This document shows positions 1-28,147 of a stretch of DNA of 28,147 nt, in pieces (positions within the stretch are counted from its first letter, which is position 1; each line of letters opens with the position of its first letter). Source of the DNA: a virus (Duplodnaviria > Caudoviricetes); IMG/VR virus record IMGVR_UViG_3300043415_000014, positions 1-28,147 of that record, one strand, 5' to 3'. The notes under the pieces are model-generated. The model saw nothing but the letters and a program-made list of their open reading frames with translations. It did not search any database and was not told the origin of the DNA. The translations under genes and the position numbers were made by a program.

Positions 1-29
1 CTCCTGGTGTAAAAAGCCAGGAGTTTTTT
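1..29 (+). terminator. Intrinsic terminator of sRNA cassette 1 (copy of 28010..28038)
   Basis: CTCCTGG-TGTAAAAAG-CCAGGAG stem-loop followed by T6. Confidence 0.85.
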
Positions 30-57
30 GTTTTATCAATATATTAAGTTAGATTTG
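27..57 (+). promoter_or_regulatory. Bacteroidota primary-sigma promoter driving sRNA 2
   Basis: TTTG (27-30), 19-nt spacer, TAGATTTG (50-57): full match to TTTG-N19-21-TAnnTTTG. Confidence 0.8.
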
Positions 58-60
58 TAC

Positions 61-125
61 TGATTCAAGCAATTCATAGACAAATGGTTTAACCCCTTAC
101 GTTTCTACGTCGAGGGGTTTTTTTA
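61..125 (+). ncRNA. Putative small RNA 2 (about 65 nt), antisense-to-start-codon type
   Basis: Consensus promoter directly followed by about 30 unpaired nt containing TTCATAG...TGGTTT and a terminator; no credible ORF. Confidence 0.6.
91..124 (+). terminator. Intrinsic terminator of sRNA cassette 2
   Basis: AACCCCT/AGGGGTT plus ACGT/ACGT stem, TTCT loop, T-run. Confidence 0.85.
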
Positions 126-230
126 TACAAATAAGTAGACTTTACATATATATATTATTTTAATAACTCAATGTTTACGAGGGTCCTATGGCTTTAACAT
201 AAATTTAACAAAAAATAATTGTGTAAAAGT

Positions 231-261
231 TTTGTTTATAAGTAATGTTGATATATCTTTG
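231..261 (+). promoter_or_regulatory. Early promoter (Bacteroidota consensus)
   Basis: TTTG (231-234), 19-nt spacer, TATCTTTG (254-261), ahead of the first early ORF. Confidence 0.85.
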
Positions 262-286
262 AGTTCTAAACCAAAAAACACAAACT

Positions 287-400
287 ATGAGTTGGAAAAA
301 CGACAACAAAGACTACATTAACGACAGTGTAAGTCTAACCTCTGCGGTAATTATTATTACTATTTGTTTATTAATTGGCTGCTTAGCCGATAACCTTTAA
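287..400 (+). CDS. Small membrane protein, 37 aa (not in ORF track)
   Basis: MSWKNDNKDYINDSVSLTSAVIIITICLLIGCLADNL; A-rich start context; one hydrophobic segment. Confidence 0.65.
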   Translation: MSWKNDNKDYINDSVSLTSAVIIITICLLIGCLADNL

Positions 401-413
401 AACCTAAAAAACT

Positions 414-713
414 ATGGAAAAGCTAATTTATCAAGGAAAACAATTAAAGTTACACAAAAGAGCAACTGTATTATTAGAACTATTAAAAGAGGCTCAACAT
501 CGCCAATATATGTTTGAAAAAGATTTATCGTTATGGCGCAAAGGAACATACGACGAGCCCTTTAGATTAATGTCTAAAGAAGAGGACATTTTGATTAAGG
601 TAGCAAGAATGAACGAAGTGCAAAAGAGAATACTTAAAAGCTATCACAGGTTGATTCTAGAACTATACGAAATAACCGATTCTTTTCATTTACCAATAAA
701 TATTTTCTTATGA
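414..713 (+). CDS. Hypothetical helical protein
   Basis: 99-aa ORF, AAACTATG start, ATGA overlap with next ORF. Confidence 0.75.
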   Translation: MEKLIYQGKQLKLHKRATVLLELLKEAQHRQYMFEKDLSLWRKGTYDEPFRLMSKEEDILIKVARMNEVQKRILKSYHRLILELYEITDSFHLPINIFL

Positions 714-886
714 GTTATATCGATAATAAACATTCATTAATAAGAGAAATACAAATATTAGAATTAGAAAACGAACATTTACGAAACAAAATAAAACAAC
801 TACAACATGAGTTATTGGACCGCACCAAGCAGAACGATGAACAAATTGCTTTACAACGAGCAAAAACACGCAAATCAAATAATTAA
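710..886 (+). CDS. Small coiled-coil protein, 58 aa (not in ORF track)
   Basis: MSYIDNKHSLIREIQILELENEHLRNKIKQLQHELL...; ATGA coupling to upstream stop; heptad pattern. Confidence 0.6.
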   Translation: MSYIDNKHSLIREIQILELENEHLRNKIKQLQHELLDRTKQNDEQIALQRAKTRKSNN

Positions 887-1145
887 CGACGTATGCGACT
901 TTTACGGATTAACTCCCGCTCAAATCAAAGGGAAATGCCGTGTAAGAAGTTATGTAAAAGGAAGGTTTATATCAATTTACCTATTAAGGAAGCGAACCGA
1001 CTTAACATTAAAGGAAATTGGTAGAATATTCCATCGGGATCATACGAGCATAATACACGCTTGTCAAACTATTGAAGAGGTATTAAGTTTACGATATGAT
1101 AATGACTACCAGGAAGAGATTAAAAAATTATGTCAAATTATTTGA
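807..1145 (+). CDS. Stand-alone DnaA C-terminal (domain IV) HTH DNA-binding protein
   Basis: IINDVCDFYGLT...LTLKEIGRIFHRDHTSIIHAC matches the DnaA domain IV signature (RDHTTV-like). Confidence 0.85.
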   Translation: MSYWTAPSRTMNKLLYNEQKHANQIINDVCDFYGLTPAQIKGKCRVRSYVKGRFISIYLLRKRTDLTLKEIGRIFHRDHTSIIHACQTIEEVLSLRYDNDYQEEIKKLCQII

Positions 1146-1198
1146 TTTATTCACAAAATACTTTTAATTTTAATTATTATTTAAACAAAACCAACGTT

Positions 1199-1777
1199 AT
1201 GAACGAATCACAACAAAAAAGCCTTATTAACATTTTTAAGGCATTGGCGGATTTTCAGCAAGAGTGCCCTGTTATACATAAGGGAACAAACGGTTACGGT
1301 TACACTTACGCTGACTTACCACAAATCTTAGAAGTAATTAACCCATTACTTAAAAAACATGGCTTAGGGTTTACGCAATTACTTACCGAAACAGGATTAC
1401 TAACGGTTATATTCCATGCAAAAAGCGGAGAATGTATTGAGGGAACTTGCCCTATTCCTACGACTACTTTAAAGGGTATGAATGATTACCAAAGTTTTGG
1501 TAGTGGTATTACTTATTATCGTAGATACGCTTTAAGTTCGGCATTGGGTATTGTAACCGATAAAGACACGGACGCAGCGGGAGAAAAAGAAAAGCCTCAT
1601 TTTAAGGCGCCGTTTTTACCTGCATTTGTTAAGAAACATAAAAACGTAGTGGACTTAACTTTAGCTATTGACTCATGCGAGAATTTAGCCGAATTAAGCG
1701 AACTTCATAAACTTAACAAAGAATTACTTAACCCTGCTATTACGGCATTATTTACCACAAAGAAAAACCATTTATAA
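1199..1777 (+). CDS. ERF-family single-strand annealing protein
   Basis: GYTYADL, GLGFTQ and QSFGSGITYYRRYALSSALGI..DKDTD motifs; start moved to ATG 1199. Confidence 0.88.
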   Translation: MNESQQKSLINIFKALADFQQECPVIHKGTNGYGYTYADLPQILEVINPLLKKHGLGFTQLLTETGLLTVIFHAKSGECIEGTCPIPTTTLKGMNDYQSFGSGITYYRRYALSSALGIVTDKDTDAAGEKEKPHFKAPFLPAFVKKHKNVVDLTLAIDSCENLAELSELHKLNKELLNPAITALFTTKKNHL

Positions 1778-2007
1778 TGACATTAGAAAAATTAATTGAT
1801 AAGTGCGATATGTACCGCTCACTTTATCAAAGCGCCCACCCTTTTCGTAAGCAAGAATATTACGACCAATGGCAATATTACAAAGGCTTATTAACCGAAC
1901 ACGCTAAAAATAACGGCTATAAAGTAAAATTATATTTTAAACCGCCTACAATTAAATCAATCCCAATGCATGATTGGAACGAGCGATTTGAGGAGTATGG
2001 CAGCTAA
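1777..2007 (+). CDS. Hypothetical protein
   Basis: 76-aa ORF coupled by TAATG to ERF stop. Confidence 0.7.
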   Translation: MTLEKLIDKCDMYRSLYQSAHPFRKQEYYDQWQYYKGLLTEHAKNNGYKVKLYFKPPTIKSIPMHDWNERFEEYGS

Positions 2008-2188
2008 AACTAAAACCATGTATATAAATACTTGCTGCGGATGCGAAACAAATGATCCTACCGACTTATGCCCTGAATGTAAAGAGCATTGCGATTGGGA
2101 GGACTTAGACCTGGACGAATTAGAACAAGACAAACAAACTGAAAACAATATTGAACAATTTAAAATTAACAAACATGATAGTAATTAA
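1997..2188 (+). CDS. Small Cys-rich putative zinc-binding protein
   Basis: TCCGCE...LCPECKEHC, acidic tail. Confidence 0.65.
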   Translation: MAAKTKTMYINTCCGCETNDPTDLCPECKEHCDWEDLDLDELEQDKQTENNIEQFKINKHDSN

Positions 2189-2453
2189 CGTAGAAAAAGA
2201 AAAAATTCAATGGCAACCCGTACAAACTAAAACAGGAGTTCGCCATTTTGCAAACATCGTAGTCGATAACCTAAAAGAAACCGACGAGAAAGGAAATACA
2301 CATTCCGTTTATAACAATCAAAGCAAAGAGGATAGGGCCGAGAAAAAAAAGAAAGAATATTGCGGACGAGGTAAAGAGTACAAGTTTGAGAAAAAAGAAT
2401 ATTTTAAGCCCGTAAACCAACAAGAAAGCGAAGATTTTGACCTTCCTTTTTAG
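2175..2453 (+). CDS. Putative single-stranded DNA-binding protein (Bacteroidota phage type)
   Basis: Beta-rich small protein with acidic SSB-like C-terminus EDFDLPF, near ERF. Confidence 0.6.
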   Translation: MIVINVEKEKIQWQPVQTKTGVRHFANIVVDNLKETDEKGNTHSVYNNQSKEDRAEKKKKEYCGRGKEYKFEKKEYFKPVNQQESEDFDLPF

Positions 2454-2472
2454 TAAATTAAAAACACCAACT

Positions 2473-2667
2473 ATGAAAACACAAAAACAACAAATCCAGG
2501 ATCATTTAAGCAAAGGCAAATCAATTACTCCAATACAAGCATTAAATAAATTTGGGTGCTTTAGGTTAGCTGCAAGGATAGCTGATTTAAGAAACGAAGG
2601 GGTAAATATTGCTACTAAGAATGTAACTAAGGCGGGTAAAACTTACGCAAGTTATAGCTTATGTTAA
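2473..2667 (+). CDS. Winged helix-turn-helix protein (HTH_39-like)
   Basis: IQDHLSKGKSITPIQALNKFGCFRLAARIADLRNEG. Confidence 0.8.
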   Translation: MKTQKQQIQDHLSKGKSITPIQALNKFGCFRLAARIADLRNEGVNIATKNVTKAGKTYASYSLC

Positions 2668-3533
2668 CTCATGCTTCATTATTTAGTGGAATAGGTGGCT
2701 TTGACTTAGCAGCCGAGTGGGCAGGTTGGGAAAATATTTTCCATTGCGAATGGAACCCTTTCGGACAAAAAGTTTTAGCCCACCATTTTCCTAACTCAAA
2801 ACCTTATCATGACATTACTAAAACAAATTTCTCTATTCACAACGGAAAAGTTGACGTCCTTACAGGAGGATTCCCTTGTCAACCCTACTCAATGGCAGGA
2901 AAGCGACTCGGAAAAGAAGATGAACGCCATTTGTGGCCCGAAATGCTTAGAACAATTAGAGAAGTCCAACCACGTTGGGTCGTGGGCGAAAACGTTCTCG
3001 GGATTGTTAGTTGGTCGGGGGGATTGGTTTTCGAAGAGGTGCAATCTAATTTGGAAGCTGAAGGTTACGAAGTACAAACGTTTATACTTCCAGCTGCAAG
3101 CGTCAACGCTCCGCACCAAAGACAAAGAACCTGGATTGTTGCTTACTCCGTCAACAAAGGAAGACGTAGTGAATTTGGAAACATTTCAAAAGAGAATGAA
3201 GAAGTATGCAAACGGAACGAAAATGCCGAATCTAGCGACTCAAGTAATAGGAATGTTACCGACTCCAACAACGAGGGACGCGAACGGGATAGAGAACAGT
3301 CCATCGCAAAAGGGGAAATCACGTTTAGCAGCGGATTTGGGGGATGGGACAACTTCCCAACTCAACCCTCACTTTGTCGAAGAGATGATGGGATTTCCAA
3401 ACGGTTGGACGGCATTACCTTTCCTAAATGGCGAAACGAGTCAATCAAAGCCTACGGAAACGCAATAGTTCCTCAAGTAGCTTATGAAATATTTAAGGCT
3501 ATAAATAAGTTTGAGTTATTGGTTAATAAATAG
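2661..3533 (+). CDS. DNA (cytosine-5) methyltransferase, main (alpha) polypeptide
   Basis: Motif I FSGIGG, IV GGFPCQ, VI ENV, VIII HQRQR, X GNAIVP; motif IX is missing from this frame. Confidence 0.95.
   Translation: MLTHASLFSGIGGFDLAAEWAGWENIFHCEWNPFGQKVLAHHFPNSKPYHDITKTNFSIHNGKVDVLTGGFPCQPYSMAGKRLGKEDERHLWPEMLRTIREVQPRWVVGENVLGIVSWSGGLVFEEVQSNLEAEGYEVQTFILPAASVNAPHQRQRTWIVAYSVNKGRRSEFGNISKENEEVCKRNENAESSDSSNRNVTDSNNEGRERDREQSIAKGEITFSSGFGGWDNFPTQPSLCRRDDGISKRLDGITFPKWRNESIKAYGNAIVPQVAYEIFKAINKFELLVNK
2809..3468 (+). CDS. Nested alternative-frame methyltransferase beta subunit (motif IX plus probable TRD)
   Basis: 219-codon open frame wholly inside the MTase; QLNPHFVEEMMGFPNGWT resembles motif IX; LLLTP/MLPTP repeats; true start uncertain. 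Confidence 0.75.
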   Translation: MTLLKQISLFTTEKLTSLQEDSLVNPTQWQESDSEKKMNAICGPKCLEQLEKSNHVGSWAKTFSGLLVGRGDWFSKRCNLIWKLKVTKYKRLYFQLQASTLRTKDKEPGLLLTPSTKEDVVNLETFQKRMKKYANGTKMPNLATQVIGMLPTPTTRDANGIENSPSQKGKSRLAADLGDGTTSQLNPHFVEEMMGFPNGWTALPFLNGETSQSKPTETQ

Positions 3534-3541
3534 TATATTTG
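3510..3541 (+). promoter_or_regulatory. Promoter of replication module
   Basis: TTTG (3510-3513), 20-nt spacer, TATATTTG (3534-3541). Confidence 0.85.
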
Positions 3542-3543
3542 TC

Positions 3544-3635
3544 TTGATATATGCGACATATCAATAGAAAATTTTTAGGGAGGAGGATTGACAGGTAGTC
3601 GCATTACCTGCTGGTCCAAATCCCTTTTTTATTTT
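3544..3635 (+). ncRNA. Structured cis-regulatory 5' leader with kissing-loop pseudoknot
   Basis: Hairpins TTGATAT-[ATGCGAC]-ATATCAA and CAGGTA-[GTCGCAT]-TACCTG have exactly complementary loops; second stem extends to AGGGA/TCCCT plus T-run. Confidence 0.7.
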
Positions 3636-4424
3636 ATGAAAAAAGATGCGTTTTATTTTCCTCATTTTGCCAATGCAAGGCACGATAGGAAACTCAAAAG
3701 AGTACAAAAAGAATTAGGCCTTGAAGGTTATGCTATTTATTTTCAGTTATTGGAAATTCTTAGGGAACAATTAGATTATAAATACCCTGTAAGTGATGTT
3801 GACTTATTAGCTGACGAAATGGGAACAAGCGAACCAAAAGTTAAAGCAGTAATTGGTAATTATGATTTATTTACTTTAGATGAGGAAAATAACTTCTTTA
3901 GTATCAAACAGTTATATTATTTACAACCTTATATAGAAAAGACTCAACGAGCAAGAATAGCAGCTAAAAAAAGGTGGGATAATGTTAACGACGATGCAAA
4001 TGCAATGCAAATGCATAGCAAATGCAATGCCGATGCAATGCAAGGAAAGGAAAGTAAAGTAAAAGAAAGTAAATTAAAGGAAAGTAAACTAAAAGAAAAT
4101 AAAGAAGTTATTTTTCCGTTTGTAAGTGATGAATTTAAAAAATATTGGGAACATTGGTTGGAATATAAGAAAGAACAATTTAATTTTACTTATAAGTCTG
4201 CTATAACTTTACAGGCTACTTTAAACCAATTATCTAAACTATCCGACGGGAAAGAAAATATTGCAATAGAAATAATAAAGCAATCAATTTTTAACGGTTG
4301 GAAAGGATTTTTTCAATTAAAAAATGAATCAAATGGAATTAACAACAACAACCCAAAACTCGCTCCAAAAGTTACCATCGAGCAGTTACACGAAGCCTTT
4401 GCTAAACGCAATCGTGAGTGGTAG
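3636..4424 (+). CDS. Replication initiator (Lin1244/DUF4373-like N-terminal domain, lambda O-like layout)
   Basis: FYFPHFANARHDRKL...GLEGYAIYFQLLEIL N-terminus, low-complexity repeat linker, C-terminal QSIFNGWKGFF; ATG 3636 preferred over TTG 3588. Confidence 0.8.
   Translation: MKKDAFYFPHFANARHDRKLKRVQKELGLEGYAIYFQLLEILREQLDYKYPVSDVDLLADEMGTSEPKVKAVIGNYDLFTLDEENNFFSIKQLYYLQPYIEKTQRARIAAKKRWDNVNDDANAMQMHSKCNADAMQGKESKVKESKLKESKLKENKEVIFPFVSDEFKKYWEHWLEYKKEQFNFTYKSAITLQATLNQLSKLSDGKENIAIEIIKQSIFNGWKGFFQLKNESNGINNNNPKLAPKVTIEQLHEAFAKRNREW
3996..4103. repeat. Putative replication origin: four 11-bp iterons plus A-rich 15-bp repeats
   Basis: GCAAATGCAAT/GCAAATGCATA/GCAAATGCAAT/GCCGATGCAAT (3996-4039), then GAAAGTAAA-led 15-mers (4050-4103). 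Confidence 0.75.
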
Positions 4425-4938
4425 CACGGGAGCGGTACATAATGAAATGTGTCGATACAAAGAGAAAGGAGAGCCGTTACACATGAAAGTTATTGAATTA
4501 ATACCCGTTAGCGAAAGAATACCCGCATTAAATAAAATGTACGGGAATGAGAAAATAGCTGCGTTATTAAGTATTCAAATAACAAGGACCTTAAACAACT
4601 TTAATTTAAGGGTTGGAATGAATCCTCAACAAATAATGGAATTGGCTTATGCTATAATTGACGACGCGGAGCAGGATCAATTAGCTATACAGGATATTCT
4701 TTTATTCTTGGACGGTATGACAAAATTTAAATATGGTAAAGTTTACGACCGTATGGATATGCCTACATTCTTTGAAATGTTAGAAAAATACAGGGAAGAA
4801 AGGCACCAGGCTTACATGAACGGTAAAGAAGAGGCACACGCTCAATTTAAAGCGATGGGCGATAGTAACCGAACAAGCCAAGACGTAGACAAAGAAAATA
4901 ATCGTAACGCAATGATTAACTATCTAAAAACAAAATAA
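4324..4938 (+). CDS. Replication-associated protein, possible helicase loader (DUF6633-like)
   Basis: Overlaps initiator end; KYGKVYDRMD motif typical of genes that follow Bacteroidota phage initiators. Confidence 0.6.
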   Translation: MNQMELTTTTQNSLQKLPSSSYTKPLLNAIVSGSTGAVHNEMCRYKEKGEPLHMKVIELIPVSERIPALNKMYGNEKIAALLSIQITRTLNNFNLRVGMNPQQIMELAYAIIDDAEQDQLAIQDILLFLDGMTKFKYGKVYDRMDMPTFFEMLEKYREERHQAYMNGKEEAHAQFKAMGDSNRTSQDVDKENNRNAMINYLKTK

Positions 4939-4943
4939 AATAT

Positions 4944-5013
4944 TACCCTCGCCTCAATTATTAATTATTAAAAACAGGGGTGTTTTCGATATAATCGGCG
5001 GGGGTATTTTTTT
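4944..5013 (+). terminator. Multi-stem structured element/terminator
   Basis: TACCCTCGCC/GGCGGGGGTA 10-bp outer stem, inner AAAACA-GGGG-TGTTTT hairpin, T7 tail. Confidence 0.6.
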
Positions 5014-5018
5014 AATCT

Positions 5019-5255
5019 ATGAGCGAAAAATTATACCAACATATTTGTAAGAAATATCCCGAAATAGAATACAACGGGGAGGATTTGAACTTAAATAACA
5101 TTTACTCAAACCTATTAGCCAAAGTTTGGAACGATAAAGTAAACTATCCTACAATTTTAGACATTTGTAAGAAGATTAATCTAAGCGAAAGGCACGTTTA
5201 TCGATTGGCGCAAAAAAATGGCTTAGGAATGAGAACATACAAACCAAGAACATGA
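5019..5255 (+). CDS. HTH-containing protein
   Basis: PTILDICKKINLSERHVYRLAQKNGL. Confidence 0.65.
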   Translation: MSEKLYQHICKKYPEIEYNGEDLNLNNIYSNLLAKVWNDKVNYPTILDICKKINLSERHVYRLAQKNGLGMRTYKPRT

Positions 5256-5353
5256 AATTATTACAATTTGCAAAATTCTTTTTTATTAGCGTTCCTTTAG
5301 CGTGTTTTTTATACACTTTAGGAGAAACAATACAACTTATTAAAAAAATATGA
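5252..5353 (+). CDS. Small membrane peptide, 33 aa (not in ORF track)
   Basis: MKLLQFAKFFFISVPLACFLYTLGETIQLIKKI; ATGA overlaps at both ends. Confidence 0.65.
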   Translation: MKLLQFAKFFFISVPLACFLYTLGETIQLIKKI

Positions 5354-5559
5354 GCAACGAAGTAAAAGGCTTAGAGAATAGCCGACCTATAAAAATGATT
5401 GATATAGAGACAAAGGAAGCTACAGAGTTTAAATCGATAGCTTATGCGGTCCGAGTAACGGGAGTTAATGAATATGCCTTAAGAAACGGTTTAAACCCAC
5501 TACAAAAGAAAAGATTTGAGGTAAATGGTAAAATCGTATGTTTTCGAGTCGTTAAATAA
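5350..5559 (+). CDS. NUMOD1-like small DNA-binding protein
   Basis: RPIKMIDIET...EFKSIAYAVRVTGV. Confidence 0.6.
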   Translation: MSNEVKGLENSRPIKMIDIETKEATEFKSIAYAVRVTGVNEYALRNGLNPLQKKRFEVNGKIVCFRVVK

Positions 5560-5561
5560 CC

Positions 5562-5569
5562 TAATTTTG
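5562..5569 (+). promoter_or_regulatory. -7 promoter element before ninG-like gene
   Basis: Intergenic TAATTTTG, 4 nt before ATG. Confidence 0.55.
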
Positions 5570-5573
5570 TAAT

Positions 5574-5945
5574 ATGCCACTAATAACTATTCCTAAATTA
5601 ACCGCTAAGGCGCAGAAGATATTTAACGCTTATATTAGGCAAAGGGATAGTCAAGATGGGTATTTTACTTGTATTAGTTGCGGACAAACGAAAGATGTTA
5701 GTCAAATGGACGCAGGGCATTACGTTCCTGTAAAGGGAAGTTCATCTTTACGCTTTGATGAATATAACGTAAACGGGGAGTGCAAAGGTTGTAATGGGTT
5801 TGACCAATTCCATTTAATAGGCTACCGAAGGAATTTAATTGATAAGGTTGGGGAACGTAAGGTAATGGAGTTAGAAATGCAACATAGGTTAATAAAGAAA
5901 TGGTCCAGGACTGAATTAAACGAAATAATTGAGCGATACAAATAA
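5574..5945 (+). CDS. ninG: NinG/Rap-family HNH-fold junction endonuclease
   Basis: AQKIFNAYIRQRD, CISCG, DAGHY, LRFDEYNVNGECKGCN. Confidence 0.9.
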   Translation: MPLITIPKLTAKAQKIFNAYIRQRDSQDGYFTCISCGQTKDVSQMDAGHYVPVKGSSSLRFDEYNVNGECKGCNGFDQFHLIGYRRNLIDKVGERKVMELEMQHRLIKKWSRTELNEIIERYK

Positions 5946-6162
5946 CATATACAAAACAATAAAGGAAGTTAAGGTAATAAACGGCCTTTTTGGTTATTCT
6001 TTTGTAATTGAAGAAATAAATCACTTTGTATATGGAAAAACTAAAGAAGAAGCCTTTAACTTTGTAGCTGATTATATAAACGAATATTATGGCAAAATTA
6101 ACAACGGGCAAAACGACGTTCGGAAAAAGAAAGTGCGGGAAAGCAAAAAAGACCTACAATAA
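5929..6162 (+). CDS. Hypothetical protein
   Basis: 77-aa ORF; start uncertain. Confidence 0.5.
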   Translation: MSDTNNIYKTIKEVKVINGLFGYSFVIEEINHFVYGKTKEEAFNFVADYINEYYGKINNGQNDVRKKKVRESKKDLQ

Positions 6163-6205
6163 ACATACTCCAAAACCAAAACCGTACATCGGACAAGGCA
6201 GATAA
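6089..6205 (+). CDS. Small basic protein, 38 aa, ending YIGQGR (not in ORF track)
   Basis: MAKLTTGKTTFGKRKCGKAKKTYNKHTPKPKPYIGQGR; TAATG coupling to next gene. Confidence 0.65.
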   Translation: MAKLTTGKTTFGKRKCGKAKKTYNKHTPKPKPYIGQGR

Positions 6206-6387
6206 TGAAAGACACTTACGGCAAACGATTATATAAATGCAAATGCGGGGTAATTGAGCAATACCTTTGGCAATCCGAGTTAAAGGATCATAAATTTAAA
6301 TGCTGCAAAACATTAGGTTATAATGATTTACTAAAAGCGGAAAAAGTACAATTACATTCTATTAGAACCGAAACTAAAAACCGATAA
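6205..6387 (+). CDS. Small Cys-containing hypothetical protein
   Basis: YKCKCG...FKCCK. Confidence 0.6.
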   Translation: MKDTYGKRLYKCKCGVIEQYLWQSELKDHKFKCCKTLGYNDLLKAEKVQLHSIRTETKNR

Positions 6388-6388
6388 T

Positions 6389-6823
6389 ATGTTAATATCA
6401 CAAATAAAGCCTAACCCAAACAACCCAAGAAAAATAGGTAAAGAAGAGTTTAACAAGTTGGTTAAATCAATTGAAAGTGATCCTGATTTACTTCAAGCTA
6501 AGCCTATAATCATAGACGAAAACAATGTAATACTTGGAGGACATCAAAGGTATCGCGCTTGTATTGAGTTAGGTATTCAAGAGGTGCCTGTTATCATAAT
6601 GAGCAACTTAACGGAGAAAAAGAAAAAGAAATTATTAATAATAGATAATACTCATTACGGCGAGTTTGATATGGACGCATTGGCTAACGATAATTGGGAG
6701 TTAGAAGATTTAGACGATTGGGGAGTTGATGTTGATTTTTTAGTTCCTACCATTGATGAGCCTAAAAAGATAGACAATACTAAAGGAGGCGCTATTTGCC
6801 CGAATTGTGGTGTATCTTTGTAA
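6389..6823 (+). CDS. ParB/Srx-like N-terminal domain protein with C-terminal zinc ribbon
   Basis: IKPNPNNPR, PIIIDENNVILGGHQRYRA, DN, CPNCG; usual position before terS. Confidence 0.88.
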   Translation: MLISQIKPNPNNPRKIGKEEFNKLVKSIESDPDLLQAKPIIIDENNVILGGHQRYRACIELGIQEVPVIIMSNLTEKKKKKLLIIDNTHYGEFDMDALANDNWELEDLDDWGVDVDFLVPTIDEPKKIDNTKGGAICPNCGVSL

Positions 6824-6847
6824 TTAATTAGAAAGTGATTAGAGATT

Positions 6848-7195
6848 ATGGCAAACGAACAAAATTTAATACCTGCTCAAAAAGGAGAAGTAAGAAACCC
6901 AAACGGAAGACCGAAGGGTGTGCCTAATAGCAAAACCCGTTTACTTAGATTATTAGAATTAGTTCAAACTAAAACAAACCCAATAACAGGGGAGAAAGAA
7001 GAGTTTACGGTAGCAGAGCAGTTGGACATGGTATTGATTAATAAAGCTATTAAGGGCGACATAAGAGCATACCAAGAAGTAATGGACCGATTGGAAGGCA
7101 GAGCAAAACAGTCGACCGAACTTGAGGTAAGCGGTGGAATAAATATTACTTGGGAAGAAAAGAAAACTTACGTTCAAAATACGGGAAGCCTATAA
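6848..7195 (+). CDS. terS: Terminase small subunit
   Basis: NLIPAQKGEVRNPNGRPKG, AIKGD, DRLEGRAKQ; directly upstream of TerL. Confidence 0.8.
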   Translation: MANEQNLIPAQKGEVRNPNGRPKGVPNSKTRLLRLLELVQTKTNPITGEKEEFTVAEQLDMVLINKAIKGDIRAYQEVMDRLEGRAKQSTELEVSGGINITWEEKKTYVQNTGSL

Positions 7196-8505
7196 TGGAA
7201 CTATCCATAAAACAAACTATTGCTCTCGATTTACTCGAGGATAAAACAACAAGCGAAATACTATTTGGAGGCGGCGCAGGTGGTGGCAAAACGGCGCTCG
7301 GTTGCTATTGGCAACTTAAACAAAGATTAAAATATCCTAATACAAGAGGCTTAATAGGTAGAGCGGTCCTTAAAACATTAAAGGAGACAACCTTAGTTTC
7401 ATTCTTTCAGGTGGCTAAAATGCAAGGACTCGAAGCGGGTAAGCACTATAAGTTTAACGCTCAATCCTCAACGATAGAGTTTTTTAATGGCTCAACTATA
7501 TTACTAAAGGACCTTTATTCATACCCAAGCGACCCAAACTTTGATGAATTAGGATCATTGGAAATAACGGACGCATTTATTGACGAGGCTAATCAGGTGG
7601 ACGACAAGGCGCGAAACATTATTAAATCGAGGATAAGATTTCAGTTGGACCAAAACGATTTAGTGCCTAAAATACTTTACACTTGCAACCCTGCTAAGAA
7701 TTGGACATATTCGGAGTTCTATAAACCCCAACAAGATAATACAATAGCCCACAATAAACGATTCATAAGTTCGTTAATAGATGACAACCCGTTCATATCT
7801 AAGCACTATAAGGAGAACCTTTTAACCTTAGATAAGGTAAGTAAAGAACGTTTATTATTTGGTAATTGGGAATACTTAAACGACCCCGCTCAACTTATAA
7901 ACTATGATAAGATACTTGATGTTTTTAATAGCGATTATTTACCTTCCGCTACACCTTATATTTCTTGCGACGTTGCACGTTTTGGTAACGATAGTACTGT
8001 TATTGGGGTATGGAGTGGAATGCGCGTTAAACTTTATCAGTACAATGGTAAGTCGGTTGTTGAGGTGGCTGACATCATAAAGAAATTCCAACAAGAATAC
8101 CAGGTCCCGACATCAAATATAGTAGTCGATGAGGACGGAGTAGGCGGTGGGGTTTGCGATATACTTAGGTGCAAAGGTTTTGTCAATAATAGTTCGCCAT
8201 TAGAAAACCCAATTACTAAGCAGAAAGAAAACTACGACAACCTTAAGAGTCAATGTTATTATAAGTTAGCCGAGTTAATAAACGACAATAAGATTTATAT
8301 AAACGCAGACGGTAAGGTTAAGCAAATGATTATTGAAGAGTTAGAACAGGTCAAACAAAAGTCCGTTGATAACGACGGTAAAAAGGGAATAATACCAAAG
8401 GATAAAGTTAAAGCAGCAATAGGTAGGTCGCCCGACTTTTCGGATTGTTTGGCGATGAGAATGATATTTGAGTACACTCCTAAATTTGTTGTAAGCGTTT
8501 ATTAG
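7195..8505 (+). CDS. terL: Terminase large subunit
   Basis: Walker A GGGAGGGKT, Walker B FIDEA, TCNP coupling motif, RNase H-like CDVARFGND...SPDFSD. Confidence 0.95.
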   Translation: MELSIKQTIALDLLEDKTTSEILFGGGAGGGKTALGCYWQLKQRLKYPNTRGLIGRAVLKTLKETTLVSFFQVAKMQGLEAGKHYKFNAQSSTIEFFNGSTILLKDLYSYPSDPNFDELGSLEITDAFIDEANQVDDKARNIIKSRIRFQLDQNDLVPKILYTCNPAKNWTYSEFYKPQQDNTIAHNKRFISSLIDDNPFISKHYKENLLTLDKVSKERLLFGNWEYLNDPAQLINYDKILDVFNSDYLPSATPYISCDVARFGNDSTVIGVWSGMRVKLYQYNGKSVVEVADIIKKFQQEYQVPTSNIVVDEDGVGGGVCDILRCKGFVNNSSPLENPITKQKENYDNLKSQCYYKLAELINDNKIYINADGKVKQMIIEELEQVKQKSVDNDGKKGIIPKDKVKAAIGRSPDFSDCLAMRMIFEYTPKFVVSVY

Positions 8506-8515
8506 TAATAATAAC

Positions 8516-8523
8516 TATCTTTG
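8516..8523 (+). promoter_or_regulatory. -7 promoter element before portal
   Basis: Intergenic TATCTTTG. Confidence 0.55.
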
Positions 8524-8539
8524 ACTAAATTGTACATAT

Positions 8540-9934
8540 ATGGGATTATTAGATTTCTTTAGTAAAAAGAAAGTAAATACCGTTTTTCCGAATATACCGT
8601 TAAGCGCTCAAGTAGCAATTCAACAAGGGATTGTAACATGGCAAGGGCAAAATGCCCAAGCCTATGTAAGAGACGGTTACCAATCAAACGACATCGTTTA
8701 CTCAATCGTTAAATTAATTACCGATAAAGCGAAGTTGGCTCCCTTCCATGTTTATAGAGTAGTGGACCAAACGGCTGCTAAAAGATATAAATCTTTAATG
8801 AAGCAACCAGATAAGATTGAAAATTGGAACGAGGTTAAGCAATTACATAAGAAAGCATTTGAACTATACGACGGAGACGCACGATTAAACGAATTACTTA
8901 AATACCCTAACGAAGAGGACACTTGGAGTGATTTAATCGAGCAATGGTGCGGATTTAAATTATTAACGGGCAACTCCTTCATTTACGCTAAGATGATTGA
9001 AGGCGGTCCTAACGATGGTAAACCATTTGAACTATATGCACTACCCGCTCAATTTATGGCAATTGTCGCCAATGTGGAGGTCTTCCCTCCAACCCGTGTT
9101 GGCTATCAGTTATACTATGGTAAGTTGTGGACCTTTGACACAAAGGAAATATTACACGACAAATACTTTAACCCTTATTGGACAGTAACAGGGAATGAAC
9201 TTTACGGACAATCCCCTTTAATGGCTGCAGCGAGAACATTAACCCGTTCTAACGAAGCTAAGACGGCTTCGGTTGCTTCATTCCAAAACGGTGGACCTGC
9301 GGGAGTTTTATTCATGAACGATGATAGGTTTGACCCTACAAGTGGAACGCAACAAGCTCAAGCGTTAAAGAAATCAATTAGTGAGAAAGGTGGAGCGAGT
9401 AATTATAATTCAATTGCGGTATCAGGTTATAAAGTGGATTGGAAACAAATCGGTTTAAGTCCTGTTGAATTAAACATTATTGAGAGCGAGAAGTGGGACA
9501 TGAAGAGCCTTTGTAATATTTACGGGGTACCTTCTCAATTATTAAACGACGCTGAGAATAAGACATACAACAACCAAAGAGAAGGCGAAAAGGCTTTAAC
9601 CTTACGTTGCGCTATTCCTTTATTAGACGCTATCACGGATAACCTTAATAGGAAATTACATAGCGATTGGGGTTATAGAAATACAAACCTTTACATCGGT
9701 TACGATATACAAGTATTCCAGGAATTAGAAGCGAATAAGAGTGAGCAAGTTGATTGGTTAGATAAAGCGTGGTGGATAAGCCCTGCGCAAAAGATGGAAA
9801 TTATGGGCATTAAAAACCCTGATTATATACCAATGGAAGAGTTAGAGAAACTTTATGTTCCAAGTAACTTGCAAACGTTAGACCAATTTCAACCGTTAGA
9901 TATTCCAACGGAAACAACTCCTAAAAAGCCTTAA
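8540..9934 (+). CDS. Portal protein, HK97 family
   Basis: LLTGNSFI, YGQSPL, FQNGGPAGVL, CNIYGVPSQLL, TYNN motifs; position after TerL. Confidence 0.93.
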   Translation: MGLLDFFSKKKVNTVFPNIPLSAQVAIQQGIVTWQGQNAQAYVRDGYQSNDIVYSIVKLITDKAKLAPFHVYRVVDQTAAKRYKSLMKQPDKIENWNEVKQLHKKAFELYDGDARLNELLKYPNEEDTWSDLIEQWCGFKLLTGNSFIYAKMIEGGPNDGKPFELYALPAQFMAIVANVEVFPPTRVGYQLYYGKLWTFDTKEILHDKYFNPYWTVTGNELYGQSPLMAAARTLTRSNEAKTASVASFQNGGPAGVLFMNDDRFDPTSGTQQAQALKKSISEKGGASNYNSIAVSGYKVDWKQIGLSPVELNIIESEKWDMKSLCNIYGVPSQLLNDAENKTYNNQREGEKALTLRCAIPLLDAITDNLNRKLHSDWGYRNTNLYIGYDIQVFQELEANKSEQVDWLDKAWWISPAQKMEIMGIKNPDYIPMEELEKLYVPSNLQTLDQFQPLDIPTETTPKKP

Positions 9935-9935
9935 C

Positions 9936-10298
9936 ATGCAATTTGTAGAATTTATAAGTCAATTATTAGATAGTAAAGAACAAGCAATCGTTTGGCATAA
10001 TCAAACGTTAAGTTATGCTGAGCACAAAGCATTGGATAAATACCAAGACGAAATAGCTGAGTTATACGACGGCTTAGTTGAAAGCGTGAGCGGAATATAC
10101 GGACGTCCTAAGAATTATTCAGTAGGTACATTACAAAACTATACTTCAAACGAAGCGGTTCAAGCGTACTTTAAGGACCTTTACGCATTCGTACAAAAAG
10201 AAAGAAAGACTATTTACCAGGATACATGGGTACAAAATCAAATAGACGAAATCGCTCAATTAATAGCAAAGACGCTTTACCTTTTAACACTTAAGTAA
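9936..10298 (+). CDS. Ferritin/Dps-like four-helix protein (DUF5856-like)
   Basis: WHNQTLSYAEHKALDKYQDEIAELYDGLVE...NQIDEI...TLYLLTLK. Confidence 0.75.
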   Translation: MQFVEFISQLLDSKEQAIVWHNQTLSYAEHKALDKYQDEIAELYDGLVESVSGIYGRPKNYSVGTLQNYTSNEAVQAYFKDLYAFVQKERKTIYQDTWVQNQIDEIAQLIAKTLYLLTLK

Positions 10299-11173
10299 TG
10301 ATTTGGCAAGATTATAGGAAGCTATATGCAAATGCCTTAAAACAGTACTCGCCCAAGTTTGAGAAAGAATTACAAAAACAGGTCGACACATATTGTCGTA
10401 CCCAAGACTACAACGCAATAAGCGACAAAGCGCTTAAAAAGACGATTAAACAACTTCATGTAGCATTAGGTACCAAAATGGGGTTAGTTGCCGAGAATAG
10501 CGTTAAAAAGACCGCTAAAGGGCATTACGCACCATTAGAGATTAAAAGCGCTAAGACAAACCTATTCGCATACGTTATTATCAAGTATTTAGAGACAAAA
10601 GGATTGGATCAATTGGCAGCGGATATAACCGACACTACAAAGGAACAAATAAGAAAGTTTATAATAAAAGGGCAGGAAGAGAACTTGACAACGACCGAAA
10701 TAATACAATTATTAAAGACGGCGGGAATAACTGATTACAGGGCAGCGTTAATAGCGAGAACGGAAACGGCAAGAGCTGCTAACGTTGGTTCAATGGTTGG
10801 CGCAATGTCAACGGGTTTGGTTACGGTTAAAGAATGGATAGCGGCTAAGGATAATAGAACAAGACGAATACCACGCGACGCTAATGACCATTTACACATG
10901 GACGGAGTTAAAATACCAATAGATCAAAAGTTTGTAGTAACTGCTAAAGAATATATCGATAATATGTTACATCCTGGAGACTCAACGGCTCACGCGGGTA
11001 ACGTTTGTAATTGTCGTTGTACTTTAGGATATGAAGCGCAAAGAGACGCAAACGGTAAGTTAATGAAGTATGCAGACAATCCTCCAATGGGAGACGCGGG
11101 GATAATATGGCAACTATTAACAAACTTAGCGGGATATGAAATAGGACAATTATTAGCCGAAGCACTATCATAA
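10298..11173 (+). CDS. Head morphogenesis / minor head protein (Mu gpF, SPP1 gp7-like)
   Basis: IARTE, KEW...DNRTR...H, HPGD...NCRC. Confidence 0.9.
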   Translation: MIWQDYRKLYANALKQYSPKFEKELQKQVDTYCRTQDYNAISDKALKKTIKQLHVALGTKMGLVAENSVKKTAKGHYAPLEIKSAKTNLFAYVIIKYLETKGLDQLAADITDTTKEQIRKFIIKGQEENLTTTEIIQLLKTAGITDYRAALIARTETARAANVGSMVGAMSTGLVTVKEWIAAKDNRTRRIPRDANDHLHMDGVKIPIDQKFVVTAKEYIDNMLHPGDSTAHAGNVCNCRCTLGYEAQRDANGKLMKYADNPPMGDAGIIWQLLTNLAGYEIGQLLAEALS

Positions 11174-11185
11174 TAAAAAAAATAA

Positions 11186-11193
11186 TAACTTTG
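11186..11193 (+). promoter_or_regulatory. -7 promoter element before protease-capsid genes
   Basis: Intergenic TAACTTTG. Confidence 0.55.
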
Positions 11194-11198
11194 TTCAC

Positions 11199-11966
11199 AT
11201 GAGCACTATGCAATTAAAAAATACACTTGTTGAGAAACAAGACGTGGGATATAACATCATGGATGTTGACTGCGAACAACGCAGAGTTAAAGCGGTTTGG
11301 GCAAGATGTGGTAACATTGATTTAGACAATGACATTATCGTTCCTGAAGCGTTCACAAAAACTTTAGCTGAAAGAGGCCCAAGTGGTAAAAACTTAATAT
11401 GGTCTTTGGTGGACCATTGCGCGGACATGAATAATGTTATCGGTAAACCTGAGCAATTATACGTTGAGAATGATATGTTAATCGCAATCACTCCAATAGT
11501 AGAAACTGAAAAGGGCGAAGACATTATCAAAATGTACGAATCGGGTTTAATTAACCAACACTCAATTGGTTTTAGCACTATTAAATCAAACGTTGATAAA
11601 GAAGGAGTAAGAACAATTACTGAGTTAAAACTTTACGAAGGAAGCGCGGTATTGTGGGGTGCTAACCCTGAGACTCCAACGTTAGGATTTAAAGGAGAAA
11701 TGGAAGCAAAGGATAAAAAAACTGAATTAGGCAATAGACTCGAGAGACTAATTAAAGCGTTCAAAGGTGGAAGATTTACCGATGAAACATTTAGTCTTAT
11801 AGAGATTGAAATAAAAAGGATTCAAAGCGAGTTATTAGAAATCGAAGTAATTAAAGAAATCACTCAACCCGAAGTATCAGTTGAGCCGATAGTTGAAGAA
11901 AAGAAAGAAGATAACGAACAAGTCCTAAAGGCGATTACACAATTTAATAATTTATTTAAAAAGTAA
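11199..11966 (+). CDS. Prohead protease, HK97 family
   Basis: DLDNDIIVPEAF, DH, HSIGF, LYEGSAVLWGANPET. Confidence 0.92.
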   Translation: MSTMQLKNTLVEKQDVGYNIMDVDCEQRRVKAVWARCGNIDLDNDIIVPEAFTKTLAERGPSGKNLIWSLVDHCADMNNVIGKPEQLYVENDMLIAITPIVETEKGEDIIKMYESGLINQHSIGFSTIKSNVDKEGVRTITELKLYEGSAVLWGANPETPTLGFKGEMEAKDKKTELGNRLERLIKAFKGGRFTDETFSLIEIEIKRIQSELLEIEVIKEITQPEVSVEPIVEEKKEDNEQVLKAITQFNNLFKK

Positions 11967-11969
11967 AAA

Positions 11970-13061
11970 ATGGAACATTTAATTAATGAAATGGCAGAGA
12001 ACGTAAAAGGAATTAAATCCGACGTTAATGCTCAAATCGATGAAGTTAAGGCTTCAATCAAAGTGTTAGCGGACGAAACACAAAAGCAAATCGACGCACA
12101 AAGCGCAGCTCAAAAGAAGGCTGCTTCTAAAGAAGTAAAATTCATGGACCAAGCTATCTTAGAAAAATTAGATGGTAACATGGATATTATGGAAAAAGAA
12201 ATGAAGTCTGGCGGTAAATTCCGTTTAGATTTAAGCGATGTTAAGTCTATGACTTTATCAGCTTCTTTAACAGGAGACGCTCAAGCTTCTTACGCTCCTA
12301 ACGCTGCTATCTTACCAAGTCAAGCGGTAAACTTCCGTGATTTGATCCCTACAGTACGTTCAACAAGTGGCTTGTATGTTTTCTATAAGGAAACTTCTAC
12401 AACTAACAACATTGCTGCTCAAACTGAAGGTTCTAACAAAGGAGAAAATAGCTACGCATTAAGCGAAGTAAAAGTTGTTAACGATTACATCGCAGGTTTT
12501 TCTACATTCTCTAAGCAAATGGCTAAATCTTTACCTTTCTTGAGTACAACTTTACCAAGAATGTTGACTAGAGATTTCTACAAAGCTGAGAACGCTGCTT
12601 TCTATACAACTGTTAGCGGTGCTGCTACAGGTTCAACTACTACTTCTGCAACTGTGGATTTAGAGCAATTAGTTGACTACATCGGTAACCAAAAGACTGC
12701 AAACTATGTAGCTTCTTTCGCGGTTGTTAGCCCAACTCAAATGGGTCGTTTATTGAAAGAAACAATCAACGCAGGTTACTACGCAGGTAGTGGTTCAGTT
12801 GTTGTTAATCCTAACGGTGGTATCACTATTTGGGGTGTGCCTGTTATCGCTGCTTCTTGGGTAGCTGACGACAAGGTTCTTATCTTAGATAACAACTATT
12901 GTGAGCGTGTTGAAGTTGAAGGTTTAGCTATTGAATTCTCTTATGAGAACGCAAGTAACTTCCAACAAAACATGGTTACTGCTCGTATCGAGTGTTACGA
13001 AGATGTAAACTTAATGCAACCTGCTTCAGCTATTTTCGCTGACTTAGGAAACGTTTCTTAA
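11970..13061 (+). CDS. Major capsid protein, HK97 fold
   Basis: N-terminal coiled-coil scaffold, EGSNKGE, IWGVPVI, FQQNMVTARIECYED; strongly biased codon use. Confidence 0.93.
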   Translation: MEHLINEMAENVKGIKSDVNAQIDEVKASIKVLADETQKQIDAQSAAQKKAASKEVKFMDQAILEKLDGNMDIMEKEMKSGGKFRLDLSDVKSMTLSASLTGDAQASYAPNAAILPSQAVNFRDLIPTVRSTSGLYVFYKETSTTNNIAAQTEGSNKGENSYALSEVKVVNDYIAGFSTFSKQMAKSLPFLSTTLPRMLTRDFYKAENAAFYTTVSGAATGSTTTSATVDLEQLVDYIGNQKTANYVASFAVVSPTQMGRLLKETINAGYYAGSGSVVVNPNGGITIWGVPVIAASWVADDKVLILDNNYCERVEVEGLAIEFSYENASNFQQNMVTARIECYEDVNLMQPASAIFADLGNVS

Positions 13062-13083
13062 TCTTACGTTTACTTATAAAATT

Positions 13084-13112
13084 ACCCTCACTTTAAAAGG
13101 TGGGGGTTTTTT
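13084..13112 (+). terminator. Intrinsic terminator after capsid gene
   Basis: ACCCTCACT...GGTGGGGGT stem plus T-run. Confidence 0.85.
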
Positions 13113-13125
13113 ATTTATAATATTG

Positions 13126-13133
13126 TAAATTTG
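13126..13133 (+). promoter_or_regulatory. -7 promoter element for neck/tail operon
   Basis: TAAATTTG just after the terminator. Confidence 0.6.
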
Positions 13134-13145
13134 TAAAAAAGGAAT

Positions 13146-13676
13146 ATGTATAATTTCATAATAGATTACACTCAAGCGGATTTAGGAACAATTACGGAGC
13201 CCGTAACGGTAGCCGAAGCAAAGCAATATTGTAGGGTTGATAATAGCGTTGAAGATGATTTATTCGCTGAATTAATAACTCAATCAAGACAAGCCGTTGA
13301 GAAAGCTGCTAACATAAGCATAACTCCTAAAACGATTACCTTATGGTTTACTAATAGCGCTGGTAACTTCCAACTTCCTTTTGGTCCAATGACTTCATTT
13401 ACGAGCCTTACGGACGTAAACGGTAACGCTATTACAAGTAACGTTTATAAATTAATAGGCGGTCAATATCCTAACCTACAAAAGCCCGATTGGGCCAATT
13501 TAACGGCGGTTTACACTACGGGAATGACAACCGTACCTAAAGAGATTAAAATAGCTATTTTGGACCAAATTAACTACGGTTACGAGAATAGAGGAATGGA
13601 CGTTGACGACATGGGAGTTTGTGAGAAAACTTGGAGAGTTTGTCAAAGATGGACAAGAACATCGCCAATATTATAA
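13146..13676 (+). CDS. Head-tail connector (gp6-like)
   Basis: EPVTVAEAKQYCRVD..EDDL...VPKEIKIAIL...YENRG. Confidence 0.88.
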   Translation: MYNFIIDYTQADLGTITEPVTVAEAKQYCRVDNSVEDDLFAELITQSRQAVEKAANISITPKTITLWFTNSAGNFQLPFGPMTSFTSLTDVNGNAITSNVYKLIGGQYPNLQKPDWANLTAVYTTGMTTVPKEIKIAILDQINYGYENRGMDVDDMGVCEKTWRVCQRWTRTSPIL

Positions 13677-13677
13677 T

Positions 13678-14019
13678 ATGAGAATAGGACTACATAAAGA
13701 CAATTACGTTGATGCTAACTCTATGACTCGTAGAGTAGGGGTTTATGCGCCTACAAGGACAAGCGATGGCGAAGGTGGATATACAACAACCTTTACGCTT
13801 CAAGCTACCGTATGGGGAGATTATAGGCCTCAACCTCAAAATAGAGCGGTGCAAGAAAGCCAATTATCTTTTACCCGTTACGCTAAAATGTTTATTCGTT
13901 GGGATATAACTATTAACGATAACTACCAATTTGAAGTAGAGGGACAACGCTTTACGATACATTCTATAAAGGACGTTGACAATGCTCATAGATTTTGGGA
14001 AATTGAAATGTACGCATAA
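13678..14019 (+). CDS. Head closure / head-tail adaptor (SPP1 gp16-like)
   Basis: DGEGG, TVWG, FIRW, FTIHSIKDVD; synteny; start moved to ATG 13678. Confidence 0.82.
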   Translation: MRIGLHKDNYVDANSMTRRVGVYAPTRTSDGEGGYTTTFTLQATVWGDYRPQPQNRAVQESQLSFTRYAKMFIRWDITINDNYQFEVEGQRFTIHSIKDVDNAHRFWEIEMYA

Positions 14020-14561
14020 TGGCTGCAATAACATTAGACATAATGAATATTGATAGCGTTAATAAGCGATTTGCTAAATTAAGCAACGATATTAAAACTA
14101 ACATAAAAGATGAGGTTGCGGCTTCGTCTTTAAAGATACAAGCGGACGCTAAGAAATTGGCACCTGCTAACTTAGGCACATTGAGAGGATCAATTTATAA
14201 GGACGAGGTTTCTAAGTCGCCTAACGAATTTATGTTTATTGTCGGAGCGGCTGCTAAATATGCGCCTTATGTAGAATTTGGAACGGGCGGTAAGGTTAGT
14301 ATTCCAAACGGATATGCTGATTACGCTTCTCAATTTAAAGGCAAAGCAGGTGGAAAATTTAAAGAAATGGTTTTAGCTTTGACCGAATGGGTACTTAAAA
14401 AGGGGATAGCGAGTGGTAAACAAAGTAGGTCGGTAGCTTACGCAATAGCGTTAAGTATATTAAGAAAAGGACTAAGGCCTCAACCTTTTTTAATACCTGC
14501 GTTTGAAGCCGAGAAACCCAAACTAATACAAAGAATAGAAAAAATAATTAAAAATGCTTAA
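14019..14561 (+). CDS. HK97 gp10-like neck/tail component
   Basis: AKKLAPANLGTLRGSI, YAPYVEFGTG, PQPFLIPA. Confidence 0.88.
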   Translation: MAAITLDIMNIDSVNKRFAKLSNDIKTNIKDEVAASSLKIQADAKKLAPANLGTLRGSIYKDEVSKSPNEFMFIVGAAAKYAPYVEFGTGGKVSIPNGYADYASQFKGKAGGKFKEMVLALTEWVLKKGIASGKQSRSVAYAIALSILRKGLRPQPFLIPAFEAEKPKLIQRIEKIIKNA

Positions 14562-14961
14562 CCCTAATATAGAGATAAAAAAATGGTTTATAACTCATGT
14601 AGCTTCGGCAACAGGGTTAAACGTTTACGACGGTATGGCGCCCGATACGGACCTAACCGAATACATAGTTCTTGACGGTAGAACATCAAGCCAGGAAGAA
14701 GGAAAAAGCGGATATACTAACTCAAATGTTATCATAGTTGACATTATAACAAAAAATGCTAACTTTGGGTATAAACGTGCGGAAACAATATCTAATTTAG
14801 TATTAAGTGAGATAAATTCGGACACTAAAATAACATTACCGACGGGGTGGACAACATCAAGTTTGTATGTAGAAAGTGTAAGAAACTTAGATGGCTTAAA
14901 CCCTTTAGATAACGTTTTTAGAACGCTTATAACATATAATTTAACAATAACTCAAATTTAA
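14554..14961 (+). CDS. Tail terminator/completion protein
   Basis: NVYDGMAP...EYIV motif, size and synteny. Confidence 0.7.
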   Translation: MLNPNIEIKKWFITHVASATGLNVYDGMAPDTDLTEYIVLDGRTSSQEEGKSGYTNSNVIIVDIITKNANFGYKRAETISNLVLSEINSDTKITLPTGWTTSSLYVESVRNLDGLNPLDNVFRTLITYNLTITQI

Positions 14962-14965
14962 TAAA

Positions 14966-15406
14966 ATGGCAGAAACTAAAGTATCAGCAAGGGATTATAT
15001 CCTTTTAGCAGACATCGACGGAGACTCAACATACAAACCTGTTGCTTGTCTTACATCAAACAATATTACTTCATCATTGAACGTAATTGACGCAACTTCT
15101 AAATGTGGCGACCAATTCCAACCTGGACCTGCGTATAACCAAACTATCAAAGCGGATGGTTTCGCAATCGACCAAACAGGAACAATTTCTAAGGATAGCT
15201 ACAATCAGTTATACGCTGCATTTATTGCTAAGACTATCTTTGGTATCAAGATGGGACCTTCAAGCCCTGCAAGTGGTAACGTAGTTTATAGCGGTACTGT
15301 ATTTATATCTTCTTTTGATGTAACTGCAGCGGATAAAGAAGACGTTAAGTTCAGTGCAACTTTAACAGTAGCTTTACCTCCATTAACTCAAACTGTAACT
15401 GCATAA
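14966..15406 (+). CDS. Major tail tube protein (TP901-1/Phage_tail_2-like)
   Basis: VACLTSN...IDATSKC...YSGTVFISSFDVTA...VKFSATL. Confidence 0.85.
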   Translation: MAETKVSARDYILLADIDGDSTYKPVACLTSNNITSSLNVIDATSKCGDQFQPGPAYNQTIKADGFAIDQTGTISKDSYNQLYAAFIAKTIFGIKMGPSSPASGNVVYSGTVFISSFDVTAADKEDVKFSATLTVALPPLTQTVTA

Positions 15407-15424
15407 TAAAAAACAATAACAACT

Positions 15425-15796
15425 ATGTTTCAACTAAAATTAAACGACAAAACAATAAACTTAAAATGGGGTACTTGGTCAATGCGAGAATTTTGCATTG
15501 AAAACAATTTAACGATTGATAAGTACTTTGAATTATTAAGCAAATCTCAATACGATTTAAACTTATTTGTAAAGATGATTTACATAGGTTATAAATCAGC
15601 TTGTATAAGTAACAAACAAGATATTGAATATTCGGAGATTGATGTTTGTGATTGGATTGATGAATTAGGTGGACTTTTTAATGTAGAAGGGCAAATCATG
15701 GAATATGTTAAATACATTATTTCAACAACCGTAACAACGGTTCAAGGAGTTGTCAAAGAAGAAAAAAAAAAGCCTAATAAAGCTAAATTGGGATGA
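15425..15796 (+). CDS. Tail assembly chaperone (G-like)
   Basis: Between tail tube and tape measure; ends just past an A10 slippery run (EEKKK). Confidence 0.8.
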   Translation: MFQLKLNDKTINLKWGTWSMREFCIENNLTIDKYFELLSKSQYDLNLFVKMIYIGYKSACISNKQDIEYSEIDVCDWIDELGGLFNVEGQIMEYVKYIISTTVTTVQGVVKEEKKKPNKAKLG

Positions 15797-16091
15797 TGTA
15801 TTAGTTAAAGCTGCTGAATGCGATATAAGACCAAACGAGTTTTGGGAAATGACTTGGAAGGACTTTTCTATTATCGTAATGGGAAAGGAAAAAAAAGAGT
15901 TAAGTGAATGGGCCAGGACACGAAACCTGGCCTATATTATATACCTAAGTAGCACGGCTGAAAAGTCGCCTAAATCTATTCAATCGTTTTGGCCTATGCC
16001 TGACATTGATAATGCAGATAAAGTGGAAGAGAAAACTATGCTAAGCGACGATGAACTTACGAGGACATTAAAATTGTATGGAGTAAACTAA
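15771..16091 (+). CDS. Tail assembly chaperone T-like segment, probably made as a frameshift fusion
   Basis: IRPNEFWEMTWKDF motif; no good own start; frame entered at the A-run 15762-15771. Confidence 0.7.
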   Translation, partial: SLIKLNWDDVLVKAAECDIRPNEFWEMTWKDFSIIVMGKEKKELSEWARTRNLAYIIYLSSTAEKSPKSIQSFWPMPDIDNADKVEEKTMLSDDELTRTLKLYGVN

Positions 16092-16098
16092 AAAAAGA

Positions 16099-18021
16099 AT
16101 GTTACAAGAGAATTTACAAATTAATATAGGAGCCAATACGCAAGACTTACAAGCGGGATTAAATCAGGCTACAAATTCGGTTAATAACTTTTCTACTGCT
16201 GTACAAAAAGCTGCAAAACCAACCTCAGACGCAACAAATACTTTAAGTAACTTGTCAAGAGTTGCGCAGGACGCGCCTTATGGGTTTATTGGTATTGCAA
16301 ATAACCTTAACCCTTTATTAGAATCATTTCAAAGACTACAAAAAGAAAGCGGCGGAACTGGTAACGCTTTAAAATCTATGGCAGCAGGTTTAATGGGTCC
16401 TGCTGGTATAGGATTGGCTTTGGGCGCAGTATCTTCATTATTTATTGCATTTGGCGATGATATAATGAATTTTGTAAATCAAACGGGGGAATTTGAGAAG
16501 GCTCAAAAATCTATGCGAGACGGTTTTGCCGAAAATGCAAAATCAGCAGAAGAAACTATTGTAAAAGATAAAGCTTTACTTTCGGTTATTAATGATACGG
16601 CACAAAGTACCGAAGCAAGAGTAGCAGCTTTAAAGAAACTTAAAGAAGAATATAAAGGTAATATAGAATTACAAAAAACTGATATTACAGACGGAGCTAT
16701 TTTAGAAGAAATATTAAGAAAAATTTCTAATGCCTTACTTAGAAAAGCAGAAATAGAATCTATTGTAAAAGTAATTGGAGAAGAATATTCAAAACAATTA
16801 AGAGCACAAATTAGTACTTCCGAAGAACAAGTAAAAAATTTATCAATTGTTACTAAAACTTGGGATGCACTTAAATCAGTTGTTACTTCAGGAGGAATAG
16901 GAAGTGCGGTCATTAATACTTATGATAAATTAACTAAGACTGACGGGTTAAACAAAAGTAAAGAAGACATAAAAGGTTATGGAGAAGCAATAGCTAAATT
17001 ACAAAGCATATTAGATAAAAAAACAGGAGAAGCTTTTAAAGCTGGAGATTATAGCGCAACAAGTAAAGGGGAAAAAGCTGGTGCCGATGACCAATTTACT
17101 AAAGGTTTAAAAGCTTTTAATTCAGCATTAGCGGCCGAAGATACTTTACTAAAAAATAATCTTGAAAGTACTCAACAAAACTTAGATAATAAAATTAAGA
17201 TTTATGAAGATTTTATTAAAAAGTTAGGCGGTATTAATAACGAACAGGCAAAATCAAAAATTGCAGAGTTAATGACTCCATTAACTGAAATGCAAATGAC
17301 TAAGTTTGAGGATAGAATTAAAGCCGCTGGTAAATTTATAGATAATCAAAAACCTGAAGTAATTGCTGATCCTGTTGAAAAAGGAGGCTCAAATAAAGTA
17401 TTATTAAATGCCTTAACGGGGGAAACGGGAGAAAAGCAAAGTGATAAAAGTTTTGCTTTAGGTAAAAAGGATATGGATAATTTCTTTAAGGATAATAAAA
17501 AGAAATTTGATGATGCTGAAAAAGCAGCAAAAAGTTACGCTGATACAATAAGTAAAAGTGTTACAGGTGGATTAATGAATATGTGGGATGCAATGGAGAA
17601 AGGAGAAAGTCCTTTACAAGCGCTTAGCAATATGTTTAAAGACTTGCTTAAACAATTAATAGCTGCGGTTGCTCAGGCATTAATATTCCAAGCTATTATG
17701 TCTATGCTTAATCCTGCGGGAGCCGCTGCGGGTGGAGCAAGTGGTGGAATGGGCGGTGGCCTTTTGGGTGGCATTGGTAAGATATTTGGATTTGCCGAAG
17801 GTGGAATTGTTTCTCAGCCAACTATGGCAATGGTAGGAGAAGGAGGACAAAGCGAGGCTATCATGCCATTAAACAAATTAGGTAACATGATGAATAGCAC
17901 GTTTAACGCAGGAGCAATGAGTGGTTCAGGTGGCGGCGGTGGCGGTCAATTTACCTTAAAAGGTAATGATTTGGTTTTAGCAATGCAAAGAAGTAATTTC
18001 TCTTTAAATGTTAGAAGATAA
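16099..18021 (+). CDS. Tape measure protein
   Basis: 640-aa Ala/Gly/Lys-rich helical protein; C-terminal FAEGGIV...VGEGGQSEAIMPL; synteny. Confidence 0.9.
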   Translation: MLQENLQINIGANTQDLQAGLNQATNSVNNFSTAVQKAAKPTSDATNTLSNLSRVAQDAPYGFIGIANNLNPLLESFQRLQKESGGTGNALKSMAAGLMGPAGIGLALGAVSSLFIAFGDDIMNFVNQTGEFEKAQKSMRDGFAENAKSAEETIVKDKALLSVINDTAQSTEARVAALKKLKEEYKGNIELQKTDITDGAILEEILRKISNALLRKAEIESIVKVIGEEYSKQLRAQISTSEEQVKNLSIVTKTWDALKSVVTSGGIGSAVINTYDKLTKTDGLNKSKEDIKGYGEAIAKLQSILDKKTGEAFKAGDYSATSKGEKAGADDQFTKGLKAFNSALAAEDTLLKNNLESTQQNLDNKIKIYEDFIKKLGGINNEQAKSKIAELMTPLTEMQMTKFEDRIKAAGKFIDNQKPEVIADPVEKGGSNKVLLNALTGETGEKQSDKSFALGKKDMDNFFKDNKKKFDDAEKAAKSYADTISKSVTGGLMNMWDAMEKGESPLQALSNMFKDLLKQLIAAVAQALIFQAIMSMLNPAGAAAGGASGGMGGGLLGGIGKIFGFAEGGIVSQPTMAMVGEGGQSEAIMPLNKLGNMMNSTFNAGAMSGSGGGGGGQFTLKGNDLVLAMQRSNFSLNVRR

Positions 18022-20003
18022 TGGCATATAACATACATTATAGAAGTACGGCCGTTTCAATGAATGGCAATACTTACCAATTAGATATTTACGAAAAGGA
18101 TTACTCAGGTAGTATAATTACAATCCCTGTATCAACGAGTCCTTTCGTAATTAAGGCTAACGCTTCAAGCGATAATCAGTTTGAACCAATATTAGCAAGT
18201 GAGTTAAACGTAAACTTAGACATTACGGATAACCAAGACGACTTTATTGATTTTGCAAACGAGGATCAATTTAGGTATTATGCCAGGTTAACATATAGCG
18301 GTAACTTAGTATTTCAAGGTTGGATATTAGCCGACGCAATGACAAGCCCTTTCACTACGGGTAGAGTTGAATGCAGCTTTTCAATTATTGACGGGTTAGC
18401 GATGTTAAAAACAATATTTTACACTCCAACTCAACAATACACAACCGTATTAGAAACAGTTAGGGAAATTATAACTAACTGCTTAAACGCATTAAATTAT
18501 CCTCAAGGATTTAATTTAAACATTGCTACTTCGACTTTCGCGGGTGGAATGGATAACAGGGATGATGATATTTCTAACGACCCAATGAGCCAATCTTATA
18601 TGTGGCCGTCTAATTGGTTTAACGACCAACAAATTACGACTCCTGATATTAGCGATTATTATTATAGTGATTTTATTTCTTGCTATGATATTTTAGAGCA
18701 ATTATTAACGGGTTGGGGGTGTCAACTATTCCAAGCAAACGGGGAGTGGTATATTACAAACGTAAATGAAATGGCCTCCGATAATATTTATTTAAGTAAA
18801 TATGATAACGAAGGAGACCTTGTATCGGCTGCTTATGAGCCTATTAACTATACAATTAAGCCGTTCAACTTTGACGATAATTTATATTTTATAGATAATA
18901 CTCAAGCTAAAATATTAAGACAAGGTTTCTCTCAAATATATTTTAAGGCGAGTTCGGAGTTCCCTGTAAATGTTATTGATAACGGTTTCTTAAGAAGATT
19001 AACAGCTGGGAGCGCAACGAGTTGGTTAACGACTACAGGTGGAACGGGTGCGGCTACTTTTACCGTTGGGGATATTGCTAACTATTATCAATTATCAGTA
19101 ACGGCAAGTGGTTCGTCTTTTGCTTCTTTGAAATCAACATCAACGCAAGGAGTTTTTATAGGAGATAAATTAAACTTATCTTTTAATTATAAGGTTGTTG
19201 GTACTGAAGTACCTGATAAACCCGCTTGTATAGTAAGATTAGAAATTGTTGATGGTAGCACTACTTATTATTTTGCCGACGATGAAACATGGCAAATAAT
19301 GGACGGATCAAACCCTAATTATTACAAGGTAAAGGGAAGTACTACCGAATTAGAAGAAAATTCTTTCTCGGTTGAAACGGCTCCAATACCCGTAACGGCG
19401 CAATACTATTTTAGTATTTATGTTCAAAATTCAGCTTACTTAGCAGAGCCAACACAAACAAACGTTCAATTCAGCCAATTTGCGATAACATTCTCAAACC
19501 AATATTCTTATAATTTAATATCATTCCAAAAGAATGAGAACTTTCAAAATAGAAAAACGGTTGACGGGACGGTTGGTATAAACATATACGGCGATAGTAA
19601 TATTAAAGGCGCTATCGTTGATAGCTTTGGACATTATATTTACGATACATGGTATAGACAAGGCGATACAACATTTTTAGACGCTCAATCGAGTTTATTA
19701 GCTTTAACCGCTCAAGGTTATTATTATATACAATCTAAAGCCCAACTTAACGTAGAGGGGTCTTTAATGTCTTTAATGAGCAAGAAAACGGGAGCAAGTA
19801 CAAAGACTCATTTAAGTTTATTCTCTTCGTTTAAAATAGACGATATAACAACGGGTCCTAATACTTTAACGGGTAGATATTATAGCTTGGGAAACTGTGA
19901 ATTTGATTTAATAAATGATACTTTAAGTAATATTACTTTATTAGAAGTTTCTAATACTAAAATTGACTACACAAGTAAAGATGCAATTTTTACCGTTAAT
20001 TAA
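18021..20003 (+). CDS. Tail tip / hub structural protein
   Basis: 660-aa beta-rich protein after TMP; FQGWI, IIDGLAMLK, QLFQANGEWYI segments. Confidence 0.65.
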   Translation: MAYNIHYRSTAVSMNGNTYQLDIYEKDYSGSIITIPVSTSPFVIKANASSDNQFEPILASELNVNLDITDNQDDFIDFANEDQFRYYARLTYSGNLVFQGWILADAMTSPFTTGRVECSFSIIDGLAMLKTIFYTPTQQYTTVLETVREIITNCLNALNYPQGFNLNIATSTFAGGMDNRDDDISNDPMSQSYMWPSNWFNDQQITTPDISDYYYSDFISCYDILEQLLTGWGCQLFQANGEWYITNVNEMASDNIYLSKYDNEGDLVSAAYEPINYTIKPFNFDDNLYFIDNTQAKILRQGFSQIYFKASSEFPVNVIDNGFLRRLTAGSATSWLTTTGGTGAATFTVGDIANYYQLSVTASGSSFASLKSTSTQGVFIGDKLNLSFNYKVVGTEVPDKPACIVRLEIVDGSTTYYFADDETWQIMDGSNPNYYKVKGSTTELEENSFSVETAPIPVTAQYYFSIYVQNSAYLAEPTQTNVQFSQFAITFSNQYSYNLISFQKNENFQNRKTVDGTVGINIYGDSNIKGAIVDSFGHYIYDTWYRQGDTTFLDAQSSLLALTAQGYYYIQSKAQLNVEGSLMSLMSKKTGASTKTHLSLFSSFKIDDITTGPNTLTGRYYSLGNCEFDLINDTLSNITLLEVSNTKIDYTSKDAIFTVN

Positions 20004-20010
20004 TAAAATA

Positions 20011-20018
20011 TAAATTTG
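20011..20018 (+). promoter_or_regulatory. -7 promoter element before second tail-tube gene
   Basis: Intergenic TAAATTTG, 4 nt before ATG. Confidence 0.55.
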
Positions 20019-20022
20019 CAAT

Positions 20023-20721
20023 ATGGCAGACAAGGTAAATGGTAAAAATATTATGCTTTATTATCACGAAGCACCATCGGAAACTTACCCCGAAGGACGT
20101 GATATACCCTTTGCGTGTTCTACAAATTGTACTTTTAACGTACAAATAGGGCAAAAAGAAGTAACAAGCCAAACTTCGGCATGGTATAAAGAATATAAAA
20201 TCGACGTGGCTTCCTGGACAATTAACTGCGACGGGTTAGTAACTTTAAACGGGTTCAATTATTTGAATTTCTTAGATATACAAAAGAATAGGACTCCAAT
20301 AAGTGTAAAGTTTGTTATTGATAACGGAACCGATGGTTTAGTAATAATAGGCGGTACAACTAACTTAAGCAACTTTCAAATAAATGCGCCTTGGAAGGAT
20401 ATTGCAACCTATTCGGTTAGCTTACAAGGTAGCGGAGAATACACAACCGACGGAACAAATATTAACCCAAGCGGAACAATCATAGCAGGTGGAAGCGTTT
20501 ATAACAAACAATACACGGCATCGGGTGGCGAAACTACAATTACTTGGTCCGATATGATAGGCAAAACTTGTCTTTATGTATCAAGAGGCGGTGTCGATGT
20601 AAGGCAAATTGTAACGAGTAGCCCAACAGGAGAGCAAGTAGGGTGGAACTCAACAACGGGTGTATTAACATTCCCAAGAGCGTTAGAAAGCGATGAATTT
20701 GTGAGGGGGTTATTCCAATAA
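20023..20721 (+). CDS. Second tail-tube-like protein with C-terminal accessory domain
   Basis: FACSTNCTFNV..KEVTS...WTINCDGL...ATYSVSLQGSG tail-tube pattern plus about 90-aa extension. Confidence 0.72.
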   Translation: MADKVNGKNIMLYYHEAPSETYPEGRDIPFACSTNCTFNVQIGQKEVTSQTSAWYKEYKIDVASWTINCDGLVTLNGFNYLNFLDIQKNRTPISVKFVIDNGTDGLVIIGGTTNLSNFQINAPWKDIATYSVSLQGSGEYTTDGTNINPSGTIIAGGSVYNKQYTASGGETTITWSDMIGKTCLYVSRGGVDVRQIVTSSPTGEQVGWNSTTGVLTFPRALESDEFVRGLFQ

Positions 20722-20732
20722 AAATAATTATT

Positions 20733-23700
20733 ATGAGTCAACAGTTACAAATAACAGGAGGAGCAAAAGTTAGAAATCTACAAGACGTTATCGTTGGCGA
20801 TAGCGGAGTATTAAGTTCGTTGGGATTTAACGTTGCCAATGGTGTGCCAAAATTAGATACTAACGGTAAAATATTAGTTTCTCAATTGCCTAACTCCGTA
20901 ATGGAGTATTTAGGTACTTGGAACGTAGCAACAAACACTCCTTATTTAGTAAACGGAACGGGTAACGCGGGAGATGTATACTTAGTAGAGGGAGCGGCAA
21001 CGGGTGGAACATCGCACAACTTCGGAGCGGGTGCAATTACTTTCTTTAATGGCGACCAGGTTATTTACTCAGGGAGTATTTGGCAAAGAGCGACAGGATC
21101 AACGGGAAGTGTAACAAGCGTGGCAATAACTGAGAGCGGAGACGCTTTAAGCATAACAGGAAGCCCAATTACTACAAGCGGAACTATTAACATAGGATTT
21201 GCGGGTACATCGGCTCAATATGTAGCGGGAGACGGAACTTTGGTAACATTTCCTACAATAATAACCGAAGCGCAAAACTTAATCACGGAAGTATATAATG
21301 AAACGGGCGCAACTTTAACTAAAGGAACGGTTGTTTATATTAACGGCGGACATGGTAACTTACCAACGGTAACAAAGGCAATAGCTACGAGCGACATGAC
21401 TTCGGCTCAAACTTACGGGGTTATAAGAGAAGATATAACTAATAACAATAACGGATATGTAACGGTTGTTGGTAGATTAAGCAACTTAGATACTCAAGCT
21501 TATTCGGCGGGTACTCAACTTTATTTAAGTTCAACAACTGCGGGTGCTTGGACATCAACAAAACAATATGCTCCTAATCATTTAGTATATGTAGGAATAG
21601 TTGTAAGGTCGCACCCAACTCAAGGAGTAGTAGAGGTTAAAATACAAAACGGTTACGAATTAGACGAATTACATAATGTATCGGCTCAAACTCCGTCAAA
21701 TAACGATGGTTTATTTTACAATAGTTCAACTTCATTATGGGAGAATAAATCTATCGCAACTGTATTAGGTTATACTCCCGCAAATGATTCTTTAGTGGTG
21801 CATTTAGCGGGTACGGAAACAATAACAGGCGCTAAAACTTTTAGTTCAATAATAAACGCAGATACGGGTATTTTATTAAAGAATAGTTCATCGGGTCCTT
21901 CTGCATTAGGTTATATAGGATTAGGCGGGTTAAGTGGTGGCAATGGCTTAAGAGTAAATTTAAGCTTAGGTAGATACCAAGAATTAATTTTTGCGGGTAC
22001 TACAAGCGATTATTCTTTTACATTCCCAGCAACAAGTGGAACTATTGCTTTAACGAGCGACATTCCTTCTTTAAGCGGTTATGTAACAATAGCTACAACG
22101 CAAACAATTACAGGGGATAAAACTTTTGATGGTGTAAATATATTTAATGGAATTACTACATTTAATGGTATATATCAAACAAGATTCAGAAATGGTGTCT
22201 CTTTAGATAATACTTATAGCGGTGGCGGTGCTGCGGGGTATACTACGTTAGGTTCAACCAATAGTGGAATACAAATTAATTTAAGCGATGGAGCATATAA
22301 TAATTTAAACTTCCTTAATACTTATGTAGGACATACTTATTCATTCCCTAATAACTCAGGTACTATTGCGTTAACAAGTGATACCGCTAATTTTGCAGTA
22401 GGTGCGCCTTTATCTTATACTTCAGGAACTTTAACAATAAGTCAAGCTACAACAAGTACAAACGGTTATTTAAGTTCAACTGATTGGAATACTTTTAATA
22501 ATAAAGTACCAACTGCAAGAACATTAACAATTAACGGAACGACATACGATTTAAGCGCAGACCGTTCGTGGACGGTAAGCGGTTCACAATGGACTACTTC
22601 AGGAAGTAATATTTATTATACTACGGGTGCGGTATTAATTGGTAAAACTACTCAAGACGCGGGAGCATATTTAGAAGTTCAAACTCCAACAGGTGGTCCT
22701 GCAACTATTACTTGTAATTCAACAACAAGCGATAGTCCTTATATATATTTACGACAAGCGGGTTCAAGTACATTTGGAGCAATACAATCAAATACGGCTT
22801 TAGTATTTAAAACAAATAATACTGAGGCGGTTCGTATTAATACTTCTGGTAATATGGGAATTGGTACTACAAATCCAACTGTTGCTTTAGAAGTAAACGG
22901 AAGATATAGAACAACAAGTTCTTACTCTTCAGCAGGTACAACCGTTTTCGAAATATATAATGCAAGTTCTACAGGCTACGGTTTATATATGGGAGCAGGT
23001 TCGGGAACAAACTATTCTTTTAAAGTAGCTGATTATGCAAATAATGTAAGATTTACAATTTTAGGAAATGGAAATGTAGGTATCGGAACAAATCCTCAAT
23101 GGGCATTAAGTGGTTATACAGGAATAGATATAGGAAATTATGGATTAATATATTCATCAATATCATCAGGTACAAATATTGCAATTGTTAACAATCTATA
23201 TCATAATGGTTCTAATTGGATTTATAAAAATACAGGTTCAGGAAGTGGAATAGGACAAGATAGTGGAAGTATAACATTCTCAACAGTAGGTTCAGGAACA
23301 GGAGGTAATGTTGCAACAATTAATGAAAGAGTTCGTATTACTAATGCGGGTTATTTAGGGGTAAATTGCACTCCTAATGCACAATTTGAGGTATTAGGTG
23401 CATCAGGAAATCTATTAACTGATGGTATAAGAGTTTCACGAAATACTTTACAAACATCTCAGTACGGTGTTATAAATTATTCAAGTGGTATTTTGAATCT
23501 AACAGCAGTAGAAACAAGTACAGCTGGAGAAATTAGATTTAACACCAGTAATGGCACTACTTCAAATGAAAGAATTAGAATTAATGGTGCAGGACAATTA
23601 TTAATAGGAACAACAGATGGTTCTTCTTTAGCAAATTTTGTACTTGGCGGAAACACTAATCAATGTAGGGTTTTACCTGTTGCTGATGGTGGCGGATATA

Positions 23701-24038
23701 TTGGAGATAGTGGGCATAGGTGGATAGCTATATATGCTCAAAATGGTTCTATTAATACATCGGATAGAAACGAAAAGAAAAATATCGTTCCAACTGATTT
23801 AGGTTTAGATTTTGTAATAAAATTAAAACCTGTTTCTTATAATTGGAAAAAAGGAGAAAATACCGAAAAAAAGCATTATGGTATTATTGCTCAAGATGTA
23901 GAAGAATTAGCGCCTGATTTTGGGGGTGTTTGGGTTGAAGATGGTAAATATGGCTTTTCATATACTGAATTAATAGCACCATTAATTAAAGCAATTCAAG
24001 AATTAAAAGCGGAAATAGACGAACTTAAAAATAAATAA
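20733..24038 (+). CDS. Long tail fibre / receptor-binding protein with C-terminal intramolecular chaperone (peptidase S74)
   Basis: Gly/Thr/Ser-rich; GTIALTSD and GNVGIGT-type repeats; SDRNEKKNI...LKPVSY...GIIAQDV...LIKAIQEL. Confidence 0.92.
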   Translation: MSQQLQITGGAKVRNLQDVIVGDSGVLSSLGFNVANGVPKLDTNGKILVSQLPNSVMEYLGTWNVATNTPYLVNGTGNAGDVYLVEGAATGGTSHNFGAGAITFFNGDQVIYSGSIWQRATGSTGSVTSVAITESGDALSITGSPITTSGTINIGFAGTSAQYVAGDGTLVTFPTIITEAQNLITEVYNETGATLTKGTVVYINGGHGNLPTVTKAIATSDMTSAQTYGVIREDITNNNNGYVTVVGRLSNLDTQAYSAGTQLYLSSTTAGAWTSTKQYAPNHLVYVGIVVRSHPTQGVVEVKIQNGYELDELHNVSAQTPSNNDGLFYNSSTSLWENKSIATVLGYTPANDSLVVHLAGTETITGAKTFSSIINADTGILLKNSSSGPSALGYIGLGGLSGGNGLRVNLSLGRYQELIFAGTTSDYSFTFPATSGTIALTSDIPSLSGYVTIATTQTITGDKTFDGVNIFNGITTFNGIYQTRFRNGVSLDNTYSGGGAAGYTTLGSTNSGIQINLSDGAYNNLNFLNTYVGHTYSFPNNSGTIALTSDTANFAVGAPLSYTSGTLTISQATTSTNGYLSSTDWNTFNNKVPTARTLTINGTTYDLSADRSWTVSGSQWTTSGSNIYYTTGAVLIGKTTQDAGAYLEVQTPTGGPATITCNSTTSDSPYIYLRQAGSSTFGAIQSNTALVFKTNNTEAVRINTSGNMGIGTTNPTVALEVNGRYRTTSSYSSAGTTVFEIYNASSTGYGLYMGAGSGTNYSFKVADYANNVRFTILGNGNVGIGTNPQWALSGYTGIDIGNYGLIYSSISSGTNIAIVNNLYHNGSNWIYKNTGSGSGIGQDSGSITFSTVGSGTGGNVATINERVRITNAGYLGVNCTPNAQFEVLGASGNLLTDGIRVSRNTLQTSQYGVINYSSGILNLTAVETSTAGEIRFNTSNGTTSNERIRINGAGQLLIGTTDGSSLANFVLGGNTNQCRVLPVADGGGYIGDSGHRWIAIYAQNGSINTSDRNEKKNIVPTDLGLDFVIKLKPVSYNWKKGENTEKKHYGIIAQDVEELAPDFGGVWVEDGKYGFSYTELIAPLIKAIQELKAEIDELKNK

Positions 24039-24040
24039 AT

Positions 24041-24379
24041 ATGACAACTTATAATTGGGTAATTAATCAATTAGATACAAAGCCTCAAGAGGACGGCTTA
24101 ACCGACGTAGTAATAACAGTACATTGGACTCGCACCGCAGAGCAATTTGTAGGCGGGGAACCTATCAACGTATCAGTATACGGAACAATGCCATGTACTA
24201 CTCCAAGCGCAACGGACTTTACCGCTTATCCTGATTTGACATACGAGCAAGTTTGCTCATGGTTAGACGCTGGGTTAGACGTAGCGGCAATTGACTTAGG
24301 TTTGGACCAACAAATCGAGAACATAATTAACCCGCCCGTAATTGTTTTGCCTTTGCCTTGGCAAATTCCAACTAATTAA
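24041..24379 (+). CDS. Tail-fibre-associated protein
   Basis: YNWVINQLD...VITVHW...FTAYPDLTYEQVCSWL; position after fibre. Confidence 0.65.
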   Translation: MTTYNWVINQLDTKPQEDGLTDVVITVHWTRTAEQFVGGEPINVSVYGTMPCTTPSATDFTAYPDLTYEQVCSWLDAGLDVAAIDLGLDQQIENIINPPVIVLPLPWQIPTN

Positions 24380-24382
24380 TTA

Positions 24383-24390
24383 TATATTTG
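24383..24390 (+). promoter_or_regulatory. -7 promoter element before lysis region
   Basis: Intergenic TATATTTG. Confidence 0.55.
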
Positions 24391-24405
24391 TAAAAAATAA
24401 ATACT

Positions 24406-24549
24406 ATGTTACAATTAAACGAGGCACAAATTAAGGAGTTAGAAGCGTTTTTATTAGAGATTCCTGCTAAGTACGCTAACCCTATTTTTCAATTTTTAGG
24501 TAAAGTTGCTCAAGAAAGCGCACCTAAGGAAGATTCAAACGAAGCGTAA
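24406..24549 (+). CDS. Small helical protein, 47 aa (not in ORF track)
   Basis: MLQLNEAQIKELEAFLLEIPAKYANPIFQFLGKVAQESAPKEDSNEA; TAATG coupling. Confidence 0.72.
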   Translation: MLQLNEAQIKELEAFLLEIPAKYANPIFQFLGKVAQESAPKEDSNEA

Positions 24550-24767
24550 TGAGTAATATTGTCGTTTTCTTGGTGGGCCAGGCCTTAACTATTATCATAG
24601 GTTTAATTAGTATCTATGTGAAAGTATCTTTAAAACTTAAGGAACTTGAGGTGCGCGTAAACATGGTAGAAAAGCAAGAGGATAACATCGCCAAGAAACT
24701 CGACAATATTCAGCAAACTTTAAACGCTTTAGCAATAGCATTGCAGAATAAACAAGACAGAGAATAA
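24549..24767 (+). CDS. Membrane-anchored coiled-coil protein (holin/antiholin-like)
   Basis: N-terminal TM followed by heptad repeats, in the lysis cluster. Confidence 0.6.
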   Translation: MSNIVVFLVGQALTIIIGLISIYVKVSLKLKELEVRVNMVEKQEDNIAKKLDNIQQTLNALAIALQNKQDRE

Positions 24768-25303
24768 TGAAAGACGTCGTTATTACAATATTAATAGCGA
24801 TAGTTATTATTCTATTCTTTAGAACATCGACTTACCGCAAAAATGATCCTATTGTTATTACGCAATTAGATACGGTTTACCAACAGAAAACTTTTACTAA
24901 ATATACTAAGGGGGACTCAATCCCTTTTATAGTTTTAGCGGTTGATACTACGACAATACACGATACAATTAAAATAGTTAGCGATTATTTAACGACTAAG
25001 CTATTTACGGACACTTTTACAATAGATAGTTCGCATTTTACCATAATTGACACAATAAGCGAAAATTCAATCAAGGGGAGGCAGTTTAAAGCCGATTTAC
25101 ACGAAAAAACGATATTTGTAACTAACAACATATACCAAAAGGCTAAGAATGAACTTTATTTCGGTTTTTTAGGCGATTTAAGAGCATTTGATAATAAATT
25201 AGGCATAGGAGTTGGCTTTGGATTTAAAACGGTTAAAAACGGCTTATTTTCGATTTCGGCTTCGACAAATGGTTATTCGGTTGGTTACTATAAAAAGTTT
25301 TAA
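24767..25303 (+). CDS. Putative spanin-like envelope protein
   Basis: N-terminal TM, Thr/Asp-rich beta stalk (DTVY, DTTTIHDTI), amphipathic C-terminal strands ending YYKKF. Confidence 0.55.
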   Translation: MKDVVITILIAIVIILFFRTSTYRKNDPIVITQLDTVYQQKTFTKYTKGDSIPFIVLAVDTTTIHDTIKIVSDYLTTKLFTDTFTIDSSHFTIIDTISENSIKGRQFKADLHEKTIFVTNNIYQKAKNELYFGFLGDLRAFDNKLGIGVGFGFKTVKNGLFSISASTNGYSVGYYKKF

Positions 25304-25304
25304 T

Positions 25305-25487
25305 ATGAAGAATGTAAAAGCGTGGAAAACGACTTTAGTAGGCTTAATCTTAATCGGTGGCGGTTTGGCTTCCGTTTACATGGGAAAGGCTGATTGGTCG
25401 GGTGCAATAATTATAATCGGTTTGGGAATTGGGTTAATATTTAGCCCTGATACTGTAATAAATAAGTTAACCAATAAGAATGATTAA
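25305..25487 (+). CDS. Putative holin (2 TM)
   Basis: KAWKTTLVGLILIGGG...GAIIIIGLGIGLIFSPD directly before endolysin; start moved to ATG 25305. Confidence 0.7.
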   Translation: MKNVKAWKTTLVGLILIGGGLASVYMGKADWSGAIIIIGLGIGLIFSPDTVINKLTNKND

Positions 25488-26085
25488 CAAAAAGTCAATA
25501 GATTTTATTATTCAACACGAGGCGGGAGGTCGAGCGTACTATGATAAAGTATTGCAGAAACCGACATGGCCAGGTGGCGAAAGTGGAATTACTATTGGTT
25601 TGGGTTATGATTTGGGTTATAACACGGAAAAACAATTCATAAAGGATTGGGGAACTACATTAAGCGAGGCAAACGTTAAAACATTAAAAACGGTTATCGG
25701 ATTTAAAGGACAAAAAGCTAAGTTGAGTTTAAAGGGCGATTTGTTAAATATTCGTATCCCGTACAATATTGCTTACGATGTGTTCGTTAAAAGTTCGGTG
25801 CCAAGATTTTACAAATTAGCGTTGAGCATTTATCCTAAAATGGTTAATCTTAACGAGGACACTCAAGGCGCTTTAGTTTCTATGGTATTTAATAGAGGCG
25901 CAAGTTTAATAGGCGATTCAAGAAAGGAAATGAGAGCGATTGTTGATTTGATTGAAAAGAAAGATTATGAAGGGATAGCAGAAGAGATTGAAAAGTCTAA
26001 ACGGCTTTGGGAGCATAAAGGACTCGACGGCCTGGTTATAAGGCGAGAAGCGGAAGCGGACATGATACGAGACTCAATTTGTTAA
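25480..26085 (+). CDS. Endolysin, lysozyme-like (GH24/pesticin-C type)
   Basis: IIQHE, SGITIGLGYDLG, ALVSMVFNRG, GLVIRREAEA. Confidence 0.88.
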   Translation: MINKKSIDFIIQHEAGGRAYYDKVLQKPTWPGGESGITIGLGYDLGYNTEKQFIKDWGTTLSEANVKTLKTVIGFKGQKAKLSLKGDLLNIRIPYNIAYDVFVKSSVPRFYKLALSIYPKMVNLNEDTQGALVSMVFNRGASLIGDSRKEMRAIVDLIEKKDYEGIAEEIEKSKRLWEHKGLDGLVIRREAEADMIRDSIC

Positions 26086-26093
26086 AAGTTTGG

Positions 26094-26101
26094 TATCTTT
26101 G
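26094..26101 (+). promoter_or_regulatory. -7 promoter element before HNH gene
   Basis: Intergenic TATCTTTG. Confidence 0.5.
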
Positions 26102-26118
26102 GTAAAATCAAAAAATAT

Positions 26119-26622
26119 ATGACAAAGACATTTTTTTTACCTAAGTATTATACTATTGAAATTGAGGATCAAACAGGCGAAGTAAAAGTTTATTCTAATT
26201 CTAAACACGCTAAAGGACGAGAATTAACTAAAAAAATAAATTCTTACGGGTATTTAGATATTAAAATGAATAATAAAACTTATACTATTCATTCATTGGT
26301 TGCTAAATATTTTTTAGGTGAGAGACCAAAAGATTTATGTATTAATCATATAGACGGTAATAAATTTAATAATGCGCCTTCAAACTTAGAGTATGTAACA
26401 ATAACTGAAAATATAAAACATTCAATAAAAACAGGTTTACATATTTGCAATACTCCTGAAAAAATGGGTAGATATATAGATGGTAGGTGTAAGGATAAAG
26501 TAAAATATAAAAGAGAATGGTATCTTAAAAATAAACAACGCATCCTTGAAAAGATGAAAAAAAACTACAATGACAACAAACAACAACCAACTAAAAACAA
26601 AACGCAAAAGACTTTACTTTGA
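26119..26622 (+). CDS. HNH homing endonuclease (HNH_3 type)
   Basis: IHSLVAKYF...INHIDGNKFNNAPSNLEYVT..EN..H. Confidence 0.9.
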   Translation: MTKTFFLPKYYTIEIEDQTGEVKVYSNSKHAKGRELTKKINSYGYLDIKMNNKTYTIHSLVAKYFLGERPKDLCINHIDGNKFNNAPSNLEYVTITENIKHSIKTGLHICNTPEKMGRYIDGRCKDKVKYKREWYLKNKQRILEKMKKNYNDNKQQPTKNKTQKTLL

Positions 26623-27322
26623 TTGTGAGGTAAGCCCAAACATCGGTTTCTTTTGGACCGCAGGATTTAAATTAAACATAAGCACGGAAAGCATTATTAA
26701 GGAACGTGCAATCATTTGTATTTGTTACAAATGGGAAGAGGAAAAAGAAACTCACGCTTTACATTGGGACGCTAAGCAGAATGATAAAAAAATGCTACAA
26801 GACTTTATCAAAGTAGCAAATGAAGCCGACGAATTAGTAGGACATAACGGCGATAAATTCGACTTAGCTTGGGTCCGCACTCGTTGTTTATTTCATAGAA
26901 TAGATATGTTCCCAACATATACAACCATCGACACTTTAAAGGTCGCTAGATCAAAGTTTAAATTCAATTCAAATAAACTTAATTACATAGCTAAATATTT
27001 AGGTATTGGGCAAAAGATTCATACCGATTACGACTTATGGAAGGACATCGTATTGAATAAGGATAAAGCAGCTATGGATAAAATGATTAAGTATTGTAAA
27101 ATGGACGTTATCTTATTAGAGAAAGTTCATAAAGAATTATCGTTACATATACCCGCTAAAACGCATTATGGAGTTATCTTTGGAGGAGAAAGAGCCTCAT
27201 GCCCTGAATGCGGAAGCGATGATTTAGTAAGAAACAATAAAAGGGTATCGGCAAGCGGGTTAGTTAAGATACAAATGCGTTGTAATACCTGCGGGAAATT
27301 TCATACAAAAACTGATAAATAA
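26570..27322 (+). CDS. RNase H-like / DnaQ-fold 3'-5' exonuclease with C-terminal zinc ribbon
   Basis: FDCE, GHNGDKFD, IDTL, YCKMDV; CPECG...CNTCG. Confidence 0.88.
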   Translation: MTTNNNQLKTKRKRLYFDCEVSPNIGFFWTAGFKLNISTESIIKERAIICICYKWEEEKETHALHWDAKQNDKKMLQDFIKVANEADELVGHNGDKFDLAWVRTRCLFHRIDMFPTYTTIDTLKVARSKFKFNSNKLNYIAKYLGIGQKIHTDYDLWKDIVLNKDKAAMDKMIKYCKMDVILLEKVHKELSLHIPAKTHYGVIFGGERASCPECGSDDLVRNNKRVSASGLVKIQMRCNTCGKFHTKTDK

Positions 27323-27519
27323 TGGATTCAAATATTTTAACATTGGTAATTGAAGATATGCGTAAGCGAGAAGCTAAAGGGAAATTAGAATACGGAACAA
27401 CTTTAGACCGTAAAGACTTAGGCGATAAAGAATGGATGTTATACGCTTATGAAGAGGCCTTGGACTTAGCGTTATATTTACGCAAGATTATTGAAAACAG
27501 TAACGATAAAGTATATTAA
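27322..27519 (+). CDS. Small all-alpha NTP pyrophosphatase-like (MazG-like) protein
   Basis: REAKGKLEYGTTL...AYEEALDLALYLRK. Confidence 0.6.
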   Translation: MDSNILTLVIEDMRKREAKGKLEYGTTLDRKDLGDKEWMLYAYEEALDLALYLRKIIENSNDKVY

Positions 27520-27520
27520 T

Positions 27521-27712
27521 ATGAAGTACCCTAAAACATGGAATAAAATGAGTTTAAGTGAGCAAGAAAATTGGTTAGTAAAGAAATTAACCGAAATATA
27601 CAACCAAGAAGCGGAAATTAAAAGAATGTTAGGTAAGGTTCGTGGCGGTCAAAAAATTAACGTAATAATTGAAGAAAGACCCGATTTATTGGAAATGAAA
27701 GATGAAAATTAA
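27521..27712 (+). CDS. Hypothetical protein
   Basis: ORF starting MKYPKTW, tightly packed with neighbours. Confidence 0.6.
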   Translation: MKYPKTWNKMSLSEQENWLVKKLTEIYNQEAEIKRMLGKVRGGQKINVIIEERPDLLEMKDEN

Positions 27713-27971
27713 AATTATTCATAAAAAGTTAGGAAGAGAACAAGCGCACGGCATAGCTGAAAGCGACGGTGTAATCTATATTGATCCTCGTTTAAAGGGA
27801 CGTAAGAAACTTGAGATTTACATACACGAGATATTTCACTTACTCAACCCTGAAGACACGGAGGAGCAAGTGATTGAAAAGAGCGTTACGCTAACTAAAA
27901 TACTATGGAATTTAGGCTATCGTCAAGTGGACAATAGTAAACATTTACCGCTCCAAGACGGCTCTAAATAA
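27702..27971 (+). CDS. Minimal HExxH zincin-like metallopeptidase
   Basis: GIA...IYIDPRL...IHEIFH...EEQV. Confidence 0.75.
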   Translation: MKIKIIHKKLGREQAHGIAESDGVIYIDPRLKGRKKLEIYIHEIFHLLNPEDTEEQVIEKSVTLTKILWNLGYRQVDNSKHLPLQDGSK

Positions 27972-27976
27972 AAAGG

Positions 27977-27984
27977 TATATTTG
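27977..27984 (+). promoter_or_regulatory. -7 promoter element driving sRNA 1
   Basis: TATATTTG 5 nt after last stop codon. Confidence 0.6.
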
Positions 27985-27987
27985 TAA

Positions 27988-28038
27988 CGTTGTTTTTCAT
28001 AGTTGGTTTCTCCTGGTGTAAAAAGCCAGGAGTTTTTT
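27988..28038 (+). ncRNA. Putative small RNA 1 (about 50 nt), antisense-to-start-codon type
   Basis: Promoter, then TTGTTTTTCATAGTTGGTTT, then terminator; 14-nt perfect complement to 2466-2479. Confidence 0.62.
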
Positions 28039-28135
28039 GTTTTATCAATATATTAAGTTAGATTTGTACTGATTCAAGCAATTCATAGACAAATGGTTTA
28101 ACCCCTTACGTTTCTACGTCGAGGGGTTTTTTTAT
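28010..28135. repeat. Terminal direct repeat, right copy
   Basis: Identical to 1..126. Confidence 0.97.
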
Positions 28136-28147
28136 TGAATATGTCCA

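Follow-up and report, generated by a model that had tools for sequence, protein, structure and literature searches.

Plasmid replication initiators offer familiar cases of control by contacts between RNA loops. In IncI/IncB plasmids a pseudoknot activates rep translation and Inc RNA contacts the repZ leader, and the rep genes of pT181 and pIP501 have attenuators controlled by antisense RNA, which IncI/IncB control likewise needs. In guanidine-IV riboswitches, two hairpins are joined by a loop-loop pseudoknot and the 3′ hairpin is a Rho-independent terminator, as described in parts of PMC9788692 and PMC11611296; the same passages describe the kissing loop as hindering completion of the terminator, and growth of P2 as shortening the linker and blocking the kiss. 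Among phages, P4 CI RNA and Gifsy-1 IsrK are presented in a section of PMC4825925 as short leader-derived RNAs that act on their own transcript. Here we analyzed a 28,147-nt stretch of viral DNA (the window), in which an earlier note, made from the letters, had proposed a kissing-loop RNA leader ahead of a replication initiator gene.

The leader and its genomic setting

The window carries the terminase, capsid, ERF, NinG, and C5 methylase genes of a small tailed phage (Pfam; 10 window ORFs scanned), and all of its recognizable genes in the ORF list lie on the + strand. Bases 1-126 are repeated at 28010-28135, which gives a 126-bp direct repeat at both ends carrying two terminator-like hairpins. 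From this repeat and the completeness rating of 95%, the window is probably close to a whole genome; the repeat points to a genome of about 28.0 kb that is nearly complete and circularly permuted, despite the linear class of the record. No integrase or repressor was found among the window ORFs, either by eye or with Pfam on 10 ORFs and PHROG on 7 ORFs. A small early-region gene at 807-1145 encodes a DnaA C-terminal helix-turn-helix domain (PF08299, E 5.5e-22), and its product may bind DNA and regulate the origin of the host or of the phage. The C5 methylase gene (2661-3533) encloses a nested same-strand frame of 219 codons at 2809-3468.

As shown in Table 1, the leader stands between its own promoter and the first gene of a replication operon. 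Judged by its domain matches, the product of that gene is a replication initiator (PF14297 E 1.6e-12; phrog_2562 E 3.1e-24; phrog_678 E 1.7e-4). The repeats within the gene are likely origin iterons and an A-rich tract, a role that we assume from the precedent of lambdoid initiators. The second operon gene had no Pfam match and matched only phrog_35728, to which PHROG assigns no function; it possibly encodes a helicase loader, and a look-alike stands behind unrelated initiators in two related loci (L224 and L252; ORFs, by eye). Across L224 1597-2803, L252 1414-2584, and window 3636-4938, unrelated initiator N-termini are joined to a similar C-terminal tail and followed by a similar next gene (by eye), which suggests that the origin-binding part has been exchanged as a module. 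Behind the second replication gene, a terminator-like stem at 4941-5012 has a loop of about 43 nt with a small inner hairpin; this stem is absent from the terminator scan output.

Table 1. Coordinates of the leader, its promoter, and the genes behind it in the window
Feature	Position	Strand	Detail	Basis
-33-type upstream promoter box	3510-3513	+	TTTG, 20 nt before the -7 box	sequence
Bacteroidota sigma-A -7 box	3534-3541	+	TATATTTG	box scan
Hairpin 1 (P1)	3546-3562	+	5 bp from predicted start G3546	folding, covariation
Loop 1	3551-3557	+	ATGCGAC, 5′ kissing partner	
Linker	3563-3576	+	A/U-rich, 14 nt	
Hairpin 2 (P2)	3577-3625	+	terminator-like	fold, covariation
P2 base stem	3577-3581/3621-3625	+	5 bp	
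P2 middle stem	3585-3590/3612-3617	+	three G-U pairs	
P2 apical stem	3592-3597/3605-3610	+	apical hairpin 3592-3610	
Loop 2	3598-3604	+	GTCGCAT, exact complement of loop 1	
T-rich tail	3626-3635	+	predicted termination zone, abuts ATG at 3636	sequence
Replication initiator gene	3636-4424	+	262 aa, Lin1244_N, lambda-O-like C-terminal part	PF14297, phrog_2562, phrog_678
Two direct-repeat sets within the initiator gene	3996-4103	+	11-nt and 10-15-nt spacing	
Second operon gene	4324-4938	+	204 aa, overlaps the initiator gene	ORF

A full consensus promoter had been claimed for the leader. A promoter is indeed present, but it matched sigma-70 at only 9/12 and is best read as a Bacteroidota type; from this promoter type we infer a Bacteroidota host. 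The TATATTTG box directly adjoins the stop codon of the upstream methylase gene, and the TTTG before it is presumably the -33 box, taken as such from the Bacteroidota consensus and the spacing. Counted alone, the -7 box is no more frequent genome-wide than chance predicts (43 found against 42 expected); what gives it weight is its position and conservation. The TA and TTTG of the box were invariant in 28 aligned rows of the family described below (family A), of which TTTG belonged to the search pattern and TA did not. Because the Bacteroidota -7 box occupies -12 to -5 in the description given in part of PMC9723704, placing the box there predicts a transcription start at G3546.

The coordinates given in the earlier note for the hairpins, loops, lower stems, tail, and ATG all agree with the sequence, and the two loops are exact 7-nt complements. 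The + strand folded at -27.1 kcal/mol (z -3.2), with 0/200 shuffles as good; the - strand folded almost as well, but lost the G-U pairs of the middle stem. Among 40 dinucleotide shuffles of the 135 nt ahead of the ATG, none equalled the loop-loop score. Both hairpins formed in the fold of 3546-3632 (z -3.1), and once the RNA is complete, its linker is expected from the fold to base-pair with the U tail. From G3546, P1 has 5 bp, as its relatives do, and it would extend to 7 bp (3544-3564) if transcription starts further upstream; its stability alone is low (-1.9 kcal/mol, z -1.0). For a transcript ending at 3612, the predicted fold was a plain duplex of the two loops, not two hairpins. The single-sequence nearest-neighbor fold closed two extra pairs inside loop 2, and an open loop of 7 nt is what the covariation, not this fold, supports. 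The P2 base stem followed by T6-A-T4 gives terminator features that are conserved, although the T tail belonged to both loop-blind search patterns under whose alignments it is conserved. Of the intrinsic terminator previously read here, the stem and the following T tail stand, but P2 is terminator-like only: a simple terminator scan found 0 at P2 because the stem is interrupted.

That hairpin 2 stops 10 nt before the ATG in the window, and 9-12 nt before it in most matches of a de novo descriptor, would suit a gate on translation, in which P2 would not terminate transcription but, once zipped, would block ribosome loading at the ATG, the kiss keeping the base stem open, comparable to the activation of rep translation by the IncI/IncB pseudoknot. 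The short base stem would suit it as well, as would the statement in part of PMC9723704 that Bacteroidota start translation without a Shine-Dalgarno sequence. We consider such a gate quite improbable, because a G-C stem followed at once by six or more T typifies an intrinsic terminator and was present already in loci selected by their initiators. Nor is there a conserved leader peptide: most relatives have neither GGAGGAGG (3579-3586) nor the in-frame TTG (3588), and a peptide from this TTG was rejected, as no match occurred at that place. An anti-Shine-Dalgarno role of the loops was likewise rejected from the relatives and the family-A alignments.

Loop complementarity in related loci

Searches with the initiator protein yielded 91 non-duplicate loci, which together with the window gave 75 distinct 135-nt upstream regions, after exclusion of L001 (identical to the window) and of contigs obtained twice. 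A T tail ended 53 of these 75 regions. In 46 of the 53, a script detected two hairpin loops at the expected places with a Watson-Crick match of 7-10 nt, and most of these matches were equalled by 0-2 of 40 shuffles. Four further regions had a loop match by eye that the script had mis-assigned (L011, L027, L049, and L134), the match in L010 was 5 nt only, the tail in L132 was that of an element one gene further up, and L051 had no loop match. The other 22 regions had no T-tailed leader directly before the initiator; three of them had 8-nt loop matches, all made of A/T only, and in L177 the element stood at the operon head, about 470 nt earlier, with a new loop pair. The leader may be dispensable. 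Between leader and initiator, L177 carries at 2147-2640 what we take, by eye and recall, to be a look-alike of a GIY-YIG/T5orf172-type nuclease gene.

A blastn search with a family-A leader gave no match among cultured phages, whose initiator relatives were distant (25 and 29 records, all <60%), and two Bacteroidota or gut cultured-phage records (L401 and L402) had no such leader before the gene. A Lin1244_N gene was carried by 19 of 301 sampled bacterial genomes, in none of which a leader was seen by eye within 150 nt before the domain; covariance model R1 found no match in 3 bacterial genomes.

Two sets of loci were then gathered with patterns that held no loop letters. The family-A pattern consisted of the promoter end, the linker, and the terminator end; its AAAC/TTATT-like linker, common to family A, had been noticed before it was used for searching. 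The pattern found 101 viral loci, of which 80 were aligned. By hand count, 76/80 carried the element, the rest being chance matches without hairpins (L214, L234, L255, and L273). All 76 elements had a perfect 7-nt loop match, and they fell into seven loop types represented by 52, 8, 6, 4, 3, 2, and 1 loci (hand count). From these, 28 representatives were chosen, omitting window-type loops and chance matches. In every one of the 28 rows the kissing helix had 7/7 pairs (100% paired); its three middle pairs had changed on both sides, and four of the seven positions never varied. Slid controls reached 34-49% paired over the whole structure. Compensatory changes also occurred in 3/4 modelled pairs of P1 and in all three stems of P2, where U-G pairs mark the + strand. 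The closing pairs were invariant, U-A on P1 and A-U on P2, which means that the two loops cannot extend into a longer duplex. A covariance model built from these 28 rows, hence without the window's loop type, scored the window at 60.9 bits (E 6.7e-11, a rough value) and recovered 20 of the 21 family-A pattern loci outside the aligned 80. Many family-A members have a purine-rich 4x4 internal loop in P2 (alignment columns 61-65/85-89), possibly with tandem G-A pairs; by eye it is not a canonical K-turn, and it is absent from the window type.

The family-B pattern, which held the terminator only, gave 80 loci, comprising 78 elements and 2 chance matches (hand count). Loops matched in all 78 elements, with four loop sequences, and the kissing helix was 97.9% paired in 75 distinct rows, which include two chance rows, against 35-46% in slid controls. 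Counts from the alignments are hand counts, and the loci are redundant and related, so that shuffle figures are not probabilities; independent loop changes number on the order of ten to twenty. Diversity of the loop code is low, as one sequence accounts for 52/76 family-A loci and a near-identical one is common in family B. Model R1 recognizes family B and families with longer loops poorly and is unfit to count the whole class. A loosened pattern run on metagenomes returned mostly noise: the first 100 of 120 loci held 3 strong model matches with matching loops and 4 weak ones, none with matching loops. Two family-B leaders with the same loop code (L306 and L378) lie 31 kb apart on one 59-kb contig; their aligned stretches equal L310 and L332, found on two separate contigs of about 29.6 kb, and the 59-kb contig may be two phage genomes joined in assembly.

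Complementarity was thus kept in homologues, with compensatory loop-loop changes, and covariation in two loop-blind sets points to a real cis-acting RNA with strong covariation, whose loop-loop pairing is under selection. The weakness of P1 on its own is what would favor two other readings, namely that an ordinary terminator matches P1 by chance or that the promoter carries a palindromic DNA operator. Both have a practically negligible probability. A chance match is refuted by the covariation, since the match is kept with different letters in 76/76 and 78/78 elements, and it is countered by the result of 0/40 shuffles; an operator palindrome was rejected because the P1 arms change compensatorily, no half-site is fixed, and the U-G pairs favor an RNA of the + strand.

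A separate antisense RNA, encoded on the opposite strand or at another locus and pairing with the loops, has very little probability. The family-A linker does resemble a -7 box on the minus strand, but the box is a perfect TAAGTTTG in only 14/76 loci (hand count), its eighth base is unconstrained, and the window has no perfect copy; an antisense promoter in the linker was rejected on these grounds. A consensus scan found no minus-strand TAnnTTTG below 5107 in the window. Only one further exact loop copy occurs in the window, at 893 within a gene; L146 and L147 have no third copy, and the single one in L149 is at chance level. Hence, the statement that no antisense partner was evident holds both by promoter consensus, with none conserved, and by the search for loop copies.

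In Rfam 15, cmscan gave 0 matches in the window, and over 3450-3700 the best E was 0.73, with all 7 far below the cut-offs; 20 related loci gave 0 at E<=1, and C4 RNA had no Rfam match in the window or the related loci. The Rfam search that the earlier note had advised therefore yielded no family matching the leader. We found no description of the element in the published literature, mainly openly accessible papers. The main texts of PMC5737381, PMC2864571, and PMC10690425 do not describe it, and the word "kissing" is absent from the supplementary files of PMC2864571 that were searched. The text of PMC10690425 reports 8,495 IMG/VR RNA candidates, 1,241 of them with terminators, and this list could hold the leader family as an unnamed entry.

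Genes headed by the leader

The de novo descriptor was run on both strands of the window and 56 long loci (730,006 bases). It returned 35 rows at 31 distinct places, of which 28 stood before initiators and 2 before HNH genes, the remaining 1 being probably chance; none was on the minus strand. The descriptor missed known elements, for example in L146 and L147. In family A, the leader precedes Lin1244_N, DUF1376-like, replisome-organizer-like, and HTH_36-like initiators (the DUF1376 and HTH_36 matches being below Pfam cut-offs), as well as HNH nucleases. All four loci read with loop GTGAGAT continued into a NUMOD4-HNH-type gene; this cassette lies between terminase and portal in L153, L157, and L208 and before NinG in L203. 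In L252, the window's loop type precedes an HNH gene, which is followed by an unrelated initiator. L003 has the base stem of the window with the two loops swapped, and the swap recurs in L254. Because of these arrangements, the loop code cannot be said to track the initiator family. As at least four types of initiator, and NUMOD4-HNH nucleases besides, stand behind the same leader, it is a movable module rather than an initiator-specific site; the earlier reading of a control element specific to this initiator does not survive its occurrence before unrelated initiator families and HNH nucleases.

In both contigs with two elements (L153 and L157), the initiator leader and the HNH leader carry different loops (2/2); the two contigs are not independent, as both HNH leaders are of one lineage. 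Their terminase large subunits differ (L153 6924-8279, 451 aa; L157 5100-6266, 388 aa), their portal genes are similar, and the same leader-HNH cassette stands behind each terminase. The window itself has an HNH nuclease gene at 26094-26622, with a TATCTTTG promoter box 17 nt before its ATG; unlike the HNH cassettes of related contigs, it has no kissing leader.

Two kinds of trans-acting factor can be weighed against this distribution. A phage or host protein might recognize the kissing complex by its shape, or else the conserved linker, and in doing so stabilize either read-through or termination. Rop recognizes the shape of kissing ColE1 RNAs. Invariant loop ends and closing pairs around a free middle would fit such a protein, as would the A-rich linker common to family A and its strict 7-nt loops. 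It is nevertheless improbable, since other families before the same gene have 7-10-nt kisses with quite different stems and linkers, and the leader rides on single-gene HNH cassettes; an initiator-specific protein in particular is unlikely, given that the leader, its loop codes unchanged, has moved among unrelated genes. A small-molecule riboswitch of guanidine-IV type with another ligand deserves hardly any credence. It would share its topology with guanidine-IV and the Gd4v variant, but the middle of the helix varies, families differ in their internal loops, the genes that follow encode initiators and nucleases, and no Rfam family matched. The suggestion of a ligand-binding, riboswitch-like RNA thus fares badly, a ligand being unlikely because the loops vary and swap.

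A candidate gate and its described counterparts

The account that we tentatively favor, at somewhat less than even confidence, is that the leader is a transcription attenuator in which a kiss in cis gives read-through and the accumulated terminated leader RNA shuts the gate in trans. RNA polymerase would start at G3546, and P1 would fold at once. When the apical part of P2 had formed, a kiss between loops 1 and 2 of the nascent RNA would tie P1 to the tip of P2 through the linker; the base stem could then not zip, and transcription would read through into the initiator. Transcripts missing the kiss would complete P2 and end near 3630-3633, leaving a terminated RNA of about 87 nt whose 5′ end is paired and whose two loops are free but beyond each other's reach. 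The weakest step follows: as phage DNA and leader RNA accumulate, the free loops would capture the loops of new transcripts, and a trans kiss, which has no linker tether, would let the terminator complete. Initiator (or nuclease) would thus be made in a burst when the phage enters and then be shut off in dependence on copy number, the loop sequence serving as address. With less confidence still, we suggest that this one RNA would be gate, sensor, and repressor at once, its free loops acting on transcripts with the same 7-nt code.

The kiss in cis is the likely read-through state because of the guanidine-IV precedent and of linker tension. By hand arithmetic, P1, kiss, and P2 add up to about 33 helical steps against the 14-nt linker in the window, and four other families have about 31-35 steps against linkers of 14-20 nt. 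That five families of different build all come close to what a stretched linker can span fits such a gate. Against it stand the base stem of only 5 bp, the weak P1, and the plain duplex predicted for the cut at 3612. For the trans step, no separate partner was found, and the initiator and HNH leaders carry different loops in 2/2 two-element contigs; the terminated leader would be the single partner at hand in every case, its two loops unoccupied, and its kiss in trans would favor termination because it has no tether. P4 CI and IsrK set a precedent for phage leader RNAs of this kind. Against an address code, one code dominates 52/76 loci and only three positions vary, so that many related phages would cross-react. 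The low loop diversity would be expected equally from neutral compensatory drift within a structural constraint and from an address.

Such drift is what a leader with a constant leak would predict. In this alternative, the race between kissing and zipping would set a fixed read-through, or one dependent on polymerase speed or Mg2+, and so dose risky genes; there would be no trans regulator. It accounts for all the covariation equally well as the account with trans shut-off, and also for the one dominant loop sequence, for the tolerated loop swap on one base stem (window versus L003 and L254), and for the use before initiators and nucleases alike. Mg2+ alone, moreover, is described in part of PMC11611296 as promoting the guanidine-IV kiss. 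We nevertheless regard it as rather unlikely, though a serious competitor: a weaker promoter or an ordinary leaky terminator would suffice more simply, and it leaves unexplained that HNH cassettes keep their own loop GTGAGAT (4/4 loci read).

If the proposed gate with trans shut-off is true, Bacteroidota-type phages and selfish HNH cassettes would possess a copy counter and entry timer free of protein, ligand, and antisense RNA; its channels would be addressable, and phages that infect a cell together might cross-talk. Should the trans step hold, the leader would represent a novel form of RNA feedback and a ready, programmable device for controlling genes in Bacteroidota; were the cis gate alone to hold, Rfam would still be missing an RNA family with unusually clean covariation. 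How initiator is limited in small tailed phages without an evident repressor is poorly known, and the leader would be a compact, testable answer.

Compared with plasmid systems, the leader shares with IncI/IncB, pT181, and pIP501 an RNA-RNA loop contact in a replication-initiator leader. It differs in that no antisense promoter, leader peptide, or Shine-Dalgarno sequestration was found, and in its invariant closing pairs, which stop the contact from extending into a duplex; these plasmids, offered as precedents in the earlier note, fit poorly, as they need an antisense RNA for which no conserved promoter was found here. The cATT of pLS20, described in part of PMC13401043, is likewise a ligand-free attenuator of a mobile element with an upstream stem-loop complementary to the terminator. 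That zipper was rejected as a model, because it extends a long nested stem within a 456-nt leader, in contrast to a 7-bp loop-loop kiss in less than 90 nt. Pedo-repair (RF01715), a Bacteroidota motif behind a promoter-like box with variable long-range pairing and a 3′ hairpin, is described in part of PMC2864571 as a nested multistem junction of about 205 nt whose variable pairing is an ordinary stem, not a two-loop kiss; it was rejected for its different fold and the lack of a cmscan match.

Among phage RNAs, P4 CI with seqA/seqC offers a leader RNA that acts in trans to cause premature termination of replication genes, but CI is processed as a segment of its own and has two targets that flank it, according to part of PMC4825925. 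The phage leader has one 7-nt loop pair in about 87 nt, the partner loop lying within the terminator, and its trans action is a prediction; with a single loop pair and no third copy near the element, it departs from the two-target layout of P4 CI and P1 c4. IsrK, as described in the same source, activates, unlike the shut-off proposed here.

The closest counterpart is guanidine-IV (mepA/GGAM-1) with its Gd4v variant, which has the same two-hairpin kiss and 3′ terminator hairpin, the terminator being predicted here, and in which the kiss and the full terminator compete through linker length, as proposed for the phage leader. By this analogy the leader most likely works like the guanidine-IV gate. 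It is not a member of that family, from which the published description sets it apart: no ligand pocket is conserved, 3/7 kissing pairs vary, the loops swap (window versus L003 and L254), and the genes behind it are initiators and HNH nucleases instead of guanidine exporters. Hundreds of phage contigs, together with mobile nuclease cassettes, would thus share the kiss-versus-terminator layout of guanidine-IV, although they conserve no ligand pocket.

Follow-up and report, generated by a model that had tools for sequence, protein, structure and literature searches.

The closest described counterparts of the locus analysed here are FopS (RF04319) and GibS (RF04182) of B. thetaiotaomicron. According to the available sections of the FopS report, FopS comprises 14 paralogous sRNAs, each with a single-stranded 5' seed followed by a terminator and made from a primary promoter, which repress translation of SusC mRNAs of the host by pairing near their start codons; the same text also notes one copy in Caudovirales (PMC11697453). 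Pairing over start codons is described as the means of repression for both FopS and GibS in the accessible parts of PMC11697453 and PMC7366714, the second of which also provides the -7/-33 promoter consensus of Bacteroidota; SD-less initiation of translation in this phylum is treated in the available text of PMC6847099. Regarding phages, the sRNAs acting on phage genes that appear in the accessible text of PMC12197685 are sar, OOP, aQ, and c4, with P1 c4 and BTP1 STnc6030 as precedents for RNA immunity, and the string "Bacteroid" is absent from that text. A literature search by title and opening of the abstract, with subscription journals mostly outside its coverage, returned no sRNA of a Bacteroidota phage directed against its own early genes.

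Genome setting and anatomy of the tandem units

The sequence analysed (the window, 28,147 nt) is the whole IMG/VR record IMGVR_UViG_3300043415_000014, a Caudoviricetes virus from freshwater estimated to be 95% complete. A 126-nt terminal repeat sets the length of the genome unit at 28009 nt, and the junction sequence was found, identical and read straight through, in another locus (L001). The main genes all lie on the + strand: small early genes, an ERF recombinase, an HTH_39 protein, a methylase, and a replication gene, and then the terminase, structural, and lysis genes. The nearest relative of the terminase is that of Flavobacterium phage 11b (53%), followed by those of other Bacteroidota phages, so by this gene the virus belongs among the relatives of Bacteroidota phages. 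No tyrosine integrase (PF00589) was found in the window or in the five relatives at least 98% complete (5/5), and no HTH_3 repressor (PF01381) in the window, in agreement with the initial annotation, which had seen no protein repressor in this genome. The C5 methylase gene (2661–3533) contains, in a different frame, an open frame of 219 aa (2809–3468).

The pair of units lies after the last gene of the late region (27702–27971, + strand; 89 aa, without Pfam or PHROG match) and before the early promoter of the target operon (231–261, + strand; -33 TTTG, 19 nt, and -7 box). Unit 1, on the + strand like unit 2, begins directly after the stop codon with a -7 box of the form TAnnTTTG (27977–27984), without a -33 element, as in the late-region boxes of this genome. 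The predicted +1 at 27989, four nt after the box as in FopS, opens a free seed (27989–28009) antisense to a start-codon region, followed by a terminator hairpin with an A-rich loop (28010–28032), supported by folding and covariation, and by six T (28033–28038). Unit 2 has a complete promoter (28036–28066), whose -33 TTTG (28036–28039) is embedded in the T run of unit 1 and separated by a 19-nt spacer from the -7 box (28059–28066); its free segment (28071–28101) starts at the predicted +1 at 28071 and leads to a second terminator hairpin (28102–28126; with a TTCT loop in most relatives) and seven T (28127–28133). Both free segments contain TTCATAG, with TGGTTT further downstream, and in unit 2 of the window the first seed copy is degenerate compared with the relatives. 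The two tandem arrangements of box, free segment, and hairpin first described for this locus, the embedded -33 element, and the shared motif were all recovered at their positions.

Folding z-scores on the + strand ranged from -3.1 to -4.2, with the seed of unit 1 predicted to be mostly unpaired and the 3' part of the unit 2 segment to be only partly open. The 325-nt junction region contains two units composed of box, TCATA, hairpin, and T run, whereas not one was obtained in 2000 dinucleotide shuffles. A copy of positions 28010–28135 is found at 1–126 (+ strand), and the initial annotation had also assigned unit 2 to positions 27–126; the sequence there is indeed identical, but it is not extra DNA, being one stretch seen twice through the terminal repeat. 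As this copy corresponds to the repeat overlap and L001 runs through the junction, only two units exist, and there is no third one. The last 12 nt (28136–28147) do not match the circular continuation that starts at 127 and were found in no other of 478 loci; they are probably an assembly branch or a strain variant just after hairpin 2.

Eight boxes in the late region of the window lack the -33 element, and the boxes at 254, at 3534, and in unit 2 have it. The late boxes with only a -7 element suggest, from their sequence, a class of activator-dependent late promoters. Two -7 boxes (5562–5574 and 20011–20023) stand only 4 nt before an ATG and would give leaderless mRNAs. In addition, an inverted repeat (3544–3564) was detected upstream of the replication gene, immediately following the 3534 promoter, and its 6-nt half-site recurs in the spacers of the early promoter (248–253) and of unit 2 (28043–28048); the repeat is perhaps a candidate operator for the HTH_39 protein. 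The RNA contigs of one run (share 0.16) showed low depth over parts of 20000–27343 and none over 27344–28147, contigs being unable to show RNAs of 50 nt.

Conservation of the pair in related loci

Relatives were retrieved through the last late gene, which gave 47 loci, one of them truncated and left out. Exactly two units follow the stop codon in 27 of the remaining 46, none in 14, and a minus-strand gene takes their place in five; more than two hairpins within 1 kb of the site were found in no locus (46 loci). Having two units or none at this site, these loci contradict the modular array of variable unit number that had been proposed. The minus-strand genes that replace the pair differ from one another (79–151 aa; L009 2706–2942, L014 4304–4603, L023 4256–4708, and L025 4284–4523), and the protein encoded in L023 has an HExxH motif. 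An additional gene of 142 aa, with a -7 box of its own, is inserted directly after unit 2 in L403 (412) and L411 (1491).

Hairpin 1, represented by 32 distinct sequences, shows changes on both sides in seven of its eight stem pairs, with 95% of the cells paired versus 30–53% in slid controls. Hairpin 2 folds in 40/40 copies despite the turnover of its stem sequence, mostly around the TTCT loop. A -7 box (TTTG, or a variant ending in TTAG) is present ahead of unit 2 in all 40 parsed copies, one of the 41 loci being unparsed. Regarding the box of unit 1, it was scored in 20 of 38 loci, to which one mis-parsed locus has to be added, and it is missing in the other 17, the seed of these loci starting directly at the stop codon. 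No -33 element was found for unit 1 in the window or in the 38 loci scored (0/38), and unit 2 has one in 18 of them. The CATAG core turned out not to be universal, since CAT is missing from the free segment in 5 of 39 unit-2 copies, and in the two of these loci that were scored, unit 2 nevertheless pairs with the recombinase start of the same locus.

The initial annotation had itself pointed to conserved minus-strand micro-ORFs as an alternative to RNAs directed against start codons. These micro-ORFs range from 1 to 77 aa and their frames shift between loci; therefore, this alternative is removed, and the conserved small ORF on the opposite strand that is a feature of type I toxin–antitoxin systems was likewise not found. 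A related explanation is that the units are ordinary terminators placed after inverted remnants of gene starts (e.g., of a lost minus-strand gene) or after micro-ORFs, without any regulatory RNA. It would be in accordance with the five of 46 loci that have a real minus-strand gene at the site, some of them with a similar start context, and with the counts of G-U versus A-C changes (7 vs 4 and 0 vs 3), a test of pairing at the RNA level that showed no clear preference. However, apart from the shifting frames, the -7 box is kept ahead of unit 2 in all the parsed copies, the seeds follow distant and even non-homologous genes, as described below, and the terminator of the capsid gene lacks the seed in 6/6 genomes of the window's group, on which basis a generic terminator motif was also rejected. 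We therefore regard an origin as gene-start remnants as very improbable.

Predicted pairing with early gene starts

In the window, the unit 1 seed has a perfect complement of 14 nt (2466–2479, + strand) that spans the start codon (2473) of the HTH_39 protein (PF14090; 2473–2667, + strand), a winged-helix protein of 64 aa that is the predicted main target of this unit. The duplex with this start is the best one on the whole + strand (-21.9 kcal/mol, the next one being of -18.0), and the region around the start is predicted to be open. Taken alone, the 14-nt match is modest evidence; 23 of 1000 shuffled seeds reached a match of this length somewhere in the genome. A search for homologues of the HTH protein returned 539 relatives, and none of the 120 matches listed had an informative name. 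For unit 2, the best pairing within the window corresponds to the start of the first early gene (287–400, + strand; 37 aa), and the start of the ERF-family recombinase (1199–1777, + strand), with only a moderate fit, is the third of 39 hand-set starts (-12.8). Across relatives, covariation with unit 2 is seen both for the start in the recombinase slot, which to a lesser degree covaries with unit 1 too, and for that of a conserved early gene of no known family (414–713, + strand; 99 aa). The predicted RNA genes are located 0.3–2.5 kb from their targets, and the pairing is imperfect.

The targets tested in the relatives were picked from the window's own top matches. For unit 1 and the HTH start, own pairs had a mean of -18.3 versus -15.6 kcal/mol for foreign ones (36 distinct seed/start pairs from 47; 0/20000 permutations). 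The HTH start was ranked first among 33–109 ATG sites in 14 of 36 loci, or in 16 if the strand antisense to the seed itself is not counted, and the match was poor (ranks 9–77) in five. In L029–L032, one base has been lost in both the seed and the HTH start, in L004, one base is swapped in both, and in L409, L044, and L440, the 5' part of the seed is altered to follow codons 2–4. In type E loci, it is the recombinase start that fits the unit-1 seed best (-21.0). Unit 2 keeps its match to the recombinase start irrespective of the protein encoded in the slot (ERF, RecT, or unclassified), and in type I loci, whose unit 2 has no CAT, it still pairs better with its own recombinase start. In two loci (L462 and L467, about 5482–5997), a 167-aa ORF with an HTH-like beginning lies just upstream of the HTH gene and bears the start context that sister loci have at HTH, as though the targeted start had been taken over by an insertion.

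Seeds were collapsed to nine types for permutation tests at the type level (20000 permutations). The advantage of the own partner amounted to -3.0 kcal/mol for unit 1/HTH, -4.9 for unit 2/recombinase, and -3.1 for unit 2/99-aa gene (0/20000 in the three cases), with smaller values for unit 1/recombinase (-1.1, p 0.024), unit 2/gene 710 (-1.4, p 0.014), and unit 2/HTH (-0.5, p 0.08), and it was absent for two late genes (p 0.24–0.99, nine seed types). Cross-type swaps favoured the own partner in 490 of 550 cases for unit 1/HTH and in 549 of 571 for unit 2/recombinase, and for the two late genes, in 47/105, 62/100, 44/101, and 7/97, counts that, like those of the permutations, are not independent, because seed types are clustered on the tree (10 changes for 9 groups). 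For three further control genes, the starts recovered were too few (0, 0, and 7). Disjoint nearest-pair sign tests were non-significant (8 vs 5 of 17; 9 vs 4 of 18). With weighting by size, the three main pairings reached p values of 0.019 (0.072 when an event that recurs is counted a single time), 0.012, and 0.004, compared with 0.33 and 0.84 in two crossed controls. In six complete or near-complete genomes, with 44–53 called starts each, HTH was among the top three for unit 1 in all six, and the recombinase was among the top three for unit 2 in five, the exception being the window, in which an ATG further upstream had been called. Unit 1 moreover follows the start of a late-region exonuclease (-1.9 kcal/mol, p 0.0055; own partner favoured in 128 of 144 swaps), a covariation that is not predicted by a pure early shut-off.

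From the anatomy, conservation, complementarity, and covariation observed, we infer with moderate confidence that trans-acting RNAs encoded in this locus shut down the early programme of an integrase-less phage by covering early start codons. The two units would be transcribed into RNAs predicted to be of about 50 and 63 nt, and by analogy with FopS and GibS, their free ends would cover the open starts of early genes in trans and block translation. The RNA of unit 1 would act on the HTH_39 start, and often on that of the recombinase too, and the RNA of unit 2 on the starts of the recombinase and the 99-aa early gene. Unit 1 would be a late product that shuts off the synthesis of HTH and recombinase, its timing being suggested by a -7-only box like those of the late-region genes or by the lack of a box in 17/38 loci, in which the RNA would be the 3' end of a late transcript. 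Unit 2, with its early-type -33 in 18/38 loci, may act earlier, as a damper on the recombinase and the first early genes. Since the seeds match the starts of early genes and change with them, it is likely that they switch off those genes without a protein repressor. Regarding the repression by RNAs directed against AUG codons that was initially proposed, small RNAs of this kind on the + strand are supported by the covariation of hairpin 1, the preserved folding of hairpin 2, the maintained box of unit 2, and the lack of conserved micro-ORFs, and the phage's own early genes are now indicated as their targets, but the variable array is not.

The same RNAs and targets could instead constitute an immunity or carrier-state system that silences a resident genome or superinfecting kin, the seed types being immunity groups. 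The covariation would fit equally well, as seed and target have co-diverged into nine types; foreign starts still pair at about -15 kcal/mol on average; the promoter of unit 2 is of the host type (-33/-7) in 18/38 loci; and P1 c4 and BTP1 STnc6030 are precedents, as presented in the accessible text of PMC12197685. However, neither a PF00589 integrase nor an HTH_3 repressor was found, unit 1 closes the late region and has either a box of the late type or no box, and the capsid has a single relative, of 41%, in 401 sampled genomes of one phylum, with no such unit in the two stretches read around this distant relative (G107), so that we consider an immunity function unlikely.

It is also conceivable that the units are generic anti-start regulators of host mRNAs like FopS, and that the match to phage genes derives from a start context shared with the host. 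In fact, unit 1 has 13 contiguous nt and the box-to-+1 spacing of FopS, the seeds resemble the generic A-rich start context, and FopS is described, in the available sections of its report, as repressing host SusC mRNAs and as having one Caudovirales copy (PMC11697453). In contrast, the match extends into codons 2–4 of specific phage genes and tracks lineage-specific changes, and the two units favour different genes, which makes host mRNAs quite improbable as the targets.

Little is known about how expression is ordered in small Bacteroidota phages that lack integrase and repressor, and the shut-down of early genes by these RNAs would offer a concrete RNA-only mechanism with named targets. As natural compensatory pairs exist and the targets are named, it is directly testable in a reporter. 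In addition, a 50-nt unit of promoter, seed, and terminator, naturally retargeted several times, could be a compact knock-down scaffold for Bacteroidota.

Wider spread and comparison with described RNAs

Of the 14 loci that lack the pair, five were searched over the whole record, and all of them gave matches (best E values from 2.5e-5 to 0.08). The eight matches read in these records (L481–L488) consist of seed and hairpin directly after structural-region stop codons, in phages whose capsid-region genes differ from those of the window. For six of these eight seeds, the best of 27–40 ATG sites was the first or second early gene, and the two from L007 fitted poorly. In GTDB chromosomes, the unit-1 pattern had 106 matches, two of them with a terminator and both in the same Bacteroidota genome (G003), which contains twice a FopS-like single unit (L369, about 626, and L387, about 301) that the unit-1 model scores at 20–28 bits. 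The unit-2 pattern matched one of four genomes, and the unit-1 model gave one weak match in 61 genomes of one family. The pattern scans of viral sequences were samples, covering 3 of 64 parts in one case (8 of 121 matches with hairpin and T run) and 39 of 64 in the other (44 of 120 with terminator). Among 19 loci from the unit-1 pattern scan of viral contigs, eight were true FopS copies, with 69–82 bits against RF04319, and none of the freshwater-type loci were. The unit-1 model in turn scores 7/7 FopS-positive loci at 25–30 bits, although a similar pattern had served to retrieve these loci. Other viral contigs (L064, L068, L074, L080, L130, L414, L415, and L429) also contain single segments resembling the seed, each with a hairpin after it whose TTCT-type loop is the same or almost so.

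As a broader and tentative reading, which we hold to be possible but doubtful, FopS-type RNAs may be, in essence, a developmental switch of phages, by which small Bacteroidota phages would silence their early and replication genes with RNAs from the 3' end of the late region, without a protein repressor; the seed–target groups would also exclude kin, and the FopS and GibS of the host would have been recruited from phages. Be that as it may, the predicted targets in the phage's own early genes are what is new here, and the covariation of seeds and targets is the main new evidence.

When compared with other phage RNAs, no match of the window to a C4-type model was found among 4227 Rfam families at E ≤ 5. 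P1 c4 and P4 CI are processed immunity factors that act on antirepressor or leader RNA, and the P22 sar and lambda OOP loci overlap their targets. The present units would resemble P4 CI, and P1 c4 as it is described in the accessible text of PMC12197685, in being phage RNAs that pair in trans with an early mRNA of the same phage. They differ in having one hairpin with an open 5' seed, in their predicted targets, the start codons of HTH and recombinase genes, and in the temperate context, given the absence of PF00589 from the window and 5/5 relatives and of PF01381 from the window. With P22 sar, lambda OOP, and aQ, as far as the available part of PMC12197685 presents them, they would share being small phage RNAs that lower a phage regulator. 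Those, however, are antisense RNAs of temperate phages encoded at loci that overlap their targets (for aQ, according to that same text), whereas here the targets are distant and the pairing is imperfect.

The units had initially been left without any named family, and the Rfam scan of the window (4227 families, E ≤ 5) gave only two chance-level matches and no named family; FopS and GibS are nevertheless a close and experimentally studied analogue. The FopS model (RF04319; gathering score of 56 bits) had no match in the window at E ≤ 5 or E ≤ 10, and neither had that of GibS (RF04182), an RNA of 142 positions with R1 and R2 seeds, the predicted phage units being of 50–63 nt. The likeness is one of design: in both units of the window, a TAnnTTTG -7 box precedes by four nt the predicted 5' end, a G in FopS and GibS, and an unstructured, U-rich 5' seed with the complement of a start codon is followed by a single intrinsic terminator. 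At the sequence level, 13 contiguous nt are common to unit 1 and a FopS copy and correspond to only the 5' part of the full R1/R1' seed, and the 3' extension of this seed is approached only by unit 2 of some relatives, that of L192 resembling it. Because of the box spacing, the 13 shared nt, and the absence of a match to the models, the units can be described as FopS-like by anatomy and not as members of these families, although they may be distant kin. Pairing over the start codons of the targets, by which FopS acts, is for the phage units a prediction from complementarity and covariation.

Nevertheless, there are clear differences from FopS and GibS. The phage seed is shorter and varies among lineages, whereas that of FopS is fixed; the phage units are arranged as a fixed pair in tandem, in a freshwater phage of the lytic type, in contrast to the 12–15 chromosomal copies; and they are predicted to target HTH and recombinase genes of the phage itself and not the SusC transporters of the host. 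The design of FopS and GibS would thus be extended from the metabolism of gut bacteria to the control of a phage, which bears on the proposal, present in the available sections of PMC11697453, that phages spread FopS.
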